Shown here in pieces: positions 1 to 64,000 of a stretch of DNA of 64,000 bases. Source of the stretch: Klebsiella phage KMI11; the sequence record MN101225.1; one strand, given 5' to 3'. A program made the translations under genes and the position numbers. How positions within the stretch are numbered: position 1 is the first letter of the stretch; every line of letters starts with the position of its first letter. A model generated the notes under the pieces. The model was not told the origin of the DNA. It made no database searches and saw nothing but the letters and a program-made list of their open reading frames with translations.

Positions 1-437
1 ATGACCCAGGGTTTGAAGTAAAAACACCTTCTATCAATGATAAAGGATTTTATGCTGAAGCTCCTATTGGAGACAGCGTTATTCATATAGATGATGAAGG
101 ACAAGTTACCAATATTCCGGTTAGTATCACGGACCCCGAAGAATTTTTCAAAGCAATGGACAAAGTAGTTAAAATTGTTAAAACTGATGAAACCATTGAG
201 CTTCCTAAAAACTTTAGTCCAAACATGCAATTGCTAGGTAAGAACCCAGGATATATTACTCTTCCATGGTGGATTTACCAATGGATTAAAGATAACCCGG
301 ACTGGAAATCTCGGCCAACGTCGTTTGAACACCCATCAGCACACCAGACATTGTTTAGTTTAATCTATTACATCAAAAGAAACGGGTCTGTTATGATTCG
401 TGAAACACGTAATTCTTCATTTGTAACTTTAAAATAA
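1..437 (+). CDS. 3' portion of a CDS that starts upstream of the window; hypothetical protein. It occupies the position that inh holds next to hoc in T4.
   Basis: Frame 3 is open from nt 3 through the stop at 435-437, and the listed 93-aa ORF is its C-terminal end. I do not recognise the protein; the position argument is from the T4 map. Confidence 0.45.
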   Translation, partial: DPGFEVKTPSINDKGFYAEAPIGDSVIHIDDEGQVTNIPVSITDPEEFFKAMDKVVKIVKTDETIELPKNFSPNMQLLGKNPGYITLPWWIYQWIKDNPDWKSRPTSFEHPSAHQTLFSLIYYIKRNGSVMIRETRNSSFVTLK

Positions 438-446
438 GGAACACCT

Positions 447-1853
447 ATGGCTTATAGCGTATCTATTGCTCCTTTGGCTGCTTCGGCAGTCATTGGAGCA
501 ACAACCAATTTTACTGCAACAACTTCTGGAGCCGCAGCTGAAGGCACAGAAACGTTTGTATGGACAGTAAATGGCGTAAAACAATCTTCTGTTACCGCAG
601 CTATGAATTATGTTGCTGCAGGACCTGCCGGCAGTAAGACTGTTAAAGTAGTTGCTACTGTTACCCCAGCAGAGGGCGAGGCAGAAACTGCTGAGGCAGA
701 AACCACTCTTACAGTTCAGAACAAAACTATGCCTGCGATTACTTTAACTTTGAGCCCGACTTCTGTTTCTAAAGAAATTGGACAATCACAAGTAGTCACG
801 GCTGATGTTACTGGCGCCCCGTCAGGAGCAAGCATTGCTTATGTTTGGAAACGCGGCTCTTCTGTTATTTCTGGCCAAACGGGTAAAACAATTACCATAA
901 CTGAACCTGCGGAAGCTAATTACACATTGAATTGTGAAGTCACAGTTTCTGCAGCAAATTACAACCCGGCTACTGCAACTAAAGGTATTGCTGTTGCTTT
1001 TACTAAAAAGACCATGAGCGGCGTTTCAGTTGCTCTGACACCTAGTTCAATTACCGCTGAAAAAGGAGCAGAAGCATCTTTTAAAGCCGATGTTACTGGA
1101 GCGCCGGCGGGAGCATCTGTAGCTTACTCATGGACCAAAGACGGTTCTCCTGTAGAAGGCTCAACAAGCACTCTAGAAATTGATACATCCACTATCGGGT
1201 CTCAAGTAATTGAGGTTTCGGCTGTTGTTTCTGCTCCAGATTATAAACCTGTTACAGTTACTAAAACTGGTAATGTAACTATTACCAAAAAGACCATGAG
1301 CGGTGTTTCTGTTACTTTGACTCCTGAGTCTATTACGACCGAACAAGGGTCTGAAGCATCTTTTAAAGCCAACGTTATCGGTGCTCCAGAAGGTGCAACT
1401 GGGGTTTATTCTTGGACCAAAGACGGTTCTCCTGTAGAAGGCTCAACAAGCACGTTAGTGATTGACACGTCTGATATAGGGTCTCAAGTGATTGAGGTTT
1501 CTGTTGAGGTTTCCGCAGAAGATTACACCCCGATTACAGTCACTAAAACTGGCGATGTAACCATTACTAAAAGGGTAGCCCCGGAGCCAGACGGAGAACT
1601 TCCGTATATTCATCCTCTACCGTTCCGTGGAACAGCCTATATCTGGTGTGGATGGTGGGTAATGGATGAAATCCAACGAATGACTGTTGAGGGCAAAGAT
1701 TGGAAACTCGACGACCCTGATAGCGATTATTACCTGCATCGGTATACTCTGGCTAAAATGCTAGATGATTATCCAGAAGTCGATGTACAAGAATCTAGAA
1801 ATGGATACATTGTTCATCGTACTGCGCTGGAAGCAGGTATTATCTATCCTTAA
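447..1853 (+). CDS. hoc: Hoc, the highly immunogenic outer capsid protein, with tandem Ig-like domains and a C-terminal capsid-binding domain
   Basis: Repeated ~97-aa Thr/Ser/Val-rich Ig-like modules (TITKKTMSGVSV...YSWTKDGSPVEGSTSTL...) followed by a Trp-rich C-terminal domain. Sits in the T4 hoc position, convergent with rnlB and 24. Confidence 0.8.
   Translation: MAYSVSIAPLAASAVIGATTNFTATTSGAAAEGTETFVWTVNGVKQSSVTAAMNYVAAGPAGSKTVKVVATVTPAEGEAETAEAETTLTVQNKTMPAITLTLSPTSVSKEIGQSQVVTADVTGAPSGASIAYVWKRGSSVISGQTGKTITITEPAEANYTLNCEVTVSAANYNPATATKGIAVAFTKKTMSGVSVALTPSSITAEKGAEASFKADVTGAPAGASVAYSWTKDGSPVEGSTSTLEIDTSTIGSQVIEVSAVVSAPDYKPVTVTKTGNVTITKKTMSGVSVTLTPESITTEQGSEASFKANVIGAPEGATGVYSWTKDGSPVEGSTSTLVIDTSDIGSQVIEVSVEVSAEDYTPITVTKTGDVTITKRVAPEPDGELPYIHPLPFRGTAYIWCGWWVMDEIQRMTVEGKDWKLDDPDSDYYLHRYTLAKMLDDYPEVDVQESRNGYIVHRTALEAGIIYP
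1003..1581 (+). repeat. tandem direct repeat (2 x ~290 bp) encoding duplicated Ig-like domains of Hoc
   Basis: aaaaagaccatgagcggcgtttcagttgctctgacacc... at ~1003 recurs at ~1294 (aaaaagaccatgagcggtgtttctgttactttgactcc...) at roughly 85% identity. Confidence 0.7.
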
Positions 1854-1931
1854 TATTCGGGAGCCTTCGGGCTCCCTTTTTGCTATTCACGGATTGGTTT
1901 ATTATGTCCTCGTCACATAGATGAGGTTATT

Positions 1932-2159
1932 ATGAAAGCATTACAAGCTCACTTGATGCATGAAAGCGGAAAAGATTTTCAAGAAATTGCAAGAGCGTTA
2001 GATATCACTCCAGCCGAAGCCGCTAAGCTGTGGGTCTCTGTTGAGAAAGCACATGAGCGGTTTAAACAAAAAGAGAAAGTTGTATATCGAAAACGCTTAA
2101 CAAACGTTGATATAAAATCTCGTCATAAGAAACTTGTTAAACACATGAGGACTTTATAA
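1932..2159 (+). CDS. hypothetical small protein
   Basis: ORF with an upstream AGGT RBS, in the position of T4 24.3/24.2. Confidence 0.4.
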   Translation: MKALQAHLMHESGKDFQEIARALDITPAEAAKLWVSVEKAHERFKQKEKVVYRKRLTNVDIKSRHKKLVKHMRTL

Positions 2160-2485
2160 TGTCTAAAGTAGATAAAAAGGTAGAAGAGAAACTTGAGATG
2201 TTCCTAGAGCGCAAGTTTGCTCCTGCGGCGAGCAATATTAATGATTGGCGTTCTGCATCAAGATTTGTTGATAATATGATGGCTCGAATATTCGATAGCA
2301 CTTATTATAAAAATGGCGCACGCAAAATCTCAGATTTGATTAAAGAACGGTATGGAAAAATTGATTGGATGCTAATGGATGTAAATGTTCCGTTAGTATT
2401 AGAAGTTGGACCTAAAAACCAGTTTGAAATCATGCGAAATAAACACGACCAATTAATGTATCGCTTTGTTCCAAGCGGATATTAA
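2159..2485 (+). CDS. hypothetical protein
   Basis: ATGA overlap with the upstream ORF; phage-like codon usage. Confidence 0.45.
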   Translation: MSKVDKKVEEKLEMFLERKFAPAASNINDWRSASRFVDNMMARIFDSTYYKNGARKISDLIKERYGKIDWMLMDVNVPLVLEVGPKNQFEIMRNKHDQLMYRFVPSGY

Positions 2486-2598
2486 TTGCTTTAAAAATCG
2501 ATGTGGTATAATGGGCTCAGGGGAAATCCTCTGATACCATTACCCTTGTCCAAAATAGATGGACTCCTGGTTTTATTTTATTTATTGAGAGAAAAATT

Positions 2599-2856
2599 AT
2601 GAACCTTGCCGATAGAATGGCTAATACAGCCATCAATATTGCTACAGAAGAATTGAGTGCAGCAAAAGAAGAAGTATTAACTCAGATTGAGAAAACCGCT
2701 TTAGCGGGTCAACGTGAGTTAATTATGTATCCTAGCAGTTTAGTTAAAAAACACATCACAAACGTTCTTAATTATTTGCATGACGAAGGATTTGTTACAA
2801 ATTATACCAGTGCCCAGCGTAATGGTGATACTGACTTTATGAAAATCACATTCTAA
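2599..2856 (+). CDS. hypothetical protein
   Basis: ORF with a GAGAGAAAAATTATG RBS. Confidence 0.45.
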   Translation: MNLADRMANTAINIATEELSAAKEEVLTQIEKTALAGQRELIMYPSSLVKKHITNVLNYLHDEGFVTNYTSAQRNGDTDFMKITF

Positions 2857-2866
2857 GGAAATTATA

Positions 2867-3874
2867 ATGTTTGCAAAATATTCTAGTCTCGAGAACCACT
2901 ACAACAATAAGTTCATCGAGAAGATTCGTGGTGCTGGTTTTGATATGCACACTGTTGAGTGGGTAGCTCGTGAGAAGATTCATGGCACTAACTTTAGTGT
3001 GATTATTACTCCTACCGAAATCGTTCCGGCTAAGCGTACTGGACCTATTTTAGAAAGTGAAAGTTTCTTTGGTCATGATATTATCATGAAGAAGTATAAG
3101 GATTCTTTCGTTAAGATGCAGAACATGCTGAACGCCATGGATTTAGTATCTGTTCAAATCTTCGGCGAATTTGCTGGCGGTGGTATTCAGAAAGGCGTAG
3201 ATTATGGTGAGAAAGATTTCTACGTATTTGATATCTTGTCGGATTCCGGTAACGAAAAAGTTTATTGGGACGATTATGTAGTAGAATCGTTTGCTACTGG
3301 TCTTGGTCTTAAATTGGCTCCACTGCTTGGTCGTGGTTCATTCGCTGAGCTATCTCAGTACGTAAATGACTTTAAATCTATTGTCAATTACTACAATGAA
3401 CTTGTTGACACGACTGACCTTGAACATGCAAATAAACATGTGTTCGGTCCACAGGCTTCTTCTGAAACTGGCGTAGCTGAAGGCTATGTTCTTAAGCCGG
3501 TTCATCCTAAGTTCTTCAATAATGGTACTCGTGTTGCTATTAAGTGTAAGAACTCTAAGTTCAGTGAGAAGGCTAAATCCGATAAGCCTATTAAAGCGAA
3601 GGTTGAACTCACCGAGAATGATAAGCGTGTTCTGGAAATCTTTTCTGAATATGTAACCTGGAACCGTGTAAGTAACGTTCTGTCTCATATTGGTACTGTA
3701 ACTGCTAAAGATTTCGGTCGTGTTATGGGTCTGACTATGAAAGATATCATTAACGAAGCAGCACGTGAAGGTCATGACATGCTATTCGCTGATAATCCTT
3801 CTGCTGTTAAGAAAGAAATCACTACTTTAATTCAAAACACTATTCGTAGTAAATGGCATGAGGTTTTAGAATAA
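2867..3874 (+). CDS. rnlB: RNA ligase 2 (Rnl2)
   Basis: Near-collinear with T4 Rnl2: MF(A/K)KYSSLENHYN, REKIHGTNFS lysine-adenylation motif, RVAIKCKNSKFSEK(A/K)KSDKPIKAKVEL. Length 335 aa versus 334 in T4. Confidence 0.9.
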   Translation: MFAKYSSLENHYNNKFIEKIRGAGFDMHTVEWVAREKIHGTNFSVIITPTEIVPAKRTGPILESESFFGHDIIMKKYKDSFVKMQNMLNAMDLVSVQIFGEFAGGGIQKGVDYGEKDFYVFDILSDSGNEKVYWDDYVVESFATGLGLKLAPLLGRGSFAELSQYVNDFKSIVNYYNELVDTTDLEHANKHVFGPQASSETGVAEGYVLKPVHPKFFNNGTRVAIKCKNSKFSEKAKSDKPIKAKVELTENDKRVLEIFSEYVTWNRVSNVLSHIGTVTAKDFGRVMGLTMKDIINEAAREGHDMLFADNPSAVKKEITTLIQNTIRSKWHEVLE

Positions 3875-4422
3875 TGAGATTGGCGCTTATTGGTTCACGA
3901 GAAGCGCCACGCAGAGTTCTGAGTCTAATGACTACAATAGGTCAACGCCTCTCGGAAGAGGGGCATTTTTCATATTCAGGTGGAGCTCCGGGTTCAGATG
4001 AAGCGTGGTTGGCGAAATACGATAGGTCAAATTCTTGTAGGATTATTCCTTATTCTGGCTTTTGTGGTCACTTTCCTGATACAGGTGTTGTTGTATGGTC
4101 TGAGTTATCAAACGAAGCCAAAATCAAAAGCATCATTAAGGCGAGAGAAGTTACGTCGTACTGGGATGAATGCTCGAAGATAGTGCAGACTTTATTCGCA
4201 CGGAATTCTATGCAGGTATTGGGCCTAGAATGCACTGAGCCTGTAGATAAGGTATTATATTGGGCGCCTGAGAAAAGATGCGGGAGTGTATCTGGAGGGA
4301 CGAGAGTAGCTGTTGATATAGCTCGCAGGCACGGGATAGAATGTGTTAATCTATATGATAAGAAAGTGTTTAAATCCCTCGAGGAGGAATACTCTCCGAA
4401 GTTTGACATATTTAGTTTATAG
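3874..4422 (+). CDS. DprA/Smf-like (SLOG-type) Rossmann-fold protein
   Basis: LALIGSREAP...SGGAPGSDEAW and FARNSMQVLGLECTEP...GGTRVAVDIARRHG follow the DprA pattern (GSR..., SGxAxGxDxxAH, RNRxIxxLS). This is an extra gene between rnlB and 24 relative to T4. Confidence 0.5.
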   Translation: MRLALIGSREAPRRVLSLMTTIGQRLSEEGHFSYSGGAPGSDEAWLAKYDRSNSCRIIPYSGFCGHFPDTGVVVWSELSNEAKIKSIIKAREVTSYWDECSKIVQTLFARNSMQVLGLECTEPVDKVLYWAPEKRCGSVSGGTRVAVDIARRHGIECVNLYDKKVFKSLEEEYSPKFDIFSL

Positions 4423-4425
4423 CAA

Positions 4426-4447
4426 AAAGGGAGCCCGAAGGCTCCCA
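4426..4447 (-). terminator. rho-independent terminator after gene 24, with a GGGAGCC-UUCG-GGCUCCC hairpin
   Basis: Perfect GC hairpin with a UUCG loop followed on the minus strand by a T-run. It lies between convergent genes. Confidence 0.6.
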
Positions 4448-4451
4448 TAAA

Positions 4452-5732
4452 TTAGTCCGCAATCAGCTTAGGTAACTTAACACCGAGCATAACAGACATC
4501 TGACTTCTTCCTGCCATCTTATCCATATCCGCAGCATTAATCACACGAGCTTCGTCCTCGTCCAATCCTACAGTATATGGGTTAACCGACAGCGCGTAAC
4601 GAACCAGTAAAGCTACAGAAGGCTGCAAGCTAGCTGGGTCAACAATAACTTTAAATGCACCAACATGCTCAGGGTCGTCTAAATCAAGACCTTCGGTATA
4701 CGGCGCATAGAATAATGAACCTACAGTTTCCTTCCCACCAAATTCTGCCTTAACACCAACAATAACGTAATCAATCGGACTGTTAGTATCACAATACAGT
4801 GGAAGGCCGTTATTCAGAATGCCATATGCGTTTTCTGGAATAGTCCCATCGTTCTTCTGCATTAACCAACCAGAAGCTGCCAGCACCGCCGCGCAACGAG
4901 TAGATGCTACTGCATAAGTACCAGAATAAGAAGTATTACGTTGAACTGCTGAATTCATTTCACAAATGAAACGATACAGAGTACGACCTTGTTCCGGAGC
5001 AGAATCCTGCTTAGTTAAATCTAATACACCTTTATCGGATACACCAGTTACTTTAAACCGAGAAGAAACTGTAATCAATGATTGCAGGATGTCTTTATTA
5101 ATGTCTTCTGCCATTTCAGTAGCAAGTAAATCATCAATAAGCTCTGGAGCATCGAACCCGTTAGCTTCTAAGTCTTGAGCTAATTCTACAGTTAAATCCG
5201 TTTTAAGCTTACGCGATTTAACAGCTGTTTGCCATTTATCAATTTTAAAACTGGCTTCGGTGATTGGGTCTGAATCAGGTCCTTCGAATTTTTCAGTGAC
5301 TGCAGCATCTGACATCATACGAATATTATTAGCTGCTACTGCTTCAGATACAATTCCAAATTCGTCGGTTTCAGCTGTACCAGTAAACGGCCCGTCTTTA
5401 AGTACTTTAAAGACTACGTTCTGGTACTTAAACATGTCATCTTTATTAAAAGAATCTTTATTCGCCATAGTGAGTTCTTCAATTGACTCACGTTCCGGGG
5501 CGCCGATTTGACCTGCATAGGTTGCACCTGTATTAAACGTCAGGTCACCATTAGGGTTAAGATATTTAATACCATACAGTGCTGCTACAGGCTGTTTAGT
5601 ACGCTGTGTAGCAACAAGATCGGTATAGATTAATTTAGTGGTTGCGCGCGTTAATGCAACGAGATTAGGGCGACCAATTAAGTTGCTACTCGTTGTAGTT
5701 GACTCGCGCAGAAGTTCGTTGATTTTAGCCAT
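4452..5732 (-). CDS. 24: head vertex protein gp24
   Basis: 426 aa (T4 gp24 is 427). Paralogous to gp23, and adjacent to 23 on the same strand. Confidence 0.88.
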   Translation of the reverse strand: MAKINELLRESTTTSSNLIGRPNLVALTRATTKLIYTDLVATQRTKQPVAALYGIKYLNPNGDLTFNTGATYAGQIGAPERESIEELTMANKDSFNKDDMFKYQNVVFKVLKDGPFTGTAETDEFGIVSEAVAANNIRMMSDAAVTEKFEGPDSDPITEASFKIDKWQTAVKSRKLKTDLTVELAQDLEANGFDAPELIDDLLATEMAEDINKDILQSLITVSSRFKVTGVSDKGVLDLTKQDSAPEQGRTLYRFICEMNSAVQRNTSYSGTYAVASTRCAAVLAASGWLMQKNDGTIPENAYGILNNGLPLYCDTNSPIDYVIVGVKAEFGGKETVGSLFYAPYTEGLDLDDPEHVGAFKVIVDPASLQPSVALLVRYALSVNPYTVGLDEDEARVINAADMDKMAGRSQMSVMLGVKLPKLIAD

Positions 5733-5762
5733 TGCGCTTTCCTCTGTGGATTTATAAGTTTA

Positions 5763-5770
5763 TTTATATC
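5763..5770 (-). promoter_or_regulatory. T4-type late promoter TATAAATA for gene 24
   Basis: TATTTATA on the plus strand equals TATAAATA on the minus strand, about 30 nt upstream of the gene 24 start. Confidence 0.6.
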
Positions 5771-5788
5771 CATTAAAACAACTAAAGG

Positions 5789-5810
5789 GAGCCCGAAGGC
5801 TCCCTTATTG
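5789..5810 (-). terminator. hairpin terminator after gene 23
   Basis: GGGAGCC-CGAA-GGCTCCC inverted repeat immediately downstream of the gene 23 stop. Confidence 0.5.
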
Positions 5811-5813
5811 GTA

Positions 5814-7373
5814 TTAGATACCTTTAACCCATACACGACGGAAGTAAGCATTCTTACCAACAGAGTTGACGATAGAAGGCATACCAGAGGTAATACGACC
5901 TTTCGGCTGTTGAGCAGCAGAATCGGCGAACGGGTTAATACCGATACCGTAACGGGTTTTGAACCCCATGACCGGTTGGAAGTTCTTCGGATCGGAACCA
6001 CGCAGCGGGGTCAGTGCAACATACGGAGCATAGTAGATACCAGCATCCATTTCGTTAGCACCTTTATAACCGATGGTGAAGTAATCCTGACGAGCATACT
6101 GGTCGATGTATACACGGTAGCGACCACCCAGAACACCAGCAAATACTGCTTTAGTGGTGTCGGTATTATAACCACGACCCAGACCCTGAGCTGCCGGAGA
6201 TACGTTGGTATCAACAGCTGCCAGTACGTTAACTACGTTACGGGAAGCGATAATGAAGTTACCTTCACCGCGACCGGTCTGACGAGCGATTTCAGCGGAT
6301 TCTTTGTCAATCTGGAACAGCAGAGCTTTAAAGCTTTCACCTGCCCAACGAGCACCGCGGATATCAATCGGGTCTTGGAAGTCGAATACACCGGCTTTAG
6401 AACCAATAGTCTGGGTCATACCAGATTTACCAACCTGAGCGGAGTAGTTAATCCAGTCAACAACTTCACGGTTGATTTCCAGCATAATTTCGGTAGCCAG
6501 GATTGAACTCAGTTCAGCATCAGCGTCCATGCCATGAACAGCACGGAGGTCCTGAGCCAGTTCGATGGAATACTGTGCTTTCAGCTGACGAGATTTCGCT
6601 TCGATAGTTTGTTTATCGATACGGAAGCCCATTTCATTCCATGGGTTATCTTTAGAACCGTTAAATGCTTCTTGCAGTTCAGCAACGGAAGTAGCCATAC
6701 CTTCGGCGATTTCAACTACTTTACCAGCTTCCAGAGCAGCAGTAACTGCAGCGTCCAGTTTAGCAGCATCAGTAGCGCCAGCGTCTACAGTGAAATCTTC
6801 AACAACCTGCAGATGAGCACGACCGGTCTGTGCGAAATCGTGAACAACGATATCACCAACAGTCAGAGCATCACCAGCTTTAACTGCTTCGAACTTCTCA
6901 GTTGCACCCTGACCGGAGAACATTGCATCCGGAGCGTACATCGGATGGAAAGCTTCTTTAGCACCAGCAGCCAGAGGGTCTTTGCCGTAAACAGCGCGGA
7001 GAGCGAATACCTGACCGGTTGGGTTAGACATCGGCTGTACACCACAGATATCGAAAGCAATCAGGTTAGGGATAGCACGACGAACCATACCCATAACTGC
7101 CGGGCCAATCTGGGTTACAGCACCAGAGGTCTGACCAGCTGCGATGTTCTGTGCATCATAACCATGGTCACCGCCAATTTCTGCTTCAGACAGGAAAGAA
7201 CCAAATGCTTCAGCGATTTTTTCATCGCGGTATTCCGGAGCCTGATTAATATCAGCTTCCTGGTTTTCAAAAATCTTAGCGATCAGAGCTTTTTTGCTAG
7301 CGCCAACAATTTCCGGCAGAGCTTCGTTCTCAAGCAGCGGCTGCCATTTTTCGATAAGTTTATTCTTTTTCAT
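5814..7373 (-). CDS. 23: major capsid protein gp23
   Basis: 519 aa. The N-terminus MKKNKLIEKWQPLLENE... and overall collinearity match T4 gp23 (521 aa). Confidence 0.95.
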   Translation of the reverse strand: MKKNKLIEKWQPLLENEALPEIVGASKKALIAKIFENQEADINQAPEYRDEKIAEAFGSFLSEAEIGGDHGYDAQNIAAGQTSGAVTQIGPAVMGMVRRAIPNLIAFDICGVQPMSNPTGQVFALRAVYGKDPLAAGAKEAFHPMYAPDAMFSGQGATEKFEAVKAGDALTVGDIVVHDFAQTGRAHLQVVEDFTVDAGATDAAKLDAAVTAALEAGKVVEIAEGMATSVAELQEAFNGSKDNPWNEMGFRIDKQTIEAKSRQLKAQYSIELAQDLRAVHGMDADAELSSILATEIMLEINREVVDWINYSAQVGKSGMTQTIGSKAGVFDFQDPIDIRGARWAGESFKALLFQIDKESAEIARQTGRGEGNFIIASRNVVNVLAAVDTNVSPAAQGLGRGYNTDTTKAVFAGVLGGRYRVYIDQYARQDYFTIGYKGANEMDAGIYYAPYVALTPLRGSDPKNFQPVMGFKTRYGIGINPFADSAAQQPKGRITSGMPSIVNSVGKNAYFRRVWVKGI

Positions 7374-7393
7374 GTGTTGTATAACCTTTTAAA

Positions 7394-8206
7394 TTAAGAA
7401 AGACGAGCCGCTTGGGCCACATAAGCATCCATAACGGATGGGGTTTTAGTCGCAGGAGTTTCTTCTACTGCTTCAGTTGTGAAGTTTAAACCGTCTGCTT
7501 CTTTGTCGATAGTATTTATATCGGCAGATTCCGTTACAGACTGCTCTACAGAACCCTGCACCATTTCAACAATAGCTTTCAGCTTAGTTGAAAATGCGTC
7601 AGAATAATCCATGCCCTCTGTCAGAGAAACTACTTTCTCTTTTTGGGTATCAGTCAGTTCACGGGTTGCTTCTTGAATAGCATACTCGCGTTGGGCGTAA
7701 TTGATATAAGCATCACGCTTAGAAACTTCTTCAAATAAACGAGCAGTTTCTTCTTTTTGCTCAGCAAGTTCTTCTTCCATTTCAGCGACCACGTCTACTG
7801 ATTCTTCAGGAATTACAACATTGTGCTCAACAAACAGTTCTTTCATACCGCTAAACATGGATTCAAACAGGTCAGCTTTAATACCGCGGTCAACCGCCAG
7901 CTGGTTTTCTGCCATCCATTCTGCAGCGATATGGTCAAAGTATTTAGAAGCAGCTTCTTTCAGCTCTTCACGAGCTTCTTCTTTAGCTTTTTCTTTTTCT
8001 TCTTCTACTTTTTCTTCTGCTTTCTCAGCAATCTTTTCAATGTGAGATTCTGCCAGAGCTACGGCGTGTTTTTTGACTGTTGCTTCGAATACAGTGCTGA
8101 AGTTAGCTTTAGCTTCCGGAGAAAGCTGAACTGATTCGAAAATACTGTCAAGAGCGACGGAAGCATCGATAGTTTTAGCTTCGGTCATTAAAAGTTCTTT
8201 AAGCAT
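7394..8206 (-). CDS. 22: prohead core scaffold protein gp22
   Basis: 270-aa Glu/Lys-rich coiled-coil protein between 21 and 23. Confidence 0.85.
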   Translation of the reverse strand: MLKELLMTEAKTIDASVALDSIFESVQLSPEAKANFSTVFEATVKKHAVALAESHIEKIAEKAEEKVEEEKEKAKEEAREELKEAASKYFDHIAAEWMAENQLAVDRGIKADLFESMFSGMKELFVEHNVVIPEESVDVVAEMEEELAEQKEETARLFEEVSKRDAYINYAQREYAIQEATRELTDTQKEKVVSLTEGMDYSDAFSTKLKAIVEMVQGSVEQSVTESADINTIDKEADGLNFTTEAVEETPATKTPSVMDAYVAQAARLS

Positions 8207-8234
8207 TTTTGATGTCCTGTGTTAAGTTACATAA

Positions 8235-8242
8235 TTATTTAT
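8235..8242 (-). promoter_or_regulatory. late promoter TATAAATA for gene 22
   Basis: TATTTATA on the plus strand, about 30 nt upstream of the 22 start on the minus strand. Confidence 0.55.
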
Positions 8243-8889
8243 AACGCTTTTAACTTCTCTGCGAGAGCCATAAAAGCATCATCAGCACTATTGGCAACTT
8301 GTGCCGAGGTATTTTCCGAAATTTGTTTCGGTTGTACCCATGCATCCGGAGCACTAGGACCCCAAACTGCGTCTACACCAACAGTCAGGCGAAAGCCTTC
8401 TTGTACGATGTTATATCCTTTTCCTGAGTCTTTTAAAGAACCGAGTCCACGGCTTGATACACCAGGAATCCAACCAGCACGGATGTTAGCGGCTAATTTA
8501 TCACCTGGACCGTGGTCTCCTTCGATGATTCTTGCACGCCCATAAACATCGTTGCCTTTCCACCACATATCTTCGATAATGATTGCGGCTTGCATCGGGT
8601 CAACATTTGCGCGAGGTGGATGGTTTAATTCTCCTAGAGCCTGACGAGTAGCAACCTGCTCCTTAATATAACGACTTACCGCAGTCTCAAGAATGCGTTT
8701 TGGATAAAGACGTTTATTACGGTTTACTACTTCTGCCTGCATAAAAACACCTTCAATATACAGACCAGGTTTTAAGCCAGATTCATTTTCGCCTTCAACG
8801 ATAATAGATTCTAGCATTGGTTTACCATCAATTACATCGCCCGGTTGACCCCAATGCTCAATTAAAAGTTGTTCATTGAGGTTTTCCAT
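8239..8889 (-). CDS. 21: prohead core protease gp21
   Basis: 216 aa (T4 gp21 is 212). Conserved order 21-22-23. Confidence 0.85.
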   Translation of the reverse strand: MENLNEQLLIEHWGQPGDVIDGKPMLESIIVEGENESGLKPGLYIEGVFMQAEVVNRNKRLYPKRILETAVSRYIKEQVATRQALGELNHPPRANVDPMQAAIIIEDMWWKGNDVYGRARIIEGDHGPGDKLAANIRAGWIPGVSSRGLGSLKDSGKGYNIVQEGFRLTVGVDAVWGPSAPDAWVQPKQISENTSAQVANSADDAFMALAEKLKAL

Positions 8890-9314
8890 TAACTTAGCCC
8901 CAGAGCCTGACGGCGTTTAAGTGCTTTCTTACGTTTACGTAATCCACGAGTTTGAGCCGATGGATTAGCACGTTTTGATTTTACTGCTTTACGCGCGATT
9001 TGACGGCGTTTAGCTTTAGAAAGTCCAGTTGTTTGGAACGCGTTACGCTCACGTGTTTTACGATCCTTAGTACGTGTAATAGTACCTTTAGAATCAACAT
9101 GTTTAACGATAAATTCATTTAGTTGTAGAGATTCATTGATTGAACCTAAAGCAATTGCTAAATCAGGCTCAGAAACAACAAGATTCTCTACAATTTTATT
9201 TATATCATCTTTAGAGAGCGCTGCGGACAACTTATCAAAACGTGCCTGGGCTTCAGGAAGAAGAGCTTCGACAGTGTCGATAACTAATTCATGATTTTCA
9301 GGCAGTATAAGCAT
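8889..9314 (-). CDS. 68: prohead core protein gp68
   Basis: 141 aa, the same length as T4 gp68, with a basic C-terminus. Confidence 0.7.
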
Positions 9315-9538
9315 TACTCGTCCTCTTCGTCGTCTTCGTCTTTATCAGACTTATCTTCGTCTTCGTCGTCTTCATCTTCGTCCTCATCGGGCTCTTCACC
9401 CTCAATCATGACAGACGCTGCGATAATTTTTTTGCGCTCTTCAATTAAACCAGATGTCCGTTCAGCCATAATTGCACCAAAAGCTTTTTTGGCTGCTACG
9501 AGGTCTCTGGATTCAATTGCGGAAATATAATTTTCCAT
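9314..9538 (-). CDS. 67: prohead core protein gp67
   Basis: 74 aa with a poly-acidic C-terminal tail ([12 protein letters not shown]...), as in T4 gp67. Confidence 0.7.
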
Positions 9539-11106
9539 TAGAAATCCTCTTCATTTTCTTGGTCTTGGAAGCGAGCCTCTTTAGACTCTAATTCAATTTG
9601 CTTGGCTTCTTGTTCAATTTCTTCATCTGACATCTGAAGGAAATCTTTCATTGCTGTCTTATGAGAAATATACTTGCCGATAAACTGTTCAGCCATTGTG
9701 AGCATATTGATTCTACGCTCCATAACTTCAGCATCTTTCAACTCGGTGAAATATGAATCTTTATGGAACACAATCTTAATATTATTTATTTCGTCTTCCC
9801 ACTCATCTTTAGACAAAACTTTTTTAAGAATTAGATTAGTGCGAAGTGGATCAAGCATAATCTCTTCAAATTTATGCTGTAATCTACGAATAAATTTGGC
9901 AAAATCAAGTTCATCACGTGTGATTGATGTACCAGCATCAAACTGCACACCACCTTGATTATTTGCATCTGGCATGCGCGAAAGAGGAACTCGCAATGCC
10001 ATGTATAACGCTGTTCTAAAGTAACGGACGTCATCCATATCACTCATACCGGACATACCAGGAAGAGTATCTACTTCAGTAACTGCTTTACCATCTCTAC
10101 GCTGCAACCAATAGTCTTCTGTCATTGACATATTATGTTGCTGATTTTTAATCTTACCGGTTGATGCATCATATACAACGCGATTTTTCATCGTGTTCAT
10201 AATATGTTGCATATGAGCTGCCGCTTTACGAGAAGGCATATTACCAGTGTCAATGTAAAACACACGACGGTCAGGAGCACGAGTAATACGATAAATTACC
10301 AACGCATCTTCTAATAGCTTTAACTGGTTGGCGGGTTTAACGGCTCGGTGTAAATAACCGATGATGTTTTGACCTGAACAATCAACTAGTCCAGAATGTG
10401 CATATACGATAGCATCGCGTGGAATTTTAATTTTCGTTCCGGCGGAATATAATCTGCCATCTGCGTAATAACTTTCTTTGCCAGTATCGTAAATGAAATA
10501 CTCTTTGTACCCCTTAACGATTTTAGTACCAGCGTCATCAGCGGTAACGATTTCACGGATGAATTGTAAGTTGCGCGGGTCAAGACGTCTCAGTTCCTGA
10601 ATTCCGTCTTTCATTTTCTTTGTGTTGACGATTTTATGGAAGAATATTCTTGAGTCAACATACCAACGGCGGAAATGGTCGGCTCCTTTTCGCTCGAAAT
10701 TAAGGCATGTTAAAACTATATTAAATTCTTCAAGAATGCGGTCTTTAATTGCTTGACTGAAGTCGGTAGAATCTAAATCAAGAGAAACTACTGGATGACC
10801 GTCTTCGTATACAACTGCGTCAGAAACTATTTCTTCAACAGCATTGTCAACTTCGTAGTTATTCATTAAACTACGATAAGTGTTGATTAAATCAGCAGTT
10901 GTTTTCATTCCAGGTTCATTGGAACCAAACATCATTTGGTTGAATGAATTGTACTGGATTTCGTTTTCGTTTGATTCAACTTCACGAGCTCCATCATCAA
11001 ATTTTGGAGCAGTGATTGACTCTAGGTCATTGTTGATTTGTTGCTTATATTCAGCTTCGTCGCGTTTTTCCCACGGAGCGAATAAGTCCAAAATATGAAA
11101 GGCCAT
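9538..11106 (-). CDS. 20: portal vertex protein gp20
   Basis: 522 aa (T4 gp20 is 524). Position matches the order 19, 20, 67, 68, 21. Confidence 0.9.
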
Positions 11107-11133
11107 TGGAGTCTCCGAAATTATCTATAAGTA

Positions 11134-11141
11134 TATTTATA
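11134..11141 (-). promoter_or_regulatory. late promoter TATAAATA for gene 20
   Basis: TATTTATA on the plus strand, about 30 nt upstream of the 20 start. Confidence 0.55.
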
Positions 11142-11210
11142 TCGAAGTTTTGTCAGATATTTAAGCAAATAACTCACAGAACTTCGATACGGGGCCGAAG
11201 CCCCATAGCA

Positions 11211-11702
11211 TTATTCCCACCAGTCGATGGCAAAGGTAGTTTCGAACGTTTCTACCTCATTATTACTGTCCCAGTCCATCTGTACTTCACCAACGTTAGT
11301 TGGCCACAGACCGGTAATGGTGTGTTCATTTGTGATAGTTTTGCCATCACGACTAAACTGGCGTACCGTAGCAACCTTTTTGTAATCGGCTGGAGTCATA
11401 CCAGAGATATCATTGCCTTGAGCGTGGGCCTGAGCCTGCCAAGCAATAATTGCCTTACGTACTTCATGTTTATCATCGTTATAGATGGTAACAGTCCAGT
11501 CGTCATAAGTACGGTCACCGGCGACGTTAATCTTACGGTTCATATACCCGACTGGAACTTTTTCTACGATACCTGCCGGCATCGGTGCTGCTTTACATTT
11601 GAAACTGAAGTTACGACCCAGATAAGGAATTTCTACCTCAAACAGGTTAGGACGCGCAAAGTCACCAGATTCAAACGCACGAGTGATGTCTGTTAATTCC
11701 AT
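11211..11702 (-). CDS. 19: tail tube protein gp19
   Basis: 163 aa, identical in length to T4 gp19. Confidence 0.9.
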   Translation of the reverse strand: MELTDITRAFESGDFARPNLFEVEIPYLGRNFSFKCKAAPMPAGIVEKVPVGYMNRKINVAGDRTYDDWTVTIYNDDKHEVRKAIIAWQAQAHAQGNDISGMTPADYKKVATVRQFSRDGKTITNEHTITGLWPTNVGEVQMDWDSNNEVETFETTFAIDWWE

Positions 11703-11718
11703 CGTTGTTTCCTATAGA

Positions 11719-11726
11719 TATTTATA
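11719..11726 (-). promoter_or_regulatory. late promoter TATAAATA for gene 19
   Basis: TATTTATA on the plus strand, 17-24 nt upstream of the 19 start. Confidence 0.5.
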
Positions 11727-11828
11727 TAGCCTCTCGATTGACTACATCATCGTAGAGGCTATTAAAGTGTGCGGTAATATAATTTATCATCTAAAGGTTA
11801 GATGACCCAGAATGTCCTGGGGTTCATA

Positions 11829-13802
11829 TTACTGTGGTCCGATTAACTCATCGAAATCTGCACCAGTTGCCGTAGCAACGAAGTTCAGAGTGATATAGTT
11901 AATTGAACGTGCCGGCTTGATGTAGAAGCTCGCTACAAACTCGTTGCGGTCGATAACTGCTGGAGTGTTGTTCGTGGTATCACATACAACTCGGAAGTCA
12001 TATACACCACCCAGAGCTTTAATACCTGCGAGGTATTGGCTGGTTTCCATACGGAAAGAACTACGGGTAAAGTTATCGTTTAATTCAAACAGCTGCCACT
12101 TAGAAGAATCACCGATGTTGTTCTTCAGCATGTTAAACAAGCGACGAACGTTAATTCGGTCAAACGGAGTTGGAACAGTGGTTGCAGTCTTATCACCAAA
12201 CAGAATGAAACCTTCACCTGTACCTTGACCAGTCACTGGGTTAATACCTGCTTGGTACATGCGGTCACGATGTGCCTGACGCGGTTCAATTGCCAATTTG
12301 ATGCAATTTAAAATCTGACCACGACGATATCCAGCCGGTGACATCCAAGGCTGAGCAATATCATCAGTACGAGCACACAGGCCTGCAATATCAGCAGCTA
12401 ACGGAACCCAACGGTTTACGTCGTTATATTTATCATACTGATATTTATAGTTACCATCAATTGCCGCGTACGTGGTATTAATGTTCATATTGGCAGAATC
12501 ATAAGTTCCATCGCCTTGACGCCAGTCGATTAAATTATCAACAGCACGAGTCAGAGGAATATTTACAATCGTTGACCTTGGAGGCGAAATGAGTGCTAAA
12601 CAGTCTTGACGCTCATCTGCAATAGACGAAACGTGTTTTTGTACTGTGCTTGCGATTTCATCTGTTTCACCGGCACAAGCACCAGCAATCAGAAGGTTTA
12701 CACGCAATGCTTCACGGTCACCAAATAAATCCCAACCTTGAATTAAATCGCCAGCAGTAACTGATTCATTAGCTGAAACCCCACCACCCAGACGAATAAC
12801 ACCGGAAAATCCTTCAGGCCATCCTTGCGCAGTAGCAAATATATAACGTGAAGAACCTTTGGAGAAATAATCGTCCATAAAGATGTTATTTCCGTAGATG
12901 TCTTTATCTTGACGGTTTGTTGATAACACCGTTGATTCAACTACCGCGCCATCTCTACGAACAATGATAGCGTACTGAGTATCGGACTGAGGACCATATC
13001 CAAATACGGCTTTTGCGGTTGATGCACGCTGTCCACCACTCGGATAAATCGTCAGTTGTTCGCCTTTATCAAAAGCGGCTTTTGATACAATTTCAATTTC
13101 CAGTTGGTTTCCGAGCTCGCCCGGATACGCAGCTACAATTCCAGGCATTTTATATTGCGCAAGCGCAGTCTGGAATTCGGTTTTTGTCATTTCTTCATGG
13201 GCAGTTTCATGCTCAGTCAGTAAAACTGTAGACTCAGAAATAATTTTACCTAAAGTAATGACAGCGGAAACACCAGAACTCTGTGAAGTAATGGTAGTTG
13301 TCCACGAAGACCCTAAATCTGGGTACTGATTAATGCTTTTTGCATATGCAATAATCTTCGATGTCGGAATGAACACCGACTTAATTTTTCCGTCACTATC
13401 TACTTCAGTAACTGAACCGGTGTCATCTACAGTTTGGTCTGCATATTTAACCGTAATTTTATCACCAACTTCATAGTTACTACCAGCAGTAGTGATAGTC
13501 CATTCAATATTATCAACCAGCGGAGATGCGTTTTTAGCAGCTTCACGGTTAACTACACGGACGGTGCGTAGATCATTACCATATTGCAGAAAGTTCATTG
13601 CTGACATAAAGTAATCAGCAGTTTGGTTATTAGGGCCGCCAAACATATCAACCAGTTCAACTTCATTAGTGATTTGAGTAACTTGATATGCAGGACCCCA
13701 TTGGAACTTCCCGACAATTGCGGCACGACCTGTAGCGTTAAGTACTACCGTGCTCTGTACGCTCGTTTCTTTGAGCTCAATTCCAGGAGAGACTAAAGGC
13801 AT
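11829..13802 (-). CDS. 18: tail sheath protein gp18
   Basis: 657 aa (T4 gp18 is 659). Confidence 0.9.
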   Translation of the reverse strand: MPLVSPGIELKETSVQSTVVLNATGRAAIVGKFQWGPAYQVTQITNEVELVDMFGGPNNQTADYFMSAMNFLQYGNDLRTVRVVNREAAKNASPLVDNIEWTITTAGSNYEVGDKITVKYADQTVDDTGSVTEVDSDGKIKSVFIPTSKIIAYAKSINQYPDLGSSWTTTITSQSSGVSAVITLGKIISESTVLLTEHETAHEEMTKTEFQTALAQYKMPGIVAAYPGELGNQLEIEIVSKAAFDKGEQLTIYPSGGQRASTAKAVFGYGPQSDTQYAIIVRRDGAVVESTVLSTNRQDKDIYGNNIFMDDYFSKGSSRYIFATAQGWPEGFSGVIRLGGGVSANESVTAGDLIQGWDLFGDREALRVNLLIAGACAGETDEIASTVQKHVSSIADERQDCLALISPPRSTIVNIPLTRAVDNLIDWRQGDGTYDSANMNINTTYAAIDGNYKYQYDKYNDVNRWVPLAADIAGLCARTDDIAQPWMSPAGYRRGQILNCIKLAIEPRQAHRDRMYQAGINPVTGQGTGEGFILFGDKTATTVPTPFDRINVRRLFNMLKNNIGDSSKWQLFELNDNFTRSSFRMETSQYLAGIKALGGVYDFRVVCDTTNNTPAVIDRNEFVASFYIKPARSINYITLNFVATATGADFDELIGPQ

Positions 13803-13832
13803 GATATATCCTCAATGTTGTTTGCTTTTTAT

Positions 13833-16157
<2,325 letters not shown>

Positions 16158-16161
<4 letters not shown>

Positions 16162-17012
16162 TTTTCACCTCTCGGTCCAGGAGCCTCCGGATTTACCGGA
16201 ATAGGAATATCGTGAGAATAAGTTTGTTTACTAGAACCGTCCCAATTTTCGTGTTGAACATCTCGTGGAGTAACTTCGCTATCCACAGATTCAAAGTTTC
16301 CTTCTGGTGTTAATTCTTTACTATTAGCGAAGAAATCCAAATAAATGGTTCTAATTTCGCCGTCAACCTCGGCAACAGGAGGATATAGCCATCCGTTGAC
16401 TTCAAACATCAATGACCATTCTAATCTACGACGAGTAATATTATCTCCGTCAACAGCTTCATCCTGAGAAAATGATTGTAATACAATTCTAACATCACGG
16501 TTAAAGCTCGTGTCTTTGTCGTAAAGTTCAGTTATAGTCGTGTTAAAATGCGGCTGAAAATAAGGAACGATTTGCTCGATGATTTGATACATATCATCTT
16601 GGTTCCGTGTATAAATCCCCAACTCAAAAATCATCTTAATCGGAGTAGGATTATACTGAGATGTAATTTTTGAAGGGGTTTTATATGATTTGGTTCTGTT
16701 TAATTGTGATGTTTTATACATCGCGTTGTATTGCATATCAACCAAGTGCAAATTCATTCTTGGCAAAACAGTTTCTATTTTTGCTTTATTCTCGGTAGAC
16801 TGAATAGCAGTCCATTTTCCGAGTTGAGAAAGGAACTTTTCCTTTGAAGCGTAAGTGATAGGTACTTTAATATATTTTAGTCCAGTGTCTTCACGCCAGC
16901 GTGCGATTTGTATATGAGAAAACAAGTCTCCCATCAGCACGATGTATCGGCGTAAGGACGAATTATACCAATGTCCAAACATGATTTCTCCTAAGGGACC
17001 CAAAGGTCCCAT
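16158..17012 (-). CDS. 15: tail sheath stabiliser / tail completion protein gp15
   Basis: 284 aa between 14 and 16. Confidence 0.8.
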
Positions 17013-17023
17013 CTTTATTTTAT

Positions 17024-17800
17024 TTATTCGAAGAACCCGTCATCAAACGAATCTGCTTTAGGAGGAGACTCAAGTCCTCTTCCGTTATTAACATAATACG
17101 GATGAACATATTCAGCGGCTTCTTTATTGATTGCGTCGCTTTCTGCGTATTGCACGTCAGAAATATCAGCAAGAGAATCAATGTTTTTGATTGGTTCTAA
17201 ATCAAGCTCAGAAAATTCAGGAATATTAATGCCTTCATTACGTTGCAATTCTGGCTGAAGCTGCTCACCAGAATAAATGTATTTCTGCGCAGTAATCTTG
17301 CGCTGAACATTTTGACCTAACTGATAAAATGGATCGTATGGCTGAACCCAGTTAATTTCGAATAATGAGTTATCCATAGGAAAATAAATTAGGTCACCGG
17401 CTTTTGGTTCAGAATTATTAGTTTGATGCTTGAATAAATTAGGATTAATAGTCAGATTGACTTCATCATTAACCATCATACCAAACTTACTAAAGAATGT
17501 ATTATCACCAGAATAACCGTCAAAGGAATCTAAGTAAGCTGCAAATTTCCAAGCCTTGGTGAATTTACTTGATGGGTCTTCTCCAAAAAGCAAATCTGGG
17601 TTGTTGTATTCACGAGGAAGGAAATAAAACTCAATTCCTCTCATTTGAATAGCCTCAGCTGATAAAACATCTGCCAGGGTTTGGCTATTTCTGTGATTAT
17701 AAAAATTCACATAAGGATTGAGAATTTCGGTTTCATTAGTTTTATTGTATCCTCGATAATCTTCGAGTTTAGCGAAGAGCCTAGAATCAAATGTAGTCAT
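17024..17800 (-). CDS. 14: neck protein gp14
   Basis: 258 aa (T4 gp14 is 256). Confidence 0.8.
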
Positions 17801-17803
17801 CTT

Positions 17804-18745
17804 TTACCCCAACAGAATAGGACAACCCGGGTCAAGTAAATCAAGTTCCTCTCGGAGCTTCTCGATTTCTTCTTGGGCCTCTACTTTAAGTGTTTGACCA
17901 TCAACTGTAACGCCGCCGGCTAATTGTAGCCCTTGGTGTTTAAACAGAATTTCACCCCACAATTTTTTAGTCAGTGCTGTAGCATAATCTTTTACCCAAC
18001 GATTATTATAAGCACCTTCTCTATTTGTATTACCTTCACCTGCATATTGGCCGTTATTGCGAAGGTTAGGATTCTGATACCTATCTCCTAAGCCCCAATG
18101 GTCGGAAGTTTGTTCACCAGCGAAGCCGTAACCTGCCGTATTGCCTACCATCACATCTGTATTCATAAATGATTTGGTCCAGCATTCACAGACAATGATG
18201 TCTCCCTTCATGAAGTTGCCCATTACTTTAAGCATTTCATTATCAGAGTTATACCAATAGTCTGGAAGTGGGGCAAGCAAATCCTGCATCATTGACCAAT
18301 AAGTCATTAATTGAGTAAAATAGCCCAGGTCAGCACCGAAAGCGTTTGGTCCATAACTCTTATTACAGCTTGACCCCATTCCGCCATTAATTCCGGCCAT
18401 TCCCATTAAAAAGTCAGTAAACCACGGATAGGTAGCATTACCATCCATTGAAGTTAATGAACCTACATTTGTTCTAACGATTTGAGTGACAGCAAATACA
18501 TTACGACCACGCAAATCAAACACACCATTTAAAAATCTTGCGTTGTCAGCTTCATCTTTTCCAATATAAAAAACTTGATAGCCTTTATTCAATCCGTTAA
18601 AGTGGTATTCACCATACAACTCTAATGCTCGTTGAATACAATCATAAATTTGGTCTTCAGTTACTTCGACATTAATTACCGGCGCTCCTAGACGTCGAAG
18701 TATAGCGTCTTTAAGCGTTTTTGGGTTGTATGTGTTGTATGACAT
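17804..18745 (-). CDS. 13: neck protein gp13
   Basis: 313 aa (T4 gp13 is 309). Confidence 0.8.
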
Positions 18746-18766
18746 ATAAGCTCCTCTTTATATTCT

Positions 18767-18774
18767 ATTTATAC
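18767..18774 (-). promoter_or_regulatory. late promoter TATAAATA for gene 13
   Basis: TATTTATA on the plus strand, about 22 nt upstream of the 13 start. Confidence 0.5.
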
Positions 18775-18777
18775 GAA

Positions 18778-18800
18778 AAAGGGACCCGAAGGTCCCTTTC
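18778..18800 (-). terminator. rho-independent terminator after wac
   Basis: GGGACC-UUCG-GGUCCC hairpin followed by a T-run on the minus strand. Confidence 0.6.
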
Positions 18801-18801
18801 A

Positions 18802-20568
18802 TTATACTGCTGGATGAATAGTAATATCCAATGATTTAATACTAACAGGAACTTTTGATTCTTCTGAAGCAGCTCTATACACAATTTTGATTGCATCGCC
18901 AGACGAAAACTTAATAAGTTTCTTGGTTTTCAACAGTTTCTCGCCGGTTACTGCTTTAACACCTAGGCTATAAGTAAACACCTCAATGTTATTGACGAGA
19001 ATAACAATTTGGACGGCTTTATCTGAATCAGAAGCTTCGATAACTGTATCAGTTTCTACACAAAATACGCCATCGTCATCAACAATAATATCATCAACAA
19101 TACGAATGCCAGCATTAAATGAAGCAGCGACCAATGAGTTAGGATTTACCAATGCATCAGAACTTAAATCAACAGTGAAATCTTCTTTACTGAATTCACC
19201 TATTGATGAAGGCTTCTTAAACCATTCGCCCCGTTTACGGAGGTATGCTCCATCTTGTTCTACGTCAGTAACTGCAGTAACAAATTTATCCTGTAATTCT
19301 ACTACAGTGGCATACACACCATCCCGCTGAACCGGATTTTCTGATGAAAAATCACCGTTCATTTGAGTCTGCAATGTAAATACAGAACCCTTTAGGCCTT
19401 CACTGTTATTACCAAGTTCTACTTGAATGTCCTGGATAGCAGACTGCTGAGAGTTTTGCATCCCTTCAACATTGGTCATTCTCGCTAAAATTGACCCCGG
19501 AGGAATCGGCTGTCCGCCAGGAACAATACCAACTTGCTGATTTATCCATGCTACTTGACCCTGAAGCCCTGATGAAGTATCACGTCCTACAACATCAGAA
19601 ATGTATCCTTGGTCAGTTGAAAGAGAACTAATTTTTCCTTCAATAGTATCAGGCTTATCAGAAGACCCCAAACGAGCATCAATATTATTGACACGAGGAA
19701 CTAACCCGGTTTGTGCAGAGTTAAGTGTTGCGTCAACTATACGATAATCGTTTTCTAATTTAGTAGTACGAGCTCCAATTTTTACCGGATTGGTAAAATC
19801 AATGGCCTGGTTAATAGCAAAGATTTCATTATTAGCTGCGGAAATAGCATCAGCGTTATTCACAAGCCTTGCATAAATTGAAGCTGACGTAGCTCCGGAT
19901 TTAGGACCAACTTCTTTACGCAGGTCATTTACTTCAATAGTCAGAGAACCTACGTCTGAATCATTATATGCATCCTCTAGCGCTTGAATACGCTCGTCAT
20001 GTTTTACTATAGCTGACGCGTTATTAATGATTCGGTATTTCATACCAGAACCTGGAGCGTCTTGCTTAGGCTGTCCGTTAACATCTTGCCCAGGATATGC
20101 CCCAATTTCCCGTTTAACCCAAACTATATTATCACGAACTGTTCTGTAATAGTCATCTTTACTAGAATCATAAACACCTACATCCTCTTCGAGAAAATCA
20201 AGGTCAGTTCGAAGTTTTTCGGTGTCTTCTTCTAATTTAAGAATTTGTCCATCATGCTTTTCAATATTCTTTTTATTGATATAAACCTGCTCAATGGCGT
20301 CAGAAGAACCTGTAATTTCTAACGATTTTTTGATTTGGTCTACATCTACTTGAATATTTTCTACAGCAGTTCCAACGTTGTTCAAATCGTTATGTACCTG
20401 AACCACATTTTTCTGAATCTGCACAGAAGCTCTATTCAGTTCTCCATCATTTCCATAGCGGGTTGAAGCCCCATTAAGAGGCTCTGTATTTTTTATCCAG
20501 TTAATTCTCTGTTGAAAATCGTCTGGAATTCCGTCTACAAACGGAAGCGAATCTACTAGTTTGGTCAT
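18802..20568 (-). CDS. wac: fibritin (whisker antigen control protein) carrying an extra C-terminal domain
   Basis: N-terminus MTKLVDSLPFVDGIPDD...WIKN resembles T4 fibritin. Long heptad coiled coil. Foldon-like DGAYLRKRGEW near residue 440, then ~130 further residues not present in T4 (588 aa versus 487). Confidence 0.8.
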   Translation of the reverse strand: MTKLVDSLPFVDGIPDDFQQRINWIKNTEPLNGASTRYGNDGELNRASVQIQKNVVQVHNDLNNVGTAVENIQVDVDQIKKSLEITGSSDAIEQVYINKKNIEKHDGQILKLEEDTEKLRTDLDFLEEDVGVYDSSKDDYYRTVRDNIVWVKREIGAYPGQDVNGQPKQDAPGSGMKYRIINNASAIVKHDERIQALEDAYNDSDVGSLTIEVNDLRKEVGPKSGATSASIYARLVNNADAISAANNEIFAINQAIDFTNPVKIGARTTKLENDYRIVDATLNSAQTGLVPRVNNIDARLGSSDKPDTIEGKISSLSTDQGYISDVVGRDTSSGLQGQVAWINQQVGIVPGGQPIPPGSILARMTNVEGMQNSQQSAIQDIQVELGNNSEGLKGSVFTLQTQMNGDFSSENPVQRDGVYATVVELQDKFVTAVTDVEQDGAYLRKRGEWFKKPSSIGEFSKEDFTVDLSSDALVNPNSLVAASFNAGIRIVDDIIVDDDGVFCVETDTVIEASDSDKAVQIVILVNNIEVFTYSLGVKAVTGEKLLKTKKLIKFSSGDAIKIVYRAASEESKVPVSIKSLDITIHPAV

Positions 20569-20576
20569 ATTATTCC

Positions 20577-21923
20577 TTACGGTCTATTTGTACAGAATGT
20601 AAGCATGCAGTCATAAAATATAATACGACTGTCTTCTGTTGGTCTTATTTGAACAGTGGCATTTGGAGGAATGTTATTGAAGAAAAAGTTGCTAGATGCG
20701 TAAGCTTCAAATCTCCATGAATGACCATTTCGTCCGCCTTTAGTATTTTCGATGTTAAGAGTAAGTTCACCGCCCCATTGGGAACCGTTAACTATTAAAA
20801 CAAATTTGAAAATACGATTGTCATATCCGTCGTTGTTACGCTCAAATTTTACATTAACATTTAGAGCTAATCTACTAGAAGCTTCCCATGGTGCATTACA
20901 TGTAAACGTTGCACCTCGACTAATCCAAGATTGTCCTTCAACCCAAGTAACATTACCTACTCTGGTTCCAGCTGGCATGTAACGCCCGTCAGATTCTTGT
21001 CTTGTATAACAATTAATATCATTATTAGTAATTGTTATGTCATTGTCAAGAGTTTTTCCGTTTATTCTACGGGTTTTAAAAACAGCATCTGTTGCCGCAG
21101 CTGCCAGTGAAGCATCAGTAGTTGGAGAACCTGATAATCTGGTTAATCCATATTTATCCTTGGTGGATTTTAGCGCTTGAAGACTTTTTGGAGTAACAGC
21201 CAAATTGTTAGAAGTAGCTGAAGCCACATCTGAGTCTTTAGCAAATTTTACTATACCAAATACACTGTCAGACGCTTTTGATGCCATGAAGGTTTTTGGA
21301 GTTACTGCGTATCCATCGTGAACAGCACCTGCTGCTACCTGGGCTTGGGTTGCGACACGAACTAATCCCAAGTTGCTTTCTGTCGCAGAGGTATAACTAG
21401 GAGGACTGACACTGAACTTTCCAATCATTTCTACAACACGCTTAGGAGTTACTGCGGTAGTTTCGTCAGTTCCTGCTTGTGCTTGAGCCGCAGTAGTTAA
21501 CCTAACAGTTCCATCTACGTTTTCTTGGGCTTTCACAGTTTTAAACACATGACCGAGAGCCGCCGCGGTAATAGTTCTATTTCCTGCAGTTAATGCTGCG
21601 GCTTCAGTATTAGTAGCATACCGTGTTAAGCCAAGAATTGCTGTAGTTGCTTCAGGACGGGTAACTGTGGATTTTAATGTAGCAGGAGTTACCGCAGCAT
21701 TACCAATAGTTCCAGCATCAACTTCAGCCTGTGTTGCTGTGCGAATTACACCGGCTACTGTAGGAGATGCTACAGGTAATCCAGTATCAGTTCTTGCCCA
21801 GCTTCCAATCAGCGCTAGCGCTGATTGGACGTCTTTTGTAGCAACTGGCCATTGTGTATTTGTTGGGTCAAATATCGTATATTTGGCCAAATCACTGTAG
21901 TGATTATAGTTATTCTGGGCCAT
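20577..21923 (-). CDS. 12: short tail fibre protein gp12
   Basis: N-terminus MAQNNYNHYSDL and repeating (A/T)VTP(K/A)T motifs as in T4 gp12. 448 aa versus 527 in T4. Confidence 0.8.
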   Translation of the reverse strand: MAQNNYNHYSDLAKYTIFDPTNTQWPVATKDVQSALALIGSWARTDTGLPVASPTVAGVIRTATQAEVDAGTIGNAAVTPATLKSTVTRPEATTAILGLTRYATNTEAAALTAGNRTITAAALGHVFKTVKAQENVDGTVRLTTAAQAQAGTDETTAVTPKRVVEMIGKFSVSPPSYTSATESNLGLVRVATQAQVAAGAVHDGYAVTPKTFMASKASDSVFGIVKFAKDSDVASATSNNLAVTPKSLQALKSTKDKYGLTRLSGSPTTDASLAAAATDAVFKTRRINGKTLDNDITITNNDINCYTRQESDGRYMPAGTRVGNVTWVEGQSWISRGATFTCNAPWEASSRLALNVNVKFERNNDGYDNRIFKFVLIVNGSQWGGELTLNIENTKGGRNGHSWRFEAYASSNFFFNNIPPNATVQIRPTEDSRIIFYDCMLTFCTNRP

Positions 21924-22594
21924 TATCCCATCCTTCTAAAATAGTGGAATGTAAATGTGTTTGCACCGAAGGTTTTAGTTTCGTTACCAATAGCGTCCCA
22001 TTGTCCATAACCCGCTTTAGCAGGTGAAGTAACAGTAAACTCAACAGTTAAACCATATTTTTTATATGTTTCAAAATTATGGTTCTGATAATCCAGATGA
22101 ATAATATCAACATACTGAGGAGTTGCAGGTGATTGAGTAACCTGTTGAACCACCTTTCCAACAGCTTCTAATTCTTTTACCTTATCATACCACCTGGTAG
22201 CTACAGCTGCGAAGTCATCACCATTCGCAATTCTAATCGGCAATCCGAGAATATGAATTATTACTGGGTCACCATCAGAACCGTCTTCTTTAGGTTCTAA
22301 CGAAACTACGCCTGAAAAAGTAGCACGCGTAATTTGCTGTGCTGGTTGTGGAGATATTCCGGTGTCATTACAAATAATAGTTCCAATTTCTGCTGACTGT
22401 AATGACATTAAATCATTAATAGCAGCTTCTGCGTTTGGATACCAAACACCTAAATCCATTTGTTCAAAGGTTAGGCTCCCTATAGGAGCCTTATTTCCCA
22501 CAGCGATATTCTGCGGGTCTACACGATATTCTGAAAAAGCAGTTAATCTTGAATTAACTTTAGCTCCTTCACGAGTTTTAGTTTCAATAGTCAT
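21923..22594 (-). CDS. 11: baseplate wedge subunit / tail pin gp11
   Basis: 223 aa (T4 gp11 is 219). Confidence 0.8.
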   Translation of the reverse strand: MTIETKTREGAKVNSRLTAFSEYRVDPQNIAVGNKAPIGSLTFEQMDLGVWYPNAEAAINDLMSLQSAEIGTIICNDTGISPQPAQQITRATFSGVVSLEPKEDGSDGDPVIIHILGLPIRIANGDDFAAVATRWYDKVKELEAVGKVVQQVTQSPATPQYVDIIHLDYQNHNFETYKKYGLTVEFTVTSPAKAGYGQWDAIGNETKTFGANTFTFHYFRRMG

Positions 22595-22595
22595 T

Positions 22596-24419
22596 TTAAC
22601 CTACCCTAATCCAACGATAAACGGTGATTGTTGGCTGAATTTTAGTGATGTCATTTGGAACTACACCATTGTTTACTGCAACAGTGTCTTCACGGTATTT
22701 AGAATAACCTGGACCTTGTGCATCTGGGTCTAATTGACATCCGCCAATAACTACGCTGCCATGTTCAGGGTCTGAAATTAGAACTTTGTCCCTTGACATT
22801 AACTCAGGAATGTGTTCTTTTCCTAATGTAAATGTCAAATCACCAACTGTTCCACCTGCTGTTAACGATGGTTGCCCGTTTTCGTTTAGGTTATTATTGT
22901 TACGCGCAAAATAAGGGTCAGATGAATCATTATTCCAACCCGCAGTAACACGACCCTGAGAGTAAAGCTTCCATACACCAAATCCCATGTAATCGGCAGG
23001 GTTTGCATGGTTATGAGCGTTTTCATAAATCGTACCAATCGGATAAATTACGTCAAAGAATGCTGCAATGTTATTGACTTTAATCATAACATCATCAGCG
23101 ACAGGACGCATATTTTTCTGATTTGGTTCATCATAGTTAGTGTATTCAATGCGATTTTTTAGAGTTACTAATTGCTCAGCATTCATATACACTTGGTCGG
23201 TTTCTGCCATGATATCATCGATGTTCATAGTAGTACCGATGTTGTTGTTGAACCAACGAACAGTAAGAAGGTCTTTATCCTCGAACGCTTCGCCAAAAAT
23301 AATAGCTTCTACGTTAATACCAGTCGAGTCAAATTCCAGTCTGTAATCTTGGTTAGAATTTACCCATTGACCACCGTTGTTTATACAGTCTTCTGCATAT
23401 CCGCCTTCCGCGCCTTCACAATAAAATAAAGGAAGACCTGCAGTTCCAGCTTCGAGTAATTCCTTTCCGTTCAATGAAATTTCAAGCGAGTTAGGATTTA
23501 CCCCTACGCCTGGAAGTACACCCATGTCATCCAGAGTGATTCTGCGGAGAGTAGCAAGGTTATCTACTATCATTGACCCAGGAATCGTCTGGGATGCAGT
23601 CTGGGCTGAATCTCGTATCTGGATAGCTAACTTGTTGTATGAAGAACGATATACACCAATTCCATCTAAGAAGGTTTCAAATGTTATCACTTCCCCTTCA
23701 ACACATGGAACTTTTAAACGAATGTCTTTACCGTTTAATTCTACCAATTGACCCGCTACCGTTCCAGGAGAACCGTAATCAGCATTGGCTTTATCCATAA
23801 CGCTGGTTTCACCGTAATATAAAATATTACCACGACGATATACATTAAGCGAGTCTTCGTTATATTCTACGCCATCAAAAATGTTAAGAAAGTCAGTCTG
23901 ACCCGCAGTAGCAATAATTGATTTTTTCGCTACAGTACTTAAGTTACCATTAGTTAGCTTATCTACAGTTTTATTTTCAATATATTCCCAGCGGCCAGGG
24001 GCGCAATAAACCAATTCCAAATCTTGGAAGTTAGTATTGAAAATTTTAGGAGAAGCTGAACCTTTTAATGTATCGCCTTGAGCAGGAATAACTGTGATTG
24101 GGCTTAATCGCCAGGTTGACCAAACATCACGAAGTTTAATAACTTTGTTATAGTCGTTGGCTGTACCCTTTGGAAGCTGAACGTTAACTCTTGCTGCCTG
24201 GGTATTAATAGCAAAGGCCTGACCAAACTTAGCATTTAAAGTAGTTCCAGTAGGGCTAGCTTTAAAAGTTTTCCATGCACCTGCTGCGAATGGAACTGAA
24301 CCATCACCTAACTCTGAATATAAATCATCAAAGTTGTTATTAATTTTAAGACCACCTTTACGGAGGTAATCACCAGACCCATCATCTACTGATTGGCCTA
24401 CTATCAAATTTTGTTTCAT
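22596..24419 (-). CDS. 10: baseplate wedge subunit / tail pin gp10
   Basis: 607 aa (T4 gp10 is 602). Confidence 0.8.
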   Translation of the reverse strand: MKQNLIVGQSVDDGSGDYLRKGGLKINNNFDDLYSELGDGSVPFAAGAWKTFKASPTGTTLNAKFGQAFAINTQAARVNVQLPKGTANDYNKVIKLRDVWSTWRLSPITVIPAQGDTLKGSASPKIFNTNFQDLELVYCAPGRWEYIENKTVDKLTNGNLSTVAKKSIIATAGQTDFLNIFDGVEYNEDSLNVYRRGNILYYGETSVMDKANADYGSPGTVAGQLVELNGKDIRLKVPCVEGEVITFETFLDGIGVYRSSYNKLAIQIRDSAQTASQTIPGSMIVDNLATLRRITLDDMGVLPGVGVNPNSLEISLNGKELLEAGTAGLPLFYCEGAEGGYAEDCINNGGQWVNSNQDYRLEFDSTGINVEAIIFGEAFEDKDLLTVRWFNNNIGTTMNIDDIMAETDQVYMNAEQLVTLKNRIEYTNYDEPNQKNMRPVADDVMIKVNNIAAFFDVIYPIGTIYENAHNHANPADYMGFGVWKLYSQGRVTAGWNNDSSDPYFARNNNNLNENGQPSLTAGGTVGDLTFTLGKEHIPELMSRDKVLISDPEHGSVVIGGCQLDPDAQGPGYSKYREDTVAVNNGVVPNDITKIQPTITVYRWIRVG

Positions 24420-25330
24420 TATTGAGATACCCCTACGGTCTGTGTAGCAATAACTTTAACTGCCAAACGTGCGTTTCCATAAGATGTTGAAGCTGTGCAT
24501 ATTAAATCTTTCTGCGCGTTAATAGAGTATGAAATAGAATACATCTTTTCATTTTCAGATGATTCACCGCTTCTTAACACTGCATATTCAGTGTCAAATA
24601 CTCTTCCGTTTGGCGCTGATGAAGTAATAGTCGGATCAATCATAAGCATAACTTCAGATGATTGCCTTTTGATGGTTTGACCACCCGGATTTGCACTGAA
24701 GCTTAATAACAATTTAACGGTGGAGTAATCATCATTATATCCAATGCGGATATTAATAGGAGAACTTGTTAAATTATATGTAGCTTCTAATGGCGAATAT
24801 GTGCTGCCAAACATACTTGAAATTGAATAATCCCAAACAGCAGCACCGTTAGCTTTTACCTCAACACACCATAGCTCAATTCTGCATCTTGGGGTATTAA
24901 TAACTAACTCTCGCGATCCATCTTTAAATGCATCTGCTACGCCTTCACCATTTGTTGTTATTTTTATGGGTCTAGCTTTTGACGCTGATCCATTACTATT
25001 TACAATGAATACAGCTTCTCCCGCTTTACCCTTTGAAAGACGTATTTGAACTGCACCTTCTGAACAATCTGCGTCTAAACATGCTCCCATTGGAACTGTT
25101 CCTGCAGAGTTAGCATCACCAAATTTTACCTTTTGATAATAGCTTGTTGCATGAATTTTTTGACTTCCTTTTCCAGACCCTGCAGCAAATAACCTTTGAT
25201 CTCCAAATGCGTTATAAATGGCGTCATAGTTTTGATTTATTTTGACGCCGCCAGCATATAAAATGTCGCCCGTAGAAGCATTACCTACTTCACCGACGTC
25301 AATAACCTTTTTACCTTCATCTACATACAT
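24419..25330 (-). CDS. 9: baseplate wedge protein gp9 (long tail fibre connector)
   Basis: 303 aa (T4 gp9 is 288), between 8 and 10. Confidence 0.75.
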   Translation of the reverse strand: MYVDEGKKVIDVGEVGNASTGDILYAGGVKINQNYDAIYNAFGDQRLFAAGSGKGSQKIHATSYYQKVKFGDANSAGTVPMGACLDADCSEGAVQIRLSKGKAGEAVFIVNSNGSASKARPIKITTNGEGVADAFKDGSRELVINTPRCRIELWCVEVKANGAAVWDYSISSMFGSTYSPLEATYNLTSSPINIRIGYNDDYSTVKLLLSFSANPGGQTIKRQSSEVMLMIDPTITSSAPNGRVFDTEYAVLRSGESSENEKMYSISYSINAQKDLICTASTSYGNARLAVKVIATQTVGVSQ

Positions 25331-25349
25331 AGTAGTAACCTCTTATCAA

Positions 25350-25357
25350 AGTATAGT
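25350..25357 (-). promoter_or_regulatory. late promoter TATAAATA for gene 9
   Basis: TATTTATA on the plus strand, 20 nt upstream of the 9 start. Confidence 0.5.
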
Positions 25358-25372
25358 CCTATTTATATAAAA

Positions 25373-25396
25373 ATGGGGAGCCGAAGGCTCCCCATA
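25373..25396 (-). terminator. rho-independent terminator after gene 8
   Basis: GGGGAGCC-UUCG-GCUCCCC hairpin plus a T-run on the minus strand. Confidence 0.6.
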
Positions 25397-25397
25397 A

Positions 25398-26426
25398 TTA
25401 AAACTCGAAAATTAAGTTTAATTCTTCCGTTTGGTCCATTGAACGAATAATAGGTTGCCGATTTTCCATGTAAATCATTTCACCTGACTGTCTTTCAAGA
25501 CCAGAAGCACTATACCAGCCTTTTTCAGCCTTAACGTTAGGAGAATTTGGCATTGGCTTAACTTCAAGCGGATTAGTTATAATTGATAGCTGTCTAAATC
25601 CGGTATTTCCTGGAAGACTGAACTCCGGAAAATAAACCGCATCAAGATACGCTTTAAATCTAATCGTATTACACTTCATACGATAGATTAGGTTAAAGTC
25701 GTTTTGTTGCCAAGTTAAGTTGTTTTGAAATCCCCATCGAGCTGGAGATTCTTGAATCTCTTCTGGCCAAGGAACTACAATATATTCATTTGTGCATCTA
25801 TTGATTGATACATCAGCTGGGATTTCATATAGATATTCCCAAAGATATCCATCACCTAAATCGACAGTACCATTTGCATCACCACGACCACGAGGAGCTG
25901 AACCTGAAATAGCTGATGGTGTCCATTTACCCCCAAGCTTAATACATTCGTCTTTGCTTGTAAGATTTCCAATTGAACACATTCCGTCTTTTGGAACATC
26001 AATACATCTATATACCATCCATCCAAATCCAGCGTCAGTTCTGTTATATGGCGCAGAGTTAGCAACAACAATGTCGCCAATCAAAAATGTACGCGGGTTA
26101 GGATATCTAGTATCACCCCAGTCTCTTCTTGGAACAACACAATCAAGCATTGATGATTCAATTTTGACCGCGCCCATCATATTTGTCCAAACATCAACCA
26201 CACCGTCTTCATTATCGGCCGGGTATGGAGGTGCAAATCCGGGTTCAGATTCGTTATCTGACCACGGAGTGCTTTTACCAAATGAAACATACAACGTGTT
26301 TTGGTCCGTTCCCGGACCAATTGATTTATAAAATGTGTACATCTTTTCAGTTCTAAACTTAGATGTAATGATAGCACGATAAATCGTGCTACGCGTTGAA
26401 CTTGCTCTTGTTGAATTACTCATCAA
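25398..26426 (-). CDS. 8: baseplate wedge protein gp8
   Basis: 342 aa (T4 gp8 is 334). Confidence 0.8.
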   Translation of the reverse strand: MMSNSTRASSTRSTIYRAIITSKFRTEKMYTFYKSIGPGTDQNTLYVSFGKSTPWSDNESEPGFAPPYPADNEDGVVDVWTNMMGAVKIESSMLDCVVPRRDWGDTRYPNPRTFLIGDIVVANSAPYNRTDAGFGWMVYRCIDVPKDGMCSIGNLTSKDECIKLGGKWTPSAISGSAPRGRGDANGTVDLGDGYLWEYLYEIPADVSINRCTNEYIVVPWPEEIQESPARWGFQNNLTWQQNDFNLIYRMKCNTIRFKAYLDAVYFPEFSLPGNTGFRQLSIITNPLEVKPMPNSPNVKAEKGWYSASGLERQSGEMIYMENRQPIIRSMDQTEELNLIFEF

Positions 26427-29400
26427 TTTTTACCTGTGTCGGATTTTCAGGATCGCGAGGATTACCTGCATCGTCTTTAAGACGTTGGTTAACTAAATCG
26501 CGATAATTAGCAAACGTTACTGCTGATTGGTCAAACGTAGGACTTAACGGTTTACGTCGTTGTCCAGGGTTTTGTCCAGCGATAACACTATTGTTATTTT
26601 CTTGATTATAGTTAGCAGGTAACGGGAAAGGTTCACCAGCTTGAGTCCGTGAAGAATACCTAGGCTCATTGGTTATTGGGTCTCTTTCTATTGTATCATC
26701 TGAAGCGATAATAGCAACTCTATCAGGATAAACTGATGGCAGTCCTGCATCCCATTTATAGTTCTTGAGTTTATTTATGATAGTCTCAACATGCTTCATA
26801 TTTAAGCCACTATTGATAAACATTGTCAGCAATGTTATACCAATGAAACCGAAACCTACCGGATGAACAAACCTTAATACATCGTCGCGGAAACGAGAAG
26901 TAGGAAGCTGAGACTTAATTTTCATAACATAGTAAGAACGGCTGCGGTTTATATAATCAATGTTATTACTCAACATATCCTTTCCGCGGACACCTTGAAC
27001 TATAATACCCTCAAAGTCCGTACGCTCTGATTTAATTTCCTGGCCTTCAATGAACCGTCCTGATAAGTTATGAATAGTAATACGCCATAACAGACGACCA
27101 TCCCAGTATTCTCTCTCGATATAAGTCACATTGCTACGACCGGAAGCAGTATAAATCGTACGACCAACTAAATCGTCAGAAATATTTGTGCTTTCAACAA
27201 TAATGTCATATTCGGTAGTGTTCTTTGACTCAATATCGATTTCAACATCTTCGTTATAAAGAAGCTTAAACAGGAACTTATATGAGTCTTCAATTCCTTT
27301 AGTAGCATAGAAATCATTCTTGCGTGCTTCAAAGAAACGGACGACAGCGTCACGAGCGTCTTTACTCAGATAAATGTTGCGTTTATAAACTTCTGACCAC
27401 AGATATTCCCATGCATTTTCTTCGCGAGGATATTTGTTCTTAACAAGATTAACGAGACTGTTGTAATGTGTTCCATTTCCATCTGAAAGGAATTGGAGAT
27501 AGTACTTACAAAAGTGTTCAAAATTACTATCTTGTAGCAAGTAACTATCCGGCATCATTTTAGTAAGATACGGACGTAAATCTGGGTCACGTAAGCCTGG
27601 AGTATGTTCAGGTGTCCAGTCTTCTTCCCGTGTTTGGTTCTGTAGAAATGCCTTAAACATTACATCAGTTGGTTTCCAGTTAAGCGTTACCTGGTCACGA
27701 ACACGGTAGTCAAATGCGTAATAGCCTATCAGTTTTCCGTCTGGTTCGTGAAACATGATGCCAGAAGCATACTGCAAAAATCCATTAAATGAAACTGGAG
27801 GGCAATAAAACGTTGCGTCACCTTTATCCCACACTTCCGATAGAATACGCTCGGTAGTTCCCTGCGCCGCTGCATCTACTCTTTTTTGATAAAGAATATC
27901 ATTATAAATGACAACTGCATGGTCAGCTGTACTTATCCAGCATCTGTTGCCTTCACGAGCCATCCAGACAAACCAAGGTTCAGCATAAAACCTCATAGGT
28001 CCAGGAACAAATGTTTCCCATCTTGAAAATTCATCTGCTCTGAAACTCATCATGTGATAATGCTTATCAGAGTGATACTGAATTGGGTTAACATTTTTAA
28101 CTGCGGTAGAAATTAGTTCTGGATATTTCGTCTCAAGCTCAATATCCTGAGCGTACTCTGTTGTCTTAAAATTAGCTGATGAAAAGAATATTTCCTTTCC
28201 GTCAGTTGACATAGAAGTCCATAAATGCTCTATACGACGTTTTTCTTCATCTGTATTACCGAATACACGTTTCCATTTATTTGTGTCTTCCTGGTAAACA
28301 TAGACGCCTTTAGTTGCAGAATCCACAACGTTCCTTGGGTCTGTTGGGTCTAATCCTAAGGTTTTAACTTCCCCGGTAATAAGGGCAAAGATTTTGCCTC
28401 CAACGGAATCCATTTTAAAGCATACAGATTTAGGATTGCCTGTTATATGAGATACTTCCTTTTCAAACACCTTTTCACCAAATGTAGGACTTAAAGGGTC
28501 AGTATCTATTGGAGCATCTTTTAATTTAACTTTACGGACAGTGTCTTTTGCAACAACGTACAAATAGTCATCATTACATGTAAACGCTTCAGCATATTTG
28601 GTAACGTCAGCGGGCAATGATGCATACGTTCCGAATAACTCTACTTCAAAGCCAAGCTTTAACTGGTCTCCCAATTTAGCAAATGTAACTTCGTTATCGC
28701 TAAACTTAACCTCGTTTGATGACCAGCGTACGTCAGATGATTTCCTTCCGTAAAAGATTTTATCATATCCTAAAACATAAGAAGTAGTTTTAGATTGATA
28801 AATGACTACTCGTGAAACCGGATTTCCGACGCGGTCATTAAATAACTGAACGTATTGCCAATTCTGTCCTTTGTCATTTGATACTTTAACCATATGTTGG
28901 AATCTTTCAAACAGATACAAAATTCCGTCTATTTCTCCCAGCATAGTTCTATTTTTATCAACACACACTGCTTCAATAGGTCCCTGAATTTCATGATATC
29001 CAGATTCACCTACAACGAAGTTTTCGATAGCTGATAAATGAGAATATTCAGGACTAAACTGAAAAGACTCAGTCATCAAAGACGCCATCATGGCAGATGT
29101 GTTGAAGTTAACATACGACATGTTGTTTAAAGAAAACTTCTGTTTAATGAATTCTTTCACTAAACTGAATTCTTGCATATGCTCAAATGTGTATGCGTTT
29201 TCTTCAAAAGTTTGGAACTCTTCTGTTTCAACCCATTCAGACGGTTCAAATCCTGCTGACGTAGTTTGAACACGCATTTTATAATAAGTAAGCGGTTCAA
29301 TACGATTTTGTTCGAACCAATCATTATCCGCGGTATAACCCAGTGAAGACCAACTCAAGTTATCAGCGGGGATAATTTCCCCCGCTCTGTTTCGAGTTTC

Positions 29401-29514
29401 GGCCAGTTCTACAAAATAGTAGAAGTTTGCACCAACGTCATCCCAACGAATATTGACCTGATTCGCAGATAGCTTATGAATTCGTAAGCTGGTGACGAAC
29501 GGTGCAATTGTCAT
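26416..29514 (-). CDS. 7: baseplate wedge protein gp7
   Basis: 1032 aa, identical in length to T4 gp7. Confidence 0.85.
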   Translation of the reverse strand: MTIAPFVTSLRIHKLSANQVNIRWDDVGANFYYFVELAETRNRAGEIIPADNLSWSSLGYTADNDWFEQNRIEPLTYYKMRVQTTSAGFEPSEWVETEEFQTFEENAYTFEHMQEFSLVKEFIKQKFSLNNMSYVNFNTSAMMASLMTESFQFSPEYSHLSAIENFVVGESGYHEIQGPIEAVCVDKNRTMLGEIDGILYLFERFQHMVKVSNDKGQNWQYVQLFNDRVGNPVSRVVIYQSKTTSYVLGYDKIFYGRKSSDVRWSSNEVKFSDNEVTFAKLGDQLKLGFEVELFGTYASLPADVTKYAEAFTCNDDYLYVVAKDTVRKVKLKDAPIDTDPLSPTFGEKVFEKEVSHITGNPKSVCFKMDSVGGKIFALITGEVKTLGLDPTDPRNVVDSATKGVYVYQEDTNKWKRVFGNTDEEKRRIEHLWTSMSTDGKEIFFSSANFKTTEYAQDIELETKYPELISTAVKNVNPIQYHSDKHYHMMSFRADEFSRWETFVPGPMRFYAEPWFVWMAREGNRCWISTADHAVVIYNDILYQKRVDAAAQGTTERILSEVWDKGDATFYCPPVSFNGFLQYASGIMFHEPDGKLIGYYAFDYRVRDQVTLNWKPTDVMFKAFLQNQTREEDWTPEHTPGLRDPDLRPYLTKMMPDSYLLQDSNFEHFCKYYLQFLSDGNGTHYNSLVNLVKNKYPREENAWEYLWSEVYKRNIYLSKDARDAVVRFFEARKNDFYATKGIEDSYKFLFKLLYNEDVEIDIESKNTTEYDIIVESTNISDDLVGRTIYTASGRSNVTYIEREYWDGRLLWRITIHNLSGRFIEGQEIKSERTDFEGIIVQGVRGKDMLSNNIDYINRSRSYYVMKIKSQLPTSRFRDDVLRFVHPVGFGFIGITLLTMFINSGLNMKHVETIINKLKNYKWDAGLPSVYPDRVAIIASDDTIERDPITNEPRYSSRTQAGEPFPLPANYNQENNNSVIAGQNPGQRRKPLSPTFDQSAVTFANYRDLVNQRLKDDAGNPRDPENPTQVKIDE

Positions 29515-31517
29515 TGAGTAATAGGCTCCAATTTAATAGTTGTGTATTGAGGACGAAGGTCATTCTCAAATACGATAAGTGTTCCATCGCGGGCGAATAT
29601 GATATCCTGAGTAGGAGTAGAGTAAAGCTCAATACTCTGGTCTTCAAATTGAAGAGGATCGGCTCCAATAGCTCCAAGGCTCCAGTAAATATTATCACCA
29701 TAATAATCTACTTCACCGATTTTGTACCAACGAGTTCTTTCGCCGACGGTATTTCTATCAAAATCGTTTTCAGTATATGGCTGGATATGAGTATTCTCTT
29801 TAATGTCACCTGGCTTAAATGGTCCAATGACCATATTTCCTTTACCATTTTTATCTGGGTCAGTTCCAACGATATTAACTGAATACGGTTCAGCAGTTGG
29901 GGTAACAGTAAAGACCAAATCACCAGAACGTAACGTCCGCGGAGTAATAGTATTATAGTATTTAATACCTGCGCTAGGAAGAGTGAAATAGTTGACAATT
30001 TCACGAACCATCTGAATATCCACAGAAGAACCGATGATTGAGTGGTCAGTGTCATCAATGTAAGTCAACAACTTAGATTTACTGAAATTTTTGTTGAACA
30101 TTTCAACTTCATCAACGTAATATCTATTAATCGAGTCTATAATTTTTGACTGTAACCACTGCTCTGATTCTTGCAACTTATTCAATGCATAAGAAGCTTT
30201 AATATTATGACGAATGAATAAGTAATCTGGGCTCATTACCGAAGGAGTAATCGGAGCAAGACAGAAAGGTTTTAGATAATCCTGAATGTCTTCTCTTTGA
30301 ACAGCGGTTAACTGCAACCCAGATTTTGGTTTAATTGCGATAAATGCATATCCGGGTTTGTCCTGATCAGTAAAGCATTGTACTGCTTGTACGATAGAAC
30401 CAAAGCGTGAACTAACGAATGATTCATAGTCAGTTTTAGACACGCAACGCATTTGAGATTCGCGCTTAATCTGGGCTAGCTCACGAATACGCTCTATGTC
30501 TTCAGGTTCACCACCGCCATCAGCGCCAACATAATCAGGAGAATCTGACCAGTTTTCAATGATTCTATTTACTACGATATATTGCAGAGTATCCGCATAA
30601 CTAAATTCAGTCGCGCCGTTAGCAGCTTCACCGTCAGTACGAATATATTCAATAACGACTTGCGCGCCTTTAGTGGGTTTTAATCCACCAATGAAGTTGC
30701 TTTCAAGAACTCCTCCTGCCACAGATGCTTCTGCCACACCTTCACCAAAGAAGAATTCTGTATTTCCATCGACGGTTTCACGCATATAATAAATTGTTGA
30801 AATAGACGAAGCATGAACCATTGATCGGTCTGTCCAGTTAGTCCATTCAGCGCCATCCACCCACAGCTTAACCTGCTTGCGGTCAATTGACTGATCGCGA
30901 ATAACAATAGGTTTCTTCGGGTCATATGACAATTGAGTACGAATAATACGTCCTTGTGCCAAATTAACAATGGGCCAATATTTCTGGTCGTTATCACGAA
31001 TAGCCACAACGTTTTCAGTAACAACGAAGTTATATGGGTTGGCTTTATCGGATTTTGAGTATGCTAAAAATTTAGTTCCTCGTGGAATTACAACTCTCAG
31101 CGTGCTGCTCGGGTTCATGTGAGTTACCTCAAGCATAATAGATGCAGTAGCCGCTGATTTGGAACTTGGCAAATACCCGTTTTGTTGAGCTGCTTGAACA
31201 ACGGAACTTCTCAAGTTAGCTGTTCCAATAAAGCTTTCGTATAAAGCAGTATTACTAAATTGCTGTATGTAAAGCGTGTTATATGCTAATAAGTCTAATA
31301 GCACGTTTAAACGCGAACCAGCAAAATCAAAGTCCTGAAACTCTTTTTGACCGCTAAGCCAGTTAATAAGCTGATTTTTAATTTCATCGAATGTTGCTCC
31401 AGTAAATGCGTCTGGGATAGCGTTTGCAGTACGCGTTAACTGATAATTTAAAGGTTCTTTAATAGCCATTAGTGTATGAATACCTTTGAGCTTGATTGCG
31501 CGACAGTGTCGCCACAA
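29511..31517 (-). CDS. 6: baseplate wedge protein gp6
   Basis: 668 aa (T4 gp6 is 660). Confidence 0.85.
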
Positions 31518-31762
31518 GAAATTGGATCGGCCATTTGAACAGCTTTTTTGCCTGTTACAAATACCTTGGATGTGCGAGGTTGAACAACTCCTCCATGCGT
31601 ATCATGAGGGTCAACCGTCTTGGTGTGTGGGGTAATTGAGTCGCCATCAACTAATACCGCTATTCCACCAGTGAATACTTTACTTTGTGTAGCATTTACT
31701 TCTGTCGGAGGATACGCACTATGCCCGGCAGTTAAGCATTTATTAAATGATAGTCCAGCCAT
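31469..31762 (-). CDS. 5.4: PAAR-repeat spike-tip protein gp5.4
   Basis: 97 aa, the same length as T4 gp5.4, with a conserved Cys/His pattern. Confidence 0.8.
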
Positions 31763-32266
31763 TTAGTTCCCCGCATATACATAAGCACGAAGTTGGTCGC
31801 CCCATCTGCTCCAGTTACCTTTAACGGTTTGAGAGTAAACCTTTTGCTTTTTATATTCTGTTACGATTGGAGCGCTAGAACCTCCGGATGAACCTCCAGA
31901 CGATTCTTCTGTCACTGTATATATTATCTCAACTGTATAGGTAAATGTCTTCTCTAGTGTTCTGGGGGCTTTCCACAGATATAAATCAGCAGTTTTGGGA
32001 TTAGGTAAATCCTCCCACGCTGAAGCGGACTTCAGCTCATCGCCTTCACGGTATTTAAGCACATCGTTTCCAAAAGTAAAAACTGAGTTATAATTACCTT
32101 TATAATAGGTTTCAGACACAGAGATATCAGATACTGGTTGATAGTCGATAATATTTATTGATTTTAATGTTTCGTTGGTAGATAATTGAGCAGTAAAGTA
32201 CTGCTCAACATATTCACCTTCTATTACTTCACGTAACGTAGTATTGATTGGGAGTATATCAGCCAT
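31763..32266 (-). CDS. 5.1: gp5.1 hypothetical protein
   Basis: 167-aa ORF between 5 and 5.4, with a Gly/Ser linker. Confidence 0.55.
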   Translation of the reverse strand: MADILPINTTLREVIEGEYVEQYFTAQLSTNETLKSINIIDYQPVSDISVSETYYKGNYNSVFTFGNDVLKYREGDELKSASAWEDLPNPKTADLYLWKAPRTLEKTFTYTVEIIYTVTEESSGGSSGGSSAPIVTEYKKQKVYSQTVKGNWSRWGDQLRAYVYAGN

Positions 32267-32268
32267 GA

Positions 32269-33999
32269 TTAACCTACATCAATTCGTGAACCATCAACAG
32301 TGTATTGACCTTGGGCGATTGAGCTCATAGAAGCCATTGTTTCAGTCCAAGCACCACCAACATTCCAATTCACAGTACCTGCTACCTGCCAAGTTAAATT
32401 ACCACCGACGGTCACGTCGTGGTTGCCATCTACTTTAGTAGTGGCATCACCATTGACTTGGATATCAGCATTTCCTTCAACGACTATCTTAATGTTACCC
32501 TTGACAAAAATAGTACCATTGCCTTCAATCGTTTTAGTTTCATTTCCACGTACGTAAAGCGTGTTATCGCCATCAATTTGCTGTCGACGATTATACATGT
32601 TATAATAGGTCTCGTTCCCTCCAACGTTAACCTTCTTATCCCCAGAGATTAAAATATTTCCATCACCCTGAGTCATGTCATATAAATCAGCTACAGTTTT
32701 TCTGGTACGACGTCCATCAGGAGCAACTTCTTCATATGAACCTGTTGGATGAACAATACGATAGCGTTCATAGCCAGGTGTATCATCAAATTCTTGGATA
32801 TGGCCTGATTCTGTTTCCATCGTATGAACATACGGATATTGACCGTTATATGAAGATTCGGGTTCTTTGAAAAGAATTCTTGAATCCTCTGGGGTCCACG
32901 GGTCTTCAGGATTACCACCAGACTTCGGTTCTACGTAAGCCGCAGACAGTGTTTTTCCTTCAGGCTTTGGAGCAGGAACTCCATATGATTCCATGTTACC
33001 CGTTAGAATAATCATAGAAACACGAGAAGCACGACCTTTTGTTTGATTAAACCACACGGAGTTTCTTGCTTCAGTATAGGCGGTTTTCCAATCACCAATG
33101 AGCATGGCATCAAGCATTTTACCAAATTTTGCTAATCCACCTACACCCATTTGAAAACTCATATTTTCTAAAGCCATCTGCCTTGACTTGTTGACTTTAG
33201 CATATACAGGTCCTACCCGTGAATTTGTTTTAATGTCAGAAAGCATTTTATCACGATCTTTCTTAAATAGTGCAACTGCTTCGTCCATTGTAATGATACC
33301 GGGATTTCCTGTAACAGTACGACCAACCTGATTAGATAAAGTTTTATTAATGACAGACATATCACGTACTTTTTGTGCCATGATAAGGTGTCCAATACCG
33401 ACTGTAGGATATCCTTCTGTATCCCAATAGACTTTCAATCTAAGACCTTCATCCCTATTAAGCATATCTGTTATTGTAATTGCAGGATTTGGGTCTTCAG
33501 GAATATCGCTTAGGTCAGCATCGTCAGGATTAATGCCAATATCCAAGTTTCTATCTTGGATGATGTTTGGTATAGCACTATACCCAGTTTCATCGCCTTG
33601 AACTAGTGGGTTGGTATCTGACCCAACCTGTCTAGGATATTGACCTGTGGGGTCAGAAAAACCTTCCGTGTAGTTTGGCTTAGTTTTTCTGTGCGCAGAA
33701 TATGTTCCTATTACTAATCCTGCTGTTTTGAATTCATCAAGCCATAAGCCAAATACAGATGTTCCTTCAACCATTCCGGTTATAGATGAGCCAACTCCGG
33801 AAATTCCAGCTGAGTTTGTAGGCTGAATCACTGACATCCAAGGAAGGTCTTCGGTAGGAAGACCAGTTATAGCTCCTTGCACCTTTTCAAACGGATGAAG
33901 CCCGTAAACGCGTACTCGCACTCTTCCTTGTTTCAACGGGTCTTGTCTGTCTTCAACAACACCGGTAAACCATTTCAACGAATCATTCATTTCAATCAT
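32269..33999 (-). CDS. 5: baseplate hub / cell-puncturing spike with lysozyme domain, gp5
   Basis: 576 aa (T4 gp5 is 575). N-terminal OB domain. Central T4-lysozyme-like domain (RDEGLRLKVYWDTEGYPTVGIGHL). C-terminal VxGxxxx beta-helix repeats. Confidence 0.9.
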   Translation of the reverse strand: MIEMNDSLKWFTGVVEDRQDPLKQGRVRVRVYGLHPFEKVQGAITGLPTEDLPWMSVIQPTNSAGISGVGSSITGMVEGTSVFGLWLDEFKTAGLVIGTYSAHRKTKPNYTEGFSDPTGQYPRQVGSDTNPLVQGDETGYSAIPNIIQDRNLDIGINPDDADLSDIPEDPNPAITITDMLNRDEGLRLKVYWDTEGYPTVGIGHLIMAQKVRDMSVINKTLSNQVGRTVTGNPGIITMDEAVALFKKDRDKMLSDIKTNSRVGPVYAKVNKSRQMALENMSFQMGVGGLAKFGKMLDAMLIGDWKTAYTEARNSVWFNQTKGRASRVSMIILTGNMESYGVPAPKPEGKTLSAAYVEPKSGGNPEDPWTPEDSRILFKEPESSYNGQYPYVHTMETESGHIQEFDDTPGYERYRIVHPTGSYEEVAPDGRRTRKTVADLYDMTQGDGNILISGDKKVNVGGNETYYNMYNRRQQIDGDNTLYVRGNETKTIEGNGTIFVKGNIKIVVEGNADIQVNGDATTKVDGNHDVTVGGNLTWQVAGTVNWNVGGAWTETMASMSSIAQGQYTVDGSRIDVG

Positions 34000-34634
34000 A
34001 AAACTTCTCCGATGGTAGTCTGGGATTTGTACCGGCCTGATTCGTATTCGCTGTCAGGTGCTTTTTCCATTTCTCGTATAATATCAGAAAGAAATGCCTC
34101 AATATCGCTAGGATTGATAATGTTTATTTGGCGCAGTTTTTCATTTTCTATGATAGAGTCTTCATAAATGTCAACACCCGCCAAAGCACCAGTATATTGA
34201 GGATACTGATGATTAAAGTCCCCTTTATCATACCAAACACCTGAATTTTCAGGATATTGCTCGAGATTGTAATAGCGATTGCCGTACGCATCCACGTGAT
34301 AGAGTATTTGGTCTCCACCTACATCTGCATATTTTTGCTGCGCAAATTGATAACATGCGTCTTGTGTTTTAATCCAATCTCTGAATGGGTCATATACATT
34401 ATTACACATTAAAAGAATCCAGTACAGCTGACTATTTCCATAAAGAATATACGCTAATTCTTCTGGTCTAGGAGCTCCACTTATGTAATATGTTTGTAAA
34501 AGATAGTTTTCTGCTACAGTGTCGAAGTATTTGCGGTAGTTGCGAAATATATCAGCGGTTGGGATAGCTTTTGCCTTAGCACCTTTTACGGTCTTTGCAG
34601 AATAATCTATCGGACTAAAAAATGAGAAGAGCAT
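33996..34634 (-). CDS. 53: baseplate wedge protein gp53
   Basis: Close to T4 gp53: PRPEELA...NSQLYWILLMCNNVYDP and YPQYTGALAGVDIYED. Confidence 0.85.
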   Translation of the reverse strand: MLFSFFSPIDYSAKTVKGAKAKAIPTADIFRNYRKYFDTVAENYLLQTYYISGAPRPEELAYILYGNSQLYWILLMCNNVYDPFRDWIKTQDACYQFAQQKYADVGGDQILYHVDAYGNRYYNLEQYPENSGVWYDKGDFNHQYPQYTGALAGVDIYEDSIIENEKLRQINIINPSDIEAFLSDIIREMEKAPDSEYESGRYKSQTTIGEVL

Positions 34635-34646
34635 AGTTTATCCTCT

Positions 34647-34654
34647 TATAAATA
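34647..34654 (+). promoter_or_regulatory. late promoter TATAAATA for gene 4
   Basis: TATAAATA 30 nt upstream of the gene 4 ATG. Confidence 0.55.
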
Positions 34655-34664
34655 TTAATAACAG

Positions 34665-34672
34665 TATTTATA
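34665..34672 (-). promoter_or_regulatory. late promoter TATAAATA for gene 53 on the minus strand
   Basis: TATTTATA on the plus strand, 31 nt upstream of the gene 53 start. The two divergent late promoters cross one another. Confidence 0.55.
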
Positions 34673-34683
34673 AGGAGGCCACT

Positions 34684-35133
34684 ATGGCATATTCCGGCAA
34701 ATTCATGCCGCAGAATCTCCACAAATATAAAGGCGACTTCAGAAAGATTACTTATCGTTCTACGTGGGAACAGTACATGATGAGATGGTTAGATAACCAT
34801 CCTGATGTAGTTCAATGGAATTCGGAGGAGGTCGTAATACCTTACTTCAGCAATGCTGATGGAAAGAAACGCAGATATTTCATGGATTTCTGGGCTAAGT
34901 TTTCTAATGGTCAACAGTTCTTTTTTGAAGTTAAGCCGAAGAAAGAAACTAGACCTCCGGTCAAACCCACAAAGTTGACGACATCAGCGAAGAAACGGTA
35001 CATTGATGAAATTTACACTTGGTCTGTAAACGTTGATAAGTGGAAAGCAGCTCAAGCTACCGCCAACAAAATGGGTATAGAATTTAGGTTAATTACTGAA
35101 GATTCACTTAAAAAATTAGGATGGAAAGGCTGA
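34684..35133 (+). CDS. 4: head completion protein gp4
   Basis: MAYSGK..KITYRS.WE...[11 protein letters not shown]...PKKET match T4 gp4. 149 aa versus 150. Confidence 0.85.
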
Positions 35134-35960
35134 TGGCTATATTTGAATTTATCACTGAAGCTGCAGAATCGCCTAAAGCTAAATCCCGTAGTGAAAATCA
35201 ATGGGTAGCATTAGGAGTTGAATACTCTGCTGCTCGTAAAAAAGGCATGACATCAAAATCATTTGCTGAAAGTAAAGGAATAAATCCTGCTACGTTTAGT
35301 AAAGCAATGGCTCGTCATGCGTCAAGAATTAAAACGGCAATTAAAGTAGCAGAAATTGAGAAAAAACCTGCTAATAAAATGACCAAGAAAGAGCGCGCTC
35401 TTGTGATGGTAAATTCATTTCGTAGTTCTATCAAAGATAAAATTCGTAATGAAGGCGCAGCAGTAAACAATAAATCTGCAAAATGGTTTGCTGAAACCAT
35501 GAAGAAAAACATCAGAGGTCATTCTGTAACCAAGCCTCAACCTGGAAAGCTATATGCTTACATGTATGATGCTAAACATAAAGACACTCTTCCATTCTGG
35601 GATAAATTTCCTTTGATAGTTTATCTCGGTCTAGGAAAGCAAGGTACAACCACACTGATGTATGGGTTAAACCTTCACTACATTCCGCCAAAGGCTCGTC
35701 AGCAGTTTTTAGAAGAACTTCTGAAACAGTATGCTAATACTCCAGTGATATCTAATAAGACCAGGTTAAAGATAAACTGGAGCCAAGTTAAAGGATTCGC
35801 TGGTGCTGATAAAATGATTAAAGCGTATATTCCTGGTAATATAAAGGGTGCTTTAATCGAGATAAAACCAGCTGATTGGGCAAATGTAGTCATGCTACCA
35901 ACTCAGCAGTTTATGTCGAAAGGCAAACGTTATTCTGCTACTTCTGTATGGAAATCATAA
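35133..35960 (+). CDS. 2: DNA end protector protein gp2
   Basis: About 275 aa. ATGA overlap with the gene 4 stop and a GGAAAGG RBS. The ORF track also offers an alternative start at 35121. Confidence 0.8.
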
Positions 35961-36562
35961 TGTCTACTGGACTGTTTAATCAAACTAACACAACTAACTT
36001 TATACTAGAGGTCCCCGATGGGGGCCTCACTCAGGCCTTTAAGGCTAATCTTCAAACGGCGGTAGTTCCTGGAATTCATATTCCTGCTACTGATACTGTG
36101 GGTTCTCCACAAGGCATGCACCGTGCTAAATTGCCTGGGTCTACTTTTGAGTTTGACGCTGTTCCTGTTAGATTTTTAGTAGATGAAAATCTTGATTCAT
36201 GGGTACAAATGTACAAATGGATGTTAAGCTGTCAAAACTACATTGACCGAGACAAGTCTGGATGGAATAACGGCGGTGAAGGATTTCCTGGTGCAGTTTT
36301 AATGCATGTTCTTGATAACGATAAACATGATATAGTATTAACTGTCCGCTACATCGGGGGTTGGGTGAGTGATTTGTCAGAAATTGAGTATTCTTTAACT
36401 GAAGAATCTGACCCTGCCATGGTATGTGTAGCAACTTTGCAGTACAAATACATTGAAGTTGAAAAAGATGGTATAATAATTACTGGTAGACCTTCTGTCA
36501 ATGATACTCGTGAATCTCAGTATCAGCAAAAGGTCATGGGAATGCATCCTTCTATGAGGTAA
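35960..36562 (+). CDS. 3: tail completion / sheath stabiliser gp3
   Basis: The in-frame ATG ([10 protein letters not shown]...) overlaps the gene 2 stop (TAATG). The longer listed ORF start lies inside gene 2. Position is that of T4 gene 3. Confidence 0.65.
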   Translation: MSTGLFNQTNTTNFILEVPDGGLTQAFKANLQTAVVPGIHIPATDTVGSPQGMHRAKLPGSTFEFDAVPVRFLVDENLDSWVQMYKWMLSCQNYIDRDKSGWNNGGEGFPGAVLMHVLDNDKHDIVLTVRYIGGWVSDLSEIEYSLTEESDPAMVCVATLQYKYIEVEKDGIIITGRPSVNDTRESQYQQKVMGMHPSMR

Positions 36563-36566
36563 TAAT

Positions 36567-37300
36567 TTGAAGCTTTTATTTTTGATTGGTAAAAAACGCA
36601 GTGGCAAAGACACTACTGCTGATTACATTATGGATAACTACAATGCAACAAAGCATCAGTTAGCGGGTCCAATTAAAGATGCGTTGGCTGATGCAATGCT
36701 TACTGAGTGGTATCGCGATACGTCTCGTGAGTTTCCGCGCATTACTCGGTCAATGATTGAAGGTATTGATTACGATCGTGAGCAGGATTTAAATCTGTCT
36801 ACTAAAGACGTGATTCGTATTATGGCGAATGCTATTGAATATGTCCATCATGATTTGCCTTTACCTGGGGTGGTTTATGATAGCAAGCGTAAAATTCTTG
36901 ACGGCGATACGATGGAAGTCATCCGTCAAGTTGTAATAAATAAACCTGTTGAGCCATGGTCAATTCGTCGTCTCATGCAGACCCTTGGGACTGACATTGT
37001 CTGTGATAAGCTCGATCGCATGTATTGGGTAAAACGATTTACTTTGGTTATGGCTGATACTTTTGGTGATTATGATTATTTCATTGTCCCAGATACTCGT
37101 CAAGACCATGAACTTGATGTAGCCAGGGCGATGGGTGCTACAGTTATTCATGTAGTTCGTCCTGAGCAAGAAGGTTCTAAAAAAGATACTCACGTCACAG
37201 AGCGTGGACTTCCGATTCGCGAAGGCGATATCGTAATAACTAACGACGGTTCTCTAGAAGAACTTTATTCAAAAATCAACACTATATTAGGAATTCAAAA

Positions 37301-37304
<4 letters not shown>
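36567..37304 (+). CDS. 1: dNMP kinase gp1
   Basis: P-loop GKKRSGKDTTAD and VPDTRQDHE..ARAMGATVIHVVRP are near-identical to T4 gp1. Confidence 0.9.
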
Positions 37305-37992
<688 letters not shown>

Positions 37993-38004
37993 GAATTTAT
38001 TTCA

Positions 38005-38042
38005 CAAAGTTGTTTACAACGGGTTGTAGTAGTGATACTATA
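38005..38042 (+). promoter_or_regulatory. T4-type early promoter (AAAGTTGTTTACA-N18-TACTAT)
   Basis: -35 GTTTAC at 38012-38017 and -10 TACTAT at 38036-38041, with an A-rich upstream element. Confidence 0.55.
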
Positions 38043-38614
38043 ACCCTATCAACTTGAGGAGAATAAAATGAAACGTTGTGAATTAATTAGAAATGTTGCA
38101 TCAACTATCTGCATGGGAGCGTTAGGTTTTGGCATTATAGGTGCAGCCTTTATGTCTCTTCCTGAAACAGTATCAGTGTTAAGTGTTGCATTTCTAATGG
38201 GTATCATTTCTTTCATAATGGATAAAATAGCACATGAAAAAGATTAAGCAGTGGTTCATCAAAAACTATGATTTAAACCGTGAAGAAGTAACTAAGTATG
38301 ATTATGTTACTTTGGGTGTAGGACTAGGTGCACTACTGGCAGCATTGCATTCATCACTACTTGCCATTGCAGTGCTTCTTATTTTGGCTCACTACAGCTG
38401 GAAACGTAAGTAATGTACGCACTTTTAACTTGGTCTAATTATTATCCTGCTCCTGGCTCTGACCAAATCAGAGGTGTATACTCTACGGTAGAAGAATGCT
38501 ATGAAGCACTCCAGGGAACGTATCAAGACTATTTTGAGATACTGAATTCTCGGTTTGAGACCGTTGCTAAAGGTTCAACTGAAGCATACAAAGATTAATT
38601 GTGAGGAAATTGTG

Positions 38615-38965
38615 ATGAATATCAGAGCTGCGTTTAATACTTTCTATCAAGAGAATTATAAGCTTCTTGCCCATGAATACCATGATGCACAAGGCGTTCC
38701 AATTCCTAATGATTTAGTTACGCCTAAGCATGTCAAAACCGATTCTCTTGACAATGAAATCCAGCCTGGTGATTTGGTATCATACTATTGCGGCGGGTCA
38801 CTTTCTGCAGCAAGCGTTGGTATTTTGCTAGGATTTACTCCTAAAGGTTATCGTGTGGTTCCTTTCCATACAAGTCCAATTCCTGAGCACCGGGTATTGC
38901 TCTCTCATATGGATTCACCACATAGGGTATTCCTGGTTAAATCAAAGAGCTCACCGATTGTGTAA
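38615..38965 (+). CDS. hypothetical protein
   Basis: ORF with a GAGGAAATTGTGATG RBS; small membrane-protein ORFs (under 60 aa) precede it. Confidence 0.4.
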   Translation: MNIRAAFNTFYQENYKLLAHEYHDAQGVPIPNDLVTPKHVKTDSLDNEIQPGDLVSYYCGGSLSAASVGILLGFTPKGYRVVPFHTSPIPEHRVLLSHMDSPHRVFLVKSKSSPIV

Positions 38966-39027
38966 TATGCTTTAGGTTTTCTTTGTTATTATTAATCTAT
39001 CAACTGCTCTGATTAATTTCAGGGCAG

Positions 39028-39035
39028 TATAAATA
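39028..39035 (+). promoter_or_regulatory. late-type TATAAATA promoter upstream of the tRNA cluster
   Basis: TATAAATA 13 nt upstream of the first tRNA. Confidence 0.4.
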
Positions 39036-39047
39036 AAATTACCCATT

Positions 39048-39134
39048 GGGGAGTTAGACCGTAGGGGTAGCGGGACAGACTGTAAATCTGTTGCTCAAAA
39101 GGCTCGAGTGGTTCGACTCCATTACTCCCCACCA
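39048..39134 (+). tRNA. tRNA-Tyr (anticodon GUA), type II with a long variable arm
   Basis: Hand-folded cloverleaf: 7-bp acceptor GGGGAGT/ACTCCCC, anticodon loop CUGUAAA, long variable arm, T-arm GGTTCGACTCC, 3' ACCA. Confidence 0.75.
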
Positions 39135-39140
39135 AATTTA

Positions 39141-39217
39141 GGGATACTAGCTCAGTTGGTTAGAGCACCGGACTTTTAATCCGGGTGTCCGAAGTTCGAG
39201 TCTTCGGTGTCCCACCA
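39141..39217 (+). tRNA. tRNA-Lys (UUU)
   Basis: Canonical cloverleaf with anticodon loop CUUUUAA and T-loop TTCGAGT, ending CCA. Confidence 0.8.
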
Positions 39218-39222
39218 AATTC

Positions 39223-39307
39223 GGGTCGTTGGCTGAGAGGGTAAGCGACGGACTGTTAATCCGTGTCAGAAATGACTAGGCAGGTTCGATACCTGCACGG
39301 CCCGCCA
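39223..39307 (+). tRNA. type-II (long variable arm) tRNA with anticodon GUU (Asn codons); identity uncertain
   Basis: Acceptor GGGTCGT/ACGGCCC, anticodon stem ACGGA/TCCGT, loop CUGUUAA, 15-nt variable hairpin, T-arm GCAGGTTCGATACCTGC, ending CCA. Confidence 0.55.
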
Positions 39308-39429
39308 AATGAAGAAGTCAGAAGACGTTCTGATAAAATCGTCGGCACAGAAATCCCTGGCATGGCGTTTGTATTAAGGAGTATGATTTCATCCTGCTTA
39401 ATGCTTGTTCATGTTATAATTTCTTACGG

Positions 39430-39550
39430 CGTTGAAAGTTCGCTTTCAGGGATACATCTTAGAGCAGAGTGTTAAACAAGATTCATCTGGTACCAAGGTG
39501 ATGAGAGCCCTGTTCCCCTTTGCTTCGGCATCGTGCCAGAGTATCTCTGA
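39430..39550 (+). ncRNA. candidate structured small RNA between tRNAs (analogous to the T4 RNA C / RNA D slot)
   Basis: Local hairpin TGAAAG-TTCG-CTTTCA. Long-range complementarity between 39436-39458 (GAAAGTTCGCTTTCAGGGATAC) and 39527-39546 (GTATCTCTGAAAGCGAA). No plausible ORF. Confidence 0.35.
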
Positions 39551-39561
39551 AAGCGAATTAT

Positions 39562-39638
39562 GGACCTATAGTTTAGTTGGTTAAAATACTCCCCTGTCAC
39601 GGGAGAGAGCACGGGTTCGATCCCCGTTAGGTCCGCCA
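39562..39638 (+). tRNA. tRNA-Asp (GUC)
   Basis: Acceptor GGACCTA/TAGGTCC, anticodon loop CUGUCAC, T-loop TTCGATC, ending CCA. Confidence 0.8.
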
Positions 39639-39800
39639 AATAAGAACGTGGCAGTTCTTGAAGATGAGTTTGAGTCCTATAAGATAATGCCGAGGACGAA
39701 GCTGTTTGTTCCCACGGAATAAGCTCTATATTCGTAAGATTATATCTTTAGCGTGTTCTACATCAAGCTACTTGTTAGTACTTCAAGAACCCGGATAAAT

Positions 39801-39876
39801 GCGGAGTAACTTCAGTTGGTAGAATGTTGGGCTCATATCCCGACACGCGCAGGTTCGAGTCCTGCCTCCGCCTCCA
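39801..39876 (+). tRNA. tRNA-Met (CAU) or Ile-lysidine type
   Basis: D-arm TTCAGTTGGTAGAA, anticodon loop CUCAUAU, T-arm GCAGGTTCGAGTCCTGC. The acceptor pairing is imperfect at the base, so the 3' end is uncertain. Confidence 0.6.
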
Positions 39877-39881
39877 ACAAT

Positions 39882-39956
39882 TGGACTATAGACAAGCGGT
39901 TAAGTCACCGGCCTTTGACTCCGGTATCTCTGGTTCGAATCCAGATAGTCCAGCCA
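39882..39956 (+). tRNA. tRNA-Gln (UUG) with a U1-A72 pair
   Basis: Acceptor TGGACTA/TAGTCCA, anticodon loop CUUUGAC, T-loop TTCGAAT, GCCA end. A 5' U is what I recall for T4 tRNA-Gln. Confidence 0.75.
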
Positions 39957-40052
39957 AATTAATATTCATTCAACGCGTCTACAGGGGTTGAACTGATCAT
40001 TCTTCTCTTAATTTCGTATGAAGTCCTCATGATGGATGGAGTGAATATTGAT

Positions 40053-40128
40053 GTGGCCGTAGTTCAGTTGGTAGAACTCAGCATTGTGATTGCTGTCGTC
40101 GACGGTTCAAATCCGTCCGGTCACCCCA
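40053..40128 (+). tRNA. tRNA-His (GUG)
   Basis: Anticodon stem CAGCA/TGCTG, loop UUGUGAU, T-arm GACGGTTCAAATCCGTC, ending CCA. Confidence 0.75.
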
Positions 40129-40224
40129 ACAATGAAGGAATGGTGGAAAAATACACGGCCCGCAAAACGCTGTGGCTGTCGCTAAGCGAATTGTGTCTAT
40201 ATGACACTTCCTTCACCAAATACT

Positions 40225-40309
40225 GGAGAGTAGCGCTAGTGGTAGCAAACCGGACTTGAAATCCGGGCCATCGGAAACGGTGAGGGTTCAACTCCTTTAC
40301 TCTCCGCCA
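40225..40309 (+). tRNA. tRNA-Ser (UGA), type II
   Basis: Acceptor GGAGAGT/ACTCTCC, anticodon loop CUUGAAA, long variable arm, T-loop TTCAACT, GCCA. Confidence 0.8.
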
Positions 40310-40375
40310 AATTTATGAAAGTTAAACGCTGCCCATAGCAGTGGTACATCAACAATTAGATGATTAGCTTTCCAT

Positions 40376-40451
40376 GGGAGTATAGCTCATTTGGTAGAGC
40401 TCTCGACCGATAATCGAGCGGTGACTGGTTCGAGTCCAGTTACTCCCACCA
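40376..40451 (+). tRNA. tRNA-Ile (GAU)
   Basis: Acceptor GGGAGTA/TACTCCC, anticodon loop CCGAUAA, T-loop TTCGAGT, ACCA. Confidence 0.8.
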
Positions 40452-40457
40452 AATAAC

Positions 40458-40532
40458 AGGTTCTTAGTATAACGGCTATTATGCTGGGCTCCAAACCCAG
40501 TGATGAGGGTTCGATTCCTTCAGGGCCTGCCA
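40458..40532 (+). tRNA. tRNA-Trp (CCA)
   Basis: Acceptor AGGTTCT/AGGGCCT, anticodon stem CTGGG/CCCAG, loop CUCCAAA, T-loop TTCGATT, GCCA. Confidence 0.7.
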
Positions 40533-40537
40533 AATTT

Positions 40538-40612
40538 GCATCCATCGTATAACGGCTATTATAGGTGACTTCCACTCACTTGATAAGGGTTCGATTCCCT
40601 TTGGATGCTCCA
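40538..40612 (+). tRNA. tRNA-Gly (UCC)
   Basis: Acceptor GCATCCA/TGGATGC, anticodon loop CUUCCAC, T-loop TTCGATT, TCCA. Confidence 0.8.
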
Positions 40613-40617
40613 AATTA

Positions 40618-40694
40618 CTCCGTATAGCTCAGTCTGGTAGAGCGTTCCATTTGGGATGGAAAGGTCGAATGTTCGAGTCATTCTATGGAGACCA
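40618..40694 (+). tRNA. tRNA-Pro (UGG)
   Basis: Acceptor CTCCGTA/TATGGAG, anticodon stem TTCCA/TGGAA, loop UUUGGGA, T-arm GAATGTTCGAGTCATTC, ACCA. Confidence 0.8.
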
Positions 40695-40700
40695 AATTAA

Positions 40701-40844
40701 CGGTATGACACAATACAAGATGGCGTAAGCTGAGTAGCGGGATTGCAGTCTCGTTCAGATATGCTATCGAGTATGGGTGATATATTAAACACATGGATTC
40801 TGCAAAGTCCATGTGACTCGGTTCGAGGCCGGGCATACCGTCCA
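40701..40844 (+). ncRNA. tRNA-like stable RNA of ~144 nt: acceptor stem plus T-arm plus CCA, with an internal insertion of ~70 nt
   Basis: 5' CGGTATG pairs perfectly with 3' CATACCG, followed by T and CCA. T-arm CTCGG-TTCGAGG-CCGGG. Internal hairpin CATGGA-N10-TCCATG. There is no standard D or anticodon arm. Confidence 0.45.
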
Positions 40845-41018
40845 ATCACTTGCCATTGAGAAATATATTATGAAATATTACGGCTTCAAAACATCCCATT
40901 TCGGGAAAGCATATCGTACAGAAAACATTGATAGACGTCGAGCATATTACGAATCACTGCATAAAGCAGGACGTTCTCGTGCACGACAAGAAGGCCAAAA
41001 ACAAGCGAAGGAAATAGA

Positions 41019-41384
41019 ATGAATATTTTTATTGGTGTTGCAAATAACGTAAATGCTATTACGGTGAAATTACAATGGAATCGTCCAACTAATTTTGCTT
41101 TAGGATTATGTAAATCTGAACGTGATTTAATGCTTCATGCTGATTTTGCATACACTTTTGATGAACGCAAAGGTATGTGGGTCTGGATTAAATGCAGATA
41201 CGAAGCATTAATCAAATATGAGTACTTCAGTGAGCGTGATATTCAAGAAGTTATTGCTTATCATTCTGGCTGTAAAGTAAGTAAACTGCGTCAAGTTATT
41301 CCGTTTACTAATGCTTCAAATGTAGAAGAGCTAATTACTGATTTTAAACGAATTTATCAGGCGAAATATGATGAAAGATTCTAA
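41019..41384 (+). CDS. hypothetical protein
   Basis: 121-aa ORF, ATGA-coupled to its neighbours. Confidence 0.45.
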   Translation: MNIFIGVANNVNAITVKLQWNRPTNFALGLCKSERDLMLHADFAYTFDERKGMWVWIKCRYEALIKYEYFSERDIQEVIAYHSGCKVSKLRQVIPFTNASNVEELITDFKRIYQAKYDERF

Positions 41385-41601
41385 AGGTCGAGACGTACAA
41401 GTTGGTGATATCGTTTTCTACGGAGAACGTACATATAATAAAGGTGGTCGTGGTTCTATGCGCTGCGGTCGTATTACAGATATTGCTTCAGGATTGGCTA
41501 AAGTAGATAACGACTACGTTGCAATGCGAAGCAAATCATTCGTTAAGGTTTCTCCTATGTTCGCAACAATGTGGGAAAACGGAACGATTTTCGAGATTTA
41601 A
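41368..41601 (+). CDS. hypothetical protein
   Basis: 77-aa ORF overlapping the upstream stop. Confidence 0.45.
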   Translation: MMKDSKGRDVQVGDIVFYGERTYNKGGRGSMRCGRITDIASGLAKVDNDYVAMRSKSFVKVSPMFATMWENGTIFEI

Positions 41602-41655
41602 TGCTACAAGAATAACCTGTTATTATTACTACATCAAAACAAACAAGGAAAAAGA

Positions 41656-41880
41656 ATGAAACGTATCGCACTGATTGTTGACCAAGAAGCTATGTTCGCT
41701 GCTACCGGTAAATTTCATCCGGTGAGTAAATTTGTTGCTCGCAGCGAGAAAATCGTTGGTCTGGTAGAAACTGTCGCAGGTGATGTAATTGTTTCTATTA
41801 AAACGTCTGAAATTTCTCCAGTAGTTAAAGTAGCAGTTGAAAATGACTTCTGGGAAGTAGCTGATTTTATGTGTGAGTAA
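41656..41880 (+). CDS. hypothetical protein
   Basis: 74-aa ORF with an AAGGAAAAAGAATG RBS, followed by a terminator. Confidence 0.5.
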   Translation: MKRIALIVDQEAMFAATGKFHPVSKFVARSEKIVGLVETVAGDVIVSIKTSEISPVVKVAVENDFWEVADFMCE

Positions 41881-41912
41881 TTCTGCCTAGCAGGTGGATA
41901 AGCCCGACAAGG

Positions 41913-41938
41913 CGCCCTCTTCGGAGGGCTTTTATAAA
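41913..41938 (+). terminator. rho-independent terminator
   Basis: GCCCTC-TTCG-GAGGGC hairpin followed by TTTTAT. Confidence 0.6.
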
Positions 41939-41958
41939 AGTCATAAGATTTCTATAAA

Positions 41959-42035
41959 GGCCCTGTAGCTCAATTGGTAGAGCGTTCCCCTCATAAGGGA
42001 TTGGTTGCATGTTCGAGTCTTTGCCAGGGTCACCA
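41959..42035 (+). tRNA. tRNA-Met-like (CAU) with a degenerate T-stem; possibly an elongator Met/Ile2 tRNA or a pseudo-tRNA
   Basis: Acceptor GGCCCTG/CAGGGTC, D-arm GCTCAATTGGTAGAGC, anticodon loop CUCAUAA, T-loop TTCGAGT. The T-stem pairs poorly. Confidence 0.45.
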
Positions 42036-42054
42036 AATTAATGAGGAAAATATT

Positions 42055-42255
42055 ATGATGCGATTAGTTAAAGTAGTTGTAGAAGAATCTGAATACATGG
42101 GCGATAGCCGAATGATTGAAGAATTCGTTACTGTTGAGGCAGATTCTGAATCTGAAATCGCTGATAAAGTTTATCGTCATTTTGATAATATGTCTGATTC
42201 GTATGGCACAATGTATAACATTTATCGTTTAGATGTAATAGTACATATCAACTGA
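42055..42255 (+). CDS. hypothetical protein
   Basis: MMRLVKV start with an AATGAGGAAAAT RBS. The longer listed ORF start falls inside the tRNA. Confidence 0.45.
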   Translation: MMRLVKVVVEESEYMGDSRMIEEFVTVEADSESEIADKVYRHFDNMSDSYGTMYNIYRLDVIVHIN

Positions 42256-42265
42256 GGAAATTGAA

Positions 42266-42823
42266 ATGCATATTAAATTTGGACAAGTTATTCCTAAAGG
42301 CTTAGCAATGGCAATTACCACTTGGGAAAACGATGCTGATCGGTATTCTACCCAAATGGTTTATGGCTTAGAAAAAGAAGAGATTAATCAAGTAATTCAC
42401 GTTCTTGAATGGTTCTCTTCTAATGGTCGGCGTGGTGAATACCTTGGAAATAATGATTACAACCATGAAGCAATTCTTGAAAAGCTTCATACTGAACAGA
42501 AGTATGTAACTCCTGAATTTTCCAAGAAATTCTTTGGCGTTGATGTTCCTGCATATGATTGTTCAGACGAAGAGTTTGATGCTTATTTAGATAACCACTA
42601 TTCTTGTTCAAATGAAGTTATGTATGCTATTCAGGCTTGGTTGGGTAATCCAATTGAATATGATTATGATTTCATGCGAGTATTTGAGAAAGTTGAAATC
42701 TTTGATATTAAAGAAGAAATTCGTATTCCTGATGCTCCGGTTGCATTCCATATTGGAATTACGTATAAGCAGAAAGAAAGCCCATTAAAAGTTGATTGGT
42801 TGAAATACGTGAAGGAAAAGTAA
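42266..42823 (+). CDS. hypothetical protein
   Basis: 185-aa ORF with a GAGGAAATTGAAATG RBS. Confidence 0.5.
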   Translation: MHIKFGQVIPKGLAMAITTWENDADRYSTQMVYGLEKEEINQVIHVLEWFSSNGRRGEYLGNNDYNHEAILEKLHTEQKYVTPEFSKKFFGVDVPAYDCSDEEFDAYLDNHYSCSNEVMYAIQAWLGNPIEYDYDFMRVFEKVEIFDIKEEIRIPDAPVAFHIGITYKQKESPLKVDWLKYVKEK

Positions 42824-43273
42824 ATGGATATTGGTTCAGGTAGTTCATATCCATCATGTGCTTTGAGCAACTTTGCTCCTCATAAATTTATCTATGATGG
42901 CGTAGAATGTGCATCAATGGAGGGATTCTTGCAGTCCCTCAAATTTTCTTCGCCTGAAATGCAAGCACATGTATGTACATTAGTTGGTAAATCGGCTAAG
43001 TTCAAAGGTAAAAAGAAACGGTGGTGGCCAACTCAAACACTTTATTGGAAAGGCGTGCCAATCCATCGTGCTTCAGAAGCGTATCAGAATTTACTGACAG
43101 GAGCATACGATGCACTTAGTAAAAATGAAGGATTCAGAAAAGCTTTGGCTGCTACCCGGAATGCTACGCTCACTCACAGTATGGGCAAAAACAAAATTTC
43201 TGAAACGATTTTGACTGAACGCGAATTCTGTAATCAACTTTATCGTTTGAGAAATGCTATAAATAATCAGTAA
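42824..43273 (+). CDS. NADAR (YbiA-like) domain protein; predicted ADP-ribose N-glycosidase
   Basis: ALSNFAPHKFIYDGVECASMEGFLQSLKF and GFRKALAATRNATLTH follow the YbiA/NADAR pattern (LSNF...F..G..F.S.E..FQ..KF). ATGA overlap with the upstream ORF. Confidence 0.6.
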   Translation: MDIGSGSSYPSCALSNFAPHKFIYDGVECASMEGFLQSLKFSSPEMQAHVCTLVGKSAKFKGKKKRWWPTQTLYWKGVPIHRASEAYQNLLTGAYDALSKNEGFRKALAATRNATLTHSMGKNKISETILTEREFCNQLYRLRNAINNQ

Positions 43274-43284
43274 TATAATTATCT

Positions 43285-43412
43285 TGTTCAGTGTTGAAAT
43301 CGGTAGACATGGTGACGGACACCTTTTGAGCTCGCATATTGCATCATATGCTGGCGACGGTGGTAAATCGCTGACGGAATCAGTCGTGCAGGTTCGAGTC
43401 CTGCCTGAACAA
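43285..43412 (+). ncRNA. tRNA-like stable RNA of ~128 nt (tRNA 3' half plus an insertion); resembles T4 species 1/2 RNAs or a degenerate tRNA
   Basis: 5' TGTTCAG pairs with 3' CTGAACA. Perfect T-arm GCAGG-TTCGAGT-CCTGC. D-loop-like AAATCGGTAGA. No canonical anticodon arm and no encoded CCA. It abuts tRNA-Arg. Confidence 0.4.
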
Positions 43413-43415
43413 TCT

Positions 43416-43492
43416 CGGGGCATAGCTCAGTTGGATAGAGCAGCGGACTTCTAATCCGCAGGTCGAAGGTTCGAATCCTTCTGCCTCGACCA
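43416..43492 (+). tRNA. tRNA-Arg (UCU)
   Basis: Acceptor CGGGGCA/TGCCTCG, D-arm GCTCAGTTGGATAGAGC, anticodon loop CUUCUAA, T-loop TTCGAAT, ACCA. Confidence 0.8.
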
Positions 43493-43496
43493 TTTC

Positions 43497-43581
43497 GCAT
43501 CGATGGTGGAACTGGTATACACAGGAGACTTAAAATCTCCCGCCGCAAGGATTGAGGGTTCGAATCCCTCTCGGTGCACCA
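43497..43581 (+). tRNA. tRNA-Leu (UAA), type II
   Basis: Acceptor GCATCGA/TCGGTGC, anticodon stem GGAGA/TCTCC, loop CUUAAAA, long variable arm, T-arm GAGGGTTCGAATCCCTC, ACCA. Confidence 0.8.
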
Positions 43582-43583
43582 AA

Positions 43584-43681
43584 TTAAGACCCCGGGAATA
43601 GTTGCTTAAACTTAGTGAGGAATTCAACGGCAGATACGTCTGTGCAACTACATAAGGTTCGAATCCTTATTTCCGTCTTAA
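43584..43681 (+). ncRNA. tRNA-like element of ~98 nt between tRNA-Leu and tRNA-Thr (pseudo-tRNA or stable RNA)
   Basis: 5' TTAAGAC pairs with 3' GTCTTAA. T-arm ATAAGG-TTCGAAT-CCTTAT. Internal hairpin CAGA-TACG-TCTG. It does not fold as a standard cloverleaf. Confidence 0.35.
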
Positions 43682-43757
43682 GCCGATTTAGCTCAGCTGG
43701 TAGAGCGCTTCACTTGTAATGAAGATGTCGCGGGTTCGACTCCTGCAATCGGCACCA
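43682..43757 (+). tRNA. tRNA-Thr (UGU)
   Basis: Acceptor GCCGATT/AATCGGC, anticodon loop CUUGUAA, T-loop TTCGACT, ACCA. Confidence 0.8.
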
Positions 43758-43958
43758 AATTCGAAGGGAAACTTGCGTATGCCCTCGTTGAGTCGTCAGA
43801 TAGAAGAGAATGGTTCGTCCATTGCCGCTAGTCGGTTGTTCCCTGTCGCAAGCATAACCTCCTGACGCTATACTCCTTTGGATGAGACTGATGCCTCCGA
43901 GTTCAAAGGAATGAATTTAGCAGGTCATCTGCCAGTAGGTGATGCTGTCGATTCTCAG

Positions 43959-43986
43959 AGCCCTGTCTTCGGACGGGGCTTTTTAG
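43959..43986 (+). terminator. strong rho-independent terminator closing the tRNA region
   Basis: 9-bp stem AGCCCTGTC-TTCG-GACGGGGCT followed by TTTTT. Confidence 0.7.
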
Positions 43987-44124
43987 TATACAATAATACC
44001 GCAATTATAGCCCAGATACCTTCTAGAGGTCGTCTGGGCATTTCTATATCCCCAGCTGTATAAATCCATTCTACTCTCTAGAAAGTCCTTCCAGATTCCC
44101 TAAAATTATTTGAAAATTTGTGCA

Positions 44125-44163
44125 CAAAGTTGTTTACATCAGTAGTCAACTAGGTTACTATAG
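44125..44163 (+). promoter_or_regulatory. T4-type early promoter
   Basis: AAAGTTGTTTACA at -35, and the -10 lies within AGGTTACTATAG (TACTAT at 44157-44162). Confidence 0.5.
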
Positions 44164-44198
44164 CTACATCGAAACAAAACAGAGTAACGGAGAATAAA

Positions 44199-44489
44199 AT
44201 GTCTAAATTCAACTTTATCCAAATTGAACGTGGTTATAATCAATATGGTACTCCTGATCGTTATCGTGCAGTTTGGATTAAAGGTGAACACGAGAATGCA
44301 GTATTCAACGTAGCAGAAACCCGTGAACTGAAAGATTTGATTAAGCATGTTCGCAAAGATTGGCCTGCTGTTGAAGAGTACTACGTTCGAGTTTACCATG
44401 AAGAAGCTGCTACGGTTCAAATGGCTATCAAGTTTGCTAAAACCGTTCCTGCTTTGGTTAAACGAATTGAAGCGGTAATTAACTGCTAA
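44199..44489 (+). CDS. hypothetical protein
   Basis: 96-aa ORF with a GGAGAATAAAATG RBS. Confidence 0.5.
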   Translation: MSKFNFIQIERGYNQYGTPDRYRAVWIKGEHENAVFNVAETRELKDLIKHVRKDWPAVEEYYVRVYHEEAATVQMAIKFAKTVPALVKRIEAVINC

Positions 44490-44507
44490 TAATTTTGGGG
44501 AGTTATA

Positions 44508-44771
44508 ATGAACTCCCCGCCTACTGAGGAAATTGATATGTATCAGGATAAGTTGAGATTAGTAGCGCAAACTTATTTTAAATCTTTTGCTAGGCTGTTT
44601 GGTGAAACTCCAAATTTTCCATCCGGTGAAGAACGAATGGCTGCTCTGAAAACTATTGAGAACCTGGTGATTTCAACTTACAATGAGTTTGCCGATGACC
44701 CGGCGGTTAATCGTCTTGTTGATATCGCAGTTTTGGACAAAATGGAGGAACTCATTAATGCATACAAATGA
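44508..44771 (+). CDS. hypothetical protein
   Basis: 87-aa ORF with a GGGGAGTTATAATG RBS. Confidence 0.45.
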   Translation: MNSPPTEEIDMYQDKLRLVAQTYFKSFARLFGETPNFPSGEERMAALKTIENLVISTYNEFADDPAVNRLVDIAVLDKMEELINAYK

Positions 44772-44985
44772 AGTTCCAAAAACCCTTGCTGATATTCGTC
44801 TTGAAGCTAAAATAGCCATCGAGCGTTTAATTAAAGCAACAGTAGAAGAAGGCAAAGAGTCTGTACTTATTCTCGGATTAGAATCATATGTTACTGATTA
44901 CATCGAGATATTCGAGCGCAGCAAAAATGAACAGGGTCTAATCATTAAACCATATGTTTATGATTGGATTAATCCGTACGAATAA
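44758..44985 (+). CDS. hypothetical protein
   Basis: MHTNEVPKT start overlapping the upstream stop. The longer listed ORF (44683) overlaps the upstream gene. Confidence 0.4.
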   Translation: MHTNEVPKTLADIRLEAKIAIERLIKATVEEGKESVLILGLESYVTDYIEIFERSKNEQGLIIKPYVYDWINPYE

Positions 44986-45015
44986 AACCACCCATAACTA
45001 TTGAAAGGAAATAAA

Positions 45016-45609
45016 ATGTCTATTCTGAAAAAACTTGTTGAATTCATCCGTTCTAAATTCGGTACCTTCGTTGCACAGAACACTTCTGTTGAAGACCAGT
45101 ACACCACTGCAGCAAATCGTATTATTGATGAAATCACTAAACTGCGTACCACGCATGTTAAATCAGTAAATGAAGAAAAGCGTCTGCTGAAACTTGCTGA
45201 CGAAAAAGACCAGGCAGGTGCTTCCAAAGAGCGTGAAATTCGTCGCTTGATGGCAGAAGGTATGAATGTAGAAACCCATGCTAAACTGGGTCTTCTGTAT
45301 CGTCGTACTGCTAAGGCTTTACGTGATAAAGCTGCCGAATATAAAGAAATGCGGGCCCAAATTGAAGAAACTGTAGTTAAGCTTGATGACCAGCGTCTTG
45401 ATTTGGCAGTGAAACTCGAATACATCCGTGAGACCCGTAATGCTTCTGCTCTGGGTATTACCTCTGCTGATGACGTGATTGAAATCGCGGAACTCGCTAA
45501 AGTAGATGTACAAGACATCATGATGAAAGTTGAAACCTTCAGCGGTACTCAGCCTGGTATTGAAACCACCACTGCTGATGTCCATGAATATCTGGAAAGT
45601 CTGAAGTAA
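45016..45609 (+). CDS. coiled-coil protein, possibly PspA/IM30-like
   Basis: [15 protein letters not shown] amphipathic N-terminus followed by a long charged coiled coil. The profile loosely resembles PspA. RBS AAAGGAAATAAAATG. Followed by a GGGGCC-TTCG-GGCCCC terminator. Confidence 0.4.
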
Positions 45610-45613
45610 TTTT

Positions 45614-45636
45614 ACCGGGGCCTTCGGGCCCCTAAC
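45614..45636 (+). terminator. hairpin terminator
   Basis: GGGGCC-TTCG-GGCCCC, with weak T content downstream. Confidence 0.45.
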
Positions 45637-46239
45637 TTGGATAATAAAATGTTATATGAATGCGCTGGAGATATTCCAATGGCAACACCTCAAATTAAAG
45701 AATTAATTGCAGCAGGATTCCCAACAGAAATCACTGATGTTCTCGAAAAATTTGCTTATCCTGATACTCGGCCTGAAAATTGGAAAACTCGCTATAACGG
45801 GTATAACACCACAGTTTTGCCGCGGGCTATCGTTCTTAAAGACTATTCCAAGCTGAAAAACTTAATTTCTAATATTTCGTCTATTTCCGACGGAGTTAAG
45901 CTTGTAGATATCTTTGCACTTCGGTACGGAATTTATTCTTTCAACGATTCTCCGTCAAATCTAACATCAGCTCGTGCTAATGCCGATGGATATTTTACCT
46001 CTAGCTCCACAACATATACAGTAGTTATCGAGATTATCTATAATAAAACTAGTTATCGTCTCGGTATTAACCTGGTTAAATACGTGACATCTCAGGATGA
46101 TTATAGCAATTATTTAAATTACTGCGTCAATGAATTGCCCCAAAAAGTCATGGGTATGTTTGACTCTAACAACATGGTAGGCAAACAATTAATCATTGAT
46201 GAATTTATCAAATATTGCCGTAAGAGGGTGCAGAAATGA
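45637..46239 (+). CDS. hypothetical protein
   Basis: 200-aa ORF. Confidence 0.45.
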   Translation: MDNKMLYECAGDIPMATPQIKELIAAGFPTEITDVLEKFAYPDTRPENWKTRYNGYNTTVLPRAIVLKDYSKLKNLISNISSISDGVKLVDIFALRYGIYSFNDSPSNLTSARANADGYFTSSSTTYTVVIEIIYNKTSYRLGINLVKYVTSQDDYSNYLNYCVNELPQKVMGMFDSNNMVGKQLIIDEFIKYCRKRVQK

Positions 46240-46595
46240 GTAATTTATATCTGCCAAGTGAACCTCCCGTTTATAATTATGTCTATAAATTTGACCAAAT
46301 TGATTATGCCCTTGTTCCTGGTATTGGTGCAACTGTCGGCGCAATGTGTACCTTTACCGCGATTGGTATCATGCAGTTAACTGATATTACACCGGCAGTG
46401 TTATTCGGAATTCTGCTTGCATGGTGGGGAACTAGTTTGCTCATCATGGGATTAATTGAATGTTCCCGATGGGTTAAATGGTCTCGCAATAATTATAAGC
46501 GTAAAGCTGAATGGAAAGAACAGTGCAAGAATTTAACTCTTGAATGGAATCGCAAAAAGTCGTTTGAGTTTATTAAAGAGGTGAGAAGAAAATGA
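46236..46595 (+). CDS. small membrane protein
   Basis: Two predicted TM helices; ATGA overlap with its neighbour. Confidence 0.45.
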   Translation: MSNLYLPSEPPVYNYVYKFDQIDYALVPGIGATVGAMCTFTAIGIMQLTDITPAVLFGILLAWWGTSLLIMGLIECSRWVKWSRNNYKRKAEWKEQCKNLTLEWNRKKSFEFIKEVRRK

Positions 46596-46888
46596 ATGAA
46601 TATAAACCCGACGGATTTTGGAATCAAGATGGGCTCGCGCCAGGTTTTGGAATTGTGACATGGATTTTATATTGTGCTTTTGTAATTGTTGGAGGGACAT
46701 TCTTTGGATTGAACGTCTCAGAGTTTATGATTATGCTTTTATTTTTAGGTGTTTTCGCATTCAGCCTCATGTGGATGCTAATTATCGCGTTGATTAATTG
46801 CTGCACATTTTTAGCTTACCGTATGAAATACAAGAAGTGGAAAGAAAAAGAAGATTTCAACACCTGGATTAGGAGCTGCAGAAAATGA
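46592..46888 (+). CDS. small membrane protein
   Basis: Hydrophobic helices; ATGA-coupled. Confidence 0.45.
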   Translation: MNEYKPDGFWNQDGLAPGFGIVTWILYCAFVIVGGTFFGLNVSEFMIMLLFLGVFAFSLMWMLIIALINCCTFLAYRMKYKKWKEKEDFNTWIRSCRK

Positions 46889-47211
46889 TTAAAACTTGTT
46901 ATCGTGGAATGATTAAAGACGATGAGCCTGGGTATTTTTTCCTATTTCTGCTTATCTGGTTTTCATTTTCAGCTTTTGTTGGATTTGGGACTTTTTGGGG
47001 TTTTTACTTCTTTTCACCAATCTTTGGAGATACTTTGTTCTATTTAGGTTGGATGTCAGGTGTTGGAACTTGGTTTGCAATGCTTGCTCGTTGGTTGCAA
47101 TTCGTTTCCCAGCGACAGCGGGGTGTATTTGATAAGCCCAAAGTAAAGAAAGAAAAATCTAAAGATGATTCTCGTAATGAAACTTTATCCTGGATTAAGG
47201 AGATGAAATAA
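46885..47211 (+). CDS. small membrane protein
   Basis: Hydrophobic helices; ATGA-coupled. Confidence 0.45.
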   Translation: MIKTCYRGMIKDDEPGYFFLFLLIWFSFSAFVGFGTFWGFYFFSPIFGDTLFYLGWMSGVGTWFAMLARWLQFVSQRQRGVFDKPKVKKEKSKDDSRNETLSWIKEMK

Positions 47212-47447
47212 TGGCTGTTGCAGTGCATGTAAAATTTGAAAACGGTGATACTCGCCTTCTGTGTTACAGTGATAACGAATCACTGAGCGGTATCGAGATT
47301 TCACTTAAAGAAGAACTGCTTGGTATTAATGGACCTATCTGTGATTTCTCAGTAGAGGGTTCATATAATTGTGATGGTGTACTAGAGTCTATGGTCTATA
47401 CTGCCATGGAAGATATTCTTGAAGAAAGTTGGAATGAATGCCAATGA
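47211..47447 (+). CDS. hypothetical acidic protein
   Basis: 78-aa ORF, coupled to its neighbours. Confidence 0.4.
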   Translation: MAVAVHVKFENGDTRLLCYSDNESLSGIEISLKEELLGINGPICDFSVEGSYNCDGVLESMVYTAMEDILEESWNECQ

Positions 47448-47890
47448 AAGAGCTCAGTGCAGGAATCTTATTCTTTACCGATGACAAACGGCTTTTCATG
47501 GGTCGTATGACAAATACATATGTCAAGGGCAGAGGCTCTAGATGGGATATTCCGAAAGGTCATGTTGAGCCTGGTGAAACACCGAAAGAAGCTGCTATTC
47601 GTGAATGCCAGGAAGAAACAGGGTTTACTGGGTTTGACCAGGACTTCTTATATGACCTCGGACGACACGATTATGACAGCAATAAGGATATTCATTTGTT
47701 TGGATATATGCTCCCTGTGAACCCAGAAGTGTTTAAGAATTGCTGTTGCACAGCTTACCATAAAGATGAAAATGGAATTTCTTTCCCGGAAACCGACGCA
47801 TTTGCTTTAATTAAACCTTCTCAATGGAAATATGTGATGGGACCAAGTTTGTATAAAATCATGACACAAATGTATAGCACAGCTCAGTGA
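47438..47890 (+). CDS. nudE: Nudix hydrolase
   Basis: Nudix box GHVEPGETPKEAAIRECQEETG. Lies directly upstream of e, as T4 nudE does. Confidence 0.8.
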   Translation: MPMKELSAGILFFTDDKRLFMGRMTNTYVKGRGSRWDIPKGHVEPGETPKEAAIRECQEETGFTGFDQDFLYDLGRHDYDSNKDIHLFGYMLPVNPEVFKNCCCTAYHKDENGISFPETDAFALIKPSQWKYVMGPSLYKIMTQMYSTAQ

Positions 47891-47897
47891 GGTTATT

Positions 47898-48206
47898 ATG
47901 GAAGAAGCCATTGAATTAGGCATTCCACACATTTATAAGCATGAGCTACGATTTATTCACGATGGAAAATGGGTTAGCATATTTCATCCTAGAGATAAAA
48001 TGTCGCGTATACTAATGAAATCACGATACGTCTTCGGTGACGGCGAGTATACAAAATCAGCATATTACATAGCAGAACAGCTATATCCGGGATTTAGTGA
48101 ATTGCCCGAGGACGATAAAAGAGATTATGTATGGTGGAAAGATAAATGGACGCCGTATGAAAATTGCAGCATTGACATGTTTATAGCCAAGTGTAGGGCC
48201 AAATAA
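47898..48206 (+). CDS. hypothetical protein
   Basis: 102-aa ORF between nudE and e. Confidence 0.45.
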   Translation: MEEAIELGIPHIYKHELRFIHDGKWVSIFHPRDKMSRILMKSRYVFGDGEYTKSAYYIAEQLYPGFSELPEDDKRDYVWWKDKWTPYENCSIDMFIAKCRAK

Positions 48207-48235
48207 ATACTCCTATAATTTAATAGGAGGTCCTT

Positions 48236-48730
48236 ATGGATATTTTTGGCATGCTGCGTATTGATGAAGGATACGATAGCAAAATTTATAAAGATACCGA
48301 AGGGTATTGGACCATTGGTATTGGCCACTTACTGACTAAAGACCCGTCAAAATCTTTGGCTATTTCTAACCTGGACAAGCTAGTAGGTCGTTCTACAGGT
48401 GGACAAATTACTCAGGCTGAGGCAGAAGTAATTTTTGCCAAAGATGTTGAGAAGGCAATTAAAGGTATTGTTGCTAATGCTACATTAAACCCGGTATATA
48501 ATGTATTAGATGATGTTCGTAGAGCTGCTCTGGTTAACATGGTATTCCAAATGGGTGTGTCTGGTGTAGCCGGGTTCCCAGCTTCAATGAAGTTATTACT
48601 CGCTAAAAAGTGGGAAGCTGCTGCCAAGGAACTTGCAAATTCACGTTGGTATCGTCAGACGCCAAATCGTGCTCGTCGTGTAATTGAAACAATGCGGACC
48701 GGAACTTGGTCTGCTTATCAAGGAAAATAA
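48236..48730 (+). CDS. e: endolysin (T4 lysozyme)
   Basis: M(D/N)IF(G/E)MLRIDEG...[20 protein letters not shown]...[24 protein letters not shown] is collinear with T4 lysozyme. 164 aa, the same as T4. Confidence 0.95.
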
Positions 48731-49210
48731 ATGAAAACTTATCAAGAATTTTTAAATGAATCCCGTTTAGCAACAGTTGGCGTAATGACTGAGTCTGTTG
48801 GAAGTAATCTTCTGAAATTTAAAAAAGGTCAGAAGATGACCGCCACGTTAGAAGATGGTACAGAAATTGAAATGGACGTTGTTGGATATAACTACGTAGT
48901 AGACGGCAAGTTATATAATAAGAGCCATGCCAAGTTTGATTCATTTGATGATTTCACCTCTTCTATTGAAGATGAGTCTTCTCGCAAAGCAGTAGCATCT
49001 GGCGATGCACGCTCCTTAATGGCACTTGGTCATGAGCGTATTAAGTCTAAGCAGAACAAACCTGGCGAAGATAACTTTGCATTAGTAGGTTATCAGTCTG
49101 GCAAAACTTCTAACGGTTACCAACGTACTGTCACTATGTACATGCGTAATGGTAAAATTGCATTCGTAAACGATCGCGGCGCTATTCGTTACGCTAAATC
49201 AATTAAGTAG
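48731..49210 (+). CDS. internal protein (IP) with capsid-targeting leader MKTYQEFLNE
   Basis: N-terminal MKTYQEFxxE matches the T4 capsid-targeting sequence, which the gp21 protease cleaves after LxE. Sits in the ipII/ipIII position next to e. Confidence 0.65.
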   Translation: MKTYQEFLNESRLATVGVMTESVGSNLLKFKKGQKMTATLEDGTEIEMDVVGYNYVVDGKLYNKSHAKFDSFDDFTSSIEDESSRKAVASGDARSLMALGHERIKSKQNKPGEDNFALVGYQSGKTSNGYQRTVTMYMRNGKIAFVNDRGAIRYAKSIK

Positions 49211-49242
49211 TTTACATTGAGACGGTAATGTGGTATAGTAGC
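49204..49242 (+). promoter_or_regulatory. early promoter GTTTACA-N19-TATAGT
   Basis: -35 GTTTAC at 49210-49215 and -10 TATAGT at 49235-49240. Confidence 0.45.
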
Positions 49243-49291
49243 CTTATTAAATGAAGGCTACTATGACACGCATTAACTTAAAGGATATAAA

Positions 49292-49864
49292 ATGAAAACC
49301 TATAAAGAATTTATCACCGAAGCTTCTGTAGGAAAGGTCCAAGGCATTAATAAAGATGAGTGGACCTACCGAGGAAACGGTTTTGACCCTAAAACAGCTC
49401 CTATTGAGCGGTATTTAGCTACAAAGGCTTCCGACTTTAAAGCCTTCGCCTGGGAAGGACTTCGCTGGCGTAACGATCTAAATATTGAAGCCGATGGGCT
49501 TAAATTTGGTCATATTCAAGATGTTGTTGCTAGTAACTTAGACGCAGCTTTTGTTAAAGCCGATGCAGACCTTCGCCGTTGGAATTTAAAACTATTCTCT
49601 AAACAGAAAGGCCCGGTATTTGTACCTAAAGCAGGTAAATGGGTTATTGATAATAAATTGGCTAAGGCTGTCAACTTTGCAGGCCTCGAATTCGCCAAGC
49701 ATAAGGCAGCCTGGAAAAATCTTGACGCCATGGCTTTCCGTAAAGAATTCGCCGAGGTTATGGCTAAAGGCGGATTTAAGGCAGATTTAGATACCACTAA
49801 AGGTACGTTTAAAGACGCTAATGTTCAATACGCTTACGCCGTTGCTAATGCAGCCCGTAATTAA
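49292..49864 (+). CDS. internal protein (IP) with capsid-targeting leader MKTYKEFITE
   Basis: Leader is identical to that of the next IP gene. Basic protein. Confidence 0.65.
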   Translation: MKTYKEFITEASVGKVQGINKDEWTYRGNGFDPKTAPIERYLATKASDFKAFAWEGLRWRNDLNIEADGLKFGHIQDVVASNLDAAFVKADADLRRWNLKLFSKQKGPVFVPKAGKWVIDNKLAKAVNFAGLEFAKHKAAWKNLDAMAFRKEFAEVMAKGGFKADLDTTKGTFKDANVQYAYAVANAARN

Positions 49865-50056
49865 AACTAATTCCTAATAAAGCTAAACACGACCTCTCCT
49901 CATGAACGTCGAGTCCTCTGAGTGAAGTAGCTTTCCCTACCTGTAATAAGGTCGAGCGCAAGTGCGGTAAGGGGTTTACATAGTGTGTCGATGGATTAAA
50001 CATGTGCCAAGGAATGGCCCCATTTAATTTAAAACTTTACCATTCTAGGATATAAA

Positions 50057-50362
50057 ATGAAAACTTATAAAGAATTTATCACCGAAGCAAAAGCACCAAA
50101 AGTATTCCAGATCTGTACCCAAGGAAATTTGGATAAAGAATTCGTCGATGCTATTGTGTCAAATCTTCGTAAGGAAGGCGTGCAAGTAGATTCAGTTGAA
50201 TGGACCAAAGGCAGTGATAATTTTATTATTACTGTATCTAAAGGTTCTTTGGCTAAAATTAAAAAGTCTTGGGGTGTAATGCGTGCTTATGATTTAAGCC
50301 ATGACGGCGATCAAGCCAAAGTACGAATGAATACCCTTAAGGGAGGCCGGGAATACGTTTAG
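50057..50362 (+). CDS. internal protein (IP) with capsid-targeting leader MKTYKEFITE
   Basis: The first 14 codons and the RBS (GGATATAAAATG) are nearly identical to those of the 49292 gene. Confidence 0.65.
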   Translation: MKTYKEFITEAKAPKVFQICTQGNLDKEFVDAIVSNLRKEGVQVDSVEWTKGSDNFIITVSKGSLAKIKKSWGVMRAYDLSHDGDQAKVRMNTLKGGREYV

Positions 50363-50440
50363 ACTTATTGCCTATACTTATCAAAATATTACACGGACTA
50401 AGCACGCGCCAAGGAATGGCCCCTTTAACTGGAATCTAAA

Positions 50441-50974
50441 ATGAAACACTTAACTCCCATTTATTTGACCCTGATGCATGCTTTCAGAGACGCTGCAGAC
50501 AGACGATTGAATAATCCCAACTACAGTTTTTATGAACCGTCTTGCCTTATGCGAGAGTACGGTACCCTTCGTCTAGACGGTGGAAGACAAACCGGAAAGA
50601 CTGCAGCCTTATGTCAATTCGCTACCGATTGGTTGCTTGAAGATGGTTCGGTTATAATCTTATCTACTCGATACACACAATCATCTGAATTGATGGAAGG
50701 TATTCTACGAGAATATAATTCATCGCATTTAATTAATAAATTACCGGCTAACGAGATAGCTAAATCAATTGTTCCGATGACAATCAGGGAATTTCTATCC
50801 AATGATTCCTCTTACAAGTTTAGGGGAAGAAAGTTTGGAAGAGCATTAATTATCATTGAAGAACCAATGAAAGTTCCCGATATGATGAAGTTCTATGATA
50901 TGTACCAGGAAGCTATCAGATGGTCTATGCCTAATGATACCTTACCTTTATTTTTCGTGATAGGAATGCAATGA
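50441..50974 (+). CDS. P-loop containing hypothetical protein
   Basis: Walker-A-like GGRQTGKT and a hydrophobic acidic motif LIIIEEP. Confidence 0.45.
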   Translation: MKHLTPIYLTLMHAFRDAADRRLNNPNYSFYEPSCLMREYGTLRLDGGRQTGKTAALCQFATDWLLEDGSVIILSTRYTQSSELMEGILREYNSSHLINKLPANEIAKSIVPMTIREFLSNDSSYKFRGRKFGRALIIIEEPMKVPDMMKFYDMYQEAIRWSMPNDTLPLFFVIGMQ

Positions 50975-51282
50975 TGACACAGACAGAAATTGTTGATATG
51001 ATTACAGTAATGGAAAATACAGGATTTGCCGATATGAAGCAATTAATAACAATGGTTACGGCTGGCAACCTGCTTGAGTACAAGCGCTACAAGTTTCTGT
51101 CTGGTCCGTTTAAAGGTGCAGAATTCATTTCTAACGCTCCTAACACGAAGTGGATGAATCGCTATCCTAATTTTAGAATTGAGTTTATATCCGGTAAGCT
51201 CAAAGGCGTGATTAGTTCAAGCTTAATCACATATGACCAACGCATTCAAGAGAAAACAATGCAATGGCTGAAATTGTTATAA
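50971..51282 (+). CDS. hypothetical protein
   Basis: 103-aa ORF, ATGA-coupled. Confidence 0.4.
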   Translation: MMTQTEIVDMITVMENTGFADMKQLITMVTAGNLLEYKRYKFLSGPFKGAEFISNAPNTKWMNRYPNFRIEFISGKLKGVISSSLITYDQRIQEKTMQWLKLL

Positions 51283-51755
51283 AGTGTCCTCCACATTTAG
51301 TTGAAAGCTTCTGCGATTGGTTCAGTAATTCTGGCGAGCAAGATTTCTATGAAGCCCATCAGAATGGAACTTGGAATGAAACCACAAAACAGTGGGAAGA
51401 AGCTACAACGTATATAGGCACTCGCGGATATGGAGTTGACGAGCCTATTGAAATTGTAGAGTACGATAAAGAAACTGATGAAGAAATACTTTATGCTAAT
51501 GATACCAGAGAACGTTTATGGCGAGAATCTGAATTAGAAGCAGAAGTTATTCGTCTTAAAGAAGAATTAAAAGGACCAACGGGTTTTGCTACGTGGAAAG
51601 ACGCTGCTATTTCTGAACGTTTAGCACGGGTAAAATTGATGCCAGAGGGTAAAATCTCGTACTTACAAGCTGCATCCAAGTTCCATTCTACTGAGTGGAA
51701 TACTATGGACGTAATTACCGCATACATGCATGGTTGGAATAAAGAATCTAATTAA
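51264..51755 (+). CDS. hypothetical protein
   Basis: 163-aa ORF. Confidence 0.4.
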
Positions 51756-51763
51756 GAGGAAAT

Positions 51764-52126
51764 ATGAAAGCATATCAAATTCTTGAAGGTGAACTTAAAG
51801 GCACCATTTACATCGAAGATGGTGATGACGCACGAGTAATCGTTTCAAAAGTTCTTAAAGAAGATACTATTACGGATGCTGAAACTTTTTATGGCTACAA
51901 GGCTCGTGAAGTAGAAATTGAATACCAGCCAACGGTAAAAATTGAAGGCGGTCAGCACCTGAACGTTAACGTGCTGCGTCGCGAAACCCTGCTGGACGCG
52001 GTTGAGCATCCGGAAAAATATCCGCAGCTGACCATTCGTGTTTCTGGCTACGCGGTACGCTTCAACTCCCTGACGTCGGAACAGCAGCGCGACGTTATCG
52101 CTCGTACTTTCACAGAGGCACTATAA
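51764..52126 (+). CDS. autonomous glycyl-radical cofactor (GrcA/YfiD-like)
   Basis: The C-terminal ~60 aa ([55 protein letters not shown]) is nearly identical to E. coli GrcA, including the RVSGYAV glycyl radical motif. That segment is visibly GC-richer with E. coli-like codons. Confidence 0.75.
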
Positions 52127-52401
52127 TGTCAATTGAAGATATTAAAGGATATAAGCCACATACCGATGAAAAGATTGGTAAAGTGAATGCTATCAAAGAC
52201 GCAGAAGTCCGTCTTGGTCTTATCTTTACTGCTCTTGAAGAAGAGGCATTAATTAATTACCAAGTGTCAGTCAATGAACCTAAGCAGGTACTCGATGAAG
52301 CATACGAACGTATTGCCCAGATTCGTACAGCAAAACAGAAACTGAAGGAAGCTTCTATGTGGGCTTGCCGTGCAGTGTTCTGTCCAGAAGAAAAATATTA
52401 A
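52126..52401 (+). CDS. hypothetical protein
   Basis: 91-aa ORF. Confidence 0.4.
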   Translation: MSIEDIKGYKPHTDEKIGKVNAIKDAEVRLGLIFTALEEEALINYQVSVNEPKQVLDEAYERIAQIRTAKQKLKEASMWACRAVFCPEEKY

Positions 52402-52440
52402 AAAGTAGTTTACTTTCCTTACGGGCCATGATACTATGGC
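52401..52440 (+). promoter_or_regulatory. early promoter with its -10 inside an inverted repeat
   Basis: AAAAGTAGTTTAC...GGGCCAT-GATACT-ATGGCCC. -35 at 52408-52413 and TACTAT at 52432-52437. Confidence 0.5.
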
Positions 52441-52464
52441 CCTACAAATAAAGGAGAATGAACT

Positions 52465-52923
52465 ATGTCAACTAACCCAGAAGTATTCATTCGCAGAACT
52501 AAACTGCGTCGTAAGTTTGAGGAAGCTTTTCGCTCTTTGAATTTATCAGTTCGTGCCCGAGCTAAGGCTGAGGGCAAAGAGCCTTTCTTCACTAAGTACT
52601 CTGATCATTTGTTGGACCGTGCTATCCAACGTGAAATTGATGAAGAGTATGTATTCTCTGTTCTTTCCAAAATTCCTAATCATCTTAAAGAAATTAATGA
52701 ATTTTTAGCAATGCCTTGGCTTCCAATTGACCCAAAAGACATTGATGAAAATATCGAGTATAAGCCAATGCGGTTAGAAATTACGGATGGAAATCTGTGG
52801 CTAGGATTTACCATGGATATTCCAAGACCAGGAAAAGGACCTAGTATAAAGTGTCGTATGGCATTCGTTAATGATAAACGTTTGAAAGGTAAAATCAGCA
52901 CAAAAGTTATACACATTAATTGA
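52465..52923 (+). CDS. regB: RegB sequence-specific endoribonuclease
   Basis: EVFIRR.KLRR.FE..FR and HLLDRAIQREIDE.YVF and RLEITDGNLWLGFT are collinear with T4 RegB. 152 aa versus 153. Confidence 0.8.
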   Translation: MSTNPEVFIRRTKLRRKFEEAFRSLNLSVRARAKAEGKEPFFTKYSDHLLDRAIQREIDEEYVFSVLSKIPNHLKEINEFLAMPWLPIDPKDIDENIEYKPMRLEITDGNLWLGFTMDIPRPGKGPSIKCRMAFVNDKRLKGKISTKVIHIN

Positions 52924-52930
52924 GGTAAAC

Positions 52931-53476
52931 ATGAAAAAAGCGCTTATCGGTCTAATGGCCTTGTGTTCAACGGCCTTTGGGTCTGAGCCAACTTTCAGTA
53001 ATGTTCAACTTGACAACTTACATTACGCATATAATTTTGGTGAACAATATCAAAAATCCGGAAAGGAAAAATCTCCGCATAACCGATACGATAATAACGG
53101 CTTAGGATATATAATGGCTGCTATATCATGGAAAGAATCTTCGGCAGGAGCCAATTTAAAAGCAGGAAAGGGGCATCATTCTTATGGGGTTTTTCAAAAT
53201 TACTTACCCACCGTTAAGGCCAGAGCTAAACTGGAAGGTAAAAACCTTAGTGATTCTGAAATAAGAAAAATGCTTAAATCCAGACGTAATTCTGCGGAGT
53301 GGGCATATATTGAGCTTTCATATTGGTTAAATATACATAACGGCAATATGCGAAAAGCTCTTGCTAGTTATAACGCAGGATGGAATGTCAAAAGAGGAAA
53401 CTCTTATGCGTCAGATGTCCTAGAGAAAGCTCATTTCTTAAAGAAACATAAAATGCTACATATAAAGGTGGAATAA
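52931..53476 (+). CDS. secreted/periplasmic protein with an SLT-like (lytic transglycosylase) motif set
   Basis: Signal peptide MKKALIGLMALCSTAFG. ISWKESS...GVFQN and ASYNAGWN resemble the SLT ES...G(L/V)(M/F)Q...AYNAG motifs. Confidence 0.45.
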   Translation: MKKALIGLMALCSTAFGSEPTFSNVQLDNLHYAYNFGEQYQKSGKEKSPHNRYDNNGLGYIMAAISWKESSAGANLKAGKGHHSYGVFQNYLPTVKARAKLEGKNLSDSEIRKMLKSRRNSAEWAYIELSYWLNIHNGNMRKALASYNAGWNVKRGNSYASDVLEKAHFLKKHKMLHIKVE

Positions 53477-53796
53477 TGATAAAGTACGCCGCGCTTCTTG
53501 GATTAGTATTGGCATTCTCTGTTAATGCTGAAAATTCAATGTCGGATTCACTTCGTATTGCTAAAACATTTTGTAATACGAATTCTGAATGTGTTGATAT
53601 ATTAGCGCTTGAATTAGATTCGGCATTCAGCGATGGAGTAAAAGATTCACGTAGCCCGGCTCAGTGGACAACACTAATAAATCGTAAGGCTAAGAGCATG
53701 AAAGATTTATGTGTCAATGCTCCTAACGAAAATATATGTTTAATGTATCGTGACCAATTAATGGCTCGTTATATGTCAGGACTATCGTCAAAATGA
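53476..53796 (+). CDS. small secreted Cys-containing protein
   Basis: Signal peptide MIKYAALLGLVLAFSVNA and 4 Cys residues. Confidence 0.45.
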   Translation: MIKYAALLGLVLAFSVNAENSMSDSLRIAKTFCNTNSECVDILALELDSAFSDGVKDSRSPAQWTTLINRKAKSMKDLCVNAPNENICLMYRDQLMARYMSGLSSK

Positions 53797-54185
53797 AAAA
53801 AGCAGCTATTTTATTATGCTGTGCATTTTCAGTTAATGCCTGGGAAAAGCTCCCAGGCTATCCTGAACCTGTACTAGCGGCGCAGGGGACTAAAATAGAA
53901 AGCAACGGTCCATTCAAGAACAATATTGAAATAGCATTTGTGCCTAGTAGTAGAAAACTGCTAATGTCATTTTATAATTATCAAGATAAAGATGACCAGG
54001 TGATAGTTCCACATGTTGAGTATAATGCTCGCGGATGTGGAATGCAGAGTGACGGTGTTTCTGTTGATGGAGTAATGCATCCTAAAGAACAAGGAGTGCT
54101 GAACCCTATCCTTAATTGTAACAATGCTATATTTTTAAGAGTATACAATAATCTTAATGAATATGCAACATATAAAATTCCATAG
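53793..54185 (+). CDS. small secreted protein
   Basis: Signal peptide MKKAAILLCCAFSVNA. Confidence 0.45.
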   Translation: MKKAAILLCCAFSVNAWEKLPGYPEPVLAAQGTKIESNGPFKNNIEIAFVPSSRKLLMSFYNYQDKDDQVIVPHVEYNARGCGMQSDGVSVDGVMHPKEQGVLNPILNCNNAIFLRVYNNLNEYATYKIP

Positions 54186-54193
54186 GTGAATAA

Positions 54194-54661
54194 ATGATTA
54201 CTGGATATATTAAGGGTAATATTGTAGAATTATTCATGAAGCATGAATGCGATATCGCTCATGGGTGTAATTGCTTTACTACAATGGGTGCTGGTGTAGC
54301 AGGACAACTTGCTAAAGCATATCCTCCAATTCTCGATATTGACATCGATGAAGACCGTTATTATGACAACAATTTAGCTAAGCTTGGAACTCATACTCGA
54401 GCCATTCACAAAAAAGGCACTGCATATTGCTATAATTTGTATACTCAGTATGCTCCAGGTCCAAATGTTGATTACGGCGCAATTTTTAATGCATTCCATG
54501 AACTAAATTCTGGTCGTATTGTTTATAATCGTCCTCTATACATTCCAAAAATTGGAGCTGGTATTGCTGGCGGTGATTGGGAACTAATTGAGAAATTAAT
54601 CAATTTAGCAACACCTGATATTGACATTATGGTGGTAGAATATGAAGAAGCTAAAAGCTAA
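54194..54661 (+). CDS. macrodomain protein (TARG1/Poa1p/DarG-like ADP-ribose hydrolase fold)
   Basis: HGCNCFTTMGAGVAGQLAKAYP (NC..MG.G(I/V)A motif) and IPKIGAGIAGGDWE (compare TARG1 MPRIGCGLDRLQW). 155 aa. Confidence 0.6.
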   Translation: MITGYIKGNIVELFMKHECDIAHGCNCFTTMGAGVAGQLAKAYPPILDIDIDEDRYYDNNLAKLGTHTRAIHKKGTAYCYNLYTQYAPGPNVDYGAIFNAFHELNSGRIVYNRPLYIPKIGAGIAGGDWELIEKLINLATPDIDIMVVEYEEAKS

Positions 54662-54852
54662 ATCCGTCTTGTTAGAGGTAAATAGATGATTACTGAAGAG
54701 CAAAAAACTAAACTGTGGCAGTTGATTGACGATTATGCAGGTGCCGAGCAAGTAGTAGCTATTAGTGCCATTTACGGAAATGGTCTACCTGAAGAATACG
54801 ATGAACTCATTCGTTCTAAGAATGCTATTTCTGATTTTATGGAGACACTTTA

Positions 54853-55452
54853 ATGGCACAGCTTTATTTCAACTACGCGAGCATGAATGCAGGCAAATCG
54901 GCTAATCTTCTTACCGCGGCGCATAATTACAAAGAACGAGGAATGGGAACTCTCATTCTTAAACCTGCTATTGATACTCGTGATTCTGCCACCGAGGTAA
55001 CATCACGTATTGGTCTTCGTCATGAAGCTAATACAGTAGACGAATCTATTGATATCCTTGAGTTTTTCAAGTGGGCACAAACACAACGTGATATTCATTG
55101 TGTGTTCGTTGATGAAGCCCAATTTTTAACTACTGAGCATGTTGTTCAGCTGTGTAAGATTGTTGACCTGTATGATGTTCCGGTAATGGCATATGGTCTT
55201 CGCACTGATTTTCGCGGAGAGTTATTCGAAGGTTCTAAAGCACTGTTGGCTGTTGCTGATAAACTGGTCGAGCTTAAGGGGGTTTGCCATTGCGGCCGTA
55301 AAGCTACTATGGTTGCTCGTATTGATGAAAACGGAAATGCTATTACCGATGGTGAAGTAGTAGAACTTGGTGGTGAAGATAAGTATGTTTCTCTTTGCCG
55401 TAAGCATTGGTTTGAACTAATTGGTGTTTATAATGAAGCCAAGAACGTATAA
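54853..55452 (+). CDS. tk: thymidine kinase
   Basis: P-loop MNAGKSANLL, FVDEAQF, and a C-terminal zinc ribbon CHCGRKA...LCRKH. Confidence 0.9.
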   Translation: MAQLYFNYASMNAGKSANLLTAAHNYKERGMGTLILKPAIDTRDSATEVTSRIGLRHEANTVDESIDILEFFKWAQTQRDIHCVFVDEAQFLTTEHVVQLCKIVDLYDVPVMAYGLRTDFRGELFEGSKALLAVADKLVELKGVCHCGRKATMVARIDENGNAITDGEVVELGGEDKYVSLCRKHWFELIGVYNEAKNV

Positions 55453-55911
55453 CACTATCCTGATGCTAATCGTAGGTATGCTATTCATTTGGATTGCTGC
55501 AGCAGCGTCTGTACAAAGCGACAGACGAGAAGAAGCACAAAATCGTCTTGATTCTAGCTGTAAAGTATTAGCACAAGGTAAAGACTTTATTGCTAATATG
55601 AATGGGTGTTATATTAAACATGAGTAGCTTATTTGCCATAGCAAGTGGTATAGTACTAGTACTCATAATTGGATTCTTGCTGTACGTAATATTGCTTTCG
55701 TTGATGGTTTAATATGAAAAAATATGTGATGTGCTACCGTTGTCTTCATGTATATGATTACAACACTGCTCCAAAGACAGCTACCAAGCGTCTTAAGAAT
55801 AAAGAACCTGAATGCCCCAAATGTAAATGTAAGGTAATCTATTCATGAATATTAAATTTTTTAAATCAGGATTTTACTATCGTTGAGGTACTTTAACTTA
55901 GCGAGGTAATA

Positions 55912-56295
55912 ATGTCTAGAACAATTCGCCGTAAAGGCTGGCATGTAGTAAAATCTTCCAAATGGAACGATCAGAATAATAACGAATTTGCTTATATTAA
56001 AAGCTATAACGAATACGTTAAAACTCAGAAAGATAAAGAAACCCAACAGAAATATGTTGAACTGCGTATTTCTGAAAATCGGGAAAGACCGCTAGAGGCC
56101 AAGAAACTGATTGCTAAATCAAAGCGCGATGGATTCTGGAAAACTCTACGTTGGACCCGTTATGCTATGCCGATCCCACGTCTATTTCATAAAGCCGAAA
56201 TTAAACGCGCATTGAAGTATGACGAAGAATATAACTGGGACGAAGCTGGTGCTAGAACTATTGAGCAAGGCATCTGCGAATGGCTTTGGGATTAA
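55912..56295 (+). CDS. hypothetical basic protein
   Basis: 127-aa ORF with an AGCGAGGTAATAATG RBS. Confidence 0.45.
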   Translation: MSRTIRRKGWHVVKSSKWNDQNNNEFAYIKSYNEYVKTQKDKETQQKYVELRISENRERPLEAKKLIAKSKRDGFWKTLRWTRYAMPIPRLFHKAEIKRALKYDEEYNWDEAGARTIEQGICEWLWD

Positions 56296-56309
56296 GTAAC
56301 ACATACTTA

Positions 56310-56317
56310 TATAAATA
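56310..56317 (+). promoter_or_regulatory. late promoter TATAAATA
   Basis: TATAAATA about 20 nt upstream of the 56336 ORF. Confidence 0.45.
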
Positions 56318-56335
56318 CTATTACTAACTGATGAG

Positions 56336-56554
56336 GTGTATATGCAGCATTTAAGTGAAAAGCAACTTCGTAATCTTACTGTAGAACAACTGGACGAACT
56401 TCGTCGTGAGATTGGGCATGGTATTTCGCACCTTCAGGAAGAAATTCGTCAGCACAGTTCAAAAGCAGATTATACCCGTAAACGTAAGCTGGAAAAATAC
56501 CTCAAAGAAGTTAAGGCTGTACTTCAGCACAAACGTAATACTGGACAAAAATAA
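56336..56554 (+). CDS. hypothetical protein
   Basis: 72-aa ORF with a TGAGGTGTATATG RBS. Confidence 0.45.
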
Positions 56555-56565
56555 TAGGAGGCCGT

Positions 56566-56853
56566 ATGGCCTTTAAACCAATTTGCTTAGCCCTAGTGTT
56601 GGGCTGCGGGATTTCATTCCCAGCTGCATCACACGACGACATTTCGGATTATAACTCGTATGTTGAGGGAGCTCTACAAGTTTATGCTAAATTTAAGGAG
56701 CCTAGTAAGCAAGAGTCTGAACAGTTCTATTCTTTCATACAAAGTAAATGGAAGAGTGAGTCTTGTTCTAAAGATTGTGATTCTTTAGGACGTTCAGCAG
56801 GTGAAGAATATGCTAACCGCATGAGGATACAACTCGATAATGAAGTTCAATGA
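56566..56853 (+). CDS. rI: RI lysis-inhibition regulator (antiholin), periplasmic
   Basis: N-terminal signal-anchor MAFKPICLALVLG. SEQFYSF and the overall 95-aa size match T4 RI. Located downstream of tk as in T4. Confidence 0.65.
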   Translation: MAFKPICLALVLGCGISFPAASHDDISDYNSYVEGALQVYAKFKEPSKQESEQFYSFIQSKWKSESCSKDCDSLGRSAGEEYANRMRIQLDNEVQ

Positions 56854-57226
56854 TTTTGTAAAGGACGGTAAACTTACTCCACAAGATGAATTCATCGGTT
56901 TACTTATGGCGTCTCAGGCGTATTTTCATTCAGCGCATTTTGATACCAAATCGTATGCCAGACATAAAGCGTATGAAGTTTTCTTTAACGAGATTCCAGA
57001 TTTGATAGATGCTTTTGGTGAGCAGTGGTTAGGATTCTCAGGTAAGAGTTATACACCGGCTTTACCATCACAGAAAGAGCTGCCAAAGGACACCATTGAA
57101 ATGCTAGACCTCATTCTGGCTAAGGCCGATGGTATCTACAAGTCAGTTCCTGCCGCCCTCCAAAGTGTTCTGGATGACATTACAGGTCTATGCTACAAGA
57201 CTAAGTATTTGTTATCATTGCAGTAA
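56840..57226 (+). CDS. hypothetical protein
   Basis: 128-aa ORF followed by a terminator. Confidence 0.45.
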   Translation: MKFNDFVKDGKLTPQDEFIGLLMASQAYFHSAHFDTKSYARHKAYEVFFNEIPDLIDAFGEQWLGFSGKSYTPALPSQKELPKDTIEMLDLILAKADGIYKSVPAALQSVLDDITGLCYKTKYLLSLQ

Positions 57227-57227
57227 T

Positions 57228-57252
57228 ACCCTCCGCCTCCTTCGGGAGGCAT
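57228..57252 (+). terminator. rho-independent terminator
   Basis: GCCTCC-TTCG-GGAGGC hairpin followed by ATTTTCTTTT. Confidence 0.6.
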
Positions 57253-57261
57253 TTTCTTTTC

Positions 57262-57300
57262 AAAAAGTTGTTTACTTCCCTTCATTACATGATACTATAG
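57262..57300 (+). promoter_or_regulatory. T4-type early promoter
   Basis: AAAAAGTTGTTTAC at -35 (57270-57275), a 17-nt spacer, and TACTAT at 57293-57298. Confidence 0.55.
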
Positions 57301-57330
57301 ACATATCAACAACCAAACGAGAAAAACATT

Positions 57331-57819
57331 ATGATTAAGTTAACTACCGAGCTTCAACCTGGAAAAATCTTTTATCACGTGTGTGGTGTTAATCGCACAG
57401 AAACTAAAAGCGGCGAAATAACGCGTTACATTGTTGCATCAGGCACGTATGATGTTGAACTTGGTCTTCGTGGTGTGTATTCGCGAAAATCTCCTTTCTT
57501 CCAGGTGATTTGCGAATATGAAAACTATGCTGGCCAAACTGAAAGCTATTCAACTGAGCGTTCTGCACATGATATGGGCGTATTCAAGCCAGGTGAAAAA
57601 CGTTCGGTTCATAATCTTAATCGTGGGTTTTGGACACGTGAAGAAGCTGAACAGTTCATTAAAGAATTGCAAGAAGATAAGTTCAGCGATCCAGATGATC
57701 AAGCATATGCAGACAGACTGACCCCTTCTGAAGATTTCCGCCGTCAACAAGAATTTATGGATTCTTATCTTGACAGTTGTGATTATGATTACTACGACTT
57801 TGATGATGGCGAAGAATGA
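57331..57819 (+). CDS. hypothetical protein with an acidic C-terminus
   Basis: 162-aa ORF with a GAGAAAAACATTATG RBS. Confidence 0.5.
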   Translation: MIKLTTELQPGKIFYHVCGVNRTETKSGEITRYIVASGTYDVELGLRGVYSRKSPFFQVICEYENYAGQTESYSTERSAHDMGVFKPGEKRSVHNLNRGFWTREEAEQFIKELQEDKFSDPDDQAYADRLTPSEDFRRQQEFMDSYLDSCDYDYYDFDDGEE

Positions 57820-57910
57820 GAAACGTTTTACTTATCATCTATATTGTGGTACAATACCAGCATCCGATGTTTACATATAATTTGGTGCAAATGATTCTGG
57901 AGAGTTTGAA

Positions 57911-58177
57911 ATGAATGGATGGGGTCCATCAGATGACGGATTTGCAACTCGTGAAGCTACAATAGCTGACGGGATTGAATGGGCCCGTCTTCAGAAACAA
58001 CTCCAAGAACAGCGGGAATCCGAAGAGTTCTGTGTTGATTGTGATGAGGAAATCCCAGTAGCTCGTCGTCTGTTGGTTAAAGGCTGTCAACGGTGTGTAG
58101 AATGTCAAGGAAAGTGGGATACAGTAATGACTTCTGCCTATAATCGTCGCGGTTCAAAAGATTCACAATTGAGGTAA
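57911..58177 (+). CDS. DksA/TraR-family C4 zinc-finger protein
   Basis: CVDCDEEIPVARRLLVKGCQRCVECQ gives a CxxC-x17-CxxC spacing with the EIP..R...P...C..C signature. Confidence 0.55.
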   Translation: MNGWGPSDDGFATREATIADGIEWARLQKQLQEQRESEEFCVDCDEEIPVARRLLVKGCQRCVECQGKWDTVMTSAYNRRGSKDSQLR

Positions 58178-58179
58178 TT

Positions 58180-58371
58180 ATGGAAAGTATTCTTGATAGT
58201 ACCAATTTAGATAATCCGTACAGCGATGTGCATGTAAAGGTTGTGAATTCGTATTTCACTAAAAAGTTGAGTCGTATCGTGCTAAAACAAGGCAATGATA
58301 TAATTCATCTTGACACTAAACAAATTGATTCATTAATTCAATTCTTGATAGAGGCAAAAGATGGCGAGTAA
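58180..58371 (+). CDS. hypothetical protein
   Basis: 63-aa ORF, ATGA-coupled. Confidence 0.35.
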   Translation: MESILDSTNLDNPYSDVHVKVVNSYFTKKLSRIVLKQGNDIIHLDTKQIDSLIQFLIEAKDGE

Positions 58372-58585
58372 ATTAGTATGGGACGGAAAATCCCGTAAAG
58401 GCGATGCAGTAATTGAAGATGAAAGCCCGCATGTTATTGATTTGTATCTTACGGTATTCCACACGTATGAACATAATACTATCATCGAAATTGAACGTGG
58501 CGCAGCTTGTGTAGCTATTGATAAAAGCGACGCTATTGAACTGGTCAAATATCTTACCGCAATGATTCCAACTATGAAGGACTGA
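58361..58585 (+). CDS. hypothetical protein
   Basis: 74-aa ORF. Confidence 0.35.
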   Translation: MASKLVWDGKSRKGDAVIEDESPHVIDLYLTVFHTYEHNTIIEIERGAACVAIDKSDAIELVKYLTAMIPTMKD

Positions 58586-58587
58586 TA

Positions 58588-59088
58588 ATGAATATTAATA
58601 AAAACTCTTGGCATTTCAAAATGAACCTGTGGTTTAAATCTGACAACATGTGGAAAATGCCAAAAACTCTATGTGGATACTTCTGGACAACAGTACTTCA
58701 TGTTCTATTCTCTTCAGCGATTATCACATTCATCGGTTCTGTTGCATGGATGTTCGGTTGGCCGATTGTGGCAGAGACAGGAATTCTCGCTTGGATAGGT
58801 ATTAGTTTATCCGCGTTTTGGTTAAACGTTGTGGCAGTACCAGTTGGCGCAGTGGTTATAGCAGCATTTGTGCTTTTATTTGCAGCTATAGCGTTTGGAT
58901 TTATTTTTGGTTTAGAAAAATTTAAACACTACCGCAATCAGAAACAGTATACCAAAAAACTGGCTCGAGTAAAAGCGGGTCTTCCGGCAGAAGCCGAACC
59001 ATCGGTATTTGTCCAGTATTTAAAAGCCCGTAAGCGGAAAGTCTGCCCAATGATTGATTATGTAGAAGGTAAAACTAGTGAAGAATGA
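58588..59088 (+). CDS. integral membrane protein
   Basis: Three or four hydrophobic helices. Confidence 0.45.
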   Translation: MNINKNSWHFKMNLWFKSDNMWKMPKTLCGYFWTTVLHVLFSSAIITFIGSVAWMFGWPIVAETGILAWIGISLSAFWLNVVAVPVGAVVIAAFVLLFAAIAFGFIFGLEKFKHYRNQKQYTKKLARVKAGLPAEAEPSVFVQYLKARKRKVCPMIDYVEGKTSEE

Positions 59089-59299
59089 TCAAGTTTATAT
59101 CGTGAACGGCCTTCGGGCCGTATTTCGTGCTAAAACCGAACGTGGTATAATTTCTACATACCCTATTGCCGAATTTACTTTTGATGACGGCGAAAAGGTT
59201 ACAGTTAAATTTATTCCTTTGACTGGCAAGTACAGCGGCAAAGATAACATTGATTTAGACATATATTATGAGGGCGGGTCATGGAAATTGAACTCGTAA
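59078..59299 (+). CDS. hypothetical protein
   Basis: 73-aa ORF. Confidence 0.35.
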   Translation: MKNDQVYIVNGLRAVFRAKTERGIISTYPIAEFTFDDGEKVTVKFIPLTGKYSGKDNIDLDIYYEGGSWKLNS

Positions 59300-59703
59300 C
59301 TACTAAGAAAAAACTTAGTATGAGCATTGTGAAACAGATGCCATTAGCTTCAGCCGAAAACATTAAATTCGCAATGATGGACCCGGAATCACGGGTACTA
59401 GGATATATCAATGCATTTCGCTGGAACAGACTTGACATTCAGGTGGCAATCATTAGCACAGGAATTGATTGGGCATTAGTTCCTATGTATGAAACAACAT
59501 TACGCGAAGAAACCTGTCGTGAGCAGCATCCTGATGGACAAGAGTATCATACTCATGAGGTAGTGTATTATTACACCAGTCAAAAAATTGGTAATGTTTA
59601 TCGTACATCAAAAAGAACTACAGATAAAACTCGAGCAGAAGAAGCCGCCAAGCGTTCTAATGCATTAGTTAAATTCGCTAAAGGGAATCATATTTACTTA
59701 TGA
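59281..59703 (+). CDS. hypothetical protein
   Basis: 140-aa ORF. Confidence 0.4.
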   Translation: MEIELVTTKKKLSMSIVKQMPLASAENIKFAMMDPESRVLGYINAFRWNRLDIQVAIISTGIDWALVPMYETTLREETCREQHPDGQEYHTHEVVYYYTSQKIGNVYRTSKRTTDKTRAEEAAKRSNALVKFAKGNHIYL

Positions 59704-60710
59704 AAACAATCGTAAAATCTTATTTTGGTTCACATCTGTATGGTACTTCAACTCCCGAGTCAGATGTGGATTTTAAAGAAATCTTTGTACCTCATCCGCG
59801 TGATATTCTGTTGTGTCAAGCGATGAATCATACTAATCGTAATACTAATAACAGCGCAACCAAAAATACGAAAGACGACGTCGACCATGAGCTGTTCAGC
59901 TTAAAGTATTTCTTCAAGCTCGCTGCTGACGGTGAAACTGTCGCGTTGGATATGCTGCATACTCCACCGGAATTGGTAGTTGCATCTGACCTTCCTGAAG
60001 TATGGAAATTCATTCAAGACAACCGAGCTCGTTTCTATACTACTGACATGAAGGCTTATCTTGGATATGTCCGTAAGCAAGCAGGTAAGTATGGCGTTAA
60101 GGGTTCTCGTTTAGCCGATTTACATAAAGTCCTGGATGTTATCAGAGATGTTCCTGAATGGAAATATGACGATCGTCCTCAGCAGAAGGGTATCAATGAG
60201 CGTTGGAAAGTACAGGATATCGCAGAGAAACTTCCTCTCGGTGAATTCCTCGAATGGACCACCTTCGTTGACCACAAATCAGGCGAGCAGAAGTTTTATA
60301 ACGTTCTGGGTCGTAAATTCCAGACGACTATCACTATCAAAGAGATGAAGTATTCTCTTGAGAAACTTGATGCTGAATATGGTGAACGTGCTCGTAAGGC
60401 AGAAGCTAACGAAGGCGTTGACTGGAAAGCACTGAGTCATGCTCTTCGTGCAGGTCTGCAGCTTCAGGAAATCTATATGACTGGTGACCTTCAATTCCCT
60501 CTGACCCATGCTAAAATGGTCAAGATGGTCAAAGCAGGTGAGTTACCGTTCAAAGAAGTACAGGAGCTTCTCGAGTCTGTAGTAGATGAAGTAGAAATTC
60601 TAGCTCATACTGCTGAAAAGAACGGAATGCCTAAGAAAGTAGACATGAAGTTCTGGGACGATTTCGTCGAGAAGGTTTATCTTGAAAACCACAATTCTTA
60701 CTACAAATGA
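59700..60710 (+). CDS. Pol-beta superfamily nucleotidyltransferase (cGAS/DncV-like GS..G..SDVD active-site motif)
   Basis: N-terminal GSHLYGTSTPESDVDF is a textbook h-G-S-x(n)-D-h-D NTase motif. A candidate third acidic residue sits in VALDML. The C-terminal half is alpha-helical, about 200 aa. Confidence 0.55.
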   Translation: MKTIVKSYFGSHLYGTSTPESDVDFKEIFVPHPRDILLCQAMNHTNRNTNNSATKNTKDDVDHELFSLKYFFKLAADGETVALDMLHTPPELVVASDLPEVWKFIQDNRARFYTTDMKAYLGYVRKQAGKYGVKGSRLADLHKVLDVIRDVPEWKYDDRPQQKGINERWKVQDIAEKLPLGEFLEWTTFVDHKSGEQKFYNVLGRKFQTTITIKEMKYSLEKLDAEYGERARKAEANEGVDWKALSHALRAGLQLQEIYMTGDLQFPLTHAKMVKMVKAGELPFKEVQELLESVVDEVEILAHTAEKNGMPKKVDMKFWDDFVEKVYLENHNSYYK

Positions 60711-60899
60711 TACAATGAAGGTCTTCTTGAATTACGGAAGACCTCATAAAGGTAGACGATGGTATTTGGAAGCAGTTTGTAGAGAGACTGGTCGTAGAGA
60801 GAATGCTAAGTTCTCTGCTCGACCTACTCGAAAACAAGTACATCGTTTTATGTCATGGGCCGGAGAAACTCTTCGGTTCTCACTTTACTGGGCTGAAAT

Positions 60900-61139
60900 A
60901 TGATTTTACTTTGGAGCATAGTAGTGCCAATCGTTGTTGCAATAATTTACTTTATCGTAGGTTGGTCTGTCTGCAAACATCTAATCAAAAACGGAACTAT
61001 TGAGAAGGTAGGAGAGTATTGGTTCTATCTCATCTTTTGGTTCCCTGCTTTTATTGTTGGAGCGATTATCATGTTCTTCCGCTGGGCAGGTAAACTTCCA
61101 AAGCGTATCGCAGAAAACGCTATCAACAAGCACGCATAA
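60900..61139 (+). CDS. small membrane protein
   Basis: Two TM helices; followed by a terminator. Confidence 0.4.
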   Translation: MILLWSIVVPIVVAIIYFIVGWSVCKHLIKNGTIEKVGEYWFYLIFWFPAFIVGAIIMFFRWAGKLPKRIAENAINKHA

Positions 61140-61140
61140 C

Positions 61141-61167
61141 TGAGGAGCCTTCGGGCTCCTCTTTTTG
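61141..61167 (+). terminator. rho-independent terminator
   Basis: GAGGAGCC-TTCG-GGCTCCTC hairpin followed by TTTTTGTTT. Confidence 0.7.
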
Positions 61168-61257
61168 TTTCAAAAGAATGCATAAAGTAGTATACAAGCT
61201 CGTTAGCTGATGATACTATAGACCTGTACCACCCAAACAGATACAACGGAGAATAAA

Positions 61258-61473
61258 ATGAAAACTTTAGAAATCGTCGTAAACAACATTGATAAAGCTT
61301 TTAAAGCTGCTGAAGCTCACGGTGTAGAATTTGAACCAATGATGGTGGGAGAAGCGTTCTCTAAGCTTGCTATCATCCGTGGTGAAACTGACAACTTGAT
61401 TGATTTTGTGGATGACTTCTATCTCGGTTCAAAGGTCCGTCCTTACTACATCAACGAAATTTTAGAAAAATAA
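61258..61473 (+). CDS. hypothetical protein
   Basis: 71-aa ORF with a GGAGAATAAAATG RBS. Confidence 0.45.
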   Translation: MKTLEIVVNNIDKAFKAAEAHGVEFEPMMVGEAFSKLAIIRGETDNLIDFVDDFYLGSKVRPYYINEILEK

Positions 61474-61475
61474 TT

Positions 61476-61514
61476 AAAAGCAGTTTACTTTGGAGCTGTA
61501 GAATGATACTATAG
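61476..61514 (+). promoter_or_regulatory. T4-type early promoter with an inverted repeat around the -10
   Basis: AAAAGCAGTTTAC (61483-61488) ... GGAGCT-GTAGAATGATACTAT-AGCTCC. Confidence 0.5.
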
Positions 61515-61549
61515 CTCCATCAAAACAAAACAGAGTAACGGAGAATAAA

Positions 61550-62527
61550 ATGTCAACTATCACCATCAAGAAAGGGATTTACTTCGGCAAAGAGATTTCA
61601 GGTACTTATGAGTTACTCGGTGAGTGGTTCCCGGATAGCTTAAGTGCTGAAGATTCTCGCCAGGGTGATGGTAAAGTCTTTGTTGAACTTAATGGTAAAA
61701 AGCGTGGTGTTTGGGTATTCAAAGATGATATTACAGTTGACGGTGTAGCTGCTAAAATTGAAGTTGTTGAATCCGTTGATGAAATGAAAGAGCGTATCAA
61801 GAAACGCTTTAACGTCATGGGATTAATGACTAACGGTTTAATCCACGGGAACATTCGTTCTCTGATTATCTCCGGAGCAGCAGGTATCGGTAAGACTTAC
61901 TCTTTGGATAAAGCATTACAACATGCTCATGATACTAACGCTATTGATTACAAATCAGTGAACGGTAAAATCTCAGGAATTGGTTTATACTGCCGTCTCT
62001 GGGAATCACGTGAAGCAAATTCAGTTCTGCTTATTGATGATGTGGATGTATTCTCTGATATGGACATTCTTAACCTTCTGAAAGCTGCTTTGGATTCAGG
62101 GGAGAAACGTAAAGTGTGTTGGAGCACTGCATCTTCTTTCTTGGAAGATAAAGGAATTCCTAATGAGTTTGAGTTTGAAGGTACTGTGGTCTTTATCACT
62201 AACGTTGATATTGACCGTGAATTAGAGCGCGGTTCTAAACTTGCTCCGCATCTTCAAGCTCTGGTATCACGTTCGGTTTATCTTGACCTTGGTGTTCACA
62301 CTAATGAAGAGATTATGGTTCGTGTTCAAGATGTAATAATGACCACTTCTATGTTACAGAACCGTGGGTTAAGAAATTCTGAAGTTATTGAAGTTTTGGA
62401 ATTTATGAAAGATAACGTAAATCGTCTGCGTAACGTATCTCTCCGTACTGCTCTTTATATTGGTGATTTCGTTGCGACTGACCGTAAAAACTGGCGTGAA
62501 ATTGCTGAAGTAACAATGCTGAAATAA
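61550..62527 (+). CDS. AAA+ ATPase
   Basis: Walker A GAAGIGKT, Walker B VLLIDDVD, sensor-like TN/TASS. Confidence 0.6.
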   Translation: MSTITIKKGIYFGKEISGTYELLGEWFPDSLSAEDSRQGDGKVFVELNGKKRGVWVFKDDITVDGVAAKIEVVESVDEMKERIKKRFNVMGLMTNGLIHGNIRSLIISGAAGIGKTYSLDKALQHAHDTNAIDYKSVNGKISGIGLYCRLWESREANSVLLIDDVDVFSDMDILNLLKAALDSGEKRKVCWSTASSFLEDKGIPNEFEFEGTVVFITNVDIDRELERGSKLAPHLQALVSRSVYLDLGVHTNEEIMVRVQDVIMTTSMLQNRGLRNSEVIEVLEFMKDNVNRLRNVSLRTALYIGDFVATDRKNWREIAEVTMLK

Positions 62528-62703
62528 TTTAAACGGGAGGAGAAATCCTCCCTAACTGAGGAAAATATAATGGCTACTTTAATTTCTAATGATGTAAAAC
62601 GTGTTCTCTTTAAAAGCGGAATGTATATCGTTGATACTCCTAAAGGTGATACCTCTTCCTGGACTATTAACGAGTGGATTAATTACATTGATGAAAATGG
62701 AGC

Positions 62704-63138
62704 GTGGGTACAATGAGTTTAGCAGCTATTAAAGATATTGAATGTTGGTTAAACGATATTAAAGTATATCCGCCTGGTCATATCTTTGCAGGTAAACCCA
62801 AGGGTAAAGCAGAGAAAGCCTGTGAAGCAATCTGTGAAAAGCTTTATAAGTTTAATTTTGGCGATAAGAAAAATGTATTAGCTGAAGTCCATTCTTCTTA
62901 TCATGAACTACGTGTAATGGTAAACGTATTTCGTGCTCCTCCGTTCATTGAGCTAAGGAAAGAATACGCTAATAAAGTATTTGATACTTTCCTTGCAAAT
63001 GTGCAGGATGCAGTAAAGCATTTAGACGAAATGCATAAACAACACCAAGATTTAAATGCCTATTATAAGCCTTGGCGTAAATCATACCAAGAGCTTAAAA
63101 ATCGTATTGAACTTATTCGTTATGAGGTGCTAAAATGA
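62704..63138 (+). CDS. hypothetical protein
   Basis: 144-aa ORF. Confidence 0.4.
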   Translation: MGTMSLAAIKDIECWLNDIKVYPPGHIFAGKPKGKAEKACEAICEKLYKFNFGDKKNVLAEVHSSYHELRVMVNVFRAPPFIELRKEYANKVFDTFLANVQDAVKHLDEMHKQHQDLNAYYKPWRKSYQELKNRIELIRYEVLK

Positions 63139-63470
63139 AATGGGTAATGACAGAAAGTGAAGCCTATGCAGCGTATGTTTCACCAGACGATCGCCGTAGT
63201 GAGTTGTTTGGTTATTATGGTTCATATTGCGTTGCCGAAGAAGCAGTTAAGGGGCAGTCTTGGTGGGGCTCAGATGGTACAGTTAATCGTAAGCCAACGG
63301 AACTAATTACATTCACCGATGAAAATGGCGAATCATGGACTTTTCCTAAAAGCGCTGCTATTAGTGTTCAGGAAGAAACACCTGAAGCTAAGCGTAAACG
63401 GTTGGAAAAAATTAAAGAAGCCGCTTTGGCTAAATTAAATCCTGATGAACGCGAGGCGCTCGGATTATGA
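63135..63470 (+). CDS. hypothetical protein
   Basis: 111-aa ORF, ATGA-coupled. Confidence 0.4.
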   Translation: MKWVMTESEAYAAYVSPDDRRSELFGYYGSYCVAEEAVKGQSWWGSDGTVNRKPTELITFTDENGESWTFPKSAAISVQEETPEAKRKRLEKIKEAALAKLNPDEREALGL

Positions 63471-63787
63471 ACAAAGAATTTAGTACTACTCGTATGGTAG
63501 ATGCTTTTGGATATCCGTGCAACGGTTATCGTGAATTTATTCACCCGGAAGTTGAAAATCAATTTAAAGAAGTTGTAAGAAATATTTTGATCAATGCATT
63601 TAAAACTCAAGGAACTAACCCGAGAGATTTAGGCATTTATCTTGAAGAAGCCATCAGAGACGTACAAAAGAGCGTATCGGCTAAACTTCACTGGGCTGAA
63701 GAAAATATTGCTTGGTCAAACAAGAAACGTTCTGATTTAAATTGGCCCGCTGACCGTGAACAAATTGTCAATTATGCTAAAGGGTAA
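63467..63787 (+). CDS. hypothetical protein
   Basis: 106-aa ORF, ATGA-coupled. Confidence 0.4.
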   Translation: MNKEFSTTRMVDAFGYPCNGYREFIHPEVENQFKEVVRNILINAFKTQGTNPRDLGIYLEEAIRDVQKSVSAKLHWAEENIAWSNKKRSDLNWPADREQIVNYAKG

Positions 63788-63790
63788 CCC

Positions 63791-64000
63791 ATGTTTAACA
63801 CTTTAGAGTCGATACATGCGTATTACGAAGGGCAGTTAAATGCTGCCCGAACCAAGTATACACGAGGGATGGAGGAATCTGCGGAATGTCTCAAAGGTAT
63901 TCAGACGTTTGCCCAGAAGACCCAGAACCTCATCTTGATGGACCGTAAACAGGTCTCATTGGCTGAAGAGCTAAAAGCCTCTAAGATGATTATAGAAGAC
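63791..64000 (+). CDS. 5' portion of a CDS that runs off the end of the window
   Basis: The frame stays open from the ATG at 63791 to the window edge (70 codons). Confidence 0.4.
   Translation, partial: MFNTLESIHAYYEGQLNAARTKYTRGMEESAECLKGIQTFAQKTQNLILMDRKQVSLAEELKASKMIIED

Follow-up and report, generated by a model that had tools for sequence, protein, structure and literature searches.

By the standard rule, a long variable arm is carried in bacteria only by tRNA-Leu, tRNA-Ser and tRNA-Tyr (and tRNA-Sec), where it serves as an identity mark, and cellular tRNA-Asn always has the class-I shape. Nematode nev-tRNAs are charged with leucine and hence mistranslate. Their long arm combined with a class-I anticodon (as given in the passage of PMC7954030 that cites Hamashima et al.) makes them, together with bacterial allo-tRNAs, the nearest precedents for the tRNA described here. 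In allo-tRNAs the amino acid is reported to be set by identity elements of the body (Ser or Ala; PMC7609411), and being charged according to that body they therefore mistranslate.

The closest characterised relative is the tRNA-Asn(GUU) of phage T5, a homologue at roughly 79% identity that has been used in work on the PARIS defence system. The PARIS nuclease AriB cleaves host tRNA-Lys, tRNA-Thr and tRNA-Asn between nucleotides 40 and 41, and T5 tRNA-Lys, tRNA-Thr and tRNA-Asn restore growth and phage infection in Escherichia coli under PARIS; the share of tRNA-Asn in this rescue is secondary, two tRNAs being enough at high expression, and the arm was not isolated as a variable (PMC12409363).

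In this work, we analyse a tRNA-Asn(GUU) gene of Klebsiella phage KMI11, contained in a stretch of 64,000 nucleotides of sequence record MN101225.1 (hereafter, the window). We find that it combines an asparagine anticodon with a class-II-like body, that its extra arm belongs to a stereotyped form of tRNA-Asn found in many phages, and that it is probably a functional, asparagine-accepting replacement tRNA.

A complete tRNA-Asn gene with a class-II body

KMI11 belongs to the genus Jiaodavirus of T4-like phages. Over 10 kb it is 97.9% identical to Klebsiella phage KPV15, in which RefSeq labels the same gene tRNA-Asn-GTT. According to ARAGORN, the gene sits in a T4-type cluster of 16 tRNAs and is the only tRNA-Asn in the window, which also encodes a separate tRNA-Ser(UGA) and a short-armed tRNA-Thr(UGU) of 76 nt. 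It is the third member of a Tyr–Lys–Asn triplet with spacers of 6 and 5 nt; a promoter and terminator scan found no terminator-like site between these three genes, which are probably transcribed as one polycistronic precursor. That scan and a permissive Rfam scan found only tRNAs in the cluster, all of which read A/U-rich codons, as expected of a phage with roughly 42% GC on a GC-richer host. The features of the locus are as follows.

39048-39217, + strand: tRNA-Tyr(GUA) and tRNA-Lys(UUU), upstream of the tRNA-Asn gene (ARAGORN)
39223-39307, + strand: complete tRNA-Asn(GUU) gene, 85 nt, CCA encoded (ARAGORN, Rfam RF00005, MFE cloverleaf, RefSeq homologue)
39223-39229, + strand: 5' strand of the acceptor stem, GGGUCGU, paired with ACGGCCC at 39297-39303 (7 bp, one U-G)
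39232-39246, + strand: D-arm GCUGAGAGGGUAAGC, with a 3-bp stem GCU/AGC and G13.A22, class-II-like
39248-39264, + strand: anticodon arm ACGGA-CUGUUAA-UCCGU (compared with the fetched E. coli asnT)
39255-39257, + strand: anticodon GUU, reading AAC and AAU (ARAGORN, homologue alignment)
39265-39279, + strand: extra (variable) arm GUCA-GAAA-UGAC-UAG, 15 nt (covariation, MFE fold, class-wide anatomy)
39265-39268 with 39273-39276, + strand: arm stem GUCA/UGAC, 4 bp
39269-39272, + strand: GAAA tetraloop of the arm
39277-39279, + strand: unpaired UAG tail of the arm, its last nucleotide being likely nt 48, the partner of nt 15
39280-39296, + strand: T-arm GCAGG-UUCGAUA-CCUGC
39304, + strand: discriminator G73, an identity element of Asn (and Ser)
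39305-39307, + strand: encoded CCA

Positions 39223-39307 of the window thus read GGGUCGU-UG-GCUGAGAGGGUAAGC-G-ACGGA-CUGUUAA-UCCGU-GUCAGAAAUGACUAG-GCAGG-UUCGAUA-CCUGC-ACGGCCC-G-CCA. ARAGORN calls a tRNA-Asn(gtt) of 85 nt; the Rfam tRNA model RF00005 matches over its full length (1-71) with 49.2 bits (gathering score 29, E = 3.5e-10) and accommodates the 12 additional nt by an insertion at its variable loop; and the MFE fold of the isolated 85-nt sequence is exactly the cloverleaf with the 4-bp arm (-32.7 kcal/mol, z = -2.5). The anticodon register is the same by all three of these independent methods, which rules out another fold register or another anticodon, including the shifted anticodon stem that the initial annotation of this DNA had named as a refutation. 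The parts of the cloverleaf listed in that annotation (7-bp acceptor stem, ACGGA/TCCGT, CUGUUAA loop, 15-nt variable stem-loop, T-arm and CCA) are all in place, and its description of a class-II shape with an asparagine anticodon is correct and extends to the D-arm. Whereas a class-I tRNA has a variable loop of 4-5 nt, that of KMI11 has a 15-nt variable region with a 4-bp stem, as in class II (at least 10 nt, folded as a stem-loop), and its 3-bp D-stem and enlarged D-loop are likewise those of class II.

The host isoacceptor differs mainly outside the anticodon arm. E. coli asnT shares with the phage tRNA the anticodon GUU, the loop CUGUUAA, G73, CCA and 16 of the 17 nucleotides of the anticodon arm (nt 28-43 are identical), but it has 76 nt, the 5-nt variable loop AUGUC, U1-A72, the acceptor strand UCCUCUG, a 4-bp D-stem and the D-loop AGUCGGUA, where KMI11 has the 15-nt arm, G1-C72 and the 3-bp D-stem. 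A Klebsiella prophage record contains a tRNA-Asn identical to that of E. coli, which makes it very probable that the natural host shares this tRNA; a blastn search of E. coli genomes found no match to the KMI11 tRNA, which, with a short query and a very large database, is uninformative. The T5 tRNA-Asn resembles that of KMI11 in G73, the loop CUGUUAA and an arm with a 3-nt tail (83 nt in total, GUC-GAAA-GAC) and is followed by tRNA-Asp; its anticodon stem, however, carries C28U/G42A, its arm has only 3 bp and its D-stem has 4 bp.

Compensatory changes preserve the arm across phage genera

The 85-nt sequence is 100% identical in roughly 148 records of Klebsiella and Enterobacter T4-like phages, and recognisable homologues, annotated as tRNA-Asn almost throughout, occur in 620 phage records. 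Their carriers include T5 and other Tequintavirus, Epseptimavirus, Novosibvirus (Proteus), Karamvirus, Moonvirus, Winklervirus, Marfavirus and Phapecoctavirus, as well as the jumbo phage Muenster and Aeromonas phage PX29. At all 13 homologous loci that were fetched (13/13), ARAGORN identifies a tRNA-Asn(GUU) of 82-86 nt.

Covariation was evaluated in an alignment of 14 homologues from different phage genera, in which 99.4% of cells pair and 16 of the 24 pairs have changed on both sides. All seven acceptor-stem pairs show compensatory change while remaining 100% paired, as do the four pairs of the variable arm (4/4), which appear as GUC/GAC, AUC/GAU, GUU/AAC and GAG/CUC. The observed covariation score was reached by none of 500 shuffles, far exceeding what chance would give, and pairing falls to 30-50% when the partner strand is slid. 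GUU, G73 and the anticodon loop are invariant, save for one C32U loop variant. With compensatory change retaining the arm over at least ten phage genera, the extra arm of these homologues is a structure under selection.

That the KMI11 gene might be a non-functional pseudogene had also been raised at the outset, and the unusual shape alone speaks for it. Against this stand the identity in roughly 148 genomes, the compensatory covariation in every helix and the activity in vivo of the T5 homologue, and we regard a pseudogene as virtually out of the question.

Identity elements point to asparagine

In E. coli, asparagine identity is set by the three anticodon bases and G73, whereas leucine and tyrosine identity require A73, with G73 acting as an antideterminant for LeuRS and TyrRS; serine identity lies in the long arm, G73 and the acceptor stem, SerRS reading the tertiary shape, and C2-G71 of E. 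coli tRNA-Leu is a SerRS antideterminant (PMC9976931). SerRS is blind to the anticodon (PMC9976931, PMC7609411). The complete E. coli AsnRS set (G34, U35, U36 and G73) is present in the KMI11 tRNA, and its G73 excludes LeuRS and TyrRS, leaving AsnRS and SerRS.

The arm itself has the geometry of tRNA-Tyr, as seen in the tRNA-Tyr of the window and in those of phages and hosts: in bacterial tRNA-Tyr, too, the arm stem directly follows the anticodon stem, comprises 3-4 bp and leaves about three unpaired 3' nucleotides, and the anticodon is one base off (GUA versus GUU). Nevertheless, tRNA-Tyr has A73 (98%) and the loop CUGUAAA, and with G73 and U36 the KMI11 tRNA is without Tyr identity; nor does it have the A73 of tRNA-Leu, found in 99% of the phage representatives. 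With bacterial and phage tRNA-Ser it shares the long helical arm, G73, G1-C72, G2-C71 and the class-II D-arm. The tRNA-Ser arm differs, however, with a stem of 5-7 bp and about one unpaired 3' nucleotide (modal geometry in phage tRNA-Ser 1,5-7,4,1 compared with 0-1,3-4,4,3-4 in long-armed tRNA-Asn), where KMI11 has a 4-bp stem and a 3-nt tail; its 3:70 pair is G-C, not the A-U found in 87% of tRNA-Ser, and the anticodon is another.

The same holds for long-armed phage tRNA-Asn at large (n = 130), in which we find G73 in 120 of 130 (92%), U1-A72 in 62% and, at 2:71, C-G in 42% and G-C in 40%. This profile equals that of short phage tRNA-Asn (G73 81%, U1-A72 65%) and differs from that of phage tRNA-Ser (G1-C72 88%, G2-C71 96%, A3-U70 87%) and from phage Tyr and Leu tRNAs (A73 in at least 98%).

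Codon usage provides a separate line of evidence. By standard translation, 76 of the 109 Asn positions of T4 gp23, gp20, gp18 and gp17 are AAY in KMI11 (70%), the corresponding figures for Thr and Ser being 69% and 66%, and only seven AAY codons stand opposite a T4 Ser in these four proteins. T4, to our knowledge, has no tRNA-Asn gene and must therefore use that of the host, so the alignment of AAY with Asn indicates that AAY is read as Asn in KMI11. In addition, the T5 homologue, together with T5 tRNA-Lys and tRNA-Thr, helps to rescue E. coli in which PARIS has depleted the host tRNA-Lys, tRNA-Thr and tRNA-Asn (PMC12409363), an effect hardly to be expected of a tRNA that inserts Ser.

The initial annotation had proposed that the class-II body could receive its amino acid from SerRS, LeuRS or TyrRS, Asn codons then being wholly or partly read as Ser, Leu or Tyr. 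SerRS disregards the anticodon in favour of a long arm, the acceptor stem and G73 (PMC9976931, PMC7609411), and in the KMI11 tRNA it would find G73, G1-C72, G2-C71 and a helical arm. We nonetheless consider such recoding very improbable: LeuRS and TyrRS are barred by G73, the arm (3-4 bp with three unpaired 3' nucleotides) and the 3:70 pair are not those of phage tRNA-Ser, U1-A72 is found in the majority of the class and the C2-G71 pair that repels SerRS in E. coli tRNA-Leu in 42%, and the rate at which AAY codons stand opposite T4 Asn is normal. Expression of the T5 homologue also aids growth and does no harm (PMC12409363), and a tRNA that causes proteome-wide missense would hardly be conserved in over 600 phage genomes. 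The KMI11 tRNA thus differs from allo-tRNAs and nev-tRNAs in that the identity of its body matches its anticodon, with no recoding signature in the four core proteins. The fallback reading of the same annotation, a divergent phage tRNA with its identity elements elsewhere, is borne out by the presence of G34, U35, U36 and G73.

From these identity rules, we infer that the host AsnRS would charge the KMI11 tRNA with asparagine, assuming that the enzyme tolerates the extra arm. Class II synthetases, AsnRS included, approach the tRNA from the variable-loop side, and such tRNAs pose the question of how AsnRS accommodates an additional helix there. The subfamily in enterobacterial phages has G1-C72, G2-C71, C11-G24, G73 and a helical extra arm in common with tRNA-Ser, and because of G1-C72, G2-C71 and G73 its members may be serylated at a low level. 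For annotation, the gene should be kept as tRNA-Asn and not be taken to indicate recoding.

Long-armed tRNA-Asn is a widespread phage form

To place the KMI11 tRNA in a wider context, we scanned IMG/VR for its anticodon arm at a long distance from the T-loop, which yielded at least 120 contigs; a second scan for long-arm forms (spacing N{15,40}) showed that long-armed Asn tRNAs also occur with a wide variety of anticodon stems. Over all fetched phage loci, ARAGORN identified 136 distinct long-armed tRNA-Asn(GUU) of 81-95 nt. Their variable regions fold better than shuffled ones (-3.18 versus -0.59 kcal/mol, Wilcoxon p = 5e-23) and follow one plan: the arm stem has 3-4 bp in 103 of 125, with 0-1 unpaired nucleotides on its 5' side in 99 of 125 and 3-4 on its 3' side in 99 of 125, and is closed by a GNRA tetraloop in 86 of 125 (69%). 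Nucleotide 15 and the final nucleotide of the variable region change together (G:C 36, A:U 35), as expected of the Levitt pair. D-stems of at most 3 bp are found in 58% of the long-armed form compared to 23% of short phage tRNA-Asn, 63% of tRNA-Ser and 48% of tRNA-Tyr, and the loop CUGUUAA is present in 128 of 130.

For frequency, we used the pattern N{10,38}, which admits both short and long forms, whereas N{15,40} misses short-arm tRNAs (spacing 12-13 nt). Long-armed tRNAs make up 9 of the 70 verified tRNA-Asn(GUU) (13%) in the first 80 IMG/VR contigs listed; all nine (9/9) are in loci with at least four tRNAs, which hold 47 of these tRNA-Asn (9/47). A search of 185,579 genomes of bacteria and archaea with the long-arm pattern found only 36 matching stretches, compared to the at least 120 contigs in IMG/VR. 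The verified bacterial long Asn tRNAs lie mostly in dense arrays of 10-35 tRNAs (Micromonospora, Verrucosispora, Methyloprofundus, Agromyces and others), which are arrays of the mobile-element type. Both arm forms of tRNA-Asn occur among phages of the same hosts. The rule that a long arm marks Leu, Ser, Tyr or Sec tRNAs is therefore broken by roughly 13% of phage tRNA-Asn in the IMG/VR sample and by more than 600 enterobacterial phages, including T5, which explains the inconsistent scores that tRNA isotype classifiers can give to such phage tRNAs.

The arm is not confined to tRNA-Asn. The same geometry is found on 9 of 101 phage tRNA-Thr(UGU) and on a few phage tRNA-Lys(UUU), tRNA-Cys and tRNA-Glu, and long arms occur on 3 of 99 tRNA-Lys(UUU) and also on tRNA-Ile-UAU; the long-armed Thr, Lys, Cys and Glu tRNAs each have their own isotype-typical acceptor stem. 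The geometry shared with tRNA-Tyr suggests that long-armed tRNA-Asn may have arisen from tRNA-Tyr through GUA to GUU and A73 to G73, whereas the Asn-type acceptor with U1-A72 in most class members speaks for a tRNA-Asn body that acquired the arm. A tRNA-Ser(GCU) with an anticodon point mutation to GUU was also considered and rejected, as GUU is invariant in distant homologues, the acceptor is Asn-like and phages such as T5 have a separate tRNA-Ser(GCU).

The gene itself is already annotated in hundreds of genomes. We found no description of a long-armed phage tRNA-Asn in the searched literature, and the T5 tRNA sequence papers of the 1980s, outside that search, may mention it. As a widespread, phage-restricted and stereotyped class with a parallel in tRNA-Thr, long-armed tRNA-Asn is apparently undescribed within the literature searched.

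A possible role in evading anticodon-stem nucleases

As a replacement tRNA, the KMI11 tRNA-Asn would decode AAC and AAU for an AT-rich phage and take the place of the host tRNA-Asn once that is depleted. Its isotype is the relevant one, tRNA-Asn(GUU) being an AriB target and the homologous T5 tRNA-Asn contributing to rescue (PMC12409363). The T5 tRNA-Lys(UUU) plays the corresponding part, as the phage replacement of a host tRNA destroyed by AriB (PMC11464382, PMC12409363), but it does so as a 79-nt tRNA without an extra arm that evades AriB through the point substitutions U39A, A41C and U16C (PMC12409363). The KMI11 tRNA has no substitutions relative to the host around 40|41, and the AriB cut site of host tRNA-Asn, UAAUC|C (PMC12409363), is present. 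A host-identical anticodon stem-loop cannot confer resistance, which would then have to come from the arm or from nt 16-17 of the D-loop.

Both lie close to the modelled contacts of the nuclease. In an AlphaFold 3 model, one monomer of the AriB dimer grips nt 40/41 and the other grips nt 16/17 of the D-loop (PMC12409363). The arm of the KMI11 tRNA starts at nt 44, 3 nt from the cut site, and projects between these two contact points; the T5 tRNA-Asn (83 nt) and tRNA-Thr(UGU) (87 nt) both have an arm of the same geometry. The D-loop AGAGGGU has A16 and G17 where the host loop, AGUCGGUA, has U16 and C17, a change that would be an alternative or additional determinant. The arm may make the KMI11 tRNA-Asn a poor nuclease substrate, a reading to which we give roughly one chance in three.

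A broader version, slightly more doubtful still, is that the long arms on phage Asn, Thr(UGU) and some Lys, Cys and Glu tRNAs are a general structural counter-defence that has gone unrecognised. A host-identical anticodon stem-loop would still be accepted by the synthetase, the modification enzymes and the ribosome, and the GNRA-capped hairpin would sterically exclude anticodon-stem nucleases such as PARIS AriB or P2-OLD, which cuts after nt 28 and nt 40 (OLD paper). If true, such 'armoured' tRNAs would be an evasion route distinct from the known one by point mutation. The PARIS papers (PMC11464382, PMC12409363), although they use T5 tRNA-Asn and tRNA-Thr experimentally, and the OLD paper make no mention of the variable arm, and the word 'variable' does not occur in PMC12409363. 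Several observations go against a shield: the arm is rare on phage tRNA-Lys(UUU), the main PARIS target, it is present on isotypes with no known nuclease (Cys, Glu and Ile-UAU), and the tRNA-Thr(UGU) of KMI11 itself is short. With the arm rare on Lys(UUU) and present on isotypes not known as targets, its link to nucleases is only correlative.

A simpler explanation is an ordinary tRNA-Asn for codon supply, whose arm is a tolerated quirk without adaptive value, passed on among phage tRNA clusters by descent and by horizontal transfer. It fits the reading of A/U-rich codons by the tRNAs of the cluster and the coexistence of both arm forms in phages of the same hosts, and the class rule is broken the other way round as well, by the 77-nt tRNA-Leu of T5 with its short arm. 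The compensatory changes across at least ten genera, the stereotyped anatomy of 136 distinct sequences (3-4-bp stem, 69% GNRA, 3-4-nt tail), the co-adapted class-II D-arm and the near absence of the form from cellular genomes indicate, in contrast, phage-specific selection, and we consider a neutral arm rather unlikely.

The host-identical anticodon stem-loop, AriB site included, would also suit an RNA that acts as an uncleavable competitive ligand of anticodon-stem nucleases, its arm blocking cleavage and decoding being secondary; non-productive complexes with viral tRNAs were raised as a possibility by the authors of PMC12409363. For a pure decoy, however, the Asn identity set, the encoded CCA and the conserved canonical T-arm would be superfluous, and the sequence features taken together make this reading a long shot.

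Variable arms of other phage tRNAs

The arm of T5 tRNA-Thr(UGU), built from one unpaired nucleotide, a 3-bp stem, a tetraloop and four unpaired nucleotides, has the same geometry as that of tRNA-Asn. Across the fetched loci (L numbers), an Asn-type long arm occurs in 9 of 101 distinct phage tRNA-Thr(UGU), and the acceptor stem of these long-armed genes stays Thr-type (G1-C72/C2-G71). P2-OLD attacks this isoacceptor by preference, and PARIS AriB has it among its prime targets; both nucleases cut the anticodon stem. A resembling arm is found in long tRNA-Lys(UUU) of 86-89 nt, which are rare and lie in phage or array contexts.

The arm of long-form tRNA-Ile(UAU) is longer and differs in geometry from the Asn type, with about four unpaired nucleotides 5' of a 4-6-bp stem. 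Fifteen of 35 distinct phage tRNA-Ile(UAU) measure 91-96 nt with A73, and the loops of the long forms have AGAUAAU/AGAUUGG-like motifs in common.

Long-armed tRNA loci
L388:10134-10220 (T5_ev212 30133-30219), T5 tRNA-Thr(UGU), long variable arm, 87 nt
L023, L088, L052, L106, L196, L199, L248, L264, further long-armed tRNA-Thr(UGU)
L136:1693, long-armed tRNA-Lys(UUU) in a Saprospiraceae MAG tRNA array; also L198, L264, L352
L028, L029, L031, L032, L054, L074, L112, L128, L173, long tRNA-Ile(UAU) on IMG/VR contigs

Several Saprospiraceae genomes hold two or three tandem matches to the long-arm pattern, a scan for an Asn anticodon arm with long spacing to the T-loop. These copies lie about 128 nt apart, directly upstream of a normal 75-nt tRNA-Asn (MAG loci L145:5498-5796 and L135:4397-4857; also L144, L147, L154 and L162). 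ARAGORN left them uncalled as tRNAs; possible readings are pseudo-tRNAs or repeats derived from tRNA-Asn.

Other features of the tRNA cluster in the window

39141-39217, phage tRNA-Lys(UUU), adjoining tRNA-Asn
39308-39561, spacer between tRNA-Asn and tRNA-Asp, 254 nt
40225-40309, phage tRNA-Ser(UGA), only 85 nt

The anticodon stem of tRNA-Lys(UUU) is CCGGA/UCCGG, which places C at nt 41, where the E. coli host tRNA-Lys presumably has A; U39 and U16 are both unchanged. A41C is the 'Mut2' substitution, with which AriB cleavage is reported to be substantially inhibited (PMC12409363).

The Asn-Asp spacer has no annotated gene in the related Klebsiella phage KPV15 and matched no Rfam family in the window. 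It contains a 22-codon ORF (MKKSEDVLIKSSAQKSLAWRLY) whose ATG lies two bases past the CCA end of tRNA-Asn. The equivalent spacer of T5-like phages has a conserved 61-aa ORF.

The T-stem of tRNA-Ser(UGA) contains two G-U pairs. This tRNA scores just 32.3 bits against the Rfam tRNA model, and its tRNA-Sec match is below threshold (36.5 versus 47); as a Ser tRNA it is rather degenerate.

Short-armed tRNA-Leu

Phage tRNA-Leu breaks the class rule in the reverse direction, the arm being short where a long one is expected.

L388:11881-11957 and L388:16050-16126, T5 tRNA-Leu genes (UAG, UAA)
L136, L137, L142, L165, tRNA arrays with further short tRNA-Leu

Both T5 genes are 77 nt long, carry A73 and are class-I in shape, their variable loop measuring 5 nt; 86 distinct short tRNA-Leu were found among the phage loci. 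Such genes are consistent with published work showing that E. coli LeuRS can dispense with the arm.

Follow-up and report, generated by a model that had tools for sequence, protein, structure and literature searches.

tRNA-like non-tRNA elements in the tRNA island of Klebsiella phage KMI11: an orthologue of T4 rnaC and two further families

The analysed stretch of DNA, hereafter the window, comprises 64,000 nt of Klebsiella phage KMI11 (MN101225.1), a KPV15-like Jiaodavirus and T4 relative with 16 tRNA genes called by ARAGORN. Its tRNA island contains three additional segments (Table 1), which the original prediction, made from the sequence alone, had described as tRNA-like RNAs of 98-144 nt that each abut a bona fide tRNA and carry a 7-bp terminal helix, a canonical T-arm and, in the first, a 3' NCCA. 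Reading of the letters agrees with this description: all three have a perfect terminal helix adjoining a canonical T-arm, segment 1 (144 nt) ends in UCCA at 40841-40844, segment 2 has 128 nt, segment 3 spans 43584-43681, and the gaps to the neighbouring tRNAs on the same strand are 0-6 nt. The observation of tRNA-like elements that are not tRNAs is confirmed as real. The further statement that normal D and anticodon arms are lacking is correct in that no 7-nt anticodon loop is kept, but segment 2 retains a D-arm-like hairpin.

Table 1. Coordinates of the three segments, their structural elements and the neighbouring features in the window
Feature	Position	Strand	Description	Basis
tRNA-Pro	40618..40694	+	ends 6 nt 5' of segment 1	ARAGORN, Rfam
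Segment 1	40701..40844	+	T4 rnaC (species 1 RNA) orthologue, 144 nt including encoded UCCA	covariance model, alignment
Segment 1 acceptor-like stem	40701-40707 with 40834-40840	+	CGGUAUG/CAUACCG, then U73-CCA at 40841-40844	
Segment 1 long arm	40714..40772	+	D-arm position	two helices of the alignment
Segment 1 hairpin 3	40790..40815	+	anticodon-arm position; 10-bp stem, 6-nt CNNCAA loop	
Segment 1 T-arm	40817..40833	+	CUCGG-UUCGAGG-CCGGG, loop UUCGAGG	letters, alignment, motif count
T4 late-promoter-type motif	43258..43265	+	TATAAATA, 19 nt upstream of segment 2	consensus match only
Segment 2	43285..43412	+	tRNA-framed RNA, type A centre, 128 nt	blastn, alignments
Segment 2 acceptor	43285-91 with 43405-11	+	UGUUCAG/CUGAACA, then A73 at 43412, no CCA	
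Segment 2 D-arm-like hairpin	43294..43310	+	2-3 bp stem, 11-nt loop AAAUCGGUAGA containing GG	
Segment 2 payload region	43311..43387	+	hairpins 43311-23, 43330-55, 43358-73	
Segment 2 T-arm	43388..43404	+	UGCAGG-UUCGAGU-CCUGC, loop UUCGAGU	
tRNA-Arg and tRNA-Leu	43416..43581	+	between segments 2 and 3	ARAGORN, Rfam
Segment 3	43584..43681	+	bounded by flanking tRNAs; includes Jiaodavirus-only outer helix UUAAGAC/GUCUUAA (43584-90 with 43675-81)	
Segment 3 conserved core	43593..43675	+	~83 nt	model R1, structural alignment
Segment 3 acceptor-like helix	43593-98 with 43670-75	+	6 bp	
Segment 3 stem 2	43599-605 with 43644-50	+		
Segment 3 internal loop	43606..43629	+	near-invariant, 24 nt, UUAAACUUAGUGAGGAAUUCAACG, palindrome GAAUUC inside	
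Segment 3 hairpin	43630-43	+	UACG-capped	
Segment 3 T-arm	43653-69	+	UAAGG-UUCGAAU-CCUUA	
tRNA-Thr	43682..43757	+	no gap after segment 3	ARAGORN, Rfam
Terminator-like hairpin	43960..43984	+	GCCCUGUC-UUCG-GACGGGGC and U run, end of distal tRNA sub-cluster	

The three segments share the canonical tRNA hallmark, an acceptor stem on a 5-bp T-stem with a UUCRANY-type loop. Matches to the T-loop motif GGTTCRANNCC number 18 in the window, where 0.62 would be expected, and 16 of them lie inside the tRNA island, in 13 tRNAs and segments 1-3; the matches at 5955 (-) and 29243 (+) were dismissed as chance, their surroundings being devoid of acceptor-like pairing. ARAGORN called none of the segments as a tRNA, and the Rfam tRNA family (RF00005) did not match them at the gathering score or at E<=10; an allele of segment 2 from other genomes, type B, scores 17 bits (E 1.4). 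Searches of the window and the variant loci with Rfam 15, at the gathering score and at E<=10, returned nothing besides tRNAs, after matches to YrlA, Plastid-ycf2 and similar families had been rejected as sub-threshold echoes of the T-arm. Folding compared with shuffled sequence gave z values of -5.2, -0.4 and -1.0 for segments 1, 2 and 3, an exceptional single-sequence fold being limited to segment 1.

Segment 1 and T4 rnaC (species 1 RNA) are true orthologues: the two share a common core and helices, more than half of the aligned pairs are compensatory, a covariance model finds this locus as its single match and the 3' flanks are homologous. The common core reads GUAAGCYGAGUAGCG...CGUUCRGAUAU and is accompanied by five helices of identical type and a shared 16-mer (CGTAAGCYGAGTAGCG). 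Model R3, built with the genus left out, on T4 and six further sequences from outside Jiaodavirus, has its sole match in the 64 kb at 40701-40845 (89.6 bits, E 5.7e-21), and full-length copies of rnaC were found across six genera. In an alignment of nine genomes, 45 pairs are 94.1% paired and 25 of them are compensatory; none of 500 shuffles was as good, and slid controls reached 34-43%. The acceptor helix covaries (CGAUUCG/CGUUUCG in T4, CGGUCCG/CGGACUG in fHe-Yen9-01), as do 11 of the 23 pairs of the long arm and nine of the ten pairs of hairpin 3, whose CNNCAA loop is not an anticodon loop. Within the long arm, positions 40722-40765 form an invariant core, which contains a 3-nt GUA bulge and an AG/A internal loop; in Marfa-like phages and Melville the whole arm is substituted by a second, unrelated type. 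The predicted fold of segment 1 amounts to -57.6 kcal/mol. Its 3' flank resembles that of T4 rnaC, here split by a 1-kb ORF insert.

Segment 2 was matched by blastn in 178 phage records, and its frame is kept in Jiaodavirus, Karamvirus, Kagamiyamavirus and Winklervirus-type phages. A near-invariant acceptor, D-like arm and T-arm surround two unrelated versions of the centre, types A and B, which have identical flanks; the payload region is exchanged wholesale in type B genomes. The T-arm has undergone a G-C to A-U change in Karamvirus, and the D-arm-like stem, a perfect 3-bp helix in type B, covaries in the same sense. The type A alignment, which includes the window allele, has 33 pairs, 95% paired, with three compensatory among just five distinct sequences, and its shuffle control is marginal on some measures; hairpin 43330-55 has two compensatory pairs. 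The alignment of type B, built on the same frame, comprises 29 pairs (99% paired), 11 of them compensatory, and none of 500 shuffles did as well. Variants of segment 2 are labelled inconsistently in GenBank, as tRNA-Ser, tRNA-Thr, tRNA-Val or tRNA-OTHER. An origin from tRNA-Leu was considered and rejected, as alignment scores against the 16 tRNAs of the window give Leu no special rank; the T-arm is equal to that of tRNA-Met (39800-39876).

Segment 3 belongs to a family common to Jiaodavirus, Gelderlandvirus, Moonvirus and unrelated jumbo phages. Model R1 gave 14 strong matches (75-110 bits), in Jiaodavirus, S16/STML-198, CF1, N1M2, Moabite, 2050HW and ParM-25, and no match in T4, PG7, EcS1 or Melville. 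The terminal 7-bp helix described earlier is present but specific to Jiaodavirus, the family-wide helix being the inner one of 6 bp. Covariation was counted on an explicit element-by-element alignment in place of MAFFT and model-based ones, which set the 5' strands of the jumbo phages one column out of register and understate it; this alignment has 23 pairs, 96.5% paired, with ten compensatory pairs that represent all four helices. The STML-198 copy has one T-stem mismatch. Across T4-like and jumbo phages the 24-nt loop varies at 3-4 positions and is otherwise identical. Scans of metagenomes and GTDB for the loop motif yielded 74 loci, of which four are real, all in Jiaodavirus-like contigs, and 70 were discarded as chance occurrences that have neither the hairpin nor the T-arm. 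The family appears to be confined to phages of Enterobacterales. No complement to the loop was found elsewhere in the 64-kb window, and pairing with the 16S anti-Shine-Dalgarno sequence was rejected after inspection gave only four contiguous pairs.

Compensatory changes in related phages, suggested at the outset as a check, are thus present for all three segments, which are conserved in other phages. GenBank phages contain ~750 copies of rnaC, ~180 of segment 2 and ~85 of segment 3, against which the alignments used here are small. Of the covariance models, the rnaC model matches segment 1, but Rfam offers no family for any of the three. The original prediction had equated the segments with T4 RNAs C and D; this holds for segment 1 as rnaC, but segments 2 and 3 are neither. 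They gave no match to rnaC models R2 and R3 even at E<=1, a comparison of T4 rnaD with the window (blastn with word size 7, nhmmer) found nothing below E of about 1 in the tRNA island, and the families of segments 2 and 3 are absent from the T4 locus. A likeness to rnaD seen by eye at 43873-43905 (GACUGAUG..GAGU..AAGGAAU) is not claimed, given the null blastn and nhmmer results. Segments 2 and 3 are two further independent families. The biology of segment 1 is already known, and what is new lies in segments 2 and 3 and in the exchange of cassettes.

Synteny with T4, which had been called exact, is merely loose: the order in T4 is tRNA-Arg, rnaD, rnaC and terminator, and in the window tRNA-Pro comes before rnaC, tRNA-Arg comes after segment 2, and tRNA-Leu and tRNA-Thr enclose segment 3. 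Segment 2 and tRNA-Arg are 3 nt apart, and 2 nt separate tRNA-Leu from segment 3. In PG7, EcS1 and the window alike, segment 2 stands at an ORF-to-tRNA boundary, 11 nt past the stop codon; rnaC lies between two tRNAs in PG7 and EcS1 and at the operon end in T4. The late-promoter-type motif has a second copy at 39028-35, ahead of the first tRNA, and occurs 15 times in the window against 6.0 expected. The terminator-like hairpin is kept in PG7 and BovinicusUrsus. Within the tRNA island, all spacers of 60 nt or more close on themselves via a terminal helix.

Different phages place alternative centres on one scaffold, as with the two long-arm types of rnaC and types A and B of segment 2, or different RNAs in one slot: the position between tRNA-Leu and tRNA-Thr is taken by segment 3 in some phages and in others by an unrelated RNA of the M12a type, which ends in CCA and occurs in Ackermannviridae and N4-like (Schitoviridae) Klebsiella phages besides Straboviridae. 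Very closely related Klebsiella phages with flanks about 96% identical differ in the cassette. Phages appear to swap the families of segments 2 and 3 like cassettes. A broader idea, which we put forward as speculation and consider rather unlikely, is that phage tRNA islands serve as exchange platforms for tRNA-scaffolded RNAs with host-specific effector payloads, for example decoys that counter defence, or takeover factors. Alleles may then vie for individual inter-tRNA slots (segment 2, the rnaC arm, the Leu-Thr slot), and single RNAs such as segment 3 and the M12a type may move between unrelated virus families infecting the same hosts. Decoys of anticodon nucleases were considered and rejected, since no payload has a conserved 7-nt anticodon-like loop.

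Our preferred explanation, which we regard as probable, is that each segment is the gene for a different stable small RNA that does not decode, is built on a tRNA scaffold, carries a functional payload arm and is processed from the operon. We infer the processing in KMI11, the stability and a function in trans, the identity, structure, covariation, placement and cassette polymorphism of the elements having been established above. The segments would be transcribed as parts of the phage tRNA operon, and recognition of the acceptor/T-arm module by RNase P would create the 5' end of each RNA. The 3' ends of segments 2 and 3 would be formed by an RNase P cut at the next tRNA followed by exonuclease trimming, and segment 1 would bring its own UCCA. 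The tRNA-like fold may also shield the RNA against decay. The payload, understood as the part that takes the place of D or anticodon arms, would correspond to the invariant bulged arm in rnaC, the invariant 24-nt loop in segment 3 and the swappable centre in segment 2, and most probably binds a host or phage factor and would act in trans late in infection.

In T4, the tRNA transcript is a precursor from which eight tRNAs and the species I and II RNAs are made (PMC2330249), and RNAC and RNAD are seen as late RNAs on northern blots; their function is unknown, as the original prediction had noted and the literature agrees (PMC9697503, PMC3014915). Co-processing out of a polycistronic precursor is plausible for the KMI11 segments because all three bear the acceptor/T-arm module that RNase P accepts: the enzyme cuts model substrates consisting of the acceptor stem, T-stem and T-loop alone (PMC11143913). 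The acceptor and T-stem stack has 7+5 bp in segments 1 and 2 and either 6+5 bp or a bulged 7+5 bp in segment 3, and the 5' leaders are the 3' trailer of an upstream tRNA or begin 11 nt after a stop codon. By these features the segments appear to fit the class of RNase P substrates with a coaxial stack of ~11-12 bp and a single-stranded leader. Counting against the explanation, segments 2 and 3 are no better than shuffled sequence in single-sequence folding, and the type A allele of the window has low diversity. Deletions of the T4 tRNA region grow on laboratory hosts, and any function must therefore be conditional.

Since all spacers of at least 60 nt are self-closing, the pairing of ends may be a generic feature of processing or insulation and not a sign of action in trans. 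The segments could be cis-acting modules that punctuate the operon, the excised pieces being by-products: tRNA-like elements and self-closing spacers would keep neighbouring tRNAs folding independently and provide defined nuclease or RNase P cuts, for example to split the ORF messages (40870-41880, 42058-43273) from the tRNA blocks. Consistent with such a role, segment 1 lies at a tRNA-to-ORF boundary and segment 2 at the reverse one, the remaining long spacers all pair their ends, and the acceptor/T-arm module is sufficient for RNase P. However, this role would require helices only, yet in rnaC and segment 3 the unpaired payload motifs exceed the helices in conservation; the GUA bulge and AG/A loop of rnaC are kept, as is the 24-nt loop of segment 3 from T4-like to jumbo phages. 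The different positions of rnaC in PG7, EcS1 and T4 also show that it is not bound to mRNA boundaries, and northern blots show RNAC of T4 building up late in infection as a discrete, stable species of ~140 nt (PMC9697503). We hold a purely cis-acting role to be possible, with the balance clearly against it.

Both readings that derive the segments more directly from tRNAs are far less probable. Decaying pseudogenes, disrupted by insertions, functionless and kept by linkage alone, would suit an island in flux, in which M12a has an additional tRNA-like sequence without an ARAGORN call, as well as the T-stem mismatch in STML-198 and the inconsistent GenBank labels. Against this, every helix, including those of the "inserted" arms, is held by compensatory substitutions across genera and even virus families, the inserts contain invariant motifs, and rnaC is full-length in six genera; this reading is already disfavoured and we consider it very improbable. 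We give marginally less credit still to unusual functional tRNAs, intron-containing or arm-expanded, that would be aminoacylated and used in translation. In favour, the acceptor stem and A73 of segment 2 are almost invariant, as would befit an identity set; in Jiaodavirus type B the P3 loop (UUGGUAC) has the format of an anticodon loop; and segment 1 encodes CCA. No anticodon stem-loop is conserved, however: the type B P3 loop differs among genera, reading UUUAAGCAC in EcS1 and CHI14, type A has no candidate 7-nt loop, the rnaC loop has 6 nt and T4 rnaC is annotated as ending in ...CGUA, not CCA. Rfam recognises the segments neither as tRNA nor, at E<=10, as group I intron, and the type A and rnaC inserts have no flanking anticodon stem. 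The inserts, at 50-80 nt, are well below the size of bacterial tRNA group I introns, which are far longer.

T4 RNAs C and D have been without known function for about fifty years. This work adds a covariation-backed structure model of rnaC with a short list of invariant unpaired nucleotides, and places rnaC among several tRNA-framed RNAs, with at least two more families that are in neither Rfam nor GenBank annotation. The allelic cassettes of close Klebsiella phages are natural isogenic-like pairs for the comparison of host range and defence systems. In current annotation pipelines such genes are left blank, mislabelled as odd tRNAs or covered by hypothetical proteins. Should the payloads turn out to be effectors, the tRNA clusters of phages would have to be re-read as RNA-effector islands, and the pipelines would need new models.

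Among known systems, T4 rnaC (139-140 nt) is the closest to segment 1, with which it shares the five helices, invariant core, strand, operon and homologous 3' flank. The T4 acceptor has two U-U mismatches, whereas that of segment 1 is fully Watson-Crick; T4 has UACA in place of the encoded UCCA and rnaD in place of tRNA-Pro upstream, and only segment 1 is parted from the ancestral terminator by a 1-kb ORF block. T4 rnaD (species 2 RNA, 119 nt) is likewise a stable RNA of the tRNA operon with a tRNA-like 3' end (…GCGCACCA), but it has no T-arm and no significant similarity to segments 2 and 3 or the rest of the window. It loosely resembles a 210-nt RNA at 43758-43985 in having a 5' hairpin and AAGNCGUC. 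The tRNA-like domain of tmRNA and YrlA (RF02553) also combine an acceptor/T-arm module with a functional domain foreign to tRNA. Unlike them, the segments lack a tag reading frame and a Ro-binding stem; ARAGORN found no tmRNA in the window, and the YrlA matches reach 22-25 bits, where the gathering score is 69, and merely overlap the T-arms. The TMERs of murine gammaherpesvirus 68 and MALAT1 mascRNA are similar as non-aminoacylated tRNA-like processing handles, through which tRNA enzymes release non-coding RNAs attached or adjacent to them (PMC12239594, PMC8457004). They differ in being eukaryotic, in relying on RNase P and RNase Z and on Pol III or Pol II, and in carrying the cargo 3' of the tRNA-like unit, whereas that of the phage segments is inside. 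An engineered tRNA scaffold for recombinant RNA in E. coli was reportedly devised by Ponchon and Dardel; it likewise keeps acceptor, T-arm and elbow for processing and stability and holds the cargo in place of the anticodon arm. The phage segments are natural and evolved, and rnaC and segment 3 have their cargo in different arm positions, but type B of segment 2 has exactly the layout of the engineered scaffold.

Around the finding, 3.4 kb match Klebsiella phage KPV15, a member of Jiaodavirus (Tevenvirinae) and a T4 relative, at 99.7% identity. Both ARAGORN and Rfam place 16 tRNA genes in the island, and the three segments lie 0-6 nt from the bona fide tRNA-Pro, tRNA-Arg, tRNA-Leu and tRNA-Thr called by ARAGORN. 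In the window, 18 sites match the T-loop motif GGTTCRANNCC versus 0.62 expected; 16 of them fall in the island, in 13 tRNAs and the three segments. No tRNA, tmRNA or Rfam family was assigned to the segments by ARAGORN or by Rfam searches down to E<=10, and the KPV15 and YP11 records carry no annotation on any of them. The terminal helices and T-arms read from the sequence are those of the original prediction, which described tRNA-like RNAs abutting genuine tRNAs. Single-sequence folding is exceptional for segment 1 (z -5.2) and unexceptional for segments 2 (-0.4) and 3 (-1.0), therefore the case for the latter two depends on comparative data. In many GenBank records of related phages, 'hypothetical protein' CDS calls overlie segments 1 and 2.

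Table. Features of the window and of related loci (L-numbers label stretches of other phages)
Feature	Location	Helices, motifs and remarks
Late-promoter consensus, first copy	39028-39035, + strand	TATAAATA; 12 nt before first tRNA
tRNA island	39048-43757, + strand only	16 tRNA genes
Spacer before first tRNA-Met	39639-39799	blocks common to Citrobacter phage CF1, L113:3270-3456
Self-closing inter-tRNA spacers	39957-40052, 40131-40221, 40310-40375, 39650-39795	terminal helices 8-14 bp, z -2.1 to -4.2
Segment 1	40701-40844	CGGUAUG/CAUACCG; CUCGG-UUCGAGG-CCGGG; 3' UCCA
T4-type rnaC 3' flank	40846-56 and 41886-41935	
Small ORFs	40870-41880	four
rnaC-side terminator	41914-41929	followed by U run
Phage_30_3 ORF	42824-43273	ends 11 nt before segment 2
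Late-promoter consensus, second copy	43258-43265, + strand	TATAAATA; 19 nt before segment 2
Segment 2	43285-43412	UGUUCAG/CUGAACA; UGCAGG-UUCGAGU-CCUGC
Segment 3	43584-43681	UUAAGAC/GUCUUAA; UAAGG-UUCGAAU-CCUUA
Segment 3 family, acceptor-like helix		CGGGAA/UUUCCG, UCGGGA/UCCCGA, UCGAGA/UCUCGA, GUAGAA/UUCUAC
Segment 3 family, stem 2		UAGUUGC/GCAACUA, UAGUCU/AGACUA
Segment 3 family, UACG hairpin		GCAGA/UCUGU, GCGGA/UCCGU
Segment 3 family, T-stem		UAAGG/CCUUA, GUAGG/CCUAC
Non-coding stretch 3' of tRNA-Thr	43758-43985	~210 nt
Distal terminator	43960-84	
T4 rnaC	NC_000866 70908-71046	annotated species 1 RNA
Second rnaC subtype	L025 (Marfa), L026, L027, L043, L038:2929-3069 (Melville)	
M12a-type RNA	L022:2811-2925 (Raoultella phage M12a); L115:601-721, L116:601-688, L117:601-722	GAAGAAU/AUUCUUC + ACCA

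Segment 1 is an orthologue of T4 rnaC, a known RNA that is unannotated here. The two have the same fold architecture and the common core GCCGUAAGCCGAGUAGCG…CGUUCGGAUAUGG, and searches with the core 16-mer and with T4 rnaC (blastn) revealed homologues in Tequatrovirus, Karamvirus (PG7), Kagamiyamavirus (EcS1), Tegunavirus (fHe-Yen9-01) and metagenomic T4-like phages. RNAalifold predicted five helices in an alignment of nine sequences; with the full 7-bp acceptor added, 94.1% of cells are paired over 45 pairs, 25 of them compensatory, while none of 500 shuffles equalled the alignment on any measure and slid controls gave just 34-43% pairing. The acceptor covaries well between T4 (CGAUUCG/CGUUUCG, with two U-U mismatches), fHe-Yen9-01 (CGGUCCG/CGGACUG) and the window. 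A covariance model built without any Jiaodavirus sequence has a single match in the 64-kb window, at 40701-40845 (89.6 bits, E 5.7e-21). The resulting form is a four-armed giant cloverleaf. Besides the acceptor and T-arm, it has a long arm at the D position, which contains an invariant GUA bulge and AG/A internal loop, and, at the anticodon position, a 10-bp hairpin capped by a 6-nt CNNCAA loop. In T4, northern blots confirm rnaC as a late RNA, with its function given as unknown (PMC9697503, PMC3014915), and it is made from a ~1.75-kb tRNA precursor (PMC2330249).

The 3' flank of T4 rnaC, CACUUGCC…GGCAGGUGGAACCCCGACAAGG plus a terminator, is recognisable in the window in two parts split by the small ORFs, which have no Pfam match and beyond which the rnaC-side terminator lies. 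Judged from this arrangement, the ORF block appears to have been inserted between rnaC and its ancestral terminator. In fHe-Yen9-01, rnaC is followed by an apparent cloverleaf tRNA with a CCA end, a candidate read by eye; the record has no tRNA annotation in the stretch examined.

Segments 2 and 3 are neither rnaC nor rnaD. They are unscored by the rnaC models, and a search of the whole window with T4 rnaD gave nothing significant; therefore the proposed correspondence with T4 RNAs C and D is good for C only. The original observation is confirmed, and its interpretation is partly supported.

Segment 2 was found by blastn in 178 phage records. Its frame, consisting of the acceptor with A73, a D-arm-like hairpin (loop (A/G)AAU(C/U)GGUAGA) and the T-arm, is near-invariant in Jiaodavirus, Karamvirus, Kagamiyamavirus and Serratia phages, and its centre exists in two mutually unalignable versions. 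Type B, carried by BovinicusUrsus, M12a, Marfa, EcS1 and CHI14, is a cloverleaf with a three-helix arm in place of the anticodon arm and with conserved unpaired GUUUGAA and GAGUAAG; 99% pairing was observed over 29 pairs, 11 of them compensatory, and 0 of 500 shuffles were equal. Type A, the window allele, forms three or four short hairpins; over only five distinct sequences it has 95% pairing and three compensatory pairs, a covariation support that is consistent but thin. Both types occur within Jiaodavirus in identical frames with ~96% identical flanks, therefore the centre has been exchanged as a cassette. GenBank labels segment 2 variants inconsistently as tRNA-Ser, tRNA-Thr, tRNA-Val or tRNA-OTHER, none of which is supported by either ARAGORN or Rfam.

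By blastn, the Salmonella phages S16 and STML-198, both Gelderlandvirus, carry the segment 3 core (43596-43673) at ~95% identity. Identity falls to ~80% in the Moonvirus CF1 of Citrobacter and in four unrelated jumbo phages, N1M2, Moabite, 2050HW and ParM-25; every copy lies within a tRNA cluster. The covariance model of segment 3 identified 14 strong copies (75-110 bits) and none in the T4, PG7, EcS1, Melville and fHe-Yen9-01 loci, with real tRNAs reaching E 0.01-1 only. Automatic alignments misregister the jumbo-phage copies and were replaced by an explicit element-wise alignment, in which 96.5% pairing was obtained over 23 pairs and the 10 compensatory ones represent all four helices. Compensatory changes across related phages, the check attached to the original prediction, are present for all three segments. 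The predicted 7-bp terminal helix of segment 3 is present in the window and confined to Jiaodavirus, where it lengthens the stem right up to the tRNA boundaries; the family-wide helix is the inner 6-bp one. A 24-nt internal loop, UUAAAC(U/C)UAGUGAGGAAUUC(G/A)A(C/A)G, is nearly invariant, and a search for its complement within the 64-kb window found no target or partner. Nearly all matches in loop-motif scans of metagenomes and 185,579 species genomes were due to chance, and the family looks confined to phages of Enterobacterales.

This modularity is seen elsewhere too. Scoring 75-88 bits against the rnaC model, the second rnaC subtype of Marfa-like phages and Melville differs in its long arm, which is of unrelated sequence; the acceptor, hairpin 3 and T-arm are retained. 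The Leu-Thr slot is filled by a different ~115-nt RNA, instead of segment 3, in M12a and ~47 further genomes of Jiaodavirus. This M12a-type RNA, which is without Rfam match and shows covariation in all helices, also lies between tRNAs in Taipeivirus (Ackermannviridae; May, KpS110), Efbeekayvirus P184 (N4-like) and Aeromonas T4-likes.

Several neighbouring stretches deserve mention. The spacer before the first tRNA-Met contains long blocks common to CF1 (AUGCCGAGGAC…GUUGUUCCCAC and GUGUUCUACNUCAAGCUACUUGUUAGUAC), which suggests a further conserved RNA; in CF1, a copy of segment 3 and an rnaD-like 3' end both lie in the 600-nt gap from tRNA-Gln to tRNA-Met. At 40131-40221 there is a spacer, found in Jiaodavirus only, with the tRNA-like 3' terminus …UUCACCA. 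The non-coding stretch 3' of tRNA-Thr, with a terminator at its end, is kept in PG7, L034 (a related phage locus) and BovinicusUrsus with compensatory changes evident around an invariant GAGACUGAUGCCUCCGAG; its 5' hairpin and AAGNCGUC loosely resemble the start of T4 rnaD, with no statistical similarity found. The ORF preceding segment 2 matches Pfam Phage_30_3 (GP30.3, E 5e-56), and a gp30.3-like gene adjoins the tRNA/small-RNA cluster in PG7 and S16 too.

The three segments are conserved structured RNA genes in a tRNA operon, each combining an acceptor/T-arm module with non-tRNA arms that bear invariant unpaired motifs and undergo allelic exchange. Decay from tRNA genes is contradicted by the covariation in the inserted arms, and a role as functional tRNAs by the complete lack of a conserved anticodon loop. 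The main rival holds that the segments are purely cis-acting elements of punctuation or insulation: segments 1 and 2 stand at tRNA/ORF boundaries, and all island spacers self-close, both ends pairing in every remaining one of at least 60 nt. Punctuation leaves unexplained, however, why invariant loops are kept from T4-like to jumbo phages. RNase P cuts substrates consisting of the acceptor stem, T-stem and T-loop alone (PMC11143913), and the T4 species I and II RNAs, which are rnaC and rnaD, originate from a tRNA precursor (PMC2330249). We propose that the tRNA-like module would act as a scaffold for processing and stability, and that the replaced arm would be its payload, probably a protein-binding site. 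These results offer practical entry points to a long-standing question, with no mechanism so far.

The two matches to the T4 late-promoter consensus suggest two late-transcribed sub-clusters, as in T4, and the bracketing of the distal one by the second motif and the distal terminator fits the late timing of T4 RNAC and RNAD. Like rnaC in general kind, segments 2 and 3 represent undescribed families, and the new element is the exchange of cassettes on tRNA scaffolds.

Follow-up and report, generated by a model that had tools for sequence, protein, structure and literature searches.

A gp30.3/AdfN-type NADAR gene in the tRNA region of Klebsiella phage KMI11 and its predicted role against DarTG1

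A 64,000-nucleotide stretch of DNA from Klebsiella phage KMI11 (MN101225.1), referred to here as the window, contains an open reading frame for a 149-residue protein between two groups of tRNA genes. A first-pass annotation took the product for a NADAR-domain protein and a candidate anti-DarTG factor. The locus raises the questions of which NADAR family the protein belongs to, which ADP-ribosylated substrate it would act on, and what its place among tRNA genes means. DarT1 toxins ADP-ribosylate the amino group of guanine, and NADAR antitoxins undo the modification; DarT2 modifies thymidine, which the DarG macrodomain antitoxin reverses (Schuller et al. 2023, PMC11543638). The first-pass annotation had assigned guanine modification to DarT2, and this pairing has to be corrected, as guanine is the target of DarT1 and thymidine that of DarT2 (PMC11543638).

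Family, fold and catalytic residues

The protein was compared with the Pfam database, which returned a sole, very strong match to PF08010 (Phage_30_3, "Bacteriophage protein GP30.3"; E 4.6e-56). The score was 188.9 bits against a gathering cutoff of 36, and residues 9-143 covered profile positions 2-137 of 138. PF08010 is present in all listed homologs of the protein. The PHROG family is phrog_652, whose function is unknown. T4 gp30.3 (NC_000866) is 41% identical over the full length (E 1e-34); the alignment runs from residue 1 to the T4 C-terminus, and the window protein has no N-terminal extension.

The first-pass annotation had made a significant match to PF08719, the NADAR domain proper, the touchstone of its NADAR call. 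There was none at E<=1, the match being to the separate Pfam family PF08010. One relative, P0171, reached only 16.7 bits with PF08719 against a cutoff of 35.1, and the NCBIfam YbiA equivalog TIGR02464 gave the window protein 14.7 bits, below its threshold of 73.7. Taken literally, the touchstone would wrongly reject a correct superfamily call because the protein matches PF08010 instead.

Searches against PDB sequences were weak. Using phmmer, the protein had no match at E<=10, a profile of close homologs gave no relevant match, and a diverse 61-sequence profile reached only YbiA, marginally (E 0.021). To place the protein in the superfamily, a predicted structure and hhalign were therefore required. 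An AlphaFold2 (AF2) model built from 36 homologs was confident (pLDDT 88.3, pTM 0.84). The top three PDB matches identified using Foldseek were YbiA (2b3w), a Phytophthora NADAR with ADP-ribose (8bau) and the Geobacter lovleyi NADAR (8bat), which places YbiA, the structure proposed at the outset for comparison, among the three best. The model has the NADAR fold, an alpha-helical core flanked by small beta-hairpins. The hhalign comparison of the family profile with E. coli YbiA gave a probability of 94.2% (E 1.1e-7) over 131 columns, pairing LSNF with FSNF and S-M-E-G-F-L-Q-S-L-K-F with T-S-E-H-Y-F-Q-A-Q-K-F of YbiA. Pfam gave no Macro domain for the protein, and no macrodomain structure was among the fold matches listed.

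The NADAR motif first quoted for the protein contained the right anchors, all of which are present, but the wrong spacing. Used as a regular expression, it misses both the window protein and the stretch of E. coli YbiA covered by the hhalign alignment. The true motif is LSNF-x4-F-x3-G-x4-S-x-E-x-F-x-Q-x2-KF, followed by RKALAAT-x2-AT.

The last strand of NADARs carries a catalytic residue that varies by family: YbiA-type enzymes have Glu, DarT1-associated NADARs Asp and phage NADARs His (PMC11543638). The His-marked phage subfamily is likewise defined in PMC11125620 (Toxins 2024), where its members are named gp30.3 proteins, and in PMC12945103 (Toxins 2026), where phage NADARs are one of four NADAR families. 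E33 and K40 of the window protein align with E36 and K43 of T4 AdfN, the published name of gp30.3, and with the Glu and Lys of YbiA SEHYFQAQKF; in the superfamily this catalytic pair lies on the S-x-E...Q-x2-K-F helix, which makes contact with ADP-ribose. H118 is invariant in 36 close homologs (set A1). In 61 diverse homologs (set A2) conservation reaches 90% or more for each of the three, so that none falls below 90% in either set, and all three are kept in the orthologs of 8 aligned genera.

The window protein is a NADAR-superfamily enzyme, as the first-pass annotation had it, and the link is solid by fold, catalytic residues and profile-profile homology. Since these three agree, and since the phage branch has its own curated family in PF08010, the scores with PF08719 and TIGR02464 do not refute it. 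The protein has each computationally checkable feature of a phage NADAR/AdfN and none of the defining features of YbiA, DarG1 or a macrodomain.

The gene, its neighborhood and its change of position

The features of the locus are collected in Table 1. The reading frame first reported is exact, beginning with ATG and running for 149 codons to a stop, and ARAGORN placed tRNA genes on both sides of it.

Table 1. Features of the NADAR gene and its immediate surroundings, in window coordinates.
Feature	Position	Strand	Remarks
tRNA-Met (CAT), nearest tRNA upstream of the NADAR gene	41959..42035	+	ARAGORN
185-aa ORF upstream, phrog_2290, function not known	42266..42823	+	PHROG match
Shine-Dalgarno-like GAAGGA	42811..42816	+	7 nt 5' of ATG; read from sequence
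CDS, gp30.3/AdfN-type phage NADAR, predicted guanine-ADP-ribose DNA glycohydrolase	42824..43273	+	149 aa + stop
Catalytic Glu/Lys helix, codons E33-K40 (E-G-F-L-Q-S-L-K)	42920..42943	+	Pairwise alignment, hhalign
Codon H118, last-strand histidine, mark of the phage NADAR subfamily	43175..43177	+	Aligns with T4 H123
C-terminal alpha-helix, residues 132-148, intact	43217..43267	+	DSSP on model
tRNA-Arg (TCT), 142 nt 3' of the NADAR stop codon	43416..43492	+	ARAGORN

The window has 16 tRNA genes according to ARAGORN. Twelve form a cluster at 39048-40694, and downstream of it the NADAR gene lies between tRNA-Met and a tRNA-Arg/Leu/Thr group at 43416-43757. The TAA of the upstream ORF (42821-42823) immediately precedes the ATG of the NADAR gene, whose GAAGGA, a good ribosome-binding site, falls inside the 3' end of that ORF. 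The abutting stop and start suggest translational coupling and co-transcription, and the two genes are probably transcribed together. The upstream ORF had tblastn matches in 569 phage records. At its match in RB32 (∼69 kb), 1/2 annotated features is named tRNA.2; the shorter trna.2 of T4 itself had no match at 1e-3. Judged by these matches, the upstream ORF is a native gene of the tRNA region, homologous to the one that carries the name tRNA.2 in phages of the RB32 type.

Promoter-like sites were not enriched around the NADAR gene. A terminator-like hairpin inside the coding sequence (42920-42940) was discarded, as the count of such hairpins in the region is at chance (3 found against 2.3 expected). 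The matching region of phages Roth19 and Roth20 carries the label "anti-CBASS protein acb1", attached to a 56-aa ORF overlapping tRNA-Arg. This is a probable mis-annotation; the true Acb1 (anti-CBASS) of the window is at 37537-37992.

Over the region of the NADAR gene, Klebsiella phage KPV15 (Straboviridae, Tevenvirinae, Jiaodavirus; JD18-like) shares 99.5% identity, and the gene order of the window matches the T4 segment gene 1 - 57B - tRNA region - e.6 - nudE - e - regB - vs.1 - tk.4 - tk. Homologs of the protein form about 4,600 clusters at 90% identity and 1,114 clusters at 50%. The gene was matched at 1,512 places in 1,509 deposited phage records, that is, a single copy per phage. Copies at least 99% identical occur in 133 deposited phages (Klebsiella Jiaodavirus), and the protein is named "hypothetical protein" in every Klebsiella phage record inspected. 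Comparison with the Karamvirus ortholog gave pN 0.09 and pS 0.74 (dN/dS about 0.03); the ORF is a real gene under strong purifying selection. The sub-branch to which the protein belongs includes Karamvirus, Slopekvirus, Pseudotevenvirus, Aeromonas and Vibrio phages and one Rhizobium phage, with 58-88% identity; the Rhizobium phage, of the Pootjesviridae, has the 58% identical copy. A 290-aa metagenomic protein (P0121) was considered as a fusion of gp30.3 with a 30.2-like HAD domain, which might have hinted at the cofactor of T4 AdfN, and was rejected since its C-terminal half is unlike T4 30.2 (E 5.2).

T4 has 30.3 upstream of DNA ligase, flanked by 30.4 and 30.2 (NC_000866). Homologs near ligase are also found in Slopekvirus 05F (78% identical), Pseudotevenvirus Margaery (76%) and Hadassahvirus Melin (42%). 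The window gene is without this 30.4/30.2 synteny, which is typical of the family and not strictly defining. The ligase region of KPV15 keeps homologs of 30.9, 30.7, 30.6, 30.5, 30.2, 30.1 and 30; 30.3 was not found there, and the phage carries a single copy, in the tRNA cluster. Karamvirus Pet-CM3-4 also has its homolog (88% identical) in the tRNA cluster, one short ORF before tRNA-Arg, while in Aeromonas Tulanevirus the homolog is near nrdB. With 41% identity to T4, the NADAR protein is about as diverged as its former neighbors 30.2 (43%), 30.1 (41%) and 30.5 (37%).

The absence of the gene from a conserved T4 slot had been taken as a sign of accessory acquisition. The slot does differ, but the gene is the homolog of a named T4 gene, 30.3, of which about 1,500 phages have one copy each. 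We read its place in Jiaodavirus and Karamvirus not as a new acquisition but as the relocation, or replacement, within one lineage of a mobile accessory gene that is widely conserved. Because the 76-78% identical homologs adjoin ligase, the location in the tRNA cluster looks like simple gene shuffling. The local peculiarity of the window gene is its position only, and the change of position indicates that a counter-defence gene moves within T4-like genomes.

Substrate and role

The T4 member of the family has been characterized. In vitro, T4 gp30.3 hydrolyzes G-ADPr and leaves T-ADPr, which was reversed by no NADAR tested (PMC11125620). Within PF08010, T4 gp30.3 is the one protein for which hydrolysis of G-ADPr in DNA without activity on T-ADPr is known. 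Johannesman et al. 2025 (PMC11825919) renamed T4 30.3 adfN (anti-DarT factor NADAR). Its deletion from T4 and T2 abolished plaquing on DarTG1 hosts, RB69 was rescued by ectopic AdfN-T4, and purified AdfN stripped ADP-ribose from DarT1-modified DNA. In the published work AdfN is both necessary for overcoming DarTG1 and sufficient for it. Mutants at E36 or K43 of T4 AdfN were impaired in counter-defence, and E36A abolished removal of ADP-ribose in vitro (PMC11825919). Full activity of AdfN-T4 was confined to T-even infections and may depend on a T-even-specific phage factor (PMC11825919). In a transposon sequencing study (HIDEN-SEQ), 30.3/adfN was conditionally essential only with DarTG1 (bioRxiv 10.1101/2025.11.20.689424).

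We consider it likely that the gene at 42824-43273 is the Jiaodavirus ortholog of T4 gp30.3/AdfN, with the same predicted substrate and anti-DarT1 role in Klebsiella. The anti-DarTG function first proposed is thus right in kind, as the T4 family member counters DarTG1, and wrong as to DarTG2, against which phage NADARs gave no rescue. By analogy with T4, we infer the same substrate and role for this 41% identical ortholog, and early expression from the tRNA-region transcript. The protein would be a minimal, core-only N-glycohydrolase of the NADAR fold, made early in infection from that transcript. A DarT1-type toxin of the host would move ADP-ribose from NAD+ to the N2 amino group of guanine in replicating phage DNA. 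The enzyme would bind ADP-ribosyl-guanine through the Glu33/Lys40 helix and the last-strand His118 and hydrolyze the ribose-guanine bond, leaving unmodified DNA. Phage replication would then go on, and abortive infection of the DarTG1 type would fail.

We felt that a firmer statement was a bit risky because of the 41% identity and the possible cofactor of AdfN-T4, and because a literature search on DarTG1 in Klebsiella found nothing specific. Near the NADAR gene, Pfam identified no DarT or ART in the flanking ORFs scanned, and PADLOC none in the upstream ORF. The natural target could be a guanine ADP-ribosyltransferase other than DarT1. DNA need not be the sole substrate either, judging from other NADARs, T4's included, that clear G-ADPr from RNA in vitro (PMC12945103). 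In the summary table of that paper, G-ADPr is removed, also on RNA, by all four NADAR families, and C-ADPr only by the NADAR and YbiA-type families.

A different reading, suggested by the tRNA context and by Iyer et al. 2022, is that the main substrate is RNA or soluble ADP-ribose derivatives and not DNA. Candidates would be toxin-modified tRNA or mRNA guanosines, ADPr-derived immune signals and by-products of tRNA repair. The gene probably shares a transcript with the tRNA genes that surround it, all four NADAR families act on RNA G-ADPr in vitro, and pierisin-type ARTs ADP-ribosylate tRNA guanosines (PMC12945103). However, the adjacency to tRNA genes is confined to the Jiaodavirus and Karamvirus lineage. 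The position is unlikely to mirror the substrate because the 76-78% identical homologs of Slopekvirus and Pseudotevenvirus adjoin DNA ligase, as T4's does. In addition, the only in vivo phenotype of the family is DNA-directed and DarTG1-dependent, and no physiological defence system acting through RNA G-ADPr is known. We consider a main substrate other than DNA unlikely. It is rather less probable that the gene moved into the tRNA operon for an RNA-protecting role, gained or ancestral, or, in a weaker variant, that this branch is free of the need for a T-even-specific cofactor. Protection of RNA could possibly consist in clearing ADP-ribose from tRNA guanosines, of the phage or its host, that had been modified by a novel RNA-targeting ADP-ribosyltransferase of the host.

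An inactive or decaying copy, left after relocation, would resemble the truncated RB69 allele, which is frameshifted, has lost the C-terminal helix on which full activity depends and is defective (PMC11825919). The gene is absent from its usual slot, and RB69 demonstrates that defective alleles persist in nature. Against decay, the frame is full length, the C-terminal helix is intact and all catalytic positions are kept, while the pN and pS values against Karamvirus and the at least 99% identical copies in 133 deposited phages point to maintenance. Decay therefore seems very improbable.

An equally slim chance is given to a YbiA-type N-glycosidase acting on reactive intermediates of the riboflavin pathway as metabolic housekeeping. 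The TIGR02464 score (14.7 against 73.7 bits) speaks against it, as does the His in place of the family-defining Glu of the last strand. Riboflavin genes were not found among the neighboring ORFs scanned, and the phenotype of the T4 ortholog is specific to defence.

The poorest prospect is that the protein counters DarTG2, that is, thymidine ADP-ribosylation; the idea had come from the first-pass pairing of guanine with DarT2, and nothing in the present analysis supports it. DarT2 modification is of thymidine and macrodomain-reversed (PMC11543638), the NADARs tested in vitro leave T-ADPr (PMC11125620), none of three phage AdfNs brought rescue on DarTG2 hosts, and T4 lacking both adfA and adfN kept its resistance to DarTG2 (PMC11825919). 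The T4 anti-DarTG2 factor is the macrodomain protein tk.4, now AdfM (bioRxiv 10.1101/2025.11.20.689424), and the window has its own ortholog at 54194-54661 (46% identity to T4 tk.4, E 7e-47). This macrodomain is the likelier anti-DarTG2 candidate. The plaque assay on DarTG2 hosts that had been proposed for the NADAR gene would give a false negative, since phage NADARs, T4 AdfN among them, are no counter to DarTG2.

The idea of an anti-DarTG role is already known, as the identity of T4 gp30.3 with AdfN was published in 2024-2025 and the mechanism and role in 2023-2025; the window gene raises no new question in this respect. Its value is mainly for annotation; the protein can be re-annotated as an AdfN-type anti-DarTG1 NADAR. 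For Klebsiella phage therapy, Acb1 together with the close orthologs of AdfN and AdfM/tk.4 should widen the host range of these phages among strains that have such defences.

Comparison with known systems

E. coli YbiA (PDB 2B3W), an N-glycosidase of riboflavin intermediates, differs from the window protein in several ways. The window protein scores below the PF08719 and TIGR02464 thresholds, has His for Glu and, following the last strand, no WGxG segment, and the biological context of the two genes differs. DarG1, the DarTG1 antitoxin represented by the G. lovleyi NADAR (PDB 8BAT), is also unlike. No DarT1 gene stands beside the window gene, the typical N-terminal extension of DarG1 is missing, the catalytic Asp is replaced by His, and an HMM search against PDB sequences detected no similarity.

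AdfN-Bas32 (Markadamsvirinae) and AdfN-Bas60 (Vequintavirinae) resemble the window protein in being orphan NADARs of phages, and they neutralize DarTG1 and not DarTG2. They were acquired independently, group with NADARs of archaea or of other bacteria and work without other phage factors (PMC11825919), whereas the window protein falls within the gp30.3 clade. When DarT1 is expressed in uninfected E. coli, both of them rescue and AdfN-T4 does not.

The closest system is T4 gp30.3/AdfN. The window protein is 41% identical to it, lies in a different sub-branch and has a Klebsiella host instead of E. coli; its gene precedes tRNA-Arg in a tRNA cluster while T4's is between 30.4 and 30.2. The two share PF08010, a similar length (149 and 152 aa), a core-only NADAR fold, the Glu/Lys helix, the subfamily His and an intact C-terminal helix. 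Both are encoded by a single-copy gene of a Tevenvirinae genome, on the same strand as the surrounding genes of the early region.

Predicted counter-defence genes of the window

The ORF adjoining the dNMP kinase gene was examined with Pfam and by comparison with T4. Its match to PF23474 and its identity to T4 57B identify it, at the level of sequence, as the true anti-CBASS Acb1. Acb1 therefore shares the window with orthologs of a further two published counter-defence genes, one of the AdfN type and one of the AdfM type.

AdfM is the recent name for T4 tk.4, an anti-DarTG2 macrodomain (bioRxiv 10.1101/2025.11.20.689424). The tk.4 ortholog lies with the thymidine kinase gene directly downstream of it, and its matches to the Macro domain and DarG were weak. 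The first-pass annotation had put forward the NADAR gene for a DarTG2 plaque experiment. The proper candidate for a DarTG2 counter in the window is instead the tk.4 ortholog.

Klebsiella phages Roth19 and Roth20 have a counterpart of a 56-aa ORF that is labeled 'anti-CBASS protein acb1'. The label is probably mistaken, as the true Acb1 gene lies ∼5.5 kb upstream.

Features of the window (locus L008 carries the 56-aa ORF)
Feature	Position	Strand	Remarks
dNMP kinase gene	36567-37304
Acb1, T4 57B ortholog	37537-37992	+	PF23474 E 1.8e-61; 80% identity to T4 57B
tRNA, CAT anticodon	39800-39876	+
Small ORF directly after tRNA-Pro	40813-41022	+	75% identical to Slopekvirus 05F ORF (L003 3265-3417)
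tRNA, CAT anticodon	41959-42035	+
56-aa ORF	43284-43454 (L008 3151-3321)	+	TTG start; overlaps tRNA-Arg (43416-43492)
tk.4 ortholog, 155 aa	54194-54661	+	46% identity to T4 tk.4, E 7e-47
Thymidine kinase gene	54853-55452
RlaP-domain ORF, 336 aa	59700-60710	+	RNA repair pathway DNA polymerase beta family, E 4e-14

The 30.3 slot and the tRNA region

The T4 gene order 30.5, 30.2, 30.1, ligase is retained as homologs in the KPV15 ligase region (L006 23363-24826 versus T4 L001 9206-11159), where a 69-aa ORF occupies the place expected for 30.4 plus 30.3. In Jiaodavirus the usual 30.3 slot is emptied, and the sole NADAR copy is in the tRNA cluster. Karamvirus Pet-CM3-4 also has its NADAR gene inside the tRNA cluster. 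Shuffling between the ligase and tRNA regions may have taken in more than the NADAR gene, as hinted by the small ORF after tRNA-Pro, because it resembles the immediate upstream neighbor of the NADAR gene in 05F.

Of the 16 tRNA genes in the window, two have a CAT anticodon; one of them may encode an initiator tRNA or a tRNA-Ile carrying lysidine instead of an elongator tRNA-Met.

PF08010 architectures and an RlaP-domain gene

Among the metagenomic homologs, P0128, P0194, P0163, P0160 and P0178 formed a set with two matched PF08010 stretches within one protein (tandem) and with PF08010 in what look like fusions with BspA-type LRR, Lgt and FtsW/RodA-like regions. Cellular or multidomain members of the 'phage' NADAR family may exist; alternatively, the tandem and fusion proteins may be gene-call run-ons.

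The RlaP-domain ORF is a further accessory gene of nucleic-acid-repair type in the same early region. The counterpart region of T4 has an annotated nucleotidyltransferase, nrdC.11.

Follow-up and report, generated by a model that had tools for sequence, protein, structure and literature searches.

Internal-Protein Genes and a Conserved Pseudoknotted Element in the e/vs.8 Locus of Klebsiella Phage KMI11

The internal-protein (IP) genes of T-even phages include those of the IP2-IP3 locus, which is polymorphic and in which the leader is conserved (Repoila, Tetart, Bouet & Krisch 1994, as cited in PMC4122927 and PMC12373910). Each of the T4 proteins Ip1, Ip2, and Ip3 is an inhibitor of a single GmrSD subtype (PMC12373910), and Ip3 acts on a GmrSD encoded by two genes in E. 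coli ECOR17 (PMC12373910; Srikant et al. 2022 bioRxiv 10.1101/2022.04.14.488369); Silas et al. tested ten further ip genes and found a target for none (PMC12373910). Gene shuffling in T4-type phages also involves a mobile regulatory cassette, the PeSL (promoter-early stem-loop), with the consensus TTTACW N17 TAYWAT in T4/PST (PMC4122927); integration of PeSL mini-circles yields a direct repeat around a single small accessory gene (PMC2839356).

We analyzed 64,000 nt of record MN101225.1 (the window; all coordinates refer to it), which belongs to a JD18-like Jiaodavirus (99.2% identity). Our reading, to which we assign a probability of about 0.8, is that the region between e and vs.8 is a hyperplastic locus carrying three genes for injected proteins, and that a motif repeated there is the terminal hairpin (P5) of a pseudoknotted RNA, at which an ip7-like gene was probably inserted.

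Table 1. Features of the window that bear on the e/vs.8 locus
Feature	Coordinates	Strand	Basis or remark
gp23	5814-7373		Pfam Gp23
gp22 scaffold	7394-8206	-	T4_CASP
gp21-type prohead protease	8239-8889	-	Pfam Peptidase_S77, 7e-99
Gene e (T4-type lysozyme)	48236-48730	+	Left anchor; Pfam Phage_lysozyme; position as in T4 e
IP-A, 159 aa, 'Ip4'/DUF7412 family	48731-49210	+	Pfam DUF7412, 4.9e-94; phrog_3155 'internal virion protein'
PeSL-like early promoter, TTTACA N17 TATAGT	49211-49239	+	Promoter scan; 10/12 matches plus TG
Stem-loop overlapping PeSL-like promoter	49230-49245 / 49254-49269	+	Inverted repeat; whole feature 49211-49269
denV relic	49263-49281	+	First six codons (ATGACACGCATTAACTTA) joined to RBS of next gene
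IP-B, 190 aa, T4 Ip3 (IPIII) ortholog	49292-49864	+	phrog_5341
Conserved ~145-nt noncoding structured element	49876-50020	+	Covariance model R1, 166 bits
Element P1	49879-85 / 49928-34	+
Element pseudoknot	49887-90 / 49983-86	+
Element P2	49897-902 / 49919-25	+
Element P3	49935-38 / 49971-74	+
Element P3a	49939-42 / 49949-52	+
Element P3b	49956-57 / 49964-65	+
Element P4	49978-81 / 50002-05	+	Weakly supported
Element P5	50006-09 / 50015-18	+	3' hairpin; the repeated motif
Motif copy 1	49993-50024	+	3' strand of P4 plus hairpin P5
IP-C, 101 aa, 'Ip7' family	50057-50362	+	phrog_2667 'internal head protein'
Motif copy 2	50395-50426	+	Duplicated element 3' end, P5 at 50408-11 / 50417-20; directly upstream of vs.8
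vs.8 homolog (P-loop protein)	50441-50974	+	Right anchor; phrog_1488

Three internal-protein genes between e and vs.8

Three adjacent ORFs (IP-A, IP-B, and IP-C; Table 1) begin, in gene order, with MKTYQEFLNE, MKTYKEFITE, and MKTYKEFITE; all three leaders resemble the capsid-targeting sequence MKTYQEFIAE and are confined to these ORFs within the window. The pattern originally proposed for them, MKTY(K/Q)EFI(T/L)E, describes the second and third (EFITE) but does not quite fit the first (EFLNE; 48731-48760). The second and third genes do start almost identically, as first noted, their RBS plus first 30 coding nt being identical at 41/42 positions (49282-49323 and 50047-50088); the start of the first gene matches the same stretch at 76%. 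Concerted evolution of leaders within genomes is not seen overall (mean identity 0.735 within and 0.709 between genomes), and near-identical leaders are limited to particular adjacent pairs, such as IP-B/IP-C here and ipIII/ipII in T4.

The gp21 protease of T4 cleaves at the motif (L/I)-x-E, and this motif ends each leader (LNE, ITE, and ITE at residues 8-10). The 10-residue leader would direct the internal proteins into the prohead core, and the gp21-type protease encoded in the window would then cut the leaders off; from targeting and cleavage site together it would follow that the protein bodies enter the capsid and are injected together with the DNA. The presence of gp21, gp22, and gp23 in the window, the RefSeq annotation of JD18 (internal virion or internal head proteins), and the membership of each protein in a PHROG family annotated as internal protein all agree with the original prediction of capsid-targeted internal proteins; the locus position between e and vs.8 matches that of T4 ipIII/ipII. 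In the part of the PMC13119998 supplement considered here, which covers CsCl-purified virions of a related Jiaodavirus, an ortholog 97% identical to IP-A (WKM80649.1) is represented by ~66 spectra; its leader peptide is absent among the virion spectra and the next tryptic peptide is detected. The same part of the supplement contains no peptides for counterparts of IP-B or IP-C. Leader cleavage and injection probably take place in the phage studied here.

By its sequence (88% aa identity to T4 IPIII, 190 of 193 aa aligned, E 5e-126), IP-B is an ortholog of the GmrSD inhibitor T4 Ip3, so its proposed status as a novel anti-restriction candidate has to be given up: the target of T4 Ip3, a two-gene GmrSD, is already published (PMC12373910). 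IP-A and IP-C belong to families that are already named (Ip4-like and Ip7-like) and uncharacterized; one homolog of IP-A bears the source name 'lp4 protein', and Ip7-type proteins from VR5/VR20-like phages are 58-62% identical to IP-C, which has its first 12 aa, and nothing beyond, in common with T4 IPII. The most plausible role for both is that of additional defence inhibitors, each with a single target; an anti-restriction role is assigned to them by analogy only, because ten other ip genes yielded no target. Structure prediction (AF2) gave a poor, unusable model for IP-A (pLDDT 58.8). The predicted core of IP-C (residues 14-80; pLDDT 72.6) has the order beta-alpha-beta-beta-alpha-beta, and a fold search with it returned generic matches only (ACT/ferredoxin-like). 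Sequence searches of solved structures found no match for any of the three proteins, and NCBIfam has no models for them.

The locus is the known polymorphic e/ip3/ip2/denV/vs.8 region. Across 43 T4-like loci there are 74 leader-bearing ORFs, with at least 14 unrelated body families behind one leader; the order and number of IP genes vary, and denV is present or absent. This comparison bears out the cassette exchange that had been proposed, and the internal-protein and cassette-exchange reading is thus right, yet known since 1994. In the present genome denV has been lost; a relic, recognized by alignment to phage Shark_ER15 (which retains a 408-nt denV) and to the T4 denV start, lies upstream of IP-B, and the deletion sits between AACTTAA microhomologies. 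The same intergenic region (49211-49291) has the features of a PeSL: a sigma-70-like promoter, an adjacent stem-loop, and an SD. The canonical late promoter (TATAAATA) is absent from the plus strand between 43258 and 56310. At the right end of the locus, the vs.8 product is 37% identical to residues 45-219 of T4 Vs.8 and has a weak match to Pfam Terminase_6N.

A conserved structured element upstream of vs.8

A 16-nt motif (GCCAAGGAATGGCCCC) occurs exactly twice in the window, at 50006-50021 and 50408-50423; its recurrence had been noted, with positions a few bases off. When up to three mismatches are allowed, the window contains 3 matches against 0.22 expected, a number reached in 0/100 shuffles. 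The full repeat is 32 nt long and 84% identical between the copies. The motif had been taken for an upstream signal of the IP cassettes; it instead forms the 3' terminus of a structured element that is conserved and has its place upstream of vs.8. Copy 2 gives a partial match to covariance model R1 (17 bits, ending at 50422) and precedes the vs.8 homolog, which is not an IP cassette.

The element is homologous to the denV/vs.8 junction of T4 and is found in at least 884 records of T-even-type phages, where it is annotated as nothing or as a hypothetical protein. It lies directly upstream of vs.8 in 39/41 IMG/VR loci, whichever gene precedes it, and in most T-even-type phages it spans the interval from the stop codon of the preceding gene to the vs.8 start. 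Jiaodavirus genomes have an ip7-like gene between element and vs.8. The last hairpin, P5, has a constant NGGA(A) loop under four different stems. Rfam 15 gave no relevant match at E<=1 for window positions 48000-51000 or for four diverse loci including T4; rnaC and rnaD, two stable RNAs of T4, show no relationship to the element. When bacterial and archaeal genomes were scanned with the element core, the matches listed were chance ones only (<=22 bits), and a literature search on vs.8 or structured RNA of T4-like phages found no relevant description.

The element at this position is conserved, covarying, and pseudoknotted. Across 41 distinct sequences, some of which had also served for drawing the structure by eye, 14 pairs change on both sides, compared with 7.7±1.1 in shuffles (14 is reached in 0/500); in an unfitted MAFFT alignment, 94.7% of cells are paired, and two-sided changes occur in 5 pairs, compared with 2.2 in shuffles. 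The long-range pseudoknot helix lay outside the initial model and was found independently by RNAalifold; it occurs in six complementary variants (covariation score 0.452 versus 0.132; 0/500 shuffles). Compensatory changes are present in several helices. RNAalifold alone recovered only part of the drawn structure and, on the raw MAFFT alignment, three short hairpins only. Folding stability is no better than that of shuffled sequence (z = +1.4), and single-sequence folding of both strands gave no stability signal. Overall counts of G-U versus A-C pairs (35 versus 42) leave the strand undecided; P3 alone clearly favors the sense strand, with 19 G-U and 1 A-C.

The order ip3-type gene, element, vs.8 (an empty site) is found in L067, L076, L080, L082, and L086. 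In the Jiaodavirus lineage, an ip7-like gene would have been inserted between element and vs.8 by recombination at the 3' sequence of the element; the ~32 nt at the 3' end of the element stand on both sides of this gene, which is the footprint expected from recombinational insertion there. Alternatively, the direct repeat could have been retained for a function in vs.8 expression and not be an insertion scar. The element itself may function as RNA. A tentative and rather doubtful possibility is that it represents a new class of functional RNA, either a ligand- or protein-responsive leader of Vs.8 or a processing ribozyme, with its terminal hairpin acting as a recombination anchor for injected-protein genes.

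Other explanations for the element and its repeat

Conservation of the 145 nt might reflect a protein, either an N-terminal extension of Vs.8 (219 aa in T4) or a small antisense ORF. The RefSeq vs.8 of T4 has its start 44 codons farther upstream and runs across the element, and a 52-aa minus-strand ORF (49845-50003) is annotated in Shark_ER15, as antisense ORFs are in some Klebsiella phage records. However, the T4 frame is kept open solely by a 9-nt CTTATAGAG duplication, in close relatives the same sense frame ends at a TAG immediately ahead of the conserved MRTFLTGP start, and homology among Vs.8 proteins begins at T4 residue 45. Any given frame is open in at most 15 of the 41 sequences, which differ by one-nt indels and by paired deletions such as CUCA/UGAG to CUA/UAG; a coding origin is extremely unlikely. 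It is improbable, too, that the motif copies are neutral or chance sequence without structure and that relatedness mimics covariation. Many of the sequences are indeed closely related, the shuffle controls ignore phylogeny, and the MFE z-scores are unimpressive, but compensated pairs are far fewer in slid-partner controls, where relatedness is preserved, and the core is nearly invariant while flanking Vs.8 proteins are 35-50% identical. The pseudoknot contains six independent complementary triplets, and an inserted extra hairpin covaries as well (CTAGC/GCTAG, CCACC/GGTGG, and CCATC/GATGG). As for a self-cleaving HDV-like ribozyme, which would cut at the 5' edge of the element and split the ip/denV message from vs.8, the helix order (P1, pseudoknot strand, P2 hairpin, P1', P3 domain, second pseudoknot strand) forms a nested double pseudoknot, and the element always starts at the preceding gene's stop codon. 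Nevertheless, P1 has 5-7 bp (AAAGG, GGGAA, or AAGC) with A or G first and no conserved G-U where 7 bp with G first are expected, P2 has 6 bp plus an extension where 3 bp with a short loop are expected, and P1.1 was not identified. No C is invariant in the joiner from P3 to the 3' pseudoknot strand, which reads UUUACAU in standard types and the C-less UAAAUA in T4 types; Rfam shows no HDV family match. We consider such a ribozyme quite unlikely.

The repeat on its own could be a regulatory signal common to the IP genes (promoter, operator, or translational enhancer), and copy 1 does lie 35 nt before the start of IP-C with an SD-like AGGA in its hairpin loop. This is very unlikely: the motif is missing upstream of IP-A and IP-B, copy 2 precedes a gene without a leader, and neither a sigma-70 nor a late-promoter consensus is found at the motif. 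Most genera have it before vs.8 only, with Ip7-type genes upstream of the whole element. There is also little to recommend a PeSL as the source of the repeat, even though PeSL integration leaves a similar direct repeat and a true PeSL-like feature is nearby (49211-49269). Both copies lack the -35/-10 hexamers, the motif is not dispersed (one full and one partial copy of the element in 64 kb), and it ends a 145-nt element with a conserved fold of its own. An element belonging upstream of vs.8, with its 3' end duplicated around an inserted gene, remains our preferred reading.

Comparison with known systems

As a set of genes, the array is conceptually nothing new, being one more example of an injected anti-restriction protein hotspot. 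It occupies the same place as the T-even IP2-IP3 locus, between e and vs.8 with denV, and is like it in its conserved leader, its similar RBS, and the varying number, order, and identity of its IP genes. The gene set (Ip4-like, Ip3, and Ip7-like) and the loss of denV set it apart, as does the position of the Ip7-like gene downstream, not upstream, of the conserved element. IP-B is like T4 Ip3 in full-length sequence, leader, and locus; the host here, however, is Klebsiella, and within this family GmrSD inhibition is a demonstrated property of T4 Ip3 only. T4 IPI*, a GmrSD inhibitor of solved structure, has the delivery logic of IP-A and IP-C (leader, gp21 site, and small body), whereas these two match no solved chain in sequence. 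The Ip4-like and Ip7-like bodies are two concrete candidates against type IV restriction in Klebsiella, which bears on host range in phage therapy.

The part of the locus that deserves attention is the RNA element, which is present in T4, among the most studied of phages, matches no Rfam family, and has no RNA annotation in the phage records examined. If the reading is correct, it would correct the annotation of T4 vs.8 and offer a handle on the function of Vs.8; it would also mean that ends of structured RNAs, besides PeSL promoters, can serve as modular exchange junctions, with insertion at the hairpin as the probable mechanism. Like a PeSL (Arbiol 2010, PMC2839356; Comeau 2014, PMC4122927), the repeat is a short, conserved, noncoding direct repeat around one accessory gene that marks module junctions; unlike a PeSL, it is promoterless and part of a 145-nt pseudoknotted fold. 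With HDV-like ribozymes the element shares the nested double-pseudoknot topology but not the features that define that class. In Jiaodavirus a whole gene separates it from vs.8, and neither a U-tract terminator, a clear SD-sequestering platform, nor a conserved alternative pairing was found in it. With structured 5' leaders (riboswitches and protein-binding leaders) it has in common its sense-strand site just upstream of one conserved gene, its multi-helix junction, its pseudoknot, and its invariant unpaired nucleotides.

Internal-Protein Genes and Cassette Exchange

At 99.2% identity, the region matches Klebsiella phage JD18 and relatives (Jiaodavirus, Tevenvirinae), in which RefSeq already names the counterparts of IP-A, IP-B, and IP-C (the three leader-bearing ORFs) internal virion or internal head proteins. 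The original prediction gave all three the T4 capsid-targeting leader as MKTY(K/Q)EFI(T/L)E; all do bear a leader, MKTYKEFITE in IP-B and IP-C, but IP-A reads MKTYQEFLNE. The near-identical RBS and start predicted for the second and third genes hold (41 of 42 nt across the RBS and first ten codons). This type of start is confined to these ORFs; no further leader-bearing ORF was found in the 64 kb, 40-46 kb included, so whatever corresponds here to the T4 ipI locus, if inside the window, lacks an IP gene. Gene order in T4 is e, ipIII, ipII, denV, vs.8. The 177-aa P-loop ORF is 37% identical to T4 Vs.8, aligning from T4 residue 45 on. Just 5' of e, the hairpin CTCCTATAATTTAATAGGAG masks the AGGAG Shine-Dalgarno of e, an arrangement resembling that of T4, in which only late transcripts that start inside the hairpin allow translation of e.

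Coordinates of features in the window and of element variants in comparison loci (L-numbers) around vs.8
Feature	Position	Strand	Remarks
nudE	47438-47890	+	
e.2-like ORF	between nudE and e	+	
Hairpin 5' of e	48210-48229		
Lysozyme e	48236-48730	+	
IP-A	48731-49210	+	159 aa; Pfam DUF7412, phrog_3155
Spacer IP-A/IP-B			81 nt
denV deletion	49263-49281		
IP-B	49292-49864	+	190 aa; ortholog of T4 IPIII/Ip3
Spacer IP-B/IP-C			192 nt
52-aa ORF	49845-50003	-	hypothetical protein in Shark_ER15
RNA element	49876-50020		
32-nt repeat, copy 1	49993-50024		
IP-C	50057-50362	+	101 aa; Ip7 family
Spacer IP-C/P-loop ORF			78 nt
32-nt repeat, copy 2	50395-50426		
P-loop ORF	50441-50974	+	177 aa; Vs.8 homolog
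Element variant (tandem copies or extra hairpin)	L063 2222-2477		
Element variant (tandem copies or extra hairpin)	L075 2226-2481		
Element variant (tandem copies or extra hairpin)	L087 2248-2390		
Element variants (tandem copies or extra hairpin)	L059, L062, L064, L066, L069 around 2300-2475		

In T4 the leader is removed by gp21, and the window encodes a gp21-type protease, the gp22 scaffold, and gp23. The leader sends proteins into the prohead core, and injection with the DNA follows (PMC3012670). Packaging is supported by LC-MS/MS on virions from two related Jiaodavirus phages (PMC13119998 supplement): the IP-A ortholog WKM80649.1 (97% identical) has at least 66 rows, with the peptide after the leader, LATVGVMTESVGSNLLK, listed at least three times and the leader tryptic peptide TYQEFLNESR absent as a peptide among the matches listed; none of the matches listed corresponds to IP-B or IP-C. 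At least one spectrum from purified virions of a related Jiaodavirus is also assigned to the Vs.8 homolog, through a six-frame entry that begins 5' of MKYLTPIYL (PMC13119998); this may be contamination.

The protein bodies had been proposed as candidates for novel anti-restriction activities, a proposal narrowed by IP-B, an Ip3 ortholog (88% identity) with a published target family. Each of T4 Ip1, Ip2, and Ip3 is an inhibitor of one particular GmrSD type IV restriction enzyme, that blocked by Ip3 being the two-gene GmrSD of ECOR17 (PMC12373910); ipIII had earlier been found to be required on ECOR17 and to act in the cytoplasm (Srikant et al., bioRxiv 10.1101/2022.04.14.488369). IP-C has only its first 12 residues in common with T4 IPII and falls in the family whose VR7/VR20-type members are annotated Ip7; its AF2 model has a confident beta-alpha-beta-beta-alpha-beta core with generic fold matches. 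The AF2 model of IP-A is unreliable, and one homolog carries the source name 'lp4 protein'. Sequence searches of solved structures gave no match for any of the three.

Comparison across 41 IMG/VR loci gathered via Vs.8 homologs, with T4 and the window added, bears out the suggested modular exchange: gene content and order upstream of vs.8 vary, with up to four leader-bearing genes plus denV in variable order, and the bodies of the 74 leader-bearing ORFs form at least 14 families without detectable similarity to one another. Both the array and its modular evolution are already known. Repoila et al. (1994, as cited in PMC4122927 and PMC12373910) described the same phenomenon for the IP1 and IP2-IP3 loci, so the interpretation is right but not new; Comeau et al. 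later tied PeSL-mediated shuffling to IP-locus variation (PMC4122927, PMC2839356). Within a genome, leaders are not as a rule homogenised (mean identity 0.735 within versus 0.709 between genomes), near-identity being limited to certain adjacent pairs. The window has also lost denV cleanly, with breakpoints within AACTTAA microhomologies and the first six codons (MTRINL) joined to the IP-B RBS, so the phage appears to lack a pyrimidine-dimer glycosylase at this locus; the 408-nt gene is retained here in relatives such as Shark_ER15, and pKp20, Shinkou, and JIPh_Kp122 have a similar insertion of ~420 nt relative to the window.

A Pseudoknotted RNA Element 5' of vs.8

The repeat reported at 50001-50025 and 50402-50425 is real, although a few bases misplaced: GCCAAGGAATGGCCCC occurs exactly twice (50006 and 50408), far above chance, within a 32-nt direct repeat. 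It is not a cassette upstream motif; it is hairpin P5 of a widespread pseudoknotted RNA element lying 5' of vs.8, and placing it there is what the present analysis adds. The IP-B/IP-C spacer, motif included, aligns in T4 to the denV/vs.8 junction and to codons 1-44 of vs.8 as annotated. A conserved segment of ~120-170 nt lies directly 5' of the Vs.8 start in 39 of 41 loci (it is missing altogether from L072 and L083), running from the stop codon of the preceding gene (Ip7-type, Ip3-type, denV, or other) to the motif. Its core, ACCTGTAATAAGGTCGAGCCCAAGTGCGGTAA, is almost invariant, whereas Vs.8 proteins share only 35-50% identity.

By blastn the element is present in 884 phage records (phages of Escherichia, Klebsiella, Shigella, Enterobacter, Yersinia, Salmonella, Citrobacter, and Erwinia), where it is either left unannotated or called a hypothetical protein; in VR20 it is an unannotated 160-nt gap between ip7 and Vs.8. 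Rfam 15 contains no matching family, T4 rnaC and rnaD are unrelated, and among the matches listed for the core in bacterial genomes there are only chance matches. As far as could be established, the element is undescribed; in T4 it is mis-annotated as coding.

A coding role is contradicted by one-nt indels and by the reading frames, each of which is open in at most 15 of the 41 sequences. The annotated T4 vs.8 has 219 aa, and its first ~40 codons cross the element (T4 NC_000866, L003, 2781-2913, minus strand). In close T4 relatives this frame is closed by a TAG just before the conserved MRTFLTGP start, itself preceded by GAGAAGAA; T4 avoids the TAG because 9 nt (CTTATAGAG) are duplicated in tandem, and its Vs.8 probably has a true length of about 179 aa. 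The overlapping minus-strand 52-aa ORF is probably spurious, since just 15 of the 41 homologous sequences keep its frame open.

Eight helices were drawn by eye and then counted. With 16 sequences aligned by MAFFT, 94.7% of cells pair and both sides change in five pairs; shuffles give 2.2 (five is reached in 6 of 500), and slid partners at most 1. A covariance model was built from this; it finds one full and one partial copy in the window, and 44 in the loci. Across 41 distinct sequences, related to one another like all those counted, 14 pairs change on both sides (7.7±1.1 in shuffles; 0 of 500). All five P1 pairs switch (AAAGG/CCUUU, GGGAA/UUCCC, AAGC/GCUU), and P5 stems vary (GCCA/UGGC, GGCA/UGCC, GACA/UGUC, CAGCA/UGCUG) around a constant NGGA(A) loop. 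RNAalifold, applied to the 41-sequence alignment, proposed a long-range helix absent from the eye-drawn model; the alignment was therefore not fitted to this helix. Its three core pairs are ~95% paired (CCG/CGG, CAC/GUG, CGC/GCG, CCA/UGG, UCG/CGA, CUG/CAG), its covariation score is 0.452 against 0.132 shuffled (0 of 500; slid partners at most 0.105), and it crosses P1 and P4, making a pseudoknot. P4 is weak, folding energy is no better than that of shuffled sequence, and G-U versus A-C counts favour the sense strand in P3 only. Some loci carry two tandem copies, the first without P5; others have an extra hairpin whose own stem covaries (CTAGC/GCTAG, CCACC/GGTGG, CCATC/GATGG), and L065 and L079 have a ~30-nt insertion in the P4 loop.

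Duplication of P5 and Possible Function

The order Ip3-type gene, element, vs.8 is found in five loci (L067, L076, L080, L082, and L086), and in Gaprivervirus-like and related loci an Ip7-type gene lies immediately 5' of the element. In Jiaodavirus (window, L047, L060, and L011/L057) the Ip7-like gene lies 3' of P5, with a second copy of the element's final ~32 nt between this gene and vs.8. Three Jiaodavirus sublineages have vs.8 alleles only ~45% identical to that of the window, each with its own version of copy 2, which fits repeated exchange with crossovers in or near this short homology. Recombination at the element's 3' end would have inserted the Ip7-like gene or replaced the allele, much as PeSL mini-circles integrate (PMC2839356), although the motif itself is not a PeSL; alternatively, P5 may be kept in front of vs.8 for a functional reason. 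L057 and L060 (ip3, element, ip7-like) have Vs.8 alleles 45-46% identical to the window's, on sequence comparison a putative allele replacement within near-identical surroundings.

Among candidate roles for the element, a cis-acting leader of the downstream gene, responsive to a protein or ligand, ranks first (probability about 0.4). Next, and somewhat less likely, comes a role in processing or stability, or as a stable RNA; a ribozyme is very improbable. Helix order is similar to that of HDV-like ribozymes, but their defining features fail: the position preceding the pseudoknot's 3' strand holds no invariant C, and P1 and P3 differ in geometry.
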